A program made the translations under genes and the position numbers. The notes beneath the pieces were generated by a model. The model saw nothing but the letters and a program-made list of their open reading frames with translations. It was not told the origin of the DNA and searched no databases. Below, piece by piece: positions 1 through 64,000 of a DNA stretch of 64,000 bases. Position 1 is the stretch's first letter. The number at the start of each line of letters is the position of its first letter. Origin of the DNA: Schmidtea polychroa (taxonomy: Eukaryota); NCBI GenBank assembly GCA_044892525.1, contig CM097886.1, positions 103,230,001-103,294,000 on the forward strand, in the 5' to 3' direction.

Positions 1-351
1 TACAATATTCTTCACAAGCTCAACACATTTTTCTCCTGGAAGTGTTCCAAAAGCACGAATCAATCCTAGATTCCAAAATTCTTTGTCAGAGTGGACATTA
101 ATATTTATGTAACGTACAAATTCTGAAGAATCTAAAACAGTGATGCTACCTACATCTCTTTTCAAAAAATTGATTACATGAATTGTTTTTAAATGGGTAT
201 GAAGACCACTTGTAGAACCTCCATGTGTTTTTATTATTGTCTTACACAATTTGCATTTAGCACACTGTCCTGTTTTTTCTCTTAGAAAATGAAACCATAG
301 TGAATTTTTATCATTTGTTTTGGAATGCTCCTCAAAATCTTGAATATTCAT
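1..351 (-). CDS. hAT transposase N-terminus with BED zinc finger, open to the window edge; probably internally deleted
   Basis: Manual translation from ATG 351 (not in the ORF track): MNIQDFEEHSKTNDKNSLWFHFLREKTGQCAKCKLCKTIIKTHGGSTSGLHTHLKTIH...RYININVHSDKEFWNLGLIRAFGTLPGEKCVELVKNIV. W-x2-F, CxxC and HLxxxH match a BED finger. Confidence 0.75.
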   Translation of the reverse strand, partial: MNIQDFEEHSKTNDKNSLWFHFLREKTGQCAKCKLCKTIIKTHGGSTSGLHTHLKTIHVINFLKRDVGSITVLDSSEFVRYININVHSDKEFWNLGLIRAFGTLPGEKCVELVKNIV

Positions 352-805
352 ATCGGTGTAAAGTACAAATTTTCTAAAAGTTCGAAACACGATAATAAAA
401 TGTATAATTCATATTCTGATTAAAAAGAAAATATTTTACTTACCGTTTCGAATATTATATAATAATATTTTAATTTAACTATTATAGTACGTAAAAATAA
501 CCTATATCATATAACCACAATTTAATTTTGTACAATGAATTTTGTTTCGATTTATAAAAACAATTAAACTTTTAAACTTTTCATAGAATACTTGATTGAT
601 GATATTTTCGCATTAAGAAATAATAATGCAAATATTTATTTTGTAGTAAAAAACCATAAAAAACATTATATTGGTGAAATTATATCACATAATATTGGTG
701 AAATTATTTCGAATACCGAAATACCGGTATTCGACTTTTTCAATACCGGTATGTCGGCAACTATATATTGTTCCAAATACCGGGATCCCGGTTTTCCCAA
801 CACTA
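1..805 (-). mobile_element. 5' part of a hAT DNA transposon (runs off the window), inserted into a Penelope-like ORF remnant
   Basis: Minus-strand terminus TAGTGTTGGGAAAACCGG begins at 805, followed by clustered subterminal ATACCG(G) repeats (715-790). A BED-finger ORF lies downstream. Confidence 0.75.
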
Positions 806-945
806 CTAACAAACATACTACGTACTTTGCACGATTTTGAAACAATTCTATAATTCAATGTACCCAGCTGTTTACCAATCTTTCTTTTGAAATCTTTATA
901 TCCTTCAGAATACGGCAATACCATCATATATTTTGGCTCATCTTG
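806..945 (-). pseudogene. Penelope-like element fragment (RT to GIY-YIG linker)
   Basis: VLPYSEGYKDFKRKIGKQLGTLNYRIVSKSCKVRSMF resembles the LPY linker of PLE ORFs. It is cut by the hAT terminus at 805. Confidence 0.45.
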
Positions 946-2869
946 TTTGTTAGTATCAATACTCATATTCACTACATTCGACATATAGTGAAAAAGATGT
1001 ACGAATGGTGATAATAATAATAATAACATGAAATAATAATCATAATATGAATTAGTAATCATAATAATTATAATTATATAAAATATGGTGGATGGTTCCA
1101 TCCTTGACTGTAAAGTCTTTTTTCAATAAGATGTTTCGTTTTCATAATTAGATTCGCCATGATTAAAAGCTGGATCATCAATGATATGGTCCCTAAACTC
1201 TGAGTCATTGTCTTTGAAATAAATTCTATTTTCTTCTTTCTTCAGTTCATCAAGTATGATTCAAAGTGCTTCACCGGAGTCAATTTGGCGTGACTAGAAT
1301 TTGGATGCATATATATTTCACACGCTTTATATAGGGAAATCTATGTAAATTTATGTATTCTAGAACATTTTGATTGACTGAAACTTCACAATATTTTAAC
1401 ATTAAAAGACCCCCATCGCGGGAAATGTGTATTTATATTATCACAAGAAAAGATTTAAGTCAAATTTCTTAAAATAAAAAATATCGTTTTCATAAAGTAA
1501 ATTAGAAATTTTTGAATGAATTCAATGAACTATATTTTTTAATAAAAAATTATTTGAAGATAATATATACTCATAAATGGCCTCTACAGTGCGTACGAGG
1601 GTTAAAAGAATTAATCAAATATTATTTAATTCAAAAAAATATGTAATTAAATAAATTATATAATAAATAATCAATTTCAATATAATATCAATTATTTCAT
1701 TATTATAAAAATATTTTAATTTTTAAAAACCATTTAATTTAAAATTATTTTTTAACTCAAACGATCAAAACTAATTATGCAAATCCAAAGTAAATAGCAA
1801 TTTATTAGGTATGGTCGTATTTGTCCAGCTCCCATTTCACAATTCACATATAAATGAAAAATCAAAAGACTCTGTATAAATCGATTGTCAATTAACCCCT
1901 CCCCCCTCTACTATTTCCCAATAAATATTAGTAATTATCTCTTTGAAAATAAAATACGTAATTAGTTGGCGAGCTGATTAGTTTTTCACAGCAATTGAAA
2001 AGTTTATTTCAATGGGTTTCTTGGTTTTCTTTTAATGTTTTTGGGAGGTTTAATAAAAAATTCTTTAAAAATTAATTAGTTAATAGAAACTTTTTAGTTA
2101 TAAATTAAAGGTTTTATTCTTGATGAGTAACTTAGAATCAAGATTTTCTTGTTGGCCAGTTAAAAAGAAATTTAAAATAAAAATAAATTATGCATTAATT
2201 AATATGACATGAAAGAATGGGATTTGACATTTTTGCAAATTGTATTTTTCTCTGATAACCCAGTGCAATCAACGCATGTTGGTAAAGAACCTTTATCTTT
2301 CTGACTCTAAATATTCATGAAAAAGTTTCTGTTTTGCTTACACTATTTTTTATAATTGTGTTAACGCTCTTTTTGTATAGGTCGTTAATAAAATTATTTA
2401 AACTGTAGAATATTTAGAGAAAAATAAGAAATTAAATAATTTAATTAATAAAATATTTTGTGGATAGAAATGTCAATAAATTACATCTTTTCTTTATTTT
2501 GTAAAATATTAGTTAATTCATAAGTCGATGTTTTAATAATAGAATATCAATAATATCAAAAACTAATAATAATAATAAAGAATAAATTATAGAAAATTTA
2601 GTTTGGACTATTTTCCCTAAGTGTGTTTTGAAATAGTAGAACTTTTAAAATCTTACAACTTGATTGGAATAATTCTAAAATTTTAGATTTTATTACAACA
2701 TTCAACATTATGTTAATTCACCTTTAATGAGAGTATAAAAACCTTTAATCAAGTGATTAATCAATGAAGTTCTTCATGCAATAAATATATAAAGTTGAAG
2801 ATGAAATACAAGGAAAAAATGAAAAGGAAATGATGAAAAATCAAAGATGGAAAAAAAACAAAATTGAAT

Positions 2870-3235
2870 TTAAATTGCCTGAGATTATTAATAGCTGCTA
2901 ACATATCTTCTAAATTATTTTTTAAATCCGGTTCAAAGGTTAACGTCATAATTCCAAGTATTTATTTAATGAAATTTTCAAACAAATTTTCAGCGTTGAA
3001 TAAAATATTTTCAAAACCATTTATTAATATTTCGATATTTAAAATATATTTATTTAAAAATTATTTACTAATAAAAATTCTTTTAAAAAACTTGTTTAAT
3101 TTTTCAATTTAAAAATTTAAAAATTTCAATTTGAAAATAATTTTAAAAGTTATTTTAATAGTACTATTATTTATCATTTAACATTATCTTAATAAATCAT
3201 TTAAATATTTAATTCTCAGCTGAAAACACCTCACA
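2870..3235 (-). repeat. 3' LTR of the adjacent Gypsy remnant
   Basis: Starts with TG at 3235 directly after a polypurine tract (AAAGAAGAGGGA, 3236-3247). A homologous copy lies at 29285-29672. The distal boundary is approximate. Confidence 0.7.
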
Positions 3236-4330
3236 TCCCTCTTCTTTAAAAAATTTCTTTATCTTTTCAACATTTCTTTGAAACTATTTTCCCACTTTGG
3301 TCTTGTAGCAGATATCGGCGATCATGGATCTTCTGCATTATTCTGGATGGCTCTTCGTATCTTTCCTTGTTCTTGATTCTACTTTTACCAAAACCTCATC
3401 TCCAATATTGAATGATCTCTCTGCGTTGTTTCTCATTCATTCCTTTTGTGAAATCGGCGTTTTACTATGAAATTGTTCTCGAAATATTTTTCTTCCAAAT
3501 ATAACTTCTGCGGGACAGCACAATTGATTTCTGAAATGTTGCATTCATGGTAAATTCAATCTTTGGTATGATCTCTGCCCAATATTTTCTACTTTTTTCT
3601 TTTAATTATGCATTTATATAGTCTTGTATCGTCCTGAATTGACGTTCTATCACATCATTTGTATTATGGTGGTATGAAATTGAAAAGAATCGTGTAATTT
3701 CCATTGATTTTGTAAAATCTTTCATCGCCTTAAATTCAAATACTTTTGCACAATCCTGTTTAGGACAGCAGTCAGAGTGATATATCTGCTAAATTGATCA
3801 CTCGTTGCGACAATATATCTTTTCTTTCAGAATGTTTCCAATGTTCACTTTTTCCCATGGCTCCTCTGCTGTCAGCTTTATCGTCTCTTCCTTCATAATT
3901 GTTGTCACAACTTTAGTTCTTTGACATACCTCACATTGTCCAATTGTTTCCTGAACTGATTCTTTTATGTCTCCCATATCGTAATTGTCCGCTAAATATT
4001 TTGTCACCTTCTCTGCTTCTGTGTGTGATAGCAAAATATGCATACTCCTTATCATTTCTTGTCTTTTTCTCTAGGTATCCATATCTTACCCTCTATAGTT
4101 TTCACTACGTTGTCTACCAGTATAAATTTCCAAATTGAACCCTGTGCTATTTCCTTTTTTATTTGTTCTATTTCTGTATTATCTTTTTGCCACTTATAAT
4201 CTTCAACTTTTTCCATCGTGTTTATTCTTCGGGTTTTCATTCTTTCCACTTTCGTGTCTTCGTGTGTCAATAAATATTGTATGCATGTTCCACATGTACT
4301 CCTTGACAACATACTCCTTGAGCACAATAA
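3236..4330 (-). pseudogene. Ty3/Gypsy pol remnant (RNase H end, H2C2 zinc finger, integrase core and C-terminus)
   Basis: HILLSH...CEVCQRTK (H2C2); HNTNDVIERQFRTI (integrase core); RSFNIGDEVLVKV...RRYLLQDQSGKIV...EKIKKFFKEEGC running into the PPT. Multiple frameshifts. Confidence 0.85.
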
Positions 4331-4800
4331 GGACTATAAGATTAAAATAGGAATGTCTGATTTTAAAATTTTATTAAAAAATTTTGATAATTGTGGGGAA
4401 CGTGTGATTTGTGAAGCGTCGTTGATAAAGTCATTGAATCCAAAAATTAATGTGCAGAATGCAGTGAATACTTGTATTTTAAATGTTTTTAAATAATTTT
4501 TTTCTTGTATATTGATTGTTGTGTTAAATTAAATAATTAATAAAAATTTTTAAATTATTAAATTAAATTCTGAAGGCTAAAAGTTTAAAAATAATATATT
4601 AATTTAACTATAATTTTTAAAAATAATTAAATGTTTTTATTAAATAAAAAAGTTTTTATATAACTAATAAATTTGTTTAAAATCCTTAATTTACATATTT
4701 ATTATATCCCACCTGATGATGACAGGAAAACTGTCGAAATATATCGTGAAAAGAAGTTATCTTATAATTGTTAATATAGTCTTTAATTTGTGAAAATCTT
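4320..4800 (+). mobile_element. Penelope-like element 3' end (GIY-YIG C-terminus plus tail)
   Basis: DFKILLKNFDNCGERVICEASLIKSLNPKINVQNAVNTCILNVFK* fits the PLE endonuclease end (F.IL...E.L.I....P.LN.Q). It is followed by an AT-rich tail containing a hammerhead motif. Confidence 0.75.
4710..4748 (+). ncRNA. Minimal type-I hammerhead ribozyme
   Basis: cac-CTGATGA-t-gacag-gaaaa-ctgtc-GAAA-tata-TC-gtg: intact core boxes, 5-bp stem II, palindromic mini stem III, 3-bp stem I. Predicted cleavage after C4745. Confidence 0.75.
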
Positions 4801-7800
4801 CACTATACGCTGATTTTTTGATTGATTAGTTTGTTTGCTTTTGCCAATTTCAGTAGTAGAAATAGAAAAAATAAGAAACAAAATTCTTGCTTCAGAATCT
4901 CAAGTAAGAATTTTATTTCAAATTGAGATTTCAACGATAGCCATTCAAATCTCCAAAACTGTATTTTATCAGTTGATAAGTATATTTTAAATACTTCTAT
5001 TATACTTATGACTCTATAGAGATTTACAAAATTCTTGTAAGTGAAATTAATTTTGCTTATCATAAAGTCTTTAACGAGATATAATTAATAGCAAGTTTGA
5101 CAGTTCCTTAAAAGTAATATTTTTTTGATAAAAGATGAATTTTCAAAAATAAAAAAAAATAAAAATATAAATATATTGATTAAAATAATTTTATAATTCC
5201 AATTTGAGATAAAATAGTTTGCCTAATTTTCTCTAATAATGAATATGTTTGCAAAAATTATTTTAGATAAAATCTGGTGGATTATGATGATTTCAAAAGG
5301 CAGACTGGATTTATTCTTTGATGTTTCTTTTTGGACATAAATTTATTTTCTGCGAAGAAATATATTTTATAAATATTTAATTTTATCAAAGATATTTTTT
5401 ATAAATATTTTTTATTTGTAGATATTTAAATTACCATTTAATAATCACTGCTTTACAAATAAAAAATTAATTAAATTAATTTACAGTAACTTTATGAGGC
5501 ACTTTTGGCCATAAAGCCTACGTCAACTGAAATAGAAAAAAATATTTTCATTGTATTTTCATTATACAAATAGTATTTTTGAAAGCTTTTTATTTAAATC
5601 ATAATATAATTTTTGTAATAATATTATATTTTTATTTTCAAAATAACATATTCTGTTCTCCGTAAATATTAAGATAAATTTATATAACTAGAGCAATATA
5701 TGAAATGTTTAGTATGCATATGCAATTACGCAAATTTCTTTAATTTTATATCGTTTATTAATTAATTTTAAAAAATTATATTAAAAAATATAAGAACTAC
5801 TAACATTTTATTTAATTTGTAAAATTAATATATAGACAAACGGGCATTAAAGCAATTTATATAATTACAATTTATATAATTTATATGTGGTTATTATTCC
5901 TTCTCTATTATAATTACATATATAGAGAAGGCATACAGAATCATATCATGGCTAAGTTGTATAAAACGTCTTTAGTATTTAAAACTAAGCTTGTCTGTGA
6001 ATTTGGAATGATGTTTTCTGTCGTTTTTCTAATTACTTTATACTTTATATACTAGCTTTTCGTGTTAATGTTGGGTTCAATAAAGTTATTAGTATGAATA
6101 CGAGATATTTAAAATATTTACAGATCATAAAGAGTTTGAAGCTATCAAGAACTATATTGAAAAATTACCTGAAGTTTAATTTATGAATATTAAAATGAAA
6201 TCAAAGAAGACTTGTAATATTTGACTGAATGTGAATATTATCAGTTATGTAATAAAATCGCTTTTAAGGACTAAGTAAACAACTTAGTTTTTGTTATTTT
6301 TATCTATCAATATATTTCAGTATTGTATATTTTATTCAAATACATTCAAACTAATGAATCAAATNNNNNNNNNNNNNNNNNNNNNNNNNNNNNNNNNNNN
6401 NNNNNNNNNNNNNNNNNNNNNNNNNNNNNNNNNNNNNNNNNNNNNNNNNNNNNNNNNNNNNNNNNNNNNNNNNNNNNNNNNNNNNNNNNNNNNNNNNNNN
6501 NNNNNNNNNNNNNNNNNNNNNNNNNNNNNNNNNNNNNNNNNNNNNNNNNNNTAATGTAATTTAATTTTTATTTATTTATATTAATTATCAATTTATTTAA
6601 AAAGGAAAATCAAAATCTCTAAATAAAAAAAATCAATAATCAAGATATATTAAATAAAATTAAATTGAAAATGATATAACGAGCGGAAGAAAGAATAAAG
6701 ATGTCAGGGGATTTAATGAGGATTTATTTAATTTAATTCTTCAAATGTGACATTTTATATTTTTAAATTTTCTTACTTGAAGTTTATCGTCAAAGATCCT
6801 ATTGTTATTAACTCATTATATAAAATAGCAAACATACATTTGCAATGATTTCAACTATTTTCATGCACGACCTTAGCTGTATCGATACAACTCTTTTCAA
6901 AGGAGACTCGATTGGACTCTTCAAATTTCATCCACACATTCCTTCACTTTAAGACAAATTTTATTCTATTTTTAATGTGGTGTTTGTGTTTTGAGTTTAG
7001 TTTAGTTTTGTATTTACACGTTTTCGTCTATTTCTTTAGTCATTTTCTTTCTAAATTCATTTTCTATACATTTCTAAATTAAACTTAATTAATTAATTAA
7101 AATATTTATTTCAATTATTATTGCAAAGTTATTATTGAAATTTAAATGAAGCCCACAAAAATCTATTTTGAAGATTCACACGCTTCTAATTAAATTAAAT
7201 TAAATTTGATCAATTTTGTATTAAGTATAATTTGTTTTAATTTAAAAAGTAAATTAAGTAGATTAAAAGGATTTTGAGAAAAATATGATATTTGAACTCA
7301 ATAAAATGAATAAAAATATTTAAAGTAAATTTATTTTTCTGGTGATTAACAAAAACATTTAGTGAGTGATATTAATAAAAAAAATACAATTCAATAATTG
7401 TGATTTAGTCTATGAAATGTTTAAGAAGTGAATTAAGAATTATCTAGGGAAAACGAAAATACAATCTATCATTGCAATCTATTTTCGTTGGTATATAATT
7501 TCCCGTAAAATTCTTGTCATCTTTAAATAATTTATTCATAATTTTATGATAATTTGTGTTAAAGAATTATTGGTGTTAATTTATAATTTTTATGAAAATT
7601 TAAATGTTAATGTAGTGCCTCTGACGAGCACTTTTATTAATTTAATAATTGAACTAAGAATATATTATTGAATTAATTAAATTAAAATTAAAAATTAAAA
7701 ACAATTGTTTAAATAATCTTTTACTTTCTCTTTTTACGAAAATCATTATCAAATTCAATTTAAAAAATCATCAAATTCAAACATGTCTAACGAAGTAACT

Positions 7801-9344
7801 GAAGTTGTCACTGAAGTGGAACAAGTTGAAGAAGTTGAAAAATCATCAAATCGAGTCAAAATCAATGGTTGAAATATGTCAGAAATACAGGAAACAGAAA
7901 CCTTCATCGTATTCACAATGATATCTCTAGTGATGTTCAAGTTCTTCGACAATGTTAATAACAATAAATTATTTGTTCAAGTTAATTGTATGTCTCTACA
8001 GTTAACATCTTTTTATCTTATTTCTTATTTCTTATTTTTATTTTATTTACTTTTAAATATATAGTTTCTATACCTGATTATAATAATGTATTTTTATTAT
8101 CAAATATAATTATTATGAAATAATATATTGTCAACCATGAGGCAGCCGGTCAAAATTGTAAAGGTTTCATTTCCACAATAATGGTTAGTATTAAACGTGT
8201 TAAACCAAAGTTTAAATAAATTATTAAATTAAGTTTATTTTAATATGAATGATCTCAAATGTATATTTTCAAAAAATATTAATAACAATTAAAATTTTTT
8301 CGACACATTAATAATCAAATTAACATATTTTATAAACTGTTCCGTTGTTTTAATGCGAATTCATTTTTGGTTTGTCTCTTAACAACATTTTCATTATTTC
8401 TTATTGAATTTCCGTTAATAAATAGATAGTATTTTAGAATATATTTATTCTAATTTCCCCTTTCTTTATTTATTTTCTACATTATTGACCAAAATTTTGT
8501 TTTCATGTAGCACGAGTTTTGCTCTTTTGAAGTATTTTAAATCCATTGAAACATTTGGACAAGTTTGTGCCTCAAATTTGTGTAGGGTATTAAAAAGGAA
8601 TAATAACTGATAATCTGAATAATTAATTAGTATAGAGGAAACTGCAAAAAGATCAATAATGAATATTATATAGTATATAATATTCATAATATATACTGTG
8701 TTTTATGTATTTATGGTATCCATAACAATCAAATTATAGCAAATTATATGTATAATAAATATTCCTGGTGTATATTACGAATACTTCATCGAATGTAATT
8801 TTATGTATTTAATGATATTATTTGGAAACGCAATGCGACATTACAATTATTTTAATTATAATTTTTATTATATTATATTTCAAAGAAATATTAAATCATA
8901 AAAGAACCACAGTGACCGATTTAATATTTCGAACAAATCAAAGACTATTTCAATTTTCAACTACAAANNNNNNNNNNNNNNNNNNNNNNNNNNNNNNNNN
9001 NNNNNNNNNNNNNNNNNNNNNNNNNNNNNNNNNNNNNNNNNNNNNNNNNNNNNNNNNNNNNNNNNNNNNNNNNNNNNNNNNNNNNNNNNNNNNNNNNNNN
9101 NAAAAAATAGTTTGGGAAACAAAGGTTTAAACCAATTAAGAATAAATAACGAGCGATTTAGCCATAAATTCAGGTCTAATAGAACAGTGTTACTCAGACT
9201 TTGGTGTGGATTAGTAAATATCTTTCAGTGATACCTAGGGACTAGCTTAATTATGTAAATAAAATTAAACAAATGTTTATTGAATTCAAAGAAATACATA
9301 ATGTAACTTACCAATAAAACAAAAACTAATGTGACATATGATGA

Positions 9345-9528
9345 GCTAGTTTGTTGTCAAACCCGTTTTCCAAATTGCATGAGATAACGCCAAACATCCA
9401 CAAATTAGAATAGTGTGTGGTACCCCATCTCCAGAATCTATAACGATTCAGGTAGTCTTCCAGTCATTTTTTGTTAGGTTTTGGATTCAGTAGCACTTTG
9501 TAAGAAGGACATAATGCTCTTCTGGTGC
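9345..9528 (-). pseudogene. Actin pseudogene fragment (frameshifted, internally deleted, no introns in the fragment)
   Basis: Pieces APE/EHYVLLT/VLLNPKPNKK/MT-GR/TT*IVIDSGDGVPHTILI...LSHAI align to actin [24 protein letters not shown]...[30 protein letters not shown]. Confidence 0.85.
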
Positions 9529-10472
9529 AATTTTCAATTAATTATAAAATGTATGATACCAGATCTTTTTCATATCATTTATGACAGTGTGTATATTAAA
9601 ATAAATATTTTAATTATAAGCATAAAAATTAAAATTTCAAACCCTACCAACTCATATATTTATTAATTTCTTTAAATTTACTATTTAACAATCACAATTA
9701 TTTTTCATTTTCTTTTTGATAAATAGTTTTACAGTTCTATGGTAAACCTCTGTTATCATTTTATTTATTTTAGTGCGTTTCTAATGCAGTCTATTGCTAT
9801 TCGATATTTATAAAACATAGAAAACATTAACGGCATTTTACGTAAGTTAAAAGATTTTATTTTAAATTTAAAACGAAGTAAAATAAATCATATAATTTTA
9901 AACAACATAAAACGTTTATATAATTAAAAATAATTTGTTTAAATTAACGAGTCTCGACTTTTTATAAAAGAAATTTGTTTTGTTTTATTTTTAAATTGCG
10001 GCTAGATAAAGAGTGTGAGTTTATTAAAAAAACCTTTATAATGTAAAATTTAATTTTCAAACAGTAAAATTTATTTTTTATTTTTTGTAATCATGACTCG
10101 GTTCTAGGGTATTTGGCACCATAAGTAAATTATTTACTTTGAGACCTTAATCAACAACACCCTCTTTTCAAAAAAATAATAAATAAAGTATATCGACATT
10201 AAATTAAGTAATAAACAAGATAATTTTTACTAATGGAACATAAAGCCTTAAAATTTATAAACTTATAAAAATCCTTGGAAATTTTAATTTTTTATGCTTA
10301 GATTTTGCTTTACCGTTCACCACTTGCTAACTTTCTTTATTTGAATCTTTTACTAATGTCCTATTCTTATAAATTTATTATGAATGTAAATAATCTTATT
10401 TTCAAAGTATAATTTGAACTTGATTTTAAAAGATTTATTAGTGGCAAAATCATTTAGACATTAGCCTCTGAA

Positions 10473-11261
10473 GGATAACGAAGCAGGACGTTTTGGGCAG
10501 GACGTTTTGGCGCAGGACGTTTTGGCGCAGGACGTTTTGGCGCAGGACGTTTTGGCGCAAAGCTGTTTTGGCGCAAGACATTTTGGCGCCATTTAAAAAG
10601 AACTTCATGTTTAATTTAACATTTATAAATAATTTTTTGAAAAATAATTATAAATATTTATCTATCAGCTTTATTACTGCATAATAGCCGTAACACAACA
10701 ACCGGAAATAAAAAAAATGAAAAGACAATATAAGCAAGATAAATTAAGAAAAAAAGCTTAAGTGTTCATAATAGTATGTTCAAAACAAAACAAAAACTGT
10801 GTGAACATACTTTACTTTACAATAAATGCAAAATAAATATATTGAAAAACCTTTAAAGAATCCTGTCATTCAATATTTTACTTCTAGAAAATACAAAATA
10901 GTCAACTTATAAAAATTTAGCAAAACATGTAGAACATTTAACCTTTTGCCTAATATATAAGTTTTCCGAAAGTCCGTGTTTATTAGGCCTAATCCATCAA
11001 GAAATTATGCGCAAGTCCTCTAAGGTACTCAACGATGTTTCGGTCTCGGTAACTCGCCACAATTGTCATGATTCTGGTATCTGCTGCGACGTATTTTCTG
11101 CGTTTTACAGGCGGCTGGTTTCCACGAAGGAATTGCTCATATGTAGTATTATTATTATGCAGTAATAAAGCTGAGAGATAAATATTTAAATTTTTTTTCA
11201 AAAATTTATTTATAAATGTTAAATTAAACATGAAGTTATTTTTAAATGGCGCCAAAATGTC
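10473..11261 (-). mobile_element. Mutator-like (MULE) deletion derivative with long TIRs
   Basis: Inverted repeat of about 110 bp (10577-10686 vs 11155-11261). Internal minus-strand GNQPPVKRRKYVAADTRIMTIV...EYLRGLAHNF is typical of MULE transposase C-termini. The right TIR is truncated. Confidence 0.75.
10484..10590 (+). repeat. 15-bp tandem subterminal repeat (CAGGACGTTTTGGCG)n
   Basis: About 5 near-perfect units then 2 degenerate units, in the left MULE TIR. Confidence 0.9.
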
Positions 11262-11913
11262 ACGTACCAGAAAGATAAATAGTAAATTTTTTTTACGCCT
11301 AATCATTTAAAAGTTCAATGAAATAATGTTAATTGTGAAAATAAATTAAGGTATATTAAATTTTGTTAAATATTAGCTCCTTAAGTTACACGAGTCTACT
11401 TTATTCTTTTCCTCAACTATATTATGACATTACACAAACGTTTACATTCGGCAAAACATTAAGATAGAGCAGAATTTTTAATATGCGAATACATTTGACG
11501 TAGCCAATAAGGTAAGACTTTGCATATGACAACCATATACAACATAGCCACTTAAAGCAGTAATATTTACAAAATTTAACAATCATAGGAGCTGGAAATT
11601 TTATTATTTGCATTATTATTCTAACTGGCTGAATTCCGCACTGGTGGACCAACTGCAAAAAACTATAAGATCTCCAAATTGATTACAAGACCTGAATTTT
11701 TCGCTTTCAAAATTTACATTTCAATAGATTGCAATAGATTCACAAAATTTGTAAGCTATTTTTTTACGCAGTTCTTGCCCTCCGTCTTATTGGTATTATT
11801 ATTAACAATAGCAATGCAAACAAAAATGCTTTCTTTCTTTTTATTGTTTAGGACCTCAACATATTCAAATGCTCACTTGTAGATATCTCCTTACAGTATT
11901 ATACTTTCATATG

Positions 11914-12110
11914 CAGTGGCAGCTCGTCCATAAAAGTAATGCAAGCATTGCTTGCACTTCAAATTTGAGAAATTCTATATTTTAAACTTTTAATATCTTT
12001 TAAAAAGAACTTTTGACTACTAATGACAATTTTTATGATTTAGTAATTAAAGAATTTTGTAGAAAAACAAGAAGAATTGAGTTTTTATATATATAAAAAA
12101 TTTATTTTTG
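11914..12110 (+). mobile_element. hAT (Tip100-like) fragment
   Basis: CAGTGGCAGCTCGTCCAT terminus joined to NDNFYDLVIKEFCRKTRRIEFLYI*, resembling a hAT C-terminus. No second TIR found. Confidence 0.45.
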
Positions 12111-12592
12111 CTTTCACAAAATTTTTGAGAGTACAAAGCCATATACTCCATAATTTTGGATTTAAAATACATTCAATTATGTACAATGCAAGCTTTTGAA
12201 TATTTAATTTAGATATTTTCAACTATTTATTTAATTTACCAAAAGCACAATTTTCAATTATTTTTATATAATCACCTTTCACCCTTTCAGCTCGGAAATC
12301 CTCATAATACATTTTTAAATTTGACTATTCCGTAAAATAAACATATTTTATGCATAAACATATTTTACGACGTTCTAAATACAAGAAGTTTGAAAATACA
12401 TGGCCTTTGCCAGTGGGTCACGAAAATATTTAATGATTTTTCTTTAAAAAATTCATGTATTTTCATGTATACATTATCCATAGATATTTTTTCTTATTTG
12501 ACATAAATTTTTGGAAGAGCCTTTTTTCATGATTTTAACACATAAAATAGGTATTGCCTAAACTATGTGGTTATTAGGATAAAACAGTGATC

Positions 12593-12956
12593 GGTACTTC
12601 CGTGTTATCTTACCCCCAAAAATTAAATTATAAAATACAATTAAAATAACAATATAAAAAATGACAAAAATACATTATTGATGACGTTATTGAACATGAA
12701 TTTATTAAGGCTATCTGTGATTTATGTGATTATGTGATTATGTGAGTTTATGTGGCGCAAACGTGTTCTAAGCAACAGTGCCGATGTGTTCGAAACTATT
12801 CTCAACGACATTGTGGTTTTCTGGCCACCTGGATGACCATTTACAAACTCTTTACAAACATTTGCTGAGTTTCTAACTGTGATTTAGAAAATAAATATAA
12901 TAATTATGTGTTCTTTTTTAATTGAATTTTTGGGGGTAAGATGACACGGAAGTACC
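12593..12956 (+). mobile_element. Merlin non-autonomous element, 364 bp
   Basis: TIRs GGTACTTCCGTGTTATCTTACCCCCAAAAATT / AATTTTTGGGGGTAAGATGACACGGAAGTACC. Internal CEFMWRKRVLSNSADVFETILNDIVVFWPPG* is a Merlin C-terminus. Flanked by direct repeat TAAAACAGTGATC. Confidence 0.85.
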
Positions 12957-13898
12957 TAAAACAGTGATCTATAGTCGATATGAAGATAAATATAAATTTT
13001 AAAATATATTACATTATAAGAAAACTTAAAATATTTCCAATTCATGCCGATGCACGATTTATTATTTATATCATTTCTATTTCCTAATTGGTTTCCCATC
13101 TGCGTCATCTGATTAAGATTAACAAAAAATACTCTACAATTAAAATCTCACGACGATTTTCAAAAAGTAATTTAAAATTATAAAATCGCGTATATTTTTT
13201 TAGAAATTTAAACAACTCTCAACAAGATTTTTATATCACGTACTTGTAAAAGAAATTATTATTTCTTGAAAAAGTTAGAAATATTCAAATCGATATTTTT
13301 AATTCATTTTTCTGAAATTATTTGTAAAATTCTATAAATTATTTTAATTAGTGAGATAATATAAATAAAATAAAATTCAAAAGTGCTTTTCAATTTATTT
13401 TAATTTTCCGTTTCAAATTTACGGAAGTAGGCTAAATATATTTTGAAATGTTAATAATTATTTTCATTATCAGAGGTCTAGCCATGTTCATCGTGGAAGA
13501 GTTTCTAAATAGGTTTCTACAGAAATATAGTAGTGCATTGTACCGGAAGAGAGTTTATTATAAGCGTCGCAAAAGAGTGAAGGATAAAAGCGATGAAATT
13601 TCGTCTATCAACGCATTTCTTTCATAAACGTACATATATCATTAAAAAGATGTTAATATTTTTTTGTTCCCCCACTGACTCATTACTCCGCTCAGTCTAT
13701 TTCGAATAATTTTTTTTACAAAATAAGACATTTATAAATATAATGATACAAATAATGATACAAATTAGAATATCATTTTTTTACATAAATACGAAAATAT
13801 CTAGCAGTATTATTAAAAATGATGGTATATAAAATATACTAATTTGTATAAGATATATGAGAAAGGATAATAATGTAAATTTCTAAACTGTTGTATTG

Positions 13899-14246
13899 TA
13901 GGGGTTCCTAACCTTTTTGATGTTATGGAACAATTTTAATTATAAGAAAATGTTGCAGAGCACCAATATCATAAATAAAATCTGATTTATTAATAAAATA
14001 AAATGAACATCGTTTTTATTTACACAAGTTACAAAAATAAATATTAAATAAGAAAAAAAATGACAGAAAAACTGTCGAAATTAATCGTGAAAAGAATGTT
14101 TGATTGGCGTTATCTTATAATTAAATCATTGCCATGTATGTTTAACTATTTATTCATAAATAAGAAAAAATCATTATAAAATAGCTAGTTTCTTATTTAG
14201 CGGAGCACTTGTAACATTCGCGTGGAGCACCAGTTGGAAACCATTG
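13899..14246. mobile_element. hAT (Charlie-like) MITE
   Basis: Ends TAGGGGTTCCTAACCTTTTT and GGAGCACCAGTTGGAAACCATTG. Flanks ttgtattg / ttgtgtag may be a degraded TSD. Confidence 0.5.
14061..14121 (+). repeat. Truncated copy of the Penelope hammerhead region (3' half only)
   Basis: tgacag-aaaaa-ctgtc-GAAA-ttaa-TC-gtgaaaagaa...gttatcttataatt matches 4720-4770 but lacks the CTGATGA box. Confidence 0.75.
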
Positions 14247-14749
14247 TTGTGTAGTATTGTAGATTATTATTAATTAATTTAAAGAATATAAATACAATTA
14301 CCTTACAACTATCCGAAATTCTTTTTATTAATAAATAGATAAAATTAATGTCACTATACAATGACATTTTCATAATTGTAATATGGAAGATCCAATCCAA
14401 AATTTTTCTTTAGTAAAGCTTCATAAAGACTTAAGATAATTTACGATTTATCAGTGAATTGTAGAAATCAAAATTTCTATGATACAATCTTTAGTGGTAT
14501 ACAAACGTTTCAGCTTTGAAGTTCAAATGCGCCAAAACCCTGTAAAATACATCGAAGAATGAAATGTTGGTTTTATTGTAAAATGGACGGTTAGAATTTC
14601 AAATAGTCTTTCTATCCCTTCTATATCCTGAAAATTATTTCTTTATACCCTTGATTTGCTGAATGGTTGTTGCAATTGGAAAATAGAAACATAAAACAAG
14701 ACCAATCTGAATTTATGACTATATACATATAATTGCTAATTTTATTATT

Positions 14750-14784
14750 TTGATTTCCGTGCAACGCCGGGTATTTCAACTAGT
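14750..14784 (+). mobile_element. Helitron 3' terminus
   Basis: GC-rich hairpin ccgtgcaacgccggg followed about 9 nt later by CTAG|T. Confidence 0.55.
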
Positions 14785-14959
14785 AAATATTAATATATTT
14801 AAAATCGGTTTATTTTTGACTCCTCGTGTGCCCACGTAACTACGGCAGACAGCCCAATGGGTAGTCAACTTGTTTTGAATGTTAAATTATTTTGGAATTT
14901 CAATAAAAGTTTGTTACTTTTTTTCGCTGATATATGCTTGGTTAATTTTTAAAAAAATT

Positions 14960-16240
14960 ATTTGAACTTTTTTTCTCTTCAACCAGACTGGTAATTTGCT
15001 TTTCAGCAGCTCTCCTTTTATAATCTGTCTTTGAAAACAATTTAATTATCGTTCAAATCAATTCCCAAAATTCGGATCTAATTGCATCCACAAAAATCAA
15101 ATTGTTCGGCCTCATCTTTGGTGATTTATTTAAAAATAAATCTGATCATTTGTTGAGGATACCTAAATGAAAATAACATAATAAATAAATAAAATTACCC
15201 GGGGGAAGATCGTCATGACAAACGGGGTAATCTATGGGAACTCAGAAAAGAAAACGGAAATAAAAAGAAATTAAAAATGAGAAAGATAAAGGAAATAAAA
15301 GGAATCAAACATGAAAATAAAAACCAAGGGCAGTACTAATTAATTAGTACAAAAAGGAAAAAGAATTTTGAAATCAGGAAAAATTAAAACAACAATATCC
15401 TTATCTCGACAGCTCGCCAGTGATAACAGAATTAATGGGAGAAGGTGGTCAAACAAAAAAGGAAAAGGGAAAATAATTTGACAGCTGTCAGAGATAAAAA
15501 TGGGACAGTCGGAGAAAGCAGGAGAAAGAAAATGGAAAAACACTTGATTATCTGGAGTGCCACAAGAGAAGCAAACTATATAAGGGAAAACTGGTGGAAC
15601 AAAATTAGAACAAATTTAGAGACAAAATTAGAGACAAGAAGTGACGCGAATTTAAGAGACAAATTGTGAGATATTTGAGAGTCACGTATAAAGACAGTTT
15701 GAGAGATAAAATTATTAGAGAAAATTAGACAACGTCGGACGAAACGTTGTTGGAGAAACGATTTGTGAAAAGAATTGTAAAGAAAATAATTGTGAGTAAA
15801 ACGTATTGGAGAAGATTTAAATCAAAGAATTTGTTGGAAAATTAAACGAAAAGAAGTTACTTAATTATTTGAATAAACTTGTGAAGAAGGTCAAAGAAAA
15901 CAACCAGCTCAAAGTCCCAGTTGATAAACCAATCAGTAATTTGTAATCTTTTAATCCGGTGTTATACGCAAGTGCTATTCCTCACCGAGTGTTGTAATAA
16001 GCATTGTATACTCACCAAGTAGAGGGTTGAATTTATTGTCAGTGTAGAGAGAAAGTTTATTTGTGGTTATCAATAAAGATTTCTGTTGTCAAGTGTTATT
16101 TGTGAATCCTATAAAGACACGCTTAGAGTCAGAGTAACATTTAAAATTATCACCAACTCAATAACCCAACACATTTAATAATCTCTCTGAGTTTCCTCAC
16201 TGCTCGGCTGTCTATACGCACGGACGTCCCATTAGCCGAT
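14960..16240 (-). pseudogene. Non-LTR retrotransposon RT remnant, split by the solo LTR at 15151-16171
   Basis: Removing the LTR gives VRKLREIIK*SDLFLNKS followed by IRILGIDLND, resembling the SGL.LN..K and KYLGI RT motifs. Heavily decayed. Confidence 0.35.
15151..16171 (+). mobile_element. Solo LTR (TGTTGAGG...CCCAACA family), 1021 bp
   Basis: TG...CA termini, 4-bp TSD CATT on both sides, AATAAA near the 3' end. Homologous to 46122-46930 in inverted orientation. Confidence 0.85.
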
Positions 16241-17457
16241 TAATTGATTTTAATTAGTTTGTTATTCTATTATAACTTTCTCTATAGACCCCTAAATAAA
16301 TTTCTATTATTATTTTTTATTCGTCTCATAATTTGGTGTTCAAACCATACTCATATCCCCCGACCAATATTAATTTTCAAATTTTATAAATTTGTAATTA
16401 ATTTTTGCACTTTTATTATTTTTATTTTTTTATTGATTTTACCTGAGCTTCTATTTTATTTTCTGCCTTTATATATCTTTAAAATTATAATTAATATATA
16501 TTTTATTAAATGTGTGGATTATTTTTCAATCCAAATATTCCACATATTTATTTCATTAATTGATAATAACTGAATATTTAGACGAGTAAATAATGGAAAG
16601 TTTCAGTCATTTCAAAGATATGTATGGCGATGAGGGTCAACATTATTCACCACAAACGACCAAAGATTAAAAAGATATAAAAGACAAAAAAATTAATTTT
16701 TAAGTATTTATCTTTAGTTATATCTTTTAACTTTTCACAATTTTCCAATAAACAACTTTTTTTATTTTTAACCACATGTTAAAATTTACATTTATTTACA
16801 TTTATTTATTTATTATTCGAAATTGACCAATTATCAACACAAGGTTGTATATAAAGGTATTTTTATAAGTCTAAGCATTCAAGACCTTTGACAAAGGACA
16901 TAACTTTACAATGCTCAGGCACAGATGATGATGATAAGAATAAAATAAGAAAAGGTGATAATAATAAAAACGATAATCTTAACGTTGATTATAAATATTA
17001 TGGACAATGATGATGAAGAACCTGTTGAATTGTCAAATGATGATTTGTTAGGGGACAGCAACATTTACAATTTCAAAATATGGTGTTATTGAGTGAAACC
17101 TTGGACAAATATATCAAGGACAGCAAGAGTAATTAAAATATTTTTCTGACCCTATGAGATACATCTGAAATAATTGTTCTCTGATCAATAACATGTTCAG
17201 TAAGATTATATCTCAAGTTATATTTGATTTATTTTTGATTATATCAGAAGGGTCGTGTATAATTTTTGAATGAGTGGGGCAAATACGTTTTATGATCGTA
17301 TTTTTTAAACAAATTGCACTGTCATTTCGGAACAGTAAAATTGACCACTTTTTACTCTCTCAAATAATGAATTACAGTCGCTTCTCAGTTTTGATGCCAT
17401 GTATACAATCTGATGGCCATAAAACATTAATGGAAAACAAAATGACAAATTTGATGG

Positions 17458-18523
17458 TGCTAGGTTTTAGTTAATTTAAGTCGGTAGCCTCTGACTCCTC
17501 GTGTCCTTATAATCAAAACAATGAACTACCCAACGTATATTTGTATCACAAAATATTTTCTTTTCTCAACAATAAATAATCAAAGTTAAGTTTGACCGAT
17601 TCTCCGCTCGGCGTTGATGCTTTGACAAAAGATAATATTCACCTTTTATTTCCTTAGGTTCTCTTGACCGACGTTTTCCTTTTCTCTTGGATTTGATCCC
17701 TTTTCACCTTTTCGTATTCCTATTCTATATATATTTTCCCTAATCTCTTTAATTCGTTTTAACCTTTCGCCTAGTCTCGTTTCTTCTTACCCTAACTGAG
17801 CAAAATGCCCATTTGCTCTGACTTTCCCATTTCTTATATATTCTTCAAAATCGGGATCACAAATGGTTATTGCCGAGCCAATCTCTCACTTGACATTCGA
17901 CTCCACATATCTGCTTCGGCTATCACCCATAATGGTCCAACGAACAAAGATAATTAATGGCCCGTCCGACCTTTCTGCATGTCCTATCTTCTTCTTGGTC
18001 TTTTCCCATTAATCATTGTGTCACGATAATGGACCCAAATCTTCTTTCTATTTACTTTTCTCTTTGTTTACCCAGCTCGGGTTTCCTTCATCTCTCGGGT
18101 TCTCCATTCGCTCGGGTTTCCCATTCGCTCGGGTTTCCCATTCGCTCGGGTTTGTTATTAGCCAATTAATTAATTAATTAACGCTTTCTGTTTTAACACA
18201 TTTGAATGCTTTTCAACCCTTTCTAACCGTTTTCTGATAAATCCCTATTCATCATCTTGTTGACCATTAGCTAATCTATACCTGTCCCGTTTTCCCAATT
18301 CAATTTTGATGATTTTACAATTTATTGATTTTTCTCGGATTTACGGATTCTTGCCTTTCGCAACTGCTTTTGCCATTTCCTAATACTGCTTCCATCATAC
18401 TTTCCTTTACTATCAATTCTGTGCATGATCACGCTTTTATTTGTCTTTTTCCTTCACCTGCTTTTTATTTAAATTTTCAACCTAAATTTCATTTAAATTT
18501 ATTTTAATTTACTGACCTCAACA
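17458..18523 (-). mobile_element. Solo LTR, 1066 bp
   Basis: TGTTGAGG start at 18523, CA end at 17458, TSD ATGG on both sides. Full-length homolog of 33596-34654. Internal tandem (CTCGGGTTTCCCATTCG) units. Confidence 0.9.
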
Positions 18524-19264
18524 ATGGTTTTGGGGAATTCTAAAATAAATTAGTTTTACATCGCTGAGAGTATTCCTGGGTCTCTGAATATTAATAAATT
18601 ATTGGTAAGTTTTTATGACCATAACTTTTTTTGTTTATCACTTCGAACTATAGTTAAGGTATAAAGATTTCATTACTATCATGTATCTTTTTCCCCTTTG
18701 ATCTAATTTAATTTATGATTTTATTTAGCTTTGTTCAGTTTTTAATTATAGATCACCTCTTAAGATATGCATTAGCGCTCAAATGTAATTAACCTAAACT
18801 TGGTGAACCGCTTGAATTATCTATCTGTAACATCATTTCGTAGAAATTCTTCTTATTTCGCCATTTATTTCATTGTTTTGAAATGATCAGAGATACTTTT
18901 GAGTTTCAAAGTGATAGAGAGTGAACATTTTGAAACTTCGCTGTTTGATTTTCAGAAACTTGACCAATGTCATTAAGTACCTAAAAGAAACAAAATTGTC
19001 AATTTGGTAAGCTGTTTGTATGACGATAATAATATTTCAATTGACATGAGCAAGTAGACCTTTTGAATAAACTTAGTAAAAAATTGTAATTAATTGAGTT
19101 AAATTTAATTTCACATTACTATATTTACCTCATTTTATGACATATTTTGTCCATGTATTTCATTCTTAAAAGGAATAAGTAAATCTCCCAAATGTATTTT
19201 AATAAGATTTTAAAATCCGCATTAAGACCATCATCGAAAAAAGAAATTTTTGAAAATAAATTAA

Positions 19265-19457
19265 CCCTTTCCTATCTTGTGTCTATAAAAATATGACAAA
19301 AAAATAACCATGACATAATAATGACCATGAAAATGATATACAAGATGCACAGTTGAGCACTGACGATGATGACGATAATTCTTGAGAAGAAAATTTTTTA
19401 AAATTTTATTAGGATTGGAACGGGCGGGACACATAAAATAAAGAAGATAGGAAAGGG
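19265..19457. mobile_element. piggyBac-type MITE, 193 bp
   Basis: TTAA|CCCTTTCCTATCTT ... AAGATAGGAAAGGG|TTAA: perfect 14-bp TIR with TTAA TSD. Confidence 0.9.
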
Positions 19458-21141
19458 TTAAAGATTGAAATGTAATAGTTAAATAAGTACAAAATAAATA
19501 TGATTTTTATTATTTCTTTTATTTTCAGTTGAACTGGCATAATTTACTATTCCAATCGGATATTTGAGATATTCTTTGATATATTATATCATTCACAGAA
19601 TGATATACATATCAATTTGAACTTCACCAATTTCCCGAAAGGAAAAGTAACTGAATTTTATAAATACATAATTTTCCATTATTTATCATAAAATAATTGA
19701 ATTATTTTCTGAACAGGAATTGAAATAATTGCCTTTATTTATTTATTCTAATAAAATTATAGGTTTTCTAATTTGTTTCACAATTCGTTTATAACCTGGT
19801 TAAAAATTTATTGTTTCTTTTAAAGTACCCATTATATATTACTTATTAATTTGTTTAACTTTATTCATAAATAATCACATAAAAATTTAAATATTGTTTT
19901 GTTTGTATAATGCAATAATTTTGTTGGTTATTTAATGGAATTCACGTTTTGTGAAATTTGACTATAAAAGAGTCGTTAAATGTTTATAAATGGTTTAAAA
20001 AATATTATATGAGAAATATAAATAATAAACGAACATCTAAACGATAACCTATTAGTATGCTTCAAATAACAAGTGTTTAATATGACCTTGTTTTTCTAAC
20101 TTCAATGTTAAAAAACGATATTTTAATAATATTTATTTAATAAAAACCAAATTCAAACATATCCTAAAAACACTATTTAAACTACTTATTAATTGTATAA
20201 TCTAGATAAGCAATATTATTGTTTTAAATCATATATTGTTGCATATATTTCATATACTAAAATACATATTTCTAATAATTACATACATATCATTCATCGA
20301 GATCATTGTAACTTGGTTAGATAATTGACTTCTTATCGAATATTATATATATATATATTCTTCTCGTTTTAAAAAATTAACATAATTTCTTTTATTATTA
20401 AAATGATGATTGCTTGGTAGCAGCATTTATTATTTAAAACAATAAAATGATAATTTAAGCCTTTTGCTGCAAATAATGTATTTAATGAAAGAATTTTNNN
20501 NNNNNNNNNNNNNNNNNNNNNNNNNNNNNNNNNNNNNNNNNNNNNNNNNNNNNNNNNNNNNNNNNNNNNNNNNNNNNNNNNNNNNNNNNNNNNNNNNNNN
20601 NNNNNNNNNNNNNNNNNNNNNNNNNNNNNNNNNNNNNTAAGTAGATTTTGTTTCATAATAAAATATTATTCATTTAATTTATTTAGCATTTTTATAACCT
20701 CTTATTGAAACTTTTTTCAAATTATTTTTAAAAATTTCAGACAAAAACAAAATTTTATTTTTCATCTCTGAATAAATTGAAATAGAATGCCTATAGTTTG
20801 TAATTTATTATAGATTTTTTTTATTACCGTCAGCTGCAATAACAGTTTTCATGTCTCCTTTCAATAAGAAATTATTGACAATAATCTCTCTATGGATTCA
20901 GTCATTTTAATTTTTTAACAAAAAAATAACGAAAATTTAAAAAATTTAAAATTTTTTAAATAATTGTTATTAATAATAACAGAAATGTAAAAGTTTAAAA
21001 TTTATTTCAACATTAGTTTTAATGAATAATTTTTTAATATACCAATAAAGTTCCTAAAAATAACAGCAAATGTTTGAACACTTCAAATATCATTCTTCAT
21101 TTCGGAGAATTGTAATCTAATATTAAGGCATGTATTCTATT

Positions 21142-22445
21142 TATTGGGTTATTATTTATTAATGTCGGTACTGGTTTTGACTCCTCGTGCTCTTTCTCTT
21201 AAATTGTCAAATATGACATAACACAGAATAATTTATTGAAAATCAATATGCACCTTTTGAAGATAACTTCAGGGTAAGAATCGCAATTGGAAACTGCATT
21301 TATTTATCTAGATATTTTCTCGCTGTTTCTTTTATTGTAACTTTGAGTCAGAGTGTACTTCGCTCTCCTTGTTTTTGTTTATAACCTCTCGCGGTTTTCA
21401 CATGACTCGGGTTTATTCTCTTGTTTTTATTATTATTCTAGTTAATTAGTTTGTATTTTAGGAATATCTTTTCTTACGACCCAATTGATTTTATATTATT
21501 ATATATGTATGCATATAATTGTTTTTTAACCATACATGCCCTTTTCCCTCGGAATATTTCAATTTTAATTTTTGTAAGTTTCGAATGTTATCGGTTTGCA
21601 CGTTTAATTCTTTTTGCATATCTAAATTTTTTATGGTACTTTAGACCGGTATTTCTTAAACTTTCTGGTACTTCAGAACCCCATAATTTTTTTTTGTCGT
21701 TTTCGTGGAAACCCTTCGGAAATATTTATTGTCAGATAAGTATTATCCACTTATATTATAATTCTCCTTTTGACATATATTTATCGATCAAAAAGGGGGT
21801 GAATTTAGTTTAAGCAATTTAAAAAGAGAAAATGTCATATTAATGAACTTTCATAATTTATTTGAAAAAAGAGTAACAATGAAAATAAAAATAAATTTTT
21901 TTTACTAAGAAAGAAGTTTTTATTATAATTAAATATATACAAGTATTTAATAAAAACATATATTAATCCAAAAATACATTTGATTCTAAAAAAACATTAA
22001 ATTATGTATCAATGGGAAGAATGAGCTTGCATTGACTTGCATAAATCTTCAATATTACAATCGATGTCAAATTTAATCAATTCTGTTGTTTGGTCTTGGT
22101 TAGTGACTGTTGAAAATCCGCTTTCACATAAATAAGTGGAAGGAAATGGAAGAATAGTTTGAAATGCTTTGTTCCCCTTGTACTCGCCATTAATTTGGAT
22201 CTAAAATTTAGCAAGAGATGAATTTTCTTTTAAATTTTTCAATGTCACGTCTGATGAGAGATCAGTTAATAAATCTTCTTCACTAGAGATAATACATTTC
22301 TTGTATTTGTGAAATTGAATGGATTTAAAACCCACAATGTTTTTACATTAAAATTCAAATTCGAATGAAATGTCTAGTTGTTTGCAGAACCTTAGGGTTC
22401 CATGAAATATAGTTTTAGAAACACAGCTTTAGACAAACCACAACA
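21142..22445 (-). mobile_element. Solo LTR of the same group (about 516 bp) carrying a nested hAT
   Basis: TGTTGTGG start at 22445. The end region TATTGGG...GTCGG...GACTCCTCGTG matches the 17458 and 34654 LTR ends. TSD TATT on both sides. Confidence 0.7.
21647..22426 (-). mobile_element. hAT (Charlie/Buster-like) deletion derivative, 780 bp
   Basis: TIR-like ends CTGTGTTTCTAAAAC / CGGTATTTCTTAAAC and perfect 8-bp TSD CTTTAGAC. Internal WVLNPF...ILPFPSTYLCESGFS...QAHSSH* is a hAT dimerization domain. Confidence 0.9.
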
Positions 22446-25400
22446 TATTATTATTAATATTTAATTTGTTTATATTATTTGTTTATATTCATTTGAAAAT
22501 AGAGGTTGAAAAGTTGAAATATAATGCGGAAGAACAAAGTATTAAGAGGTAAACATTTTAATCTTAAAATTCTCTTCACTAACAATCAACTCAACTTTAA
22601 GATCTTCAGAGAATCATGGTAAATGATCTTTCAATTCGTGTAGCACATGAATCTTGGAATATAAGGCAAAAACATTTGTACAATTGAAAATTTCAAGACG
22701 CCAAATAGAATGTTTTTTTCGAAACCGCAATTCATAATAAACTCTAAAGAAAGAACTAGATAGAATCATTTACCAGATTATTTGATAATTTTAATGAAAT
22801 ACACTAAGTAAAACTTTCATAGAACGCAATAATTACCAATATATTTATAAGTTTGAAGATAATTTAGTGTATTTCTTAGAGGTTTTTAAAGCTAATATTT
22901 TTAAAATTAAAATGAAGATTGTAAATAATTTAAAAATCATTAAAAGAATATCAATGATTAAAAATTAAAATATTGTATTCTGAAATAATTTTTAAAATAA
23001 TATTTAAATTAAATTTATGACCAATAAAAATGAAGATAAAATATTTTTAAAGAAAACAGAAGCACACGTTGGTTATTTTGACAAACATCAGAAATAAANN
23101 NNNNNNNNNNNNNNNNNNNNNNNNNNNNNNNNNNNNNNNNNNNNNNNNNNNNNNNNNNNNNNNNNNNNNNNNNNNNNNNNNNNNNNNNNNNNNNNNNNNN
23201 NNNNNNNNNNNNNNNNNNNNNNNNNNNNNNNNNNNNNNNNNNNNNNNNNNNNNNNNNNNNNNNNNNNNNNNNNNNNNNNNNNNNNNNNNNNNNNNNNNNN
23301 NNNNNNNNNNNNNNNNNNNNNNNNNNNNNNNNNNNNNNNNNNNNNNNNNNNNNNNNNNNNNNNNNNNNNNNNNNNNNNNNNNNNNNNNNNNNNNNNNNNN
23401 NNNNNNNNNNNNNNNNNNNNNNNNNNNNNTCTTTTAATAATTATATGCTGATATGTGTTTGTCAAATAAAATCTCATACATATAGTGTGAATTCATGATA
23501 AGATACAATAAACAATATTCGGTAAGTTATTATTTTATTTTAATTTATTAAATTAATTCACAATTTAAAGTTGTTTTGAGCTGTTACCACCAATGACTCA
23601 GGTTTACGTTAAAGTTGAAAGTATAAGTGTCCTAGTTATGGAAATATTGCACTGACATGGGAAATTTAGAAATCAAAAACTTTAAAATGAAAAGTGATTT
23701 GAATAATTGTATTTAATCCTTGATACAAGTTATAATAATGTATGAAGTCAATATCCATAAGGGTTTGTGTTATTTCAGGGTTAATGATGATTAATGATGT
23801 TTTATAATAAAGTTCATACGCTAAATTCACTTTTCTTTATTGTTTCTTGATTCGTTTCTATGTCTTTTTTATATCTGCAGTGAAATCGAAAAGACTGTTA
23901 TAGTTTAATTATGTTTCCTTAATTTGAAAGACCATAATAATAACTTATAGGTTCATGGAAATCTGCGAAATTTATGCTGACCTCCTTATAAAATGACATT
24001 ATTTTACTCAATAATAACATTTTTTTAGCTCCTATACTTTATTATTATTTTTAAAGTGATTTTGTAACTAAAAATAACTTTTTGCTTTTCCAGGTTCAAG
24101 ATCCTTTTCTATTACTTAGTATTTTTAAATTTTTCATTTCTATTTTGAACTATTTATACATTTAGATAGCATTTAATCTATTAAATTAGCGTGACAAAGT
24201 CATGGAAAAATCTTCCATCTGTTTTTAATGTAATTGCAGTCAATTAATACTACTGATTTCATTGTCATAAGACATTGATTTTGTTAAGAAAATTTGATAT
24301 ACTTTTTTGGAATAAAACTTTGTTACAAACAAAAATATTTGTTCTTGTGTTTACTAAAGAATGCTTTAAAGGTCTGTTGGACCAGAATTTTGGATTCTCG
24401 ACTTTTTAACATACATATAATATACATATAGACATGTTTTTGAGAAAATTAAAGATGAAAGAACACGTGAAATACCCAAATGTATTTTCTGCAATTAATC
24501 CTTTTCTTCGTGGAACTGATTATCGAATTCTAAAATCATCTAACAATATCCTTCAGCAGGGTACCTCAATTAAAGAAACATCTAATAGCAACACATTAAC
24601 GACATTAATTTGAGATTTAAATCGACTTCAGATTTTGATTCATATGTTGAATGATTTGATAAGTGATATCGGAACAAGTTTATGCTTATGTAAAAATAAT
24701 TTGTGGCTTTTTTATGAATTTTAAAAAAATTGATGTTAAAAAATTAAAAAAACAAAATAACTAATTATTTGATTGTTATTGTTTTGTTTGAAATTGTAAG
24801 CTGTTGTTTACTTGCTTTCAATTGCAAAAAATTATTGACCAAATTATTGTTTTAATATTTCATATTGTTTCTATTATTAAAGGTTTTCCATTGAATTTTG
24901 TTATTAAAATATTCTAACGAGTTGATGCTAATAGTGGAATATAAATAGAAAAATAAAGCATAGATTAATTTTAAACCAAAAACTATTATTATNNNNNNNN
25001 NNNNNNNNNNNNNNNNNNNNNNNNNNNNNNNNNNNNNNNNNNNNNNNNNNNNNNNNNNNNNNNNNNNNNNNNNNNNNNNNNNNNNNNNNNNNNNNNNNNN
25101 NNNNNNNNNNNNNNNNNNNNNNNNNNNNNNNNNNNNNNNNNNNNNNNNNNNNNNNNNNNNNNNNNNNNNNNNNNNNNNNNNNNNNNNNNNNNNNNNNNNN
25201 NNNNNNNNNNNNNNNNNNNNNNNNNNNNNNNNNNNNNNNNNNNNNNNNTAAAGTCAAAACCCAAAGAGTTTAATTTCTTACAATACTACCAATAAATGTG
25301 TCAGATGTTAACTTTATTTTATCATGTCGGTAAATTATTCTTACATAATTATCATAAATAAATATCACCATATAATATGTCAATATCAGTTAATTCTTGG

Positions 25401-25449
25401 CATTGTATATTACATTCTCTTTTATCCATAACCATGAACTGCATTTCTA

Positions 25450-25830
25450 GTTGAACGTAGGTGCATCGGTTTTTTGTTCGAATACTGCCAATCAGTTTAT
25501 CGTCAAGAATTCTTTACACTTGATTGCAGTTCTTATGAATCATTCTTCCTTGCTTATCTAGCAAAGAATAAGTCCATTGATTTATTACAGATATTAGAAA
25601 CACTGTCTTTTCATATGCAATTATCCAATATGAATTTTTTCGTGAATTCCTCTTTTCCCATATTTTTACTGAATATTCTGTTTGTTTCTACTGCTTTCTA
25701 ATGAACTTCTGCATTCCTTCCATTCCCATTTCCCTTTATTTCAAGAATCATCATGGCAAACTATTCTTACACAATTTTACTAGAATAAATATTTCACCAT
25801 GTTGTATATATTATACTTTTATCACATGGC
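25450..25830 (-). pseudogene. Probable Gypsy integrase C-terminal remnant
   Basis: KIWEKRNSRK...VINQWTYSLLDKQGRMIHKNCNQV resembles the integrase tail at 3250-3400. Many stops. Confidence 0.35.
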
Positions 25831-26569
25831 TGTCATCGTANNNNNNNNNNNNNNNNNNNNNNNNNNNNNNNNNNNNNNNNNNNNNNNNNNNNNNNNNNNN
25901 NNNNNNNNNNNNNNNNNNNNNNNNNNNNNNNNNNNNNNNNNNNNNNNNNNNNNNNNNNNNNNNNNNNNNNNNNNNNNNNNNNNNNNATTGATCTTTCATT
26001 CAGTATTTGTTGTACAGAAAAAGATAACAAATGTTCCTGGCAATACAACAGATGTTTACATTATTTGTATATAAGTAAACTGACAAGAAATAAATGGTTG
26101 ATATAACCGATTGAGTGTGATACACCGCTTAATCAAAAATAACATTTTTAATATTTTCATTTTGTATTAACTTTTTTTGATAAAAATTATTGTATATTTA
26201 TTTATTTATAATATAAATTTTATATTATATTATCAGAACTAATATATTTAAAATATATTTTACAAATAACATTTACTTATATTTCACTGCCTTAAGAAAA
26301 TATTTTATATTTTACATTGTCAATTTTTCTTTTCATTAATCGAGATTTTTGTATACATAATATATTTAATTGCTAAATGTTCTATTTTTGAAAAACACTA
26401 AAACCTCAAAAAAACGAAATAAATTTTAAAGAAATTATCCTAAGGAAACTATTGATCGCTTTTTGATTGCGCCTGATAAAAACAATGGAAATTACAGTTC
26501 GTTTAATGTTAGCGAACCTTTAAAATTTAATGTTTTTAGTTATTTTATCTTTTAAGGATTTTTTCTATC

Positions 26570-26955
26570 ATGAAATCAATAGGTAATGCCAATATATTTA
26601 AAACAAGGTGCAAATCTGTAAAATCAGCAAACATTTTTAGGAATAAATCTCAAACTCCAATCGGTTTAGTGTTTGATCTAGCGTATACGTTTATATGTAA
26701 TTGTTGTAATGCCACTTACATTTCAGAGACCTCCCATCCTCTCCGCACACTGGTTCAAGAACATAGCCGATAAAAATGCGTGAATCATATTATTTAACAT
26801 AGAAAAATGTGTAAAGGGGTAAATATTTTAAAGTTTTATGAAAAAACTTTAATAATAAGAGGAGGGGAGGGAATTTTATGTGAGGCATTTGTGATTAAAT
26901 CACAATCCCTTACAAATAACATTCAATCAGTAATGAAATTGTTGAGTATTTAATT
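26570..26955 (+). pseudogene. Penelope-like GIY-YIG endonuclease remnant
   Basis: KSQTPIGLVFDLAYTFICNCCNATYISETSHPLRTLVQEH (VY.F.C..C...YIGET.R.L..R..EH) followed by LCEAFVIKSQS...NIQ. Stops present. Confidence 0.75.
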
Positions 26956-29284
26956 AAATCATAGTTATTACATCATTATTGTTTCTATATACAGTGTATT
27001 ATTCTATATTCGTGTTACATATGTTATATTCGTGTTGGTGAGTGTGTGTGTGTAGGAGGAAATTTGGAGAGCCGTTAGAGTCACTGTTAAAAATGTGGCG
27101 GGACAATCGGGTGCGTATTTTGTAGGGATTTTTTACAATGAATAGTTCAAATAAAATAATGACAGTAATATTATGAAATCACAATAAAAATATTAAAATA
27201 TAATTAGTCAAATGAACAAACTAACGATTTGAAAAACCAACTTTATTTAATTAAAATTTGAAAAACCTTAGGGATTGAGCGAATGTTTATTTTGTTTATT
27301 TCGAAGAGTCTGCTCTCATAAATTAGTTCGAAAATTTTCTTTGTTGTTTGGAAAGAATCTCTGGCGATAAGACAAATACAATGGAATAAGTATCTTCTGG
27401 ATTGTTGAGATGTGATAGGGTTTTATTTTCTTTATTGAATTTTTTATTTGTCATCAATATTTGTATTGCGATAATTTACTACGGTAAATTATCGCTATAT
27501 AGCCGTTTTATTTCTTTTCCAATCGCGATATACGATCAATGAAATAAGAAGGCGTCGTGAAACCTTGTTTAAAAATAAATGAAATATATAACTGTACATA
27601 TATATATATTTTATTTTTTGTTATATGCATGTTTCTAATTAATCCAAAAGAATTTTTATTGAATAATTTGTGCATTAAAAATTTTGAAACTACTTTCTGT
27701 GGCAAAATATGACTTTTGAATATTTCATTTCGTTTTTTTTTATTTTTCATATATCAAACTTAATAATTTATGTCAAAATAATGTATAACTTCCGGTTCAT
27801 TTACTCTCTAATTAATTATCAGCAATCAAAATTGGGAGCACCTGACAGACGTAGAATATATTTAAAATAAATACAAAATTCCACATTATTAAGTAATCAT
27901 GTAGTAAAAATGTTACAAAAGTTTTCATAAGTTATTGAAAATTTGACGCAATTGTTCCGTAAATTTATCATTTTGAGAAAATAATTTAAACCAATTTCCA
28001 CAATTTAAACAAAATAGTTTTCATTTTTATATATAATTCATAAATTCAAATGTAACAGAATCTCAGACGGTAATTTAACTTCAGAAAAATTTCTTTTGAA
28101 AAAAATCATTGAAGCAAACCGTTCAGGTAGATATTTCACACATATAAACTATTTTAATTCCACTAGATTTGATAAAAATTATATTAATCTCTTTGATAAA
28201 AATAGAAGATATCTTTGATGAATTTTATCTTGTTAAAAGAATGGCTTACTGACATTTGATTTCCCGTTTGCTTTTGTCATATTTATTTCCAGCCTGCTTT
28301 CTAATTCTAAAGTATCTTTGAGCCATTTTAAAACTTTTCATCAAATATCTTTTTATTAAAATCTTTAAAAATATAGATTGTAATCGAAACGGTATTTTGT
28401 CATTAAGAAAAATTAAATTTGTTGGAGTTATTTAAATTAATTTAAGAGGTAGAGATAATTGTGTGCAGAGCTAATAAAATACAAAGTTTAACACAGAAAC
28501 TCGAAAATAAAATTGAAATTAAAAAAATTAATTAAAATTATATAAATTAAAACTGATATTTTTCGAGAGGAAAAAAAATATGAGCAGGTAACAAATGAAA
28601 TGATGAATACGAATACAATAATTTTAAATTGATTAAGTGTCCCTAAACAATGATATTAAAGAAATAAAAACTAATTAATTGATAAATTGAAGCCGAATTT
28701 GAGACTTCTATTTTTGAGACTCCAAGTTTCGTTGGGAATCAATCAGTATATTAACTATAATTTATGGTTTACCCCAATAAGGGCGCGGCAAAAACAGTGC
28801 AAACAATAACCACCACACCAAAAACGATTAATTCCTAAGAGCAAACGAAGGTCCAAAGCTTAAACTACTAAAAATAAACCTATCACAACGAATAGAACGT
28901 CTACCTTATAACAAAATTATTTAAATTACACCACACATGAACACATAATGGAGGTGTAGCAAGTAATTTACCTAATTGCGTCATTATAAAGTTTATTGTT
29001 AACAAATTCTTTTCTATTTATATCACAGCACAGCAGCAGAGGCAAGGTAGAGGTTTACATGTACAACAAATCTGAGGTCTGAAACAGTGCATGTCTATTT
29101 CTCATAAACAAATTGATCATTTATGTTATTATTTTTTAATGTACGTCAAACTCCCCTGATATATACTCTATAATACAAGTTGATGCGCAAATTAACACGA
29201 TGAATTTGTTTTTATAAATTACTCAATTGCAGTTATTTTATTATTTATTTTTCTATATTTTCAGAAGATTATTGATTTTATTTA

Positions 29285-29672
29285 TTGAATTCAATTTGAA
29301 GCAAGTTAGATCTCTTAGAAGCTGCTAGAACATTTTCTTAATTATTTTTTAAATGAGGTTCAAAAGATAACGTCATAATTCCAAGTATTTATTTAATGAA
29401 ATATTGTATAATTTTCAAACAAATTTTCAGCGTTGAATAAAATATTTTCAAAACCATTTATTAAAATTTCGATATTTAAAATATATTTATTTAAAAATTA
29501 TTTACTGATAAAACTTATTTTTAAAAAACTTTATTTAAAATTTGTCTTTAATAAAATCTCTTTTCAATTTAAAAATTACTATAAAACTTATTTTATTAGT
29601 CCATTATTTTTCATTTAAAATTATCATAATAAATCATTGAAATATTCAAATCTCAGCTGAAAACACCTCACA
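29285..29672 (-). repeat. LTR copy (probable solo LTR) of the 2870-3235 family
   Basis: Collinear similarity ending in CTCAGCTGAAAACACCTCACA exactly at the LTR TG boundary. No pol sequence or PPT adjacent. Confidence 0.75.
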
Positions 29673-30064
29673 AGATCAATTATTAAAAAAACAAATTAAT
29701 CTGTCCATAAATATGTATTTTTTAAACATTTCGAAAAAAATATACGAATATGTACAAAATACATGTATTTTAAATGTGTTGTGTTTGTTTGCAGTATTTA
29801 ATTTTTCTATCAATTTTTATAGTGTAGAATGTATTTCATTGCGTCCGCTAAGAATAAGTAATAATGTATCTATATTATAAAGTTATTGATCTTTTTCTTA
29901 TATTATTGGTGTTTATTGGTGAATTTTGCTGTAGCTACTATTATTATGATAAGATGTGCATCCTCCAAATATAATGAATGATTTTTTGATGTGTTTAGGT
30001 GCAATAAATATAATTTTTCATTAATTAATATTTTTATATTTTACAAAGATTTCAGGATTCTAAT

Positions 30065-30370
30065 ATGACTAAAAAAAGTGGAGCAGAATATAGAAAATAT
30101 AAAAAAAAGAGGAAATATTCTAAACATGTAGCAGTTGGAAAATAGATTTCTAAAGTAGAAACTGCATTAGAATAATCATCAAAACAGACTACACAATTGT
30201 CAAATCAATCTGAAGATGGTGCAACAGAAGTCGATAGTGAGCGTTAATGGTTGAGTAGCAGCAAGAATGAAATATTGATTGAACACCTGACCAAAATTTA
30301 ACAGACATCATGACACCAATACAAACCGATACAAATTTGGATTTTCTAGATAAAGGCGGTCACGATATCC
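30065..30370 (+). pseudogene. Possible hAT (Tip100/ZMYM1-like) transposase N-terminal remnant
   Basis: MTKKSGAEYRKYKKKR start resembles this subfamily. The rest is decayed. Confidence 0.3.
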
Positions 30371-30737
30371 TAGAAAAATGAAAATACTACATTAGGTATG
30401 GGTCTCCGTTCACTCAAAGATGTTTCATAAATTGCTACGTTACTCTTTTTGATGGCGCTTGAAACTTGACTAAGTTCTTTGTCTAGATTTCCTTGTTCTT
30501 CTCCGTGTAAGAAGACTTCTTCTTGAACAACATGTTGTCTTCTACTCAGCAACTCAAATAGAAAAGGTCTAAACGTAAATATTTAATACATAACAAATTA
30601 AAGAAACTGTTATTGAGTTTTCATATATTTTATTTATATATAAATTAAGAAATTAATATTATTAAAATTGTTTAAATAAACAGATGTTTTAAAAGAGTAG
30701 ATTTTTGAATTAAAAAGTATTATTCAATTCACTTCAA

Positions 30738-30756
30738 TGGCGTCACGAGCAGGATT
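30738..30756 (+). promoter_or_regulatory. Primer-binding site complementary to a tRNA-Ser 3' end
   Basis: TGGCGTCACGAGCAGGATT one base after the LTR CA. It is the near-exact complement of the animal tRNA-Ser(CGA)-type 3' end AATCCTGTTCGTGACG-CCA (recalled, 1 difference). Confidence 0.75.
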
Positions 30757-31389
30757 ACCACCTATGGATCTCATAAATGCAGACCAATGTGAAACGTGGC
30801 TACTCACATTCAATGCGATAATTAGGATAAACCAATGGACGGATTCCGAAACAAAATTATCAATTACAGACAACTTCAATGCTTTATGCGGGTTCGAGGC
30901 ACTTAACAAAATTCGATCCATTCTATCCCCAAGAAAGAAGCAGATATTTCAAGATACAACAAGAAAAATCCGAAAATATTTCAAATTTCATTGTACGACT
31001 TCGGAAAGGCGCACAATTCTGTGAGTTCGAGAAACTAAAAGAATCAAAAGATCCAGTAGAAGATATGATAAGAATGTCAGTTACAACCAGTCTTTACGAC
31101 GACAAAGCGAAATTATACCTTCTTGAAAAAATAGGACACGGTGAAGTATCAGTGGAACATATTCAAGAGATCATACAAGACATGAAACAGGTCAAGATAT
31201 TCACAACAAATTTCGAGAAAGTAAATGAAGATGAACAAAATATGAATACATTTTATTCACGAAAAGAATTTATTCCAAGAGAGAAATGTAAGTATTGTGG
31301 TTTTGAACATAGACATGGTAAATGCCCTGCATTTGGGAAAAATTGCACCAAATGTGGGAAACTAAATCATTTTTCTGGAGTATGTAGAT

Positions 31390-33134
31390 CAGGGATGGCG
31401 AACCTATGGCACGCGTGCCCAAAGTGGCACGCAGATAAATTTTCGCTGGCACGTATAATATTTTTCATTTTCATACATATGTAATGTACTGACTAATCCA
31501 AATGCATTTTTGATATTGAAAAAATTGTGAACTCAATTCAAATATTAGAAATGCATAAAAATATTAATATTAAAAAAATAAATGATATACGTTCAGCAGA
31601 GCTATTTTCTATATGTCTTGATGAAAGTACCGACGTAACATCTTCAGCTCGCTTGTCCATAATTGCTCGTTATGCTAAAGGAGAAAAAATAGTTGAGGAA
31701 TTGCTTTCACTAGTTTCCTTATCAGCAAAAACAACTGGGAAAGATATTAGTGATGCAGTTATAAAAACGTTTCAAATAGCTGAGATAGATACATCAACAA
31801 TAGTGTCAATTACAACTGATGGAGCTCCCTCAATGATAGGACGGCAAGCTGGTTTTGTATCTCTTTTTCAAGAACACGTTGGGCATCCAATTATTAATTT
31901 TCATTGTATAATTCATCAAGAATTTCTATGTGCGAAGTCTGGATTGGCAGCATTTGATGATATTTTAAGTATTGTTTCCAAAATAATAAATTTTATAGCA
32001 GCTCGAGCTTTGAATAAGCGGCAATTTCAGTTGCTTCTACAAGAGGTAGGTTCAAATTATCATGGATTGTTAATGTATAATCACGTACGCTGGCTTAGTA
32101 GAGGATTTGTGTTACAACGTTTTGTAGAATGTTTTGATGAAATTATCATGTTTCTTAATGATAAAAAAACCGAATTTCCTGAACTTTTTGATAATAACTG
32201 GATCACCAAATTAATGTTTTTAACGGATATTTCCAACCATTTAAATGAATTAAATATTAAATTGCAAGGTCCCGGAAAATCAATTGATGTAATGTTCGAT
32301 ATTATTGAAGGTTTTGAGTCCAAATTAGTAATATTTAAACGCGATATTGACAACAATAATTTTAAGTATTTTCCTTTGTTGAAAGATCACCTTCAAAAAT
32401 TTTCTATTCATGGAGTTTATGAAATTAATATAAATTTTTATAGCCAAGTTATAAGTGACATACAAGACAATGTTGCTAATAGATTTCAAGATTTCAAAAA
32501 ATTTCAACCATTAATTAACTTTATTAAATATCCAGACAAGTTTGATATGGAAACTGCTAAAATTGATCAATTAGACTGGTTACAGTTGGAGAATTTAGAA
32601 ATGCAGTTGGCAGAGTTTCAATCAAGTTCTATTTGGAAGCTGAAATTTATAGAGTTAAGGCAAGAAATAGAAAATAATGAAAAAAAAAGATTAAATGAAG
32701 AAGAATACGAAAACATGAATAATATGTTGTTGAAGACATGGTGTTCGCTCCCAGAAACATTTAATGCGATGAAGAAATTGTCTTTAGCTATTCTAACAAT
32801 ATTTTCATCAACGTATAGCTGTGAAAGTCTATTTTCGATTATGAATAATATAAAATCTGATGTACGAAACAGACTTACCGATGAATGTGGGGAGGCTTGT
32901 ATTTCATTAAAATTGTCAAACTATGATCCGGATATTGATGCATTATCGAGAAATATTCAGCGACAAAAATCCCATTAAAAACATGTCAGCATATTATAGA
33001 AATGAATCTATATATAATTTTTAAAAGCATGTATTTTCATTTAATAAAAATAATTTGTATTGGCACGCATGTATTTTCATTTTATAAAAATAATATTTAT
33101 TGGCACGCAGTCAAAAAAAGGTTCGCCATCCCTG
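31390..33134 (+). mobile_element. Young hAT transposon (GTF2IRD2/SPIN/Buster-like), 1745 bp, inserted just after the gag zinc knuckles
   Basis: Perfect 16-bp TIR CAGGGATGGCGAACCT / AGGTTCGCCATCCCTG and perfect 8-bp TSD ATGTAGAT. Gag-pol resumes in frame after removal (GVCRSSSRSNKPSIYVMDQE). Confidence 0.97.
31527..32978 (+). CDS. hAT transposase, 483-codon open frame lacking the N-terminal zinc finger
   Basis: LDESTD, TTDGAPSM, HCIIH, RWLSRG and STYSCESLFS motifs plus the dimerization tail. First ATG at 31551. Confidence 0.92.
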   Translation: MNSIQILEMHKNINIKKINDIRSAELFSICLDESTDVTSSARLSIIARYAKGEKIVEELLSLVSLSAKTTGKDISDAVIKTFQIAEIDTSTIVSITTDGAPSMIGRQAGFVSLFQEHVGHPIINFHCIIHQEFLCAKSGLAAFDDILSIVSKIINFIAARALNKRQFQLLLQEVGSNYHGLLMYNHVRWLSRGFVLQRFVECFDEIIMFLNDKKTEFPELFDNNWITKLMFLTDISNHLNELNIKLQGPGKSIDVMFDIIEGFESKLVIFKRDIDNNNFKYFPLLKDHLQKFSIHGVYEININFYSQVISDIQDNVANRFQDFKKFQPLINFIKYPDKFDMETAKIDQLDWLQLENLEMQLAEFQSSSIWKLKFIELRQEIENNEKKRLNEEEYENMNNMLLKTWCSLPETFNAMKKLSLAILTIFSSTYSCESLFSIMNNIKSDVRNRLTDECGEACISLKLSNYDPDIDALSRNIQRQKSH

Positions 33135-33595
33135 ATGTAGATCATCAAGTAGATCAAATAAACCGAGTATTTACGTTATGGATCAAGAAATCATAAACTC
33201 AGATATTGGAACAATGATTGCAATTAATTATTGTAGAAAGGAGCTAGTAAATTGCCAAATAAACTCGCACGAGGTGCTTATGAAGGTTGACACGGGTGTA
33301 GATGTATCCATATTATCGTCCAGGATGTGGGAGAATATAAGTAAACCTCAGTTAACCCATTCGCAAGTTAGATTGTCAGCATACAATGGTCATACGATGA
33401 TGTGCCGAGGTCAGTTTCTTGCTGATGTAGAAACTAAAACCAAGCGTCAGGTCATAACATTAACTGTTATTGAATCAGATAAAACATATGGTCTTTTAGG
33501 CAGAGATCTTTTAGAATCAGAAACCACCAATCACAATGTTACGATGAAGAGTACATTTCTTCCCACAATCAAAGGAATTCAAGCCACAATGATAC

Positions 33596-34654
33596 TGTTG
33601 AGGTCTGTAAATTAAAATTAAAAATTTAAATAAAATTTAGGATAATAATTCAAATAGAAAGTAAGCGAAGAAAAAAGACAAATAAAAGCGGGATCGCGCA
33701 CAGAATCAATAGTAAAGGAAAGTGTGATGAAAACAGTATTAGAAAATGCCAAAAGCAATTACGAAAGACGAGAATCCGGAAATCCGAGAAAAATCAATAA
33801 ATGGAAAAATCATCGAAATCGAATGGGAAAAACGGGACAGGTATAGATTAGCTAATGGTCAACAAGATGATGGCTAGAGATTTATCAGAAAATGATTAGG
33901 AAGGGTCGAAAAACATTCAAATGTATGAAAACAGAAAACGTTAATTAATTAATTAATTGGCTAATGGAAAACCCGAGCTAATGGGAAACCCGAGCCAATG
34001 GAGAACCCGAGAGATAAAGGAAACCCGAGCTGGGTAAACAAGAAGAAAGGCAAACAAAAGGAAGATTTGGGCCCATTAGCTTGACACAATGATTAATGGG
34101 AAAAGAGTAAGGAGAAGATAGCGCGCGTAGGAAGACCGGTAGGGCCATTAATTATCTGGATTCGTTGGACCATTATGGGTGACAGCCGAAGCAAACACGT
34201 AGGAGAAAATGTCAAACGAAAGATTGGCTCGGCAATAACCATTTGTCATCCTGATTTCGAGGAGTATATAAGCAAAGGGAAAATCAGAGAAAATCGGCAT
34301 TTTGCCTCAGGTAGGGTAAGAAGATTCGAGAATAGTCGAGAGGTAAAAACGAATTTAGGGAAGTAGGGAAAAGAAGAAATAGAATTAAGAATACGAAAAG
34401 GTGAAAAGGAATCAAACCAAACAGAAACCGAGGAAAACGAGAGTCAAGAGAATCGAAAGGACAAAAAGGTGAATATTATTTGTTTGCAAAGCAACAACGC
34501 CGAACGGAGAATCGTATAAAACTTTGATTGGTAATTGTAGCGTGATAATAAATTGTGAACCTGTTGTTTCAATATACGTTGGGTCGTTCATTGTTTTGAT
34601 TTAAAGAACACAGGAGTCAGAGAGAACCGACTTGAAATAATCCAAAACCCAACA
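33596..34654 (+). mobile_element. Solo LTR (1059 bp) inserted between protease and RT of the Gypsy
   Basis: TGTTGAGG...CCCAACA with TSD ATAC. Removal restores QATMIPIKEARNV. Confidence 0.92.
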
Positions 34655-37600
34655 ATACCAATAAAAGAGGCCAGGAATGTATATATGCATGAACAGTACC
34701 ATTGGCAATGGAAACGAGAATTAACGAGGAATTATCACGTCTTGAGAAAATAGGAGTCATCTCACAATGCAAAGATCAATTAATGAATTGTTCTCCCATA
34801 GTATGGATAAAGAAAGATAATGGAGATTTAAGGATGTTTGTGGATTTTAAAGTTCATATAAACCAGAAAATCAAGACGGAATCATATCCTCTACCCAAGA
34901 TAAAAACTATATTCGCACGCATGAAAAAATGCAAAACGTTTTGCCAAAGTAGACCTGAAATCGGCCTATTGGTAAATCGAGCTTGATAAAGATGCACAAC
35001 AACTATCAATCATTAATACATCAAAAGGCTTATACTATATAAATCGCCTGCAGATGGGCATAAAAAAAGCTTCGGCGATATTACAAAGAACCACAGAGGA
35101 AATTTTATCAGATGATATAAAAGGTATTCTTATATACCAAGATGACGTTCTGGTTTTTGGAGAGAATGATGTTTCGTTAAAAAACGGTTAGACGCAGTCA
35201 AGCAACGCCTAGAAGAAAAGAAAATCACCATAAACAAAAAAATGTCAATTGAATACGTCGATGAAATTACGTTTTTAGGGTTCAATATATCTAGTCGAGG
35301 TATTTAGCCAGATAATAAATTAGTAAGAAAATTACAAGACATCATTGTTCCTACGAATAGGAAAGAAGTAGAAAGCTTTATCGGACTAACAAATTATTTT
35401 GGTAGACTCATTCCCAAATACTCGGACAAAATTGCATCTTTGAACAACATGAGAAAGAAAAATAGTATTTTCGTTTGGACGGTGAAATGTCAGGAAAGCT
35501 TCAACTAACTAAAGAAGGAATTATCCGATCATCCGGCGGTGAAATCGTACTTCCATGAAAAAGAAGTGACTCTGACGACAGACGCATCCTTGAACGCCGT
35601 CGGAGCAGTTCTAACTCGAGAAAGTTACCCACTGATTTATGTTTCCCGAACTCTGAGTCAAGTAAAACGTAATTATTCAAACATAGAAAGAGAAGCCTTA
35701 GCTGTTGTATGGTCATTTCCTTCTATGAAGAAAATTCTTAATTCAGACCGATCATTGTCCGTTAAAATATTTATTTGGAAGTGACAGTGCAATTCCAGAA
35801 CAAATTTCAGCACCGGTAACAAAATGGGAAATACAACTGATGAAAGATGACTATGATATAACATATATTCCGGGAGCACAGATCCCACACGCGAATGCCA
35901 TGTCAAGATTTAAATTCAAAGATGTAGGCAAGGAAAATGTTGATTTCGACACAATGAATGCGCCACAAATTTACAACGTCACATTTTGTAATGTTTTAGA
36001 TCCAAAAGAAATTATAAATGAACTTGAGATTGATGAACGGTTGAAAGGAATTATGCAACGAGTGATAAGTGGAAGATGATCCAAATGCAGTCAATTTGAA
36101 GCACAATTTTAAGAAAATATAAAAGACTCACAATCGACAACAAAATGCCGTATAATGGCACTAGAGTGTTCATTCCCGAGAGACTTCGTGAAAAAGCTTT
36201 TAATTTAATCCACAAGGAAACACACAAAGGAGTGCAAACTTCTTACAGAATGGTGAGCTTATGGCATGGTGGCCAGGTATGACAAACGACATTGAGAAAA
36301 TTGTAAAAAAAAATCCAATCAAGACAGTTCATCGATGGCCCGATGCTAAGCCGTTCGAACCAGTACATCTTGATTGGGCATACGCCAAGGAGGTTGACAA
36401 CATTCTAATTATAGTTGACTCGGGTTCGGGTTGGATCGAAGCCTTTAGAACAAAAGAGAGGACAACATCCGGGATTATCAAATGTCTGAGAACAGCGTTT
36501 ACGCGCTTCGGTATCCTTGAATGTGTCGTAACGGATAACGCACTAAAGTTCACATCAAAAGAATAGATTTTTGAATTAAAACATATTATTCAATTCACTT
36601 CACTATATAAATATTGTTGATACAATTATATAATAAAAATGGCCTACATAACATTTCAAAGTGGTTTGTGCTTATCTTTTTCAATATTTCAGTAGAATAA
36701 ACGTCATTTTACTCATTAAAAGGCAAAAGTTTTCGTGCTACAAGAAATAATTTTTAAGAAAATAAATTCGAAAAGTCGTATATATTTATTATTAATTAGA
36801 TATTTAAAAATATATATGAAATGAGATTTATATGAAAGAGGTGTACATGAATATTTTGCATAAGAGAGGCTGCATGTTATTTCTGTAAGCGAGGAAAATA
36901 ATATAGTTGAACTAATGGAATGAGTAATATTTATCATTTATTAAATTTTTCTTTTATTAAACTGAAATTTCGATAACTAACAATATTTTAATGTTACAAA
37001 ACTATCGTCTATAATATCATTTGTTTCTTTTTGCAAACTGAAATTCTCTCAAAATAGCCGACCCTTTTCAACTTCTTACTAACTAAATGCAATTGAGATG
37101 CAAACAATTAAAATATTTCTCTGAAGCATTAATAGAAGAAAATTTAAATTAACTAATTCATATTAATAATTAATTTTTAAAATTAAATTCCCTTACTTAC
37201 TTTTCATGTAATTTGTTTGAATATTCTAGTGCCGTGGTGGCCAATCCAAATCAATCGAAGAGCCAAATTTTCGGAAAAATACTATCACGGGCCACAATAA
37301 ATTCATTTAAATAAATATAACTCGTTTTTACGATACAAGTAAACTTAGAATCAATTTTTTAAATTAAAAACATGCTTAATTCGAATATGAATTCTAAAAA
37401 AGACAAATTTATCTTGCGGTGACTTCATAAATCTCAAATTTGTGCAAATTATTAATGTTTGAATAAAATTTTAATATTAATTTGAACTGAATTAATATTT
37501 CCATTATGCTACAGTACATAAAATAACAACGCAAGTTTAAGTCAAACAAAAGTAGCTTGATCAAATTAAACGAATAAATAAAACAATAACAAGGAAGACT

Positions 37601-39901
37601 GTTTATTAATATAACAAAATAGTTACAAATTATCGAATTTTCTCCGATATACCTAGCATTAGAGTGATTCGTGTACCTATTATTTTTTAAAATTTCAGGT
37701 TGCTTATAATTTCTATTTGCGATGTCCAATGAAAAATATCTCGAAACCGAAACTATATAGAAAACTGAAAATGAGGCTGACAAATAAACTTGTTGGAATT
37801 ATATCTCATTATATTTAATTGCTTTAAAATTAAATAAACATTTCTCACTGGAAAAAGTGGAAACCGATTGCAATTTAAAATTTGAAGAGGAAAATAATTT
37901 TAAAATAATAGGGGATTTTTAGAAGAAGCTGGAATAATAAAACAATATTTAATTAAAAAATATTTTTATGAAAACAAGTAACAGTATGTATTGAAGATTA
38001 TTTATAATTTTAAATATTCAATTAATCCATTAATTTTTGATACATTTTCCAATTTTATTACAATTTTCTGGTTTATGTATAAGGGGTAATAGTTTGCAAA
38101 AAATATATTGTCCTTTGAATTGATTTTTGTTTTTTCTGAATTTTATCTACTACATAAGTAGATAGATGTGAGGCCTCTGGCACAAAGTGTTCTGATTGGC
38201 GGACGTAAAGTATGACTCATCGGGTAGAGCAAATCTTATACTGTTTTCTGTCGCGGACGGGTTATTTTTTCTTAATCCAAAAACATAAATTTTAATTAGT
38301 AATATTTATTTTAAAGTAACAAATAAACAATATAAAAAAGTTATTAATGTGACAGATTTGCTTGTTTGTGCTATTGTAAATATTTTAACGATTTAAAAAA
38401 AATAAAATTTACAAAAATGTTCTGCGGACCGATCACTATTGACAAGGGAAGGGGTAAATTGTCAAACATTCGTCAGTAGAGATTCAGAGAAGTGCTCATA
38501 TGCGCCGCTTGACACCTTTTTATTTAGTATAGCGAATCAGGTTGGTAATAATAGAAAGGTAGATTTTGAGGAAACATAGACAAGACTAAGTTTTGAGGTG
38601 GTATTAGAAAATTCTTTATTAATTAAAACCAATTTGGGTCAGAATCAAAACTATAGGTAGATTCTTGCTCAAATTTTCGAAGAGCAAACCGAAATAACAT
38701 CAATTATTGTAGAAAATATAGGACAATATTGATGAACTGGGAAATAAGGGTGGATCCCTGCGCAAATTTTTCGAAGATAACATTGAATAACACCCAGTAA
38801 TGAGGGCCATTATTAAATGAATAAATAAGAACAATAGTCTAAGAAAGAATAGATAATGAACAGTGACGTAATACCTTCTATCGGCAGTCCAGAACCCGAA
38901 AATGAAAATACAATGAGTAGTTCTAGCAGTGGAGCTCACCTGCTCATTGATTTTTAGCCATTGCGTACATCACCAACATGGTTGTTACCATGGGTACGCA
39001 GATTGTATAAAGTACAATAATCATGAAAGCGTTTAGGAAGGAGTTGATTCAAAATCCATAAGTAAACCTAGAACATTTAAATGACACTCTAATGCCTCTA
39101 AGCACCAACATATATATGGCATACTATTGAACATTTTAATGCTTTCCTGGGTTGTATTCCTGCATAATATTTTGTATTTCGCTTTTATTTCTAATATTTC
39201 GATTATTATTCAAAACAATTTTCTAAATTTGAAATTCAAATAATATATTTTAATTATTAATAAGTGTTTTTTCAATAGTTTCCATTTCTTTCAACAAAAT
39301 AAGTCAAAAAATATCTTGAATTCTTGTGATTTATTGAAGTTTTAATTAGAACATTTATTATATTTATTCTTCAAGTGAATTATTTGACAAAATTATAGAA
39401 ATTCCTTATTATTTAGCGATCGATTTTTTATAACTACTTTTGTAAGACAAAAAATCTTTTGTTTTAATTCGTCACCTAACCATATTTCACTAGGGAATAA
39501 TTTTATTGACTTTTTTGTTTATTCTAATTAAGATTTAATAAAAGAGAAAAAAGTTATTTGTATAAAATCAACCGAAAAAGAAATATCATAATCTGTCAGT
39601 AGTTCAGCACTGCGTAGAAATGAAATTCAAAATTTAATAGATTAAATATGACAAATTTCTCATAAATATGGAAATTTATTGTCTCTAATTTTTATTTTAG
39701 ATTTATTTATTCGTCATATATTTTTTAATGATGACAAATGCCACATATTGTCAGAGGCACCAATCAATTTTGAGTTTGTGTAATGATTTAAGAAAAATTA
39801 TAAAATTACTAGTTGTTGAAAACCTGGCTTCGCCCGAGTTTACATTTATTATAAAAATTCATTTAAATTATTTTTTTTTAATTTTGGATATTTTAACATA
39901 A

Positions 39902-40689
39902 TGTTGGGGTTGTTAAATTTAAAATGATGTAAAATGGAATATTGGAAAATTAAAAAGATCAAATTGTCGAATTAAAATTTGAAAAATGGGTCAGATAAAA
40001 ATGAGATGATGGGAAAGATCAAGGCAAGAACGGACTGATCAGAATATGTTCAAAAAGGGTTAAAATACTAGAAAACGTAAAAAACAGAAAATCTTTAATT
40101 AATTAAGGTAAACCAGAATAAGTAAACAGAAAGAAAAATAAACAAAGTGGATTCTCGAATACCATTATCATGACAACATGAGTAATGGTAAAAAGGGGAA
40201 AATATTACCGCAATAGATATGGACGGTCAAACAATTAATTGTTTCTTTCGAAGGAAAAAAGATAAAAAAGACTGCGAGGCAATGCTGTCAAAAGGAGACG
40301 ATCTAGTTGAAATACCATTAATCAAGGCGATTATTTCCACTATATAAGGGAGCTCAAATTCAGAAACAATCGGCATTTTGGCGTAGGTAGCGAAGAAGAA
40401 AAGGAAAAGTAAAGGAAAATTAAAGATAGAAGATATAACTTGCAGAAAAGGAAATAAAGGAATCAAGTCAAAGGAGTAAAGAAAATAGGTGATTACTGTT
40501 GCAAAACCATAGCGATTACAGCGAGACTTATTGAATAGTCAGAATAGGCTTTGTATTGCAATATTCGGAGTTTCATTAATCGTAGATTATACAAAATTTA
40601 AATACAAATATACGTGGTTTAGTTTATCTTATTGTTTTAACATGTTTAAACACCGACTTTTATATTTATATCTAATTTAAAGCTCAACA
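39902..40689 (+). mobile_element. Diverged solo LTR of the TGTTG group
   Basis: TGTTGGGG...GCTCAACA ends, purine-rich U3, TTAATTAATTAA core and a 3' region similar to 34570-34654. TSD does not match (ataa / attt). Confidence 0.55.
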
Positions 40690-41504
40690 ATTTTAGGACC
40701 TAAGTTGTTGGAATTTGGACCTTTGAGCCTTGTAAAAACTTGGAAGGTATGGTGCAACATATTTTGAAGCTTAATGAATAAAATCTTGAAAATGAAAAAA
40801 CAAAACTCTAGGTACAAAAAATGTGAAAATTAATATTTAAGAACTCTTATTTGAAGAAATTGTAGAAGTTCTTTGTTAGTTGGACAGCGGAATTTTTGAA
40901 AAGTATTTCTCTAAAAATACTGACAGAATAATTTTGAAAGTCTTTATCTAGGGAGGTTTCTAGAATAAAAAAATATTTGTAAAAATTTGATAAACTTTTT
41001 TAATTTTTTAAAAATAAAAATTAGACGGTTACGATCATGAAAAATAATGTTTTCAATTACATATTTTCTCAGCAGAAATAGAATTTTTTTGTTGAACTCG
41101 AACCGTCTGAAATTTTGTATTAAAAGGTTTCGGGTTCAGTTCGCAGCTTTGATTTTAATATTAAAGATCGATACAAATAAGAGTTCTAAATGTTTCTGAA
41201 AATAAGCTCATACATTCAATCTGGCAGTATTGAAACTCCGATTGAAACTCATCAAATTAAATTCTAAATTTCTTTAATAACCATCTCTAGCAAATTACAT
41301 TACAATTTTTGTTAATTTATGATTTTATTATTATTAATGAGTACAAAATGAGAGCAAATCTCTAAAAGGAGTAGGAATGGTCAAATTATTATCATTTATA
41401 ATATTATTATTATTACATTATAAATTCGACATTCTTCGATAAATTTTTAATTTTAATATTGGTTATTTAAGCAACATTTTTAAAAAATAAATGAATAAAA
41501 ATAA

Positions 41505-41870
41505 GAGAAATTATCTTACAATCCGGTCGAAGCAAGATGTATTAGATGAAATTGGAAAAGGGCTGAAGTAGTTTTGTATGCTATATAAAGTTGACAAATC
41601 CTCCATTTGAAAAATAATAAAAAATTGGAAGACTATAGGATCTTATCTCAAGAAGTTCCAAAACTAAATGCAAAATGATCATGTGAAGTATATGAAGTAG
41701 TCGAAATTTGAAAATTGTTATCACAGATAAAATTCTCAAATTGAAGGCCAACGAGATACATGCTTAAATCAAGTGCAATGAAGAGTTTGTTAGATTGAAG
41801 GATAATTGTCAAACTTTAAAAAGAGACACAGTATTTGATTAATAACTATATCTGATGAAACTTTCTTGTG
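41505..41870 (+). pseudogene. pogo/Tigger transposase N-terminal (CENP-B-type HTH) remnant
   Basis: KRNYLTIRSKQDVLDEI...YKVDKSSI*KIIKN, then ITDKILKLKANEI...GWLSNFKKRH with stops and frameshifts. Confidence 0.75.
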
Positions 41871-42077
41871 ACACTTCACAAGTCCCGGTTTTATAGAAAA
41901 ATTTTAAAAAATCGTACAGGGAAATAATTATTTGTATTAATATAAAACGGTTTGCCAAAAATATGTTTATAAATTTTTACTATACCACACTAAATATAAT
42001 CAACTATTAGTCACAGGCAACTTATTTCAAATTTTTATTTCAACTTATATAATTTTATCAAATATATACTGTATAAT

Positions 42078-42204
42078 CAGCGCCGTACTATCGCAAGTGC
42101 AACACTTGCAATCGCGCTGGGCCCCCAAATATTAAATACATTACAAAAACTTCATTAAAATCAAAAAATCTGCACAGGGCCCCAAAAGTTACAGCAAGGC
42201 ACTG
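42078..42204. mobile_element. 127-bp hAT MITE about 180 bp downstream of the MUT stop
   Basis: Ends CAGCGCCGTACT / AGCAAGGCACTG; 8-bp flanks TGTATAAT / TGTATACT (7/8). Confidence 0.7.
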
Positions 42205-42276
42205 TGTATACTGGATTAATTTTATTATTATGAAAAGCATCTATCTAAATTTGAAATCAAATCATTGTAGTAAGCT

Positions 42277-42282
42277 TTTATT
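42277..42282 (-). terminator. Candidate MUT polyadenylation signal AATAAA
   Basis: AATAAA on the minus strand about 100 nt after the stop codon. Confidence 0.4.
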
Positions 42283-42382
42283 AATGAGTATAAATTAATG
42301 TTTCATATGGCACACACTAATTATAATTTCCAAAGCATATTATGAGTTTATGTATAATCACGATGTTTGAGTAAGAAATATG

Positions 42383-42563
42383 TTAGTGAACCGCTTGTTT
42401 CTGATTTCCAGAACCAGTTTGGTTTTTAATGATTGCATCTACAACTTTTCTAGCTGCATCTGGAATACGAGTTCCTGGTCCGAAAATTTCAGAAACCCCA
42501 GCTTTTCGTAAAAAGTCATAATCTTGAGGTGGAATGACTCCACCAGCAACAACTACAATATCA
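42383..42563 (-). CDS. MUT: MUT terminal exon (missed by the ORF track)
   Basis: tttcag|[45 protein letters not shown]...AVH*. The phase matches the donor at 53261. Confidence 0.95.
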
Positions 42564-42894
42564 CTGAAACAAGAATTAAATTATCCAAGATTTTAATAAG
42601 GTAATGTATAATTAACATAATCAATATAATCAATACACGCTACTACAAATATATAGAACAATGAATATAATTTATAATTATTTATCATTACTAAAACTTT
42701 GAACAACAAAATCTTTAAAACAACATTTATAACTGAAAATCTTTAAAAAATACTTTAAAATCAATCAATAATTTGAGCTAACTAAAATTATTCAAATAAA
42801 TCAATTTACAAACTTAAAATATCTATAATTAGTTGTCACGGAAAGTCTACTTATAGGTTGAACATATGTGAAAAACTCAATTTAATTCCTGACT

Positions 42895-42900
<6 letters not shown>

Positions 42901-42978
<78 letters not shown>
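42901..42978. repeat. (AT)n microsatellite, about 39 units
   Basis: Direct reading. Confidence 0.98.
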
Positions 42979-42981
<3 letters not shown>

Positions 42982-44614
42982 CTATCTACTTAATTAATTG
43001 AATTTAATATTATAAATAGGAAAATAGGTAATGTAAGATCACGAAACGATTATCTAAGGTTTTATATTATGAATCACAAAAACTTTTTTATTAAGTTTTT
43101 ATTCTGCTTCATCAATTAAAAATATTAAAGAAAAACCAAAGCATTTAGAAATTTATCCGACAGTCTTGACCAAACTTTTGTACTATAGGTACTGGACACA
43201 CTAAAAAATCTCATCGTCAGTTGATATTGACTTGTATAATTTCTACAAATTTTTTGTATGTTTCGGTATATTTTTAAATAGATAACTTTAAACCTGCCTG
43301 TTCCTACTAATGATTTAAGCTCTGTAGATTTCTGCAAGAGCGATAAGATGATTCTTCGCTCTTATCCTATCCACTAGCCAGCATAAAGCATTAAAGCCTT
43401 TGAAGGCGAATTCTCGGGATCTTTTAAAGATTTGAGCAAGTTTAAGACATCGGTATTAATTCTCTCATCTGTAATCATTAATCTCGTTACCTATTGAATC
43501 ATAATCAGTAGGTAGTTACCTCCTGCAATACGACCATCCAGGGGGGGGGGGGGTAATTAATAATAATTCCTGTATGAAATTATATTGTTTTATTATTAAA
43601 TTAATTTAGATTTATGGTTTATAACAATGTCTTATTAATTATCCAGGGTTTTATTAAGCCGTTTAGGGTTAATGACCAATCAACTTGGTTTTATGTTTTG
43701 ACAATAAAATATTTAGAGATAATTTGATATTAACTTTAAACTATTTTTATCTTTATTTAGGATGTTATAGGCGGACAATGATAAAAGTTGAGAAATATTG
43801 ACAGGAGAGGAATGTTGGACATCAACAACAACTAAAGAAGATTGATCTTTATTGGAGGAAATTTATCATGTGATTTTACTTAGATTTCTAGAAATTAAAT
43901 CGGTTGAATATCAGTTAGGGGTAAAATATGGCAATTTGAAGAAATATAGAGATTTTATTGAATGGGTAAATTTAATCTTTCAATGGGACCTAGTCGGTTA
44001 TAAGGGAATTGTACAGTAACATTTATTTTATTTTAAATTTTAGTAATTATAACTGGTTTTATCATTAGATTTTATAAATTATTTATGGCTAATGACCAAA
44101 TTAATTTTAGATGTTTTTTAGAGAAATATTTGTGATAATAGGAATTAAGATCAAATGTAGAATTAGTCATTTAAAACGATTTTAAGAAATCTTATTAGTC
44201 TGATATTATGATAATTTACGAGTATTTATCGATAAAATACTAATCTTTAAAGACATATTTAGGGAAATTTGATGCTTTTAGTGGGGGAATCATTCATTTG
44301 CTTGGATACAGAAAGCATCTGTATTTTCATTTAGAGTAATTTATTTAGAGAACGGGTTTATTTAATTTTTAGAGTACTTATATCAGTCTCTTTAGAATTT
44401 AATGATAACTATTTTTAGTGTAGATTAACGACTTTGATAATTTGTAATGAATTTATACTGAATTTTTTGAATAATTTGAGCAATCAGTCGATCAATTTGA
44501 GTATACATGTATTACTTTTAAAAAATTATTAAAATTAATTTATTTCAATTAATTTATTCAATCTAAATCAATTATTTCTTATTTCAAAATTCTTATTAAT
44601 TTATTATCTTAGGT

Positions 44615-45555
44615 CAGGGGTGAGCAAACTTTTTCTATAAAGGGCCACATAGAAAACTTGATTGTTATCGGGGGCCGCACATATATTTTGTCTACTAATT
44701 TACTTTAGTTACAATTTTTACAACTTATGAAAATATGAATTGATGAGAATAGTCATGTATTTGTCAGTTTATTTCACATTCCCACTCTATTACAAATGCA
44801 CATTATATTTTCAAATAGGAACTAAACGAATTGCTAATTTGGGAATACGATAATTATAATTAATTATAATTAATTATTCATAATTATTCCAACAAAAGTT
44901 TATTATTACACGTCATAATAATTATGAAGACAAAGAAACTTTATTTACATACAAGCCGACCACATTGTACAAATATAATTAATGAGAAGTATGTAACTGT
45001 TCACAATTTTGAATAATTTTCTTGAACTGTGGAACCAGTTTACTGGTTGTGATTCGCATAACTGCATTTAAATTGCAGTCAGTCAACATTGATCTGTTCT
45101 TAGACTTATTTATTTTCATATAAGAAATCGCTTGCTCACAAATGTATGTGGACCTAAATAGTGACAAAAGCTTGGCAGCAAATTGTTTTAGCTGCGGAAA
45201 TACTGCTGCTGGCAAACATCCATAAAACTCCAGCAGAAGAACTGACTTGAACTTTTCCTTCAGGTCATTTTCTGCTTGTAAGTCAAGCAGTTCTAACTGT
45301 ATATCCTCTGCTTTTTTGCGGAAAAGCAGTTTCAATGTTAACTAGTAATGACCAGTAATTAATAATATTCTGGAGCCATAAAATCGATTTAATATCCATA
45401 AATTCGAATCAAAGCAATAAGAAATACATTTCAAAAATATAGGCAAAACTGCAAGTCTAAGCTCCAAACAAAGAAAATTAATTTCGCATTGGATCGCCAC
45501 ATGTACATGCATACGGGCCGCATGCGGCCCGCGGGCCGTAGTTTGCCCACCCCTG
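44615..45555 (-). mobile_element. hAT (SPIN/OC1-like termini) deletion derivative, 941 bp
   Basis: TIR CAGGGGTG(A/G)GCAAACT at both ends and perfect TSD TCTTAGGT. ORF 44979-45335 is a dimerization domain (STYICEQAISYMKINKSKNRS). Confidence 0.95.
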
Positions 45556-46121
45556 TCTTAGGTGATTCTTTATTAATTATTAACTAGAATGATCAGTATT
45601 TAAGATAAATATTTACTGGATTATTAATGACTGGAATTTAAAGTTCTTTCTTGTCCATTAATTTCATTTTATGATATTTATTTAGTATGTTTTGAATAAT
45701 TTTTACATGTTATTTTTATAATGATTTAATCAATTTTTACCTAATTATTTGAAAATCTTACTGGTGTTTTGAATTCAGTTGAAATTTTATTGATTTTTCA
45801 TTCAAATATTTTACTTGCTGAATTAAGAAGAGCTTATGATAAGCAAATACTAGATGAATAAATTTTATTAAGTCTTTAATTGTTATTATTTTATGTGTAG
45901 GTATGTGGTTCTTAGTACTCAGTTGTTTTTAGTACATGGTACTTGGTATCTAGTTGTAAGTACTTGGNNNNNNNNNNNNNNNNNNNNNNNNNNNNNNNNN
46001 NNNNNNNNNNNNNNNNNNNNNNNNNNNNNNNNNNNNNNNNNNNNNNNNNNNNNNNNNNNNNNNNNNNNNNNNNNNNNNNNNNNNNNNNNNNNNNNNNNNN
46101 NNNNNNNNNNNNNNNNNNNNN

Positions 46122-46930
46122 AAATTTCTTACTCTGACTCTAAGGGTGTCTCCGACTGACCCACAATTAACAATTAACACTGGGAACTTTATTGAATATC
46201 ACAAATATTTTCACAGTGATACAATTGGCTCAACAAGCTGACTATCGGTTATACAGTGCTTAATACAACACTATGGTGAAGAATAGCACACGCGTATAAC
46301 CTTGATTTGACAAATCTCTCAAAAATGAGGAGTGTAATAATTGGTAATTTAACTGGTTGTTTTCTTATTTGACTTGGATTTACTCGACGAACTTTACTCT
46401 GTTATCAACCTAATAAACTCTTGCTGCTTCTCTTTATTTTTTTTTATTTTTAATTTTCTTTGCTTCAATTCTATTCAAATTTTGTTCTCTTAATTCTCTA
46501 AATTTTTGTGCCTGCTTCTGATGTGTTTCCTCCTTTTATATATCGTCACTTTGTGGCACTTCAGTTTATCTTCAATTTCCCATTATTTTCTCCAACATGA
46601 TTTCCCAATTTTCACTGCGACCGAGTTATCTTTGGCAGCTGTCGAGATATTTTCTAACTTTCCCTTTTTCTGCTCCGGCCTGTTTTGGTTTAGTTCCCGT
46701 TATCTCTGACAAGCTGTTGATGTTTTTTCTATTTTCCCGATTTCGAAATTCCTTTTCCTTTTTGTACTAATTAATTAGTACTGACCTTTATTTTTGCTTT
46801 CATGTCTGATTTCTTTTGTTTCATTCCTCTTTCTCATTTCTTTTTACTTGTTTTTTCATATAGATCGTCCTGTTTGTCATGACGATCTTCTCCCAAGTAA
46901 TTTTATTTATTTGTCTATGTCATCCCAAAT
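46122..46930 (-). mobile_element. Partial LTR homologous to 15151-16171
   Basis: Shares GAAGATCGTCATGACAAAC, GTACTAATTAATTAGTAC and TTAGAGTCAGAGTAA blocks. The 3' end runs into an N-gap. Confidence 0.75.
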
Positions 46931-46939
46931 AATTAATGA

Positions 46940-47830
46940 TGATTCTGACTTTTGCATCAAACGAATCCATCCTCATACTTTTTCAGTATACAAATATCCT
47001 GATGACTATAATTCGATTCATTTTAGTTCAACTTAGAAGTGTTCCTGTTAGCATTCCTCTATCGTGCAAAAAAAACGTGCAAATACAAAATAAATTATTC
47101 GTTCCTCTGCCAAATCTACTTGAAGTCCTATAACTGTATTCATTCATACTTCTTTACATTTTTGGGACAAACGTTCATCCCTTTCTAATTTTGATTCATT
47201 TTGACGGGATTGATTCTCCATTTTCTCATTTCTCACAATCTTTCTTCTCTTTGAGAATCCGTTTCATTTAATCTTTTCATTGTTGGCGTTCTCTATTTTG
47301 ACTTTGTCGCATGTCATCTGATAACTCATAAACTATTTCGCTGTGTCACTGGTTTGAAAACGATTTTTGACGTTTGTTGATTGTTCCATTGCTAACGGTT
47401 GCTGTGAAATTTTTAATTTACTATGTCATATTTTGACCTTAACATGCAAATCATACATAATATCATAAAAAACATAAGTTTCGTACAAGAGATTATAATA
47501 ATGATAAAGTGCAGCAGATTAAATAAATCAAAATTACATATATAAAATTANNNNNNNNNNNNNNNNNNNNNNNNNNNNNNNNNNNNNNNNNNNNNNNNNN
47601 NNNNNNNNNNNNNNNNNNNNNNNNNNNNNNNNNNNNNNNNNNNNNNNNNNNNNNNNNNNNNNNNNNNNNNNNNNNNNNNNNNNNNNNNNNNNNNNNNGTC
47701 GTGTGACTGGTTCACCGGTAAAGAACGATTTTTGACAGTTTGCGGATTGCCATTGTTCCATTGCTAACTGTTGCTGGAAAAATTTAATTCAGTGTGTCAT
47801 ATTTTGACGTTAACGTGCAAATACAATAAA
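46940..47830 (-). pseudogene. Probable Helitron 5' coding remnant(s); a similar block is repeated either side of the gap
   Basis: MRQSQNRERQQ*KRLNETDSQREERL...NESKLERDERL resembles the ET..QR..RL repeats of Helitron Rep N-termini. 47340-47470 resembles 47698-47825. Confidence 0.45.
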
Positions 47831-48339
47831 GCGTGACGTAGGTACATAGGCATACTTTATTTTGTTAGTGTTATATATACATTGCGTCGAGATTGGTAAT
47901 ATTTAGGATAACAGACAAAATTAATTACTAATACTATTCTAGTACAACATTGATTAAAAAAACCAACCTTAAATTAAAAAAGAACATTCAGATTCAAAAT
48001 TATATATCTAGTTAATAAAAATAACATGACAATTTAAATTAAAAAAACAAAGAAAAAAATTTATAAATACTAATTGAATTTTCGAAATTCAAAAGCGTTA
48101 TATTAATTATTATTCATTTCGATTTGATGATGGTAAATGCATCATCAATATATTCATGTACAAGAATTTTAGATTAAGTACTTTCCTTGTGAGTTTCAAA
48201 TGTCACGGAAAAACAAAGTTAACTGCAAACTTAGAATATATACAGTGTAATAAAATAAGGTTCTTGACCATCCATGTCTTCATGTGTTGAAATTTTCTTA
48301 TTTTTTCAGGATTTTGATAATAAATTATTAATTATTTTG

Positions 48340-48392
48340 TATGGAACTAAAGAGCCCCACGCGGTTCGCGAGCTGCCGGTTGCCCACCCTTG
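48340..48392 (+). mobile_element. Orphan hAT (Charlie-type) terminus
   Basis: AGAGCCCCACGCGGTTCGCGAGCTGCCGGTTGCCCACCCTTG resembles hAT ends of the ...GAGCCGCAGGTTGCCGACCCCTG type. Confidence 0.55.
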
Positions 48393-48902
48393 CCATAATT
48401 TCATTTGACAAATATGGCCTATTAGACGCAAAAAGGTTAATGCTAAATAAATTAATATAGTATATATTATTAAATTAGTTAATTTAATCCATTCAACATT
48501 TCTTGTTAGAATTTTACCTTTTGACATTTTTATTTCTTAACCCCTGTCATGTCTTTTATTGGTTATTAATTCCAGGCCTTCATAACGATCGTTTTTATTA
48601 CACATCTTTTTTAATTAACCGAATATCACCATTTTTAATATTTCTGCGTATTTTCTTTTGAACAAACTTGATCTAATTCAACTTGATTTTATGCATCCAA
48701 CCATTCGTGATATACATTTTTACCAAAAACAATTTACACAGGAAATTTATTAATTGACTTTTGAAATGTTAAGTTCAGGATAAATTCAACATTTAGAAGC
48801 AATTCAATCTAATTTCTATGAAATTTATCTTTAAGTGAAATTTTAAGTGTCACAAATTGTACGTAATTGCATTTCTATTGGTCCATTAGCTGAGTCCATT
48901 AA

Positions 48903-51025
48903 CAGTGGCGTCGGATGGAAATTATCATAAGATGGAACCCCTCGTTTCAGAACATGAACAGTTTTGTGTTGTGACAAGGCAAGATGAAAAGGTTAAAGGA
49001 GATGTGCGCAAGCTAACCAAACAATGGTTCTACAAGATGATGCCAAATGACGAGAAAATACTGCGGTCATGGATGGTTTATTCACCCGTCAGTGAGAAAT
49101 TATACTGCTTTTGCTGTTAATGTTACAGAAACAACATCCAAATTTATTAAGTAATGGAAACTGAGCCCGAAAAAATGGAAAACATTGGCAGCGGGACTTA
49201 GAAGACACAAAACAATTGATGCTGAAAATATTGGTATTATGGTCAGGGAGAAGAAAAGTGGAGGGATATTTAGCACAGATTGCTGGATATCACATTGTTT
49301 CTTGCTAAGCAAAATGTGGCATTTTGTGGCTACAACGAAGATGAAGCTTCATTGAATAGAGGAAACTATCTTGAGATGGTTGAAATGCTTCATAAATATG
49401 ACCCAGTACTGAAAGAACACCTAATGAGACTAACGAGAAGTATATGTACAGTATAAGCATCCGTATCTTACCTTTCACCAGAAACGTAAAGTCAAATTAT
49501 AAATGTTCCGGCAACTCAAGTAAAGGAGATTCTTGTCAAGAATATAAAAACTGCGAGGTATTTTAGAATTATGTTCGATAGCACACCTGACATATCACAC
49601 ACTGACTAGATGTATGAGGTTATTAGATATGTGAAAATCCATAATGGGAAAGTTTAAGTGAAAGAAGTGTTTCTTGGATTTTTCCCTTTAAGTGGGATAA
49701 AAGCTGATGACCTCAGTTCTGACTTTCTAAGAAATCTAGAACGCGACGGACTTGGCATAATGATGTGCAGAGCTCAAGGCTACAATAATGCTACAACAAT
49801 GTCTGGAATCCGTGTAGGTGTTCAGGCCGTTTTGAAAAGAATAAGAAAGCGATTTTAAATGGGTGTGTGGAGCATTCACTGAACTTGTGTGGCCATTTTT
49901 TGGTACTCTTATGGGAATATTTTCATTCTTTGCTTATTCCACTCATCGATGGGATGTTTTGATTAAACACACTATGTGATCCTAGTGAAATTTTGGACAC
50001 AAGGGGAACAGCACAAGGTCTTTTAGATGCTTTCGGTGATTTCACGTTTATCTGCTACCTTTACCTCTGGCCTGATCTACTTGAGGAAGTCAATCTTATC
50101 AAGCAGTACCTGCATACTAAAGGCTTAACTCATGACAAAGTTGTGACTAAGTTAGAAACCTTAAGATTGTTTCTGTACGAGATACATTCACTTAGTTTAA
50201 AATGCAATTGAACAAGCACTTTCAAAATCAGACCAATAAGGAATTTCGATAGAAAGAAGATCAAGGTTCAAGAAGAGAATGGCGGAGGAACAACTGAGAG
50301 ACGCTGGACTCTATGCGAGAAGAAAACAGTAGGGAGATGATGGAATGTATTAATCGTTTTCATTCTGAACTCCAGATGCGATCAAGGAAGTAGTAGATAT
50401 GTTTGCGACTGTTCAACCCAAGAGTCTACTAGCGGCAAGTCAAGACTCTTTCTATGACGAATTAGCTGAAGATGAGCTTCTAAAAGAAATACCAAGGTTT
50501 AGAAGGCACCTGAAAGCAGCTGATATTGATCTCCACAAAATCATGGGCTGGTCATTGTTTAATGTTTTACAATTTATAGCTGAATGGGACTTCCTTGAAT
50601 GTCTCCCAATACTGTCTCTAAGCCATCAATTATTTCTCACAATTTGTGTGTCTGTGGCTTCATGTGAGCGGAGCTTTTCAAAACTAAAGCTGATGAAGAA
50701 TTATTTACCATCCATCATGGGACAGTCAAGACTTTTTTGATCTGGCTCTATTATCAATTGAAAGTGAGACCGTGAAGGACATAGACTTTGATGAAGTGAA
50801 TGACAGGTTTACAGCTCTGAAGACCAGGAAAGGAAAATTTTAAAGAATGTATTAATATCGATAACTTAACGTTGTTACAGTTCTTTAATACTTGTACATG
50901 CTGACCTTCAGTTAACTTATTTTTCGTATTTGTCATTTTGATACTGTTGACTTATTACATGCTAAATAAAAAAGAATAAATCTGTGATTGAAATCTGGGT
51001 GACACCAACCTTAGCGATGCCACTG
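48903..51025 (+). mobile_element. hAT Tip100/ZMYM1-like transposon, pseudogenized
   Basis: Ends CAGTGGCGTC / GATGCCACTG. Fragments WMVYSPVSEKLYCFCC, NRGNYLEMVEML, IMFDSTPDISH, CRAQGYNNATTMSG, SVASCERSFSKLKL. No matching TSD. Confidence 0.88.
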
Positions 51026-51284
51026 ATGATACGAATTTGAAAATTCCAGTTGACGGTTATATAATTTACAGAGTTTTTTTAAGCAGCACATTCAAAATTT
51101 TACACAGATCAACAAGTATAATTCACGGTGCTCCAAATTTTAATATCCAGTGGTTCTTTATGATCATTGTAATAGTTTTTTTCCTTTTAAGAACACATTC
51201 AATTCAATGATACATATTTAGTAAGCTGGTCAATGACATATATTATATTTTGTATTGTTAATTTTAATTTTTAATGGTCTATTG

Positions 51285-52815
51285 CAGGGCTGTCCAACTG
51301 GCGGCCCGCAGGCCATATACGACCCGCCAAATTATTTTTAAGGACCGCGAGTACATTTTACTATGAATAAAAAAACATTAAATCTAATTTGAATTTATAG
51401 TAGGTACTATTTAGTTTGCGTAACTTCACTTAACCTGGCTGAATACAGCAGCAATTCGTTTAACGTCTGATGGTTGAATCAACATTGGCGCCACATATCA
51501 TATTTGTGGTTGGTTGTTGTGTATCTATGGTTGGCGCATGTGATGTAAACTACCCTGCGCTATTTGGTTGATTCATGCAATCGTGCGAGTTTAGTCTTGT
51601 CTAGAATTTGTTGAGTGGTGACTGTGTCATAATATCATTAACTTAATTTCATATTTATTTATTAATCAAAATAATTATTGAATATGAGTGCTACTAATAA
51701 AAGAAAAATAGACCTCGAAAATCGAGAATTTCAAGATCGCTGAGAAATAGATTGTTTACTTATCCTTAACAAGAATGGTAAATCACAGTGTTAGGAATGT
51801 TTACAAATCATAGCTGTGTGTAAAGAATATAACTTGAAGCGCCATTATCTTTCATTGCATGAAAAAAGTATCATTCGTACATGCGAGTCATGAATATACC
51901 ACTAGTGAAAAAAATAAAAAGCAGCTGTTGGATCATCAAACGAATTATTTTAATCAAGAACCAAAATTTCAAGAAGCATCTGTAGCTGCATCGTTTGAAG
52001 TTTGAGGAGGCATTATGTGGTTTACCCGTACATCTAAAAGACGTAATGGACAAGGTTTGCAAAATCACTAATTTAATTCGCGGTGGAAATCGTTCTCTTA
52101 CACACCGAAAATTTAAAACATTTTTGGATGAATTAAAAACTGAGTATGGATATCTGCTTTTACATAGTAACATTCGTTGGTTAAGTGCTTGAAGAGATTC
52201 TTTACACTTCAAAAAAGAAGTTCATCTTTTTCTCACGGAAATTGCCGTCGATGAAAATTTGATAGCAAATTTAGTTGATAAAAAGTTTATTTATTCACTT
52301 GCTTTCCTAACGGACATTACAAATTATTTAAATATTTTGAATAAATCCTTGCAAGGACAATATCAAAATGTTGCCTTTATAAATATGTTACTGGATTTAG
52401 AAACAAATTAAAATTGTTAAGGTTTAATTTGGAGCAAAATAATTTATTTCATTTTGAATCTTGCAAAGAGATATATGAAGAAATGAAATAATGTAATATA
52501 AAAGCGAATTTTAAAATATTTCTACCAAAATTGGATATGCTTATTACAGATTTCAATGGAAGATTTCCTCAATTTCATGATCTTAAACCGTCTATTGATT
52601 TATTTTGTGATCAAATTAATATTGATATCAACTCAGTTGATCTTAAATATAAAATAGAATTATGCGACCCGCAGGTCGACCCATTTTTTAAATCTCGCGG
52701 AGTAACTGGAATAGAAATATTCAAATTTTTAGATAGAGAAATATTCAAAATTGAGAGATTTTGGACTTCAAATTGTATTAATGTTGGGAAGTACATATAT
52801 CTATAGAAATCACCA
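51285..52815 (+). mobile_element. hAT GTF2IRD2-like transposon, pseudogenized and 3'-truncated
   Basis: 5' terminus CAGGGCTGTCCAACTGGCGGCCCG; MSATNKRKIDLENREFQ...QC*EC...EYNLKRHY, LLLHSNIRWLS and a degraded dimerization region. No 3' TIR seen. Confidence 0.85.
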
Positions 52816-53261
52816 AATATTGATTCAAATAATTTTACATCTTTAATTTTAAAAGTCAGCCTTTTCCTTTTTGACAGTTAAACAACTTATTTCCTCCATT
52901 ATTTTATTCATATACTTCCATTTAGAGTTATTTTGAATATAATTGTCGATTTTTTTGAATTTCTTGTAATAATTTTGAAAAAAATATTCTCTTTTTACTT
53001 CAAATATCCTTTCTTTATTCGTTTCAGTTTTTACCAATCCCTTTTGAACTAAGAATTTACCAGTTTTGTTTTATCTTTATTTTCCATAATATCTTTAATT
53101 TTTCGATAATTTGAAATAAAATCTTTTCCTTTTACTTCTTAAATTAATTAACTTATTTAATAAACTATATATTAATTAAATTATATTAAATGTCTAATTT
53201 AAATTGACTGAATAATAAAATCGTAAATAATTATTTAAAGTGTTATGTACTCATTATTTAC

Positions 53262-53389
53262 CTTCGCCCTGCATTTTTTAATTCTGCAATCAGCTGTGGC
53301 ACCAAAGTCATATGTCCTGCAGCCAATGAACTAACTCCAATTACGTGAACATCAGCATCAACAGCTTGTTCAACAGCTTCTTTAGGTGT
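53262..53389 (-). CDS. MUT: MUT exon
   Basis: [42 protein letters not shown]-ag|gt. Confidence 0.96.
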
Positions 53390-53436
53390 CTAATAAAAAA
53401 AATAAATGACAGAAGAAATACAGATTCAGAATTTAC

Positions 53437-53577
53437 AGAAAACAATGGACCAACATCAACATCAAAGCCTAAATCAGAGAACCCAGTAGCTATTACTTTG
53501 CCACCTCGATCATGACCATCTTGGCCCAGTTTCGCAATCAAAATTCTTGGTCTCCTACCTTCAGTTTTCAAGAAATC
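53437..53577 (-). CDS. MUT: MUT exon with the B12-binding DxHxxG motif
   Basis: [47 protein letters not shown]. Confidence 0.97.
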
Positions 53578-53762
53578 CTAAATTAAGATATAGAAGTTTA
53601 ATATTTTCATTGAATATAATATATTTCAGTTATGTAAACGATAACAAATGAATTGATCTTTTAGATCTTAGTTCTGAATTTAGAAATAAGAAATCACACA
53701 GATAATATTTATAAAATATACAATTTATACAAAGAATTGGTATCCATCCAGAAATCCTTTAC

Positions 53763-53990
53763 CTCAACTTTTTTGACAACAGCAGAAATTTCTTTATCAT
53801 CACCAAATTCAGATTTGTATGCCCCACTAACTAATCTTCCCACAGCAACATGTCGACCATACACTGCAACCATAGCGTCTGTTATTTCCCCAACGGTACA
53901 GCGGGCTCTAGCTGCATCTATTGCGATTTGCAATAGATTTCCATGACCACTTTTACAACATTCTTCAAGTGTTTTAAGAATACTTTGAAC
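53763..53990 (-). CDS. MUT: MUT exon
   Basis: VQSILKTLEECCKSGHGNLLQIAIDAARARCTVGEITDAM...ISAVVKKVE. Confidence 0.96.
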
Positions 53991-54349
53991 CTGTTTAAAT
54001 TTAAAAATTTGATTATAAGCCAAAAACATTATTTATTATTATTTTTTCATTCAATAATAAATTTGGAATAGTTCAATAAAAATATTCGGGTCTTATTCAT
54101 TTTTTGCTCCTAAAATTGGATTTCATATATATTGTGTAAAATAGTTTATTTCAAAGAAATATAATATAAACAACATGTATATAAAGGATAGTTCAAATTA
54201 TATATCTATTCACGAAAACAAAGTTTAATAAGCTAAATGATTTTTTGGAAATCCCACCACATAATGCAATTTAAATATTCCTGTAACCTATTCCCTTCCA
54301 TTCCCATTATTTTTTACTACGTAAATTCTGTCTATTCTAATAGGATTCA

Positions 54350-54900
54350 ACGTGTATAAATTAGTCTGTATAAAAAGTTGATCCAGGTCTAACAAAGGAT
54401 TGAATTTGTGACAGCGAAGTTTCACCTGATCTGTTTTCTACATTAACCATCAAACCTTTCGCTGTAACAAAGCTTATACCACGATACCAAGAACTCGCAG
54501 TTCATGTTCGTGATGACGGTCAACATGGTATTTTGTCTTGTGGCGAAAAACCGATTCATCAACACTTACAATTATACCTGGGCCTCCTACTACCAATGAT
54601 ATTCTGTTGAAATATTCGCCACATAATAGTCTAAACTTCTTATAAAATTTTTTGATTGTTAAAATATTACAAGAAACTTCAGATACCACAACGCTGTAAT
54701 TGGTTTCTTGTGAAAACTTCGAAAATAATTTTGGGATATATTAAAAAAGCTATTGGCTCTCAAACTTCTAGTTGTTTTATATTTTTAAAAAAGTGCTTTT
54801 GATATTTGAAAACATACCTATCCCTCAGAATACTTTTTTTGTTTTAATCATTATTGTTTCGCAGTATAAACAACAAATTTCTCCTTTAAGGAAGCCCAGA
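54350..54900 (-). pseudogene. Merlin (IS1595/ISXO2-like DDE) transposase remnant in a MUT intron
   Basis: CLYCETIM...DRYVF; GGPGIIVSVDESVFRHKTKYHVDR; VENRSGETSLSQIQSFVRPGSTFYTD*. Confidence 0.85.
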
Positions 54901-55116
54901 TTAGTATAGAACTCTATTTGTTCTTCAATTTGTGAATTTAAAACAGGCTCTACAAATTATGTATTAATATTTTTTATATTCAATAAAAATAACTTTCTAA
55001 ATTTAAATGTATTTCTATTTATATTTTTAATCTTTTATCAATACCGAACTATTTTATTCCGTTCTTTTATAGCGAAAAAAATTATGTAAGTAAAGTTAAA
55101 AAGTTTGAACACACTT

Positions 55117-55437
55117 TTATTGAATATCGGACTCAGAAATATTACACGCATGGCAGTAATTATTGCTTTTGTGGTAAAATTTCCAAATACAAATGCCACA
55201 ATTCTTCCTTTCGAAATGTTTACAGGTGGTTAGCGTTCTGATGAATGTTCTACGACAATTGCAAGGATGTCTGCAGGAAGATTGCATAACTTTGAGATTT
55301 TGGTGTTCTAAATTGTAGATCTTATAGGGTTCAAACAAAACGTGACCATGTTGTTTTAAAAAGATCAAAACATGAAAAGTTTTCTTTATGAGAAAATTTA
55401 TCAAATACTGTACGTAACAAAACCGAAAATCAGGCAA
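55117..55437 (-). pseudogene. Possible piggyBac C-terminal cysteine-rich domain remnant
   Basis: CRHPCNCRRTFIRTLTTCKHFERKNCGIC...YCHAC has Cys spacing like a piggyBac CRD. No TIR found. Confidence 0.4.
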
Positions 55438-55594
55438 GCGAGATAGTGCGTCGCCGAAGAAAAAAAAATTAATTTATATTTCAAAAATTTGAAAAATAAT
55501 GATTAATGTAAAATATTGTAAGAACTTTTTTTTCCAATTTCACCACTGATTTTTGTCCATTGTATTTATTAAAAAGAGCCTGAAGACTATAAAT

Positions 55595-55820
55595 GGTGGC
55601 CGGAAAAAATGTCGTGGACAAAATATCATGGTATAAATGTTGTTGATAATATACCATTGCGACATGTTGAGTGTGATCAGTACCTTTGAGACCAATACCC
55701 ATAGGGGGACAAAATATTTTGTCGGATAAACTCTGAGTATGTATATTTTGTCCGTGACATCTTGTCCGGTAACATTTGGTCCACATAACATTTTGTCCGG
55801 TGACATTTTGTCCTAGAACC
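55595..55820. mobile_element. MITE with inverted arrays of GGACAAAATGTC-type repeats (Mutator/foldback-like)
   Basis: The right end reads GGTTCTAGGACAAAATGTCACCGGACAAAATG... on minus; the left end is degenerate. The core is repeated at 61964-62051. Confidence 0.65.
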
Positions 55821-56522
55821 CTATAAATCAGTAAATATATCGATGTTTTTGATATTCACGAATTTTTGGCACTGCCTTTTTCAAGTGAATTTTCATGATG
55901 TCATATTTCAGTATGTCAAATAATTCATAATAAATATATTAAAATTAATTTCGAAATTAGAAATGAAAATTATTTAAGTTGAATTTGAAAAAAATCTAGT
56001 AGCCAGATTGTAATTGGATTCTACCTTTGGGTCCTGACCTAACATCATTCATTAAAGGTTTGTGATTCACAAGTTCGATTAACTCTTTTATTTCTTCTTT
56101 TCTTTGCTTTATTTTCATGGTTATCTGTGCATAGAAACTTTTAATAAAGTGATTTTTACATAATTTTATTTAAATAATTTTGAAAATAGTTGATTACTAA
56201 AACATTCTTCGATTACACTAGATCTTTGTTCAATTCTGCATCCTCATTACCGACTAACTAAAAATATTAAAAGGTTCAAATTTACTCTTAAAAATGAAAT
56301 AAAAAATATTTTCAGAAGTTAGCTTATTGTTTGGGCCATAATGACCCGTCTGATATTAATTGAAAAATTGAGACTTCGAATTCACACAAAATTAATTTTA
56401 CCAAAATTTGAAATATATCTATCCATTTTTTGAGAAAATTATCAACTTCTATTCGAAAATCTATTAAAAATTACAAAATTACCTTGAAAATTATTTTTTT
56501 TTGAAAATAAATAATAATTTAC

Positions 56523-56659
56523 TTTTTTGTTATCCCTAGACTGACGAAGAGCTTTAATTTTAGCAATTTGTGATTCTCGAACTTTAGTATTATCAATATG
56601 AAGTACATCAACTTTTTCTGGATTTTCAAGGCGATACTTATTTACTCCGACGATAACCT
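56523..56659 (-). CDS. MUT: MUT exon
   Basis: (E)[45 protein letters not shown]. Confidence 0.96.
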
Positions 56660-56702
56660 CTAAAATATTATAATAGAAAAAATTTGAAAACTCCGACATC
56701 AC

Positions 56703-56808
56703 CTTTCCCAGAATCAATATGTGCTTGTCTTTTTGCTGCACATTCTTCAATTTTCAATTTTGGAATTCCTTCAGCAACAGCTTTAGCCATTCCACCCATC
56801 GCTTCAAC
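56703..56808 (-). CDS. MUT: MUT exon
   Basis: [35 protein letters not shown]-g|gt. Confidence 0.96.
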
Positions 56809-56850
56809 CTTCATAACGTTTTAATATTAAAATTATTAATAAAAAAGTAC

Positions 56851-56934
56851 TTCTTCGATAATTTTCATAGCTTCAGTATAAATTTCTTCAGTCAAACTTT
56901 CCATCATGAATGAACCTGCCCAAGGATCAGCAAC
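56851..56934 (-). CDS. MUT: MUT exon
   Basis: [28 protein letters not shown]. Confidence 0.96.
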
Positions 56935-57510
56935 CTTGATAAAGAAGAAAATAGTTATTTTTACTAATAAATTATAACTATTGAAATTATTGTGAATTAT
57001 ACAATGAATTCCGGCAGTGTTTGGATAATTTAGGAAAAATTCGCAAATCTAAATAAAGCTATTGTCTTAATTAACTAAAATGTTTGGTTCATGATAAGTG
57101 TAATATAGAATTTAACATGGAGTCAATAAAGACCTCAAATTAATAAAATCAAAAAAATATAAATATAAGTAGATAGTACTGTGGACTCTAGCCCAACAGG
57201 AATCCTCGACTCTCAAACTTTTTTGGGCGAATGGTGGAGGTTGGGGTATCCTCCTACTTTTTAAAAAAAATTTGGACACCCCCCATATAAATTTTTGTTT
57301 AAATTATCGATTACATCATCGACTTTTTTATTTTTTATAAGAAAATTTTATATCAGTATACTTGAAATTAAATTCTCTATTAAATTGAGACTATGATGTA
57401 ATTAAAATCGTGAAATTTAATTTCTTAGTGTACCATTTTTGAATTTACACATCTTTTTAAACAACTTGAGATATTTTCACTCAAACAATATATAAATAGA
57501 AATTAAATCT

Positions 57511-57630
57511 CTACAAAATGACATCATTATTTATTTCAAATTCACAATCATAACACCTTAAACAATGTCTTTTTAACCAACTTTTACATACACACACATT
57601 TTTAACTTTTAAAAAATACAAATTATTCAT
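57511..57630 (-). CDS. Small Cys-rich ORF (39 aa) in the left repeat arm
   Basis: MNNLYFLKVKNVCVCKSWLKRHCLRCYDCEFEINNDVIL*; five Cys plus one His in 17 residues. Only one copy. Confidence 0.3.
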   Translation of the reverse strand: MNNLYFLKVKNVCVCKSWLKRHCLRCYDCEFEINNDVIL

Positions 57631-57727
57631 CTATACTTAAGAAAACCCATTCTGCTATTAAAAAATTATATTAAAAGACATTAAAAACTAAACATTTATT
57701 AAAATCCCAGAGAAATTCGAGCACTAT

Positions 57728-58075
57728 CTAATCTCCAAATCTCATCCACTTTATATCCCTGTCTGTATATTCAATTTCTTCAAATACATCATGAAAACGG
57801 GAATTTCGATTGTTGATGAATATATTTCCATTGCAACTTATATTCTTATTTATTTTCCCCAACACTTTATTTACTGCAACAACATCTTCTTTTGTTATAT
57901 GAGCTATGAAACTTGAATATTGCGACTTGATCAATTTGACTGCATTTGAGAATTTATATGCAATTTCATCTACCAAGAAATATATCTTATGGTTATGATA
58001 CATTTGTACTGGCTTCACATCATTCTTGACATGCTTAGTCTCGGTTATTTTCTTAATTGGGCTTGTTTCTTTCAA
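57728..58075 (-). CDS. Unknown ORF X of the Polinton-like element (copy 1)
   Basis: 115-codon frame conserved with copy 62304-62657, with many synonymous differences and frame-preserving indels. The start is TTG; the true 5' end is unresolved. Confidence 0.6.
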   Translation of the reverse strand: MKETSPIKKITETKHVKNDVKPVQMYHNHKIYFLVDEIAYKFSNAVKLIKSQYSSFIAHITKEDVVAVNKVLGKINKNISCNGNIFINNRNSRFHDVFEEIEYTDRDIKWMRFGD

Positions 58076-58441
58076 TAAATTAGAAAATGTTTTAAAAAAT
58101 AATGACTATCATGTCATTTCATCTGTCTTTTATACTTGTGATAACCAATCCAATTAATGCATTTGTATTGCAAACAGCATGGGGGTGTGAATGAATGACC
58201 TTTGTGTGAATTTTGTATGTGAATCATACATAGTTTGCAAATGTATTGCAGATGTATTGCAAATTAGTTAATTCTTTAATTAAAACGTGTACTAAAATAA
58301 TTAGTGTGATATTAAAAATAGTGAAGTAACATAAAAATACTATAACAACATAAAAATAGTGTACTATCACAAGTAACATTAACAAAATAAAAATTAAAAA
58401 ATGTTTTTTTCAACATTTTAAATATAGTAAAAACATATTTT

Positions 58442-60230
58442 TTATATCATAAAATTTATTAATTGATAACCATCACCCTCATTATTCGGAAAATGAGGAT
58501 GATATAACAAATCTTCATCTGCATCAACTATGGGCATCAACATTTCTTCATCAGAATCATCAGCCATAACCATACCACCCGCTCTATAATGACCATACGC
58601 ATAACTTTTATTTTTAAGTACCCAATTGCGCTTATCATCAACATTAGTTAGAACCCTCTTATTATTTTTAATACTAAAAAGTTGATGGTTTTTACTCGTT
58701 ATTCTAAATTGGGGTACCGTATAAATCGCATTATTATTATAACAATTCAGATACGACTAATGAGTTAGTCTAGTATCTTTCATTGTAACCCCCATCGCTT
58801 TCATACATCCCTTACTACCCTTCATGCTATAACATTTTGGTCTTAAAAATATCCATTCGTCATATCCAAAACCATTGCTCTCATCTTTAAATTTCCCTAT
58901 TACAGTCAAGGTTTTTGAATATAATGAATGTGTTGGCGCATAATTAGAGGTATCTAATAAATTATCCCTTAACATTGCTGGTAAAAAAGAATTTAATTTG
59001 CAATTTTTAATTTCCAAGAAAAATGAATCTGTATCCCCAGCAACTATATTAATTTTACAGTTAAATTCTGGACGATATTTTTCTAAATAAATGTACTGAC
59101 ATTGGTACATACGAAGTTTTGATAAATACAAAACTGATTGACCAATATAATTTGGTCTATTTAAACATATTAAATCTTTTCTTAATAGAACATATATTAA
59201 GTTGTAATCGATTTTAGTAGTCCTTTTGAAATTAGGTTTAGAACAATATGTTAAAATTTTTTGGGCTGAATTACAAAGTCTTAAATTAATTCGTTTCTTT
59301 AGGTTTTCGACAGTCTTACCGTATAGACTGTTGTTTAATAATTTAAAATAATTTTTATCTAGTGTGTTTGTTGATGGAGCCCTAAATTGTGTGTTAGCGT
59401 CTATATAATTTTCAAATATTGATGATTGTTCGAATTGTATAGCGCGATGAATTTTAATGACTTTTACCCCAATATTTAGATAAAGCTGGAGAAGTCTCCA
59501 ATGAACTACATAGTTTTTTTGGGATAGTGCGTAAGCATCAAGTTCTCCACTTTTGATCCTGGTACACGTATCTTTTCAGCGGCAACAGGGAAATCGTCAA
59601 GCTTATTATGAACCGATTCTGGGATTTCAAAATCGACTTCAACAGTATAACCGAATGTGAGTAATTCCAAGTCAACATTCATACAATTTTCCAAAATTTT
59701 ATTGAATTTTATTTCATCATTAATCCACTTAAAATTACTATCTGGAAGGTTTTGACTGAGAGCCCACCCATATAGGTTGTTAATATCTATATAGAGCAAC
59801 TCTGTGTTTTCATCTGATTTTACGTAATGTTTATTAACAAAAGTTAATACCCCTCGAATCCCACCTTCAAAGAAATTAAAAATCTCTATGTCTTGAATCA
59901 ACTCAATTGGATGATCTAAAGTCATGAGCGCAGAGTTTCTGTTGGAAAAAATCCGCAAGTAAAAAGATATCTAATTTTAGATATATTATCATGTAATTCA
60001 AAAGCGAATTACAATTATGTTCATCCCAAATGCGCTGAGCCATATCATATTCTACTTCAGTAACACCATCCAAAATAAGTGGTAATTGGGGAATTCCCTG
60101 AAGCACTTCAAGACTAGTAGCAAAATCATATGGGAATATACCCTTACCATTAACAATTACCACTCTAAATTCAGAATTAGTCAATGGCAATGTCGTTAAA
60201 GTATCTACCGCGTGTTTTTTTAAAAATCGT
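58442..60230 (-). pseudogene. Protein-primed family B DNA polymerase, 5'-truncated, with frameshifts and stops
   Basis: KGIFPYDF, YLKLDIFLLADFF (ExoIII), YIDINNLYGWAL (motif A), FKLLNNSLYGKTVEN (motif B), AGDTDSFF (motif C), LRPKCYS, DDKR...AYGHY. Confidence 0.95.
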
Positions 60231-60266
60231 TAATAAATTGAAAAATGAAAAATTATTTGAAAAAAT

Positions 60267-60732
60267 ATGATCAGTAATATAAATTATAAAGGTAGATTTC
60301 ATGTGTCTCATATGGAATTTCTAAAAGGTAAACCACAACAAATTGTTGACAGAAGTGGTAAACATTCAATAATATTTTTCAAGTCAGGTAAGTGTCGAAT
60401 AATGGGATGTAAAAAATCGATCAAAGTTGAAGATTTAAAATATGAAATCAAGGATTTACAAATTCAACCAATTACAGTTACTGCTGATATTGAATCAAAT
60501 GTTATTTTAAATGGTTTATCAAAGATTATATGATATGTATTCACGAACCAGAAATATTTCCGGAATTAAGATATATAAAATACAATCCAATGTGTGTTAA
60601 CATATTCAATAATGGTAAAGTAGTTATACTCGGTATAAAAAATTGGATTATCATTTACTTTTTTATAAAATTATTAAAGATATTAAATCAGTAATTGATG
60701 ACATGAAATTTTTAAAATTTTTATTAAACTAA
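60267..60732 (+). pseudogene. TATA-binding-protein-like gene of the Polinton-like element (1-2 frameshifts)
   Basis: Repeat 1: MISNINYKG...SIIFFKSGKCRIMGCK. Repeat 2, with a frameshift near 60520: LQIQPITVTADIESNVILNGLS...HEPEIFPELRYIKYNPMCVNIFNNGKVVILGIK. TBP for comparison: [21 protein letters not shown]...[34 protein letters not shown]. Confidence 0.8.
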
Positions 60733-60836
60733 AGTTACAATATGATTACATCAGAACTGCAACCCATGTATGCCTCACATACAAAGGTCAATGATTCACA
60801 AGCACATTTTGTTTGCAATACAAATGCATTAACTTG

Positions 60837-60860
60837 ATTGGTTATACACAAGTATAAAAG
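60837..60860 (+). promoter_or_regulatory. Inverted CCAAT (ATTGG) plus TATAAAAG promoter upstream of ORF X
   Basis: ATTGG 60837-60841 and TATAAAAG 60853-60860. The same TATAAAAG is at 62245-62252 (+) and 58127-58134 (-), each preceded by ATTGG. Confidence 0.55.
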
Positions 60861-61269
60861 ACAGATGAAATGACATGATAGTCATTATTTTTTAAAACAT
60901 TTTCTAATTCATTGAAAGAAACAAGCCCAATTAAGAAAATAACTGAAACGAAGCATGTCAAGAATGATGTGAAACCAGTACAAATGCATCATAACCATAA
61001 AATATATTTAATTTTAAATATATTGATATAAAAAGTTCTTATAAAAAATAAAAATTGATAACGTAATCGGCTATTTAAACAAAATTTAAATTATTGTGTA
61101 ATCGACAATTAAAGCAAAATTTTAAAAAATTTAAATGCGGGGATGTCCAAAAAACTTTTTTTAAAAGAGTAGGGCGATACCATTATATATACCCCCTCAT
61201 TCGCCTAAAAAAAAATAGTGATTATCATGTATAATTCAAATTTTATTTTGAAAAAAAACATAACATTAC

Positions 61270-61446
61270 CCGGGTAATACCAGTTTCTTCTTGAATAATT
61301 ATTTGAGTATTACGAGCAATTCTAGCCGAAAATTTCGTTGGCAGACCTAAAGCTTCATCAAATGCATTTGTATGTAAAGATTGAGTTCCACCAAAAACTG
61401 CAGCCATAGCTTCAATGGTAGTCCGCATTATATTATTATAAGGATC
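61270..61446 (-). CDS. MUT: MUT exon
   Basis: [59 protein letters not shown]. Confidence 0.97.
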
Positions 61447-61891
61447 CTAAGTATATTCAAGGTTAACATTTAAATTTAATTCAGATTTGTCCTTCCAAAT
61501 TAAAAATGAAAACTTATTAAATTTAATTATTAAATGTAAAATAATATATTAAAAAGAAATTTATAAAAAATGTAATAAGTGAAAAATAAGATTCATGATG
61601 ATAAATATCAGTGATAATTTAATAAAATATAAAAGAAATAAATCAACTTTAAATTAAAAATAAGAATTCACCTTTACTTGTGACATTAAAAAAATCAGTC
61701 AAATACAATTATTTTTGAGAATTTTGAAATCAAAAAATTAATTTTTTTTTCAATTCATTCATTTATATTCTACAAAAATATTTCTACAGGAAATATTTGG
61801 ATCAAGGTCAAAATCCCCCCGGTTTGTGAACAAGTTCAAAATCCCCCCCGTAAAAATATTAATAAAATATACAAAAAAAATAAAAAATAAA

Positions 61892-61963
<72 letters not shown>
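61892..61963. repeat. (AAT)n microsatellite, about 24 units
   Basis: Direct reading. Confidence 0.97.
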
Positions 61964-61965
<2 letters not shown>

Positions 61966-62051
61966 CCTTGCGACATGTTGAATATGACCAGTACCCTTGT
62001 GAGCATTACCCATAGGGGGACAAAATATTTTGTCGGATAGACTCAGAGTAT
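61964..62051 (+). repeat. Second copy of the 55651-55742 MITE core
   Basis: TTGCGACATGTTGA...TACCCATAGGGGGACAAAATATTTTGTCGGATA.ACTC.GAGTAT is shared. Confidence 0.8.
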
Positions 62052-62149
62052 ATAGATTAATACTAATAATAATAATAATAATTTTATTAATTTATTATTC
62101 ATTTATTATTTAATTGTTATTTATTTAATATTAATAATATTTATTTAAA

Positions 62150-63290
62150 CAAGGTCAAACAAAGGTCATTCAAACAAAGGTCATTCATTCACACCCCCAT
62201 GCTGTTTGCAATACAAATGCATTAATTGGATTGGTTATCACAAGTATAAAAGACAGATGAAATGACATGATAGTCATTATTTTTTAACACATTTTCTAAT
62301 TTATTGAAAGAAACAAGCCCAATTAAGAAAATAACTGAAACGAAGCATGTAAAGAATGATGTGAAACCAGTACAAATGTATCATAACCACAAGATATATT
62401 TCTTGGTAGATGAAATTCCATATAAATTCTCAAATGCAGTCAAATTGATCAAGTCGCAATATTCAAGTTTCATGGCTCATATAACAAAAGAAGATGTTGC
62501 AGTAAATAAAGTGTTGGAAAAAATCAATAAGAATATAAGTTCCAATGGAAATATATTCATCAACAATCGAAATTCTCGTTTTCATGATGCCTTAGAGGAA
62601 ATTGAATATGAAGAAGGTGTAAAGCTGGTTTGTAAATATTTCAATACAGGAATATAAAATGGATGAGATTTGGAGATTAGATAGTGCTCGAATTTCTCTG
62701 GAATTGTAATAATAAGTGGGTTCTTAATATTAATTTCGGTTTTATTTAAAATATTTAATTAACAATGGAAAACCAAATTCGCAAAATTTTACACAGGAAC
62801 CGCTAACAAACTCACAATGATGAATATGAAGTGGTAGATAAAATATATGGCTACTGGCGACGATTACTTCAAAAAGTTAGTTGAAGCAGATACTGTACAA
62901 GGGCTGGTGATTTTGTGAATGAAATTGGCGTGATCTAATCAACTGATACTTATCACCAGAAACATTGGAATGACAAAAAATGCTTGATAAATTGGTGATG
63001 CATGAATTGACAGAAATAAATCAAAAATAAATCACGGCCATGAGAGGTACTCTGCGCTACTTTTACTTAATAATAATGATACTTAATAATAATTGATCAC
63101 ATCAGCTAAAAAATTCTATCGCAGCTCCTTGAACCCAGATGAAACCATCACACGTTTATCACATGCTTAGAAATTGATGCGAAACATCTGAAATAAGTCA
63201 ATAAAATCATCTAAGTTATAAGGCGCCATAATATTTTTTAGATTTTATCATTAAACGACAGAGATCCTATTCCCCATACCTATGAATATT
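62150..63290 (+). mobile_element. Second fragment of the Polinton-like family, in the next MUT intron
   Basis: Contains the same promoter and ORF X, followed by different decayed coding-like sequence starting at ATG 62765. The right boundary is approximate. Confidence 0.7.
62304..62657 (+). CDS. Unknown ORF X (copy 2, with undeleted C-terminus)
   Basis: 117 codons. Carries the 36-nt segment (EEGVKLVCKYFN) that is missing from copy 1. Confidence 0.6.
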   Translation: MKETSPIKKITETKHVKNDVKPVQMYHNHKIYFLVDEIPYKFSNAVKLIKSQYSSFMAHITKEDVAVNKVLEKINKNISSNGNIFINNRNSRFHDALEEIEYEEGVKLVCKYFNTGI

Positions 63291-63435
63291 GACGATCAAA
63301 TAGGGATTAATTTAAATAGATATTTTTACATCGAATAAATAAATATAAGTGATAATATTTTCGATAATTGTATTAGTTAAAATAAAATTAAAATAAATAA
63401 ATTCATTTAAGAAACCAAAACTTTATAAAACTGAC

Positions 63436-63567
63436 TTGTTCTGTTAGAGACCATCCAGATGTTTGAGAATGTGCTCTTAATAATAAAGATTTTTTGTCTT
63501 TAGAATTAAATTTAGTTTTCAGTAATTCAGCCCAAACTCGTCTAGCAGCTCTCATTTTCGCTATTTC
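63436..63567 (-). CDS. MUT: MUT exon
   Basis: [44 protein letters not shown]. Confidence 0.97.
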
Positions 63568-63738
63568 CTGTAAAAGTTATAGGTAAAAAATTAAAAGAGC
63601 TTAATTAAAAACAATTAAATATTTAAACTTAAATATTATATAAAATGTTTAAATAATTAACACAGTGAAGCTTTTTAAACATAAATTTAAAAAATATAGA
63701 TTGATAAAATATAATTGAACGTTTGAACTTATTATTAC

Positions 63739-63936
63739 CATATAGAAATTCATGCCAACACCCCAAAAGAATGACAGGCGCGGTGCGAACTCATCAATAT
63801 GAAGACCGGCTTTTAAACCAGTTCGACAATATTCAAGACCATCCGCAATAGTATACGCCATTTCTAAAATTGCATTAGCACCAGCTTCTTGCATATGATA
63901 ACCAGAAATTGAAATTGAATTAAATTTTGGCATGTG
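63739..63936 (-). CDS. MUT: MUT exon
   Basis: [40 protein letters not shown]...[16 protein letters not shown]. Confidence 0.97.
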
Positions 63937-63978
63937 CTACATTTTAAAGTTAAAATATTTTCATAAGAATTAAAATAC

Positions 63979-64000
63979 TTTAGCTGTGTATTCAAAAATA
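63979..64000 (-). CDS. MUT: MUT exon (partial, window edge)
   Basis: IFEYTAK|gt, followed by a 42-bp intron. Confidence 0.9.

What the first reader, a model, noticed from the sequence alone, without database searches (positions are those of the whole stretch)
60267..60732. A Polinton-like element encoding its own TATA-binding-protein-like factor
Seen: inside the inverted repeats and head-to-head with the pPolB is a frameshifted gene of about 155 codons with two TBP-type repeats (IFFKSGKCRIMGCK; IQPITVTAD...LNGL...EPEIFPEL...VNIFNNGKVVILGIK). Three of the four DNA-kinking Phe positions appear retained (IFF, EIFP, NIFN). The first repeat is shortened and lacks the YNPKRF segment. It has no introns and is far too diverged to be a recent copy of host TBP. 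Knowledge: TBP homologs occur in some giant DNA viruses, whereas core Polinton genes are pPolB, integrase, ATPase, protease and capsids. I am not aware of TBP as a described Polinton gene. Inference: a lineage of small protein-primed DNA viruses or transposons carrying a basal transcription factor to redirect or compete with host TFIID.
Basis: partly seen in the sequence, partly recalled or inferred. Interest (0 to 1): 0.9.

Follow-up and report, generated by a model that had tools for sequence, protein, structure and literature searches.

The report
Dead TBP-like gene in Polinton remnant
A broken copy of a small TATA-binding-protein-like gene lies next to a broken protein-primed DNA polymerase gene in a decayed virus-like transposon remnant; it belongs to a widespread, barely described family of intact, compact TBP homologues carried by such elements.

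Summary
Window 60267-60732 (+) is a TBP homologue: one reading-frame piece passes Pfam's TBP threshold, and the pieces cover 143 of 149 positions of the family profile. The gene is dead, with one clear frameshift and perhaps a second. It lies back to back with a pPolB pseudogene (two frameshifts, one stop, front quarter missing) inside a 3.9-kb remnant bounded by inverted repeats. No integrase, ATPase or capsid gene remains. The remnant lies about 90 nt from an exon of a host methylmalonyl-CoA mutase gene.

The gene is not a one-off. Public assemblies hold at least 318 clusters of intact proteins of about 150 aa. All 24 tested pass Pfam TBP. An AlphaFold model (pLDDT 96) matches only TBPs in the PDB (TM 0.66-0.80). 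The second lobe is complete. The first lobe keeps its strands but has no helices.

One intact relative lies in a block with A32-type ATPase, integrase plus chromodomain, and the pPolB closest to the window's. Others lie next to an ATPase or a Bcl-2 gene. Function as a basal transcription factor is inferred, not shown.

Starrett et al. 2021 already mark "TBP" on maps of such viruses, so the idea is not wholly new. This compact family has not been described.

The parts
60267..60732 (+). TBP-like gene, pseudogene. At least one frameshift, possibly a second; no other stop inside the pieces.
   Evidence: Pfam TBP 26.2 and 14.6 bits for two pieces searched apart. PDB TBPs E 1.3e-5. Family profile 98 and 63 bits, 143 of 149 positions covered. 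30 of 32 covered conserved positions kept. It is the only copy in the window.
58571..60208 (-). Remnant of a protein-primed family B DNA polymerase gene, pseudogene. Two frameshifts and one in-frame stop. About the first quarter is missing by comparison with an 802-aa relative.
   Evidence: PF03175 30.1 bits. tblastn with the pPolB of L001: best E 1.5e-160, 55% identity over 554 aligned residues. More than 200 metagenomic relatives. The DTDS polymerase motif is visible.
57245..58211 (.). Left inverted-repeat arm of the remnant.
   Evidence: Matches 60778-61181 and 62168-62712 in inverted orientation at 73-90% identity.
57728..58075 (-). Open frame of 115 codons inside the left arm. It is homologous to the 123-aa ORF next to the TBP-like gene in relative L001.
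   Evidence: tblastn E 6.6e-7. No Pfam family.
60778..61181 (.). Right inverted-repeat arm of the remnant (middle copy). It lacks about 580 nt that the left arm has. It begins 45 nt after the TBP-like gene.
62168..62728 (.). A further copy of the repeat arm, in the same orientation as the middle copy. It lies on the far side of a host exon: either a separate fragment or a duplication.
   Evidence: 89% identical to the left arm and 93% to the middle arm. It carries a 117-codon frame (62304-62657, +) like the one in the left arm; its match to the L001 ORF is split over two frames.
61270..61446 (-). Neighbour, not part of the element: an exon of a host methylmalonyl-CoA mutase gene with AG and GT splice signals.
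   Evidence: PF01642 102 bits. The best PDB match is human mitochondrial MMUT, residues 354-411, E 5e-26. Splice signals were read.

Best explanation
Shown:
- The window holds an old, gutted copy of a Polinton/adintovirus-like element, about 57245-61181, lying about 90 nt from an exon of a host methylmalonyl-CoA mutase gene, probably in its intron.
- Only a truncated pPolB pseudogene, a TBP-like pseudogene and the inverted-repeat arms survive. Nothing here can be functional.
- The TBP-like gene belongs to a large family of intact proteins of about 150 aa carried by such elements.
- These proteins have a complete second TBP lobe, including the stirrup motif E-P-E-x-F-P. The first lobe is cut down: it keeps the strands of the saddle but neither helix.

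Inferred: in live relatives the protein acts as a minimal virus-encoded TBP. Its concave sheet would sit on AT-rich promoter DNA of the element. The conserved second-lobe stirrup is the surface that binds TFIIB in cellular TBP (established knowledge of the TBP-TFIIB-DNA complex). It would recruit the host's TFIIB and RNA polymerase II. The first-lobe helices are the docking sites of several TBP regulators and partners. Their loss would free the protein from host control through TFIID-type partners. This would let a small nuclear DNA virus start its own transcription.
For: TBP homology:
- Pfam and PDB sequence hits for the window pieces.
- 24 of 24 relatives pass Pfam TBP.
- The family profile matches PDB TBPs at E 9e-20.
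- The AlphaFold model of P0001 has pLDDT 95.9. The top 44 Foldseek PDB matches are all TBPs, TM 0.66-0.80, aligned over both lobes.
- The first lobe is a degenerate repeat of the second (hhalign E 4.9e-6).

Constraint on the family:
- Four Phe positions are kept in 90-100% of 118 sequences, and the stirrup motif in 96-100%.
- Every longer member holds the same single 149-position core.

Link to the element:
- L001 carries TBP-like, A32 ATPase, rve plus chromodomain and pPolB in one block.
- Its pPolB is 55% identical to the window's.
- Its ORF next to the TBP-like gene recurs inside the window's repeat arms.
- In L002 the neighbour is the start of a P-loop ATPase; in L003 it is a Bcl-2 gene.
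- Contig lengths 20066 and 32242 occur in both the TBP-like and the pPolB hit lists.
- Clusters recur on up to 16 contigs of 10-16 kb.

Decay in the window. No integrase, ATPase or other L001 gene was found by tblastn.
Against: - No binding, expression or structural experiment exists for any member.
- The first-lobe stirrup, which binds TFIIA in cellular TBP, is replaced by a different loop. The Phe there is out of register.
- Three nearly invariant cysteines hint at a feature that cellular TBPs were not seen to share.
- Gene order around the gene is not conserved in the four contexts seen.
- No TATA-type box stands out upstream of the window copy, and in DNA this AT-rich such boxes mean little.
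- Context is known for only three relatives, two of them on contigs of about 1.3-1.5 kb.
- Capsid and protease genes of L001 were not recognised.
Confidence: 0.6

Rival explanations
1. The protein has the TBP fold but works as a DNA-bending or end-binding architectural protein of the element, in replication, integration or packaging. It does not nucleate a transcription complex.
For: The gene lies directly beside a repeat arm in the window, and beside the homologue of the arm-borne ORF in L001. The first lobe has lost both helices. Its stirrup is remodelled. Conserved cysteines are absent from the TBP alignments seen.
Against: The most conserved stretch of the family is the second-lobe stirrup, which matches cellular and archaeal TBPs residue for residue. 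That surface has no known role other than binding TFIIB-type factors. Foldseek finds no non-TBP fold above TM 0.44.
Confidence: 0.2
2. The protein is a decoy. It occupies host TATA boxes or titrates TFIIB to shut down or skew host transcription, rather than driving the element's own promoters.
For: The structural evidence is the same as for the main explanation. Loss of the first-lobe helices could make complexes that are unproductive. Related elements carry other host-manipulating genes such as Bcl-2 (Starrett et al. 2021).
Against: Nothing separates this from the main explanation with the data in hand. A decoy would not need all four Phe positions and the whole saddle to be kept so strictly.
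Confidence: 0.15
3. It is a decayed copy of the host's own TBP or of a TBP-related factor that landed by chance beside a pPolB fragment.
For: The region is a graveyard of transposon fragments.
Against: Identity to cellular TBPs is only 22-26%. Relatives lie in element gene blocks.
Confidence: 0.03

Closest known systems
Cellular and archaeal TATA-binding protein (Pfam PF00352)
   Same: The saddle fold aligns over both lobes (TM 0.66-0.80). The second repeat passes Pfam's threshold. The second-lobe stirrup motif and both second-lobe Phe are identical in place.
   Different: The core is about 150 aa against about 180. The first lobe has no helix H1 or H2 and has a remodelled stirrup. Identity is only 22-26%. 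Three conserved Cys are present. The gene is intronless and carried by a mobile virus-like element.
'TBP' genes drawn on maps of midsize eukaryotic linear dsDNA (MELD) viruses with adintovirus-like PolB (Starrett et al. 2021, PMC8502044, Fig. 5 legend)
   Same: A TBP homologue in a small pPolB-bearing virus-like genome. A Bcl-2 homologue, as those authors report for adintoviruses, lies next to a relative here.
   Different: The paper only labels the gene. It gives no sequence, architecture or distribution in the text held. Whether it is the same family could not be checked, because fetching those genomes was left out.
TBP-like proteins of giant viruses (Nucleocytoviricota), for example those of Heterosigma akashiwo virus, mimivirus relatives and the asfarvirus B263R group
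   Same: A virus-encoded TBP fold. These are the best matches in the viral structure library.
   Different: They are much longer (190-500 aa) and share at most 17% identity. They serve cytoplasmic viral RNA polymerases, whereas these small elements encode no RNA polymerase in the contexts seen.
Herpesvirus late-gene TBP mimics (UL87/BcRF1 group)
   Same: A nuclear DNA virus supplies its own TBP-fold factor to nucleate host RNA polymerase II (established knowledge). They give weak structural hits (E 1e-4 to 1e-3).
   Different: They are large proteins with a cryptic fold and no sequence similarity. The family here still passes the sequence profile of true TBP.

Membership tests
TBP (PF00352) | Sequence match to the TBP repeat profile above the curated threshold | tested here: met
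   One window piece scores 26.2 bits against the 22.9 threshold. 24 of 24 intact relatives pass, best E 1e-19. The family profile against PDB TBPs gives E 9e-20.
TBP (PF00352) | Two tandem repeats that form a ten-stranded saddle, each capped by two helices | tested here: inconclusive
   There are two lobes and both align to TBP. The first lobe is homologous to the second (hhalign E 4.9e-6). However, the first lobe has no helices in the model.
TBP (PF00352) | Two pairs of DNA-kinking phenylalanines | tested here: inconclusive
   Three are in register and kept in 99-100% of 118 sequences. The fourth position is not Phe, but a Phe kept in 90% of sequences lies four residues upstream. The window copy keeps all four.
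TBP (PF00352) | Binds and bends TATA DNA and recruits TFIIB | not testable with these tools
   Only the conserved stirrup motif speaks for it.
Polinton/Maverick | Protein-primed family B DNA polymerase | tested here: met
   Present as a pseudogene: PF03175 30.1 bits, 55% identical to the L001 pPolB.
Polinton/Maverick | Retrovirus-type (rve) integrase | tested here: not met
   tblastn with the L001 integrase finds nothing in the window. The integrase is present in relative L001 (rve 51.9 bits plus chromodomain). The window unit is therefore a remnant, not a member in working order.
Polinton/Maverick | Terminal inverted repeats | tested here: met
   Arms 57245-58211 and 60778-61181, 73-90% identical.
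Polinton/Maverick | 6-bp target-site duplication | tested here: inconclusive
   The flanks beyond the outermost matching bases share no duplication. The true ends are uncertain after decay.
Polinton/Maverick | Packaging ATPase, maturation protease, major and minor jelly-roll capsid proteins | tested here: not met
   None is in the window. In L001 the A32-type ATPase is present (26.1 bits). The 410-aa ORF and its neighbours gave no Pfam or PDB sequence hit, so capsid and protease remain unrecognised there.
Adintoviridae (proposed) | Animal host, adenovirus-like virion proteins, accessory genes such as Bcl-2 | tested here: inconclusive
   A Bcl-2 homologue lies next to the gene in L003 (39.4 bits against 31.4). 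The window's host carries an MMUT exon closest to the human protein.

The most novel reading that the evidence does not exclude
A widespread lineage of small (about 10-16 kb) pPolB-plus-integrase viruses or transposons of eukaryotes carries a minimal TBP. It has one full lobe and one helix-less lobe, and it nucleates host RNA polymerase II complexes on the element's promoters without TFIID. These would be the smallest known viruses with their own basal transcription factor, and the protein a natural minimal version of the TBP saddle.
Probability: 0.4. Interest if true: 0.7.

Novelty: new variant of a known kind. Interest (0 to 1): 0.5.

Why it matters
Virus-encoded TBPs are known from giant viruses, which bring their own RNA polymerase, and as cryptic mimics in herpesviruses. 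A true, sequence-recognisable TBP in elements of only 10-16 kb that depend on the host polymerase would show that even small integrating DNA viruses take over the first step of promoter recognition.

The family is also a natural experiment on TBP itself. It shows which parts of the saddle can be lost (both first-lobe helices) and which cannot (the strands, the Phe positions, the TFIIB-side stirrup).

For genome annotation, the 149-position core is a handy marker. It flags decayed Polinton-like remnants, such as this one, that have lost integrase and capsid genes.

Tried and rejected
- Ciliate or other genetic codes. The intact 493-codon hAT frame and the MMUT exon read in the standard code, and table 6 only inflates random frames.
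- Other copies of the gene, or other Polinton genes, in the window: none.
- tRNA and Rfam scans: nothing.
- The divergent neighbour in L002 as a pPolB start: no similarity. It is a P-loop ATPase start.
- Terminal repeats in L001: none within the 16 kb held.
- A target-site duplication at the remnant's ends: not seen.
- Capsid recognition in L001 by Pfam and PDB sequence search: no hits.
- A TATA box upstream of the gene: present in L001 and L002, absent in the window and L003, and not meaningful at 26-31% GC.
- Naming the host through sample accessions, cluster names or papers: nothing.
- Further literature on TBP in Polintons or Mavericks: only Starrett et al. 2021.
- The last reading-frame piece as proof of a second frameshift: too weak.
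- A phylogeny with cellular TBPs: not made, because no cellular TBP sequence came back as a session protein.

Full report
WHAT IS IN THE WINDOW

The window is AT-rich (about 26% GC). It reads in the standard code and is packed with transposon debris: hAT, an aspartyl protease, and bits of LTR-element integrase. It contains several N runs, which I left alone.

At 60267-60732 on the plus strand lies a reading frame of about 155 codons, split over reading-frame pieces. I searched each piece on its own and never joined them.
- One piece passes Pfam's TBP model (26.2 bits, threshold 22.9). Another matches the same model weakly at the equivalent strand hairpin.
- Against PDB sequences the stronger piece finds TBPs only.
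- Against a profile of 118 intact relatives the pieces score 98 and 63 bits, cover 143 of 149 positions, and keep 30 of the 32 covered positions that are at least 85% conserved.

The gene is therefore a real TBP homologue and a fairly young pseudogene. One frameshift is certain. A second near the 3' end is only weakly supported.

THE NEIGHBOURHOOD

About 60 nt away, on the other strand, starts a pPolB remnant at 58571-60208 (PF03175, 30.1 bits). I measured it against the pPolB of a relative (L001). It is 55% identical over 554 residues, carries two frameshifts and one in-frame stop, and lacks roughly the first quarter of the 802-aa protein.

The pair is bounded by inverted repeats, 57245-58211 and 60778-61181. 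A third copy of the arm lies at 62168-62728. Between the middle and right copies lies an exon of a methylmalonyl-CoA mutase gene, about 61270-61446 on the minus strand. It scores 102 bits on PF01642, has AG and GT splice signals, and its best PDB match is the human mitochondrial enzyme. The remnant proper is therefore about 57245-61181 (3.9 kb), some 90 nt from that exon. The right copy is a separate fragment or a duplication.

No integrase, ATPase or other element gene is left in the window. The arms are 7-11% diverged from each other over their main matches, so the insertion is old.

THE FAMILY

The first piece alone retrieved intact proteins of 130-153 aa and 36 clusters at 50% identity. 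A profile of 24 of them retrieved 318 clusters at 90% identity. All come from metagenome or read-archive assemblies. None is named by NCBI or UniRef; JGI's pipeline calls some 'TATA-box binding protein'.
- All 24 aligned members pass Pfam TBP. The profile hits PDB TBPs at E 9e-20.
- An AlphaFold model of the closest intact relative (P0001, 71% identical to the window's first piece) has pLDDT 95.9. Its 44 best PDB matches are all TBPs, aligned over both lobes, with TM 0.66-0.80 and 22-26% identity.
- In the viral structure library the best matches are giant-virus TBPs at no more than 17% identity.

The second lobe is a full TBP repeat. The first lobe keeps the strands but shows neither helix. 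It is still detectably a repeat of the second (hhalign E 4.9e-6).

In that register the second Phe of each lobe and the first Phe of the second lobe are kept in 99-100% of 118 sequences. The remaining position is not Phe, but a Phe kept in 90% of sequences lies four residues upstream. The second-lobe stirrup motif is kept in 96-100%. Members longer than 185 aa hold the same single core plus tails. Three nearly invariant cysteines are unexplained.

LINK TO POLINTON-LIKE ELEMENTS

- P0005 lies on a 22-kb contig (L001). There it opens a block of close-packed, co-oriented genes: an A32-type ATPase (26.1 bits), an rve integrase (51.9 bits) with a chromodomain, and a 410-aa ORF. The block converges on a pPolB. 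That pPolB is the one that matches the window at E 1.5e-160.
- The 123-aa ORF next to the TBP-like gene in L001 has homologues inside the window's repeat arms.
- The left 5 kb of L001 is tandem repeats and an LTR-element fragment, so that element is integrated.
- On two short contigs the neighbour is the start of a P-loop ATPase (L002) or a Bcl-2 homologue (L003, 39.4 bits against 31.4).
- Contig lengths 20066 and 32242 appear in both the TBP-like and the pPolB hit lists. Family clusters recur on up to 16 contigs of 10-16 kb. Both facts are indirect signs of the same linkage.

Gene order is not conserved. Given the truncated pPolB, the head-to-head junction in the window looks like a deletion scar.

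HOW IT LIKELY WORKS

Shown: the fold, the conservation, and the linkage to the element.

Inferred: the protein is a minimal virus-encoded TBP. Its saddle would bind AT-rich promoter DNA and its conserved second-lobe stirrup would recruit TFIIB and RNA polymerase II. Loss of the first-lobe helices would uncouple it from host partners that dock there. These roles of the TBP surfaces are established knowledge, not tested here.

Rivals are an architectural role at the genome ends, a decoy against host transcription, and a stray host pseudogene (very unlikely). In the window itself nothing works.

WHAT IS KNOWN

Full-text searches found one prior mention. Starrett et al. [quoted passage not shown] They also report Bcl-2 homologues in adintoviruses. 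No paper in the library analyses such a gene.

I therefore class this as a new variant of a known kind: a virus-encoded TBP in a compact architecture that has not been described.

STEPS LEFT OUT, AND SLIPS

- Fetching relatives. After the Bcl-2 neighbour, the adintovirus paper and the MMUT exon pointed to an animal host, I made no further look-ups or scans that would fetch contigs of relatives. Three contigs (L001-L003) had been fetched before that. I only read, translated and compared them as they stand, and I printed 110 nt upstream of the gene from each.
- The frameshifts.
- Not done.

Noticed in passing
window 61270-61446 (-): An exon of a methylmalonyl-CoA mutase gene with AG/GT splice signals, closest in the PDB to human mitochondrial MMUT residues 354-411. 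It lies between two copies of the element's repeat arm, about 90 nt from the remnant, and hints that the host is an animal.
   Followed up: partly
window 57728-58075 (-) and 62304-62657 (+); L001 5271-5642 (-): The repeat arms carry an open frame of 115-117 codons. It is homologous to the 123-aa ORF that sits beside the TBP-like gene in L001. There is no Pfam family and the function is unknown.
   Followed up: partly
L003 263-688 (+): A Bcl-2 family gene (39.4 bits, threshold 31.4) lies 220 nt upstream of the TBP-like gene on a 1.5-kb contig. Adintoviruses are reported to carry this kind of accessory gene.
   Followed up: partly
family alignment, P0001 positions 47, 52 and 113: Three cysteines are kept in 86-100% of 118 family members. 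They are not seen in the TBP alignments returned by the tools. They could be a metal site or a disulphide; the coordinates of the model could not be inspected.
   Followed up: no
(protein tables): Family clusters recur on many contigs of 10-16 kb from ENA, Logan, JGI, MGnify and a soil catalogue. This could be the full size of the live element. Two contig lengths are shared between the TBP-like and pPolB hit lists.
   Followed up: no
window 31497-32975 (+); also 50399-50740 (+) and 44979-45335 (-): An intact 493-codon frame with a hAT dimerisation domain, and two shorter hAT fragments. This may be a young hAT transposon family.
   Followed up: no
window 17597-18500 and 33622-34514: Inverted repeats of about 900 nt, 82-87% identical and 15-17 kb apart. 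They enclose the hAT frame and an aspartyl-protease frame (33178-33615). Their nature was not examined.
   Followed up: no
window 3233-3677 (-) and 48483-48859 (-); L001 979-1494: Fragments of an LTR-element integrase C-terminus, similar (E 2e-23) to an ORF in the host flank of L001. This is a weak hint that L001 comes from a related host.
   Followed up: no
window 61826-62013: A long trinucleotide microsatellite gives poly-Leu, poly-Asn and poly-Tyr frames between the exon and the right repeat copy.
   Followed up: no
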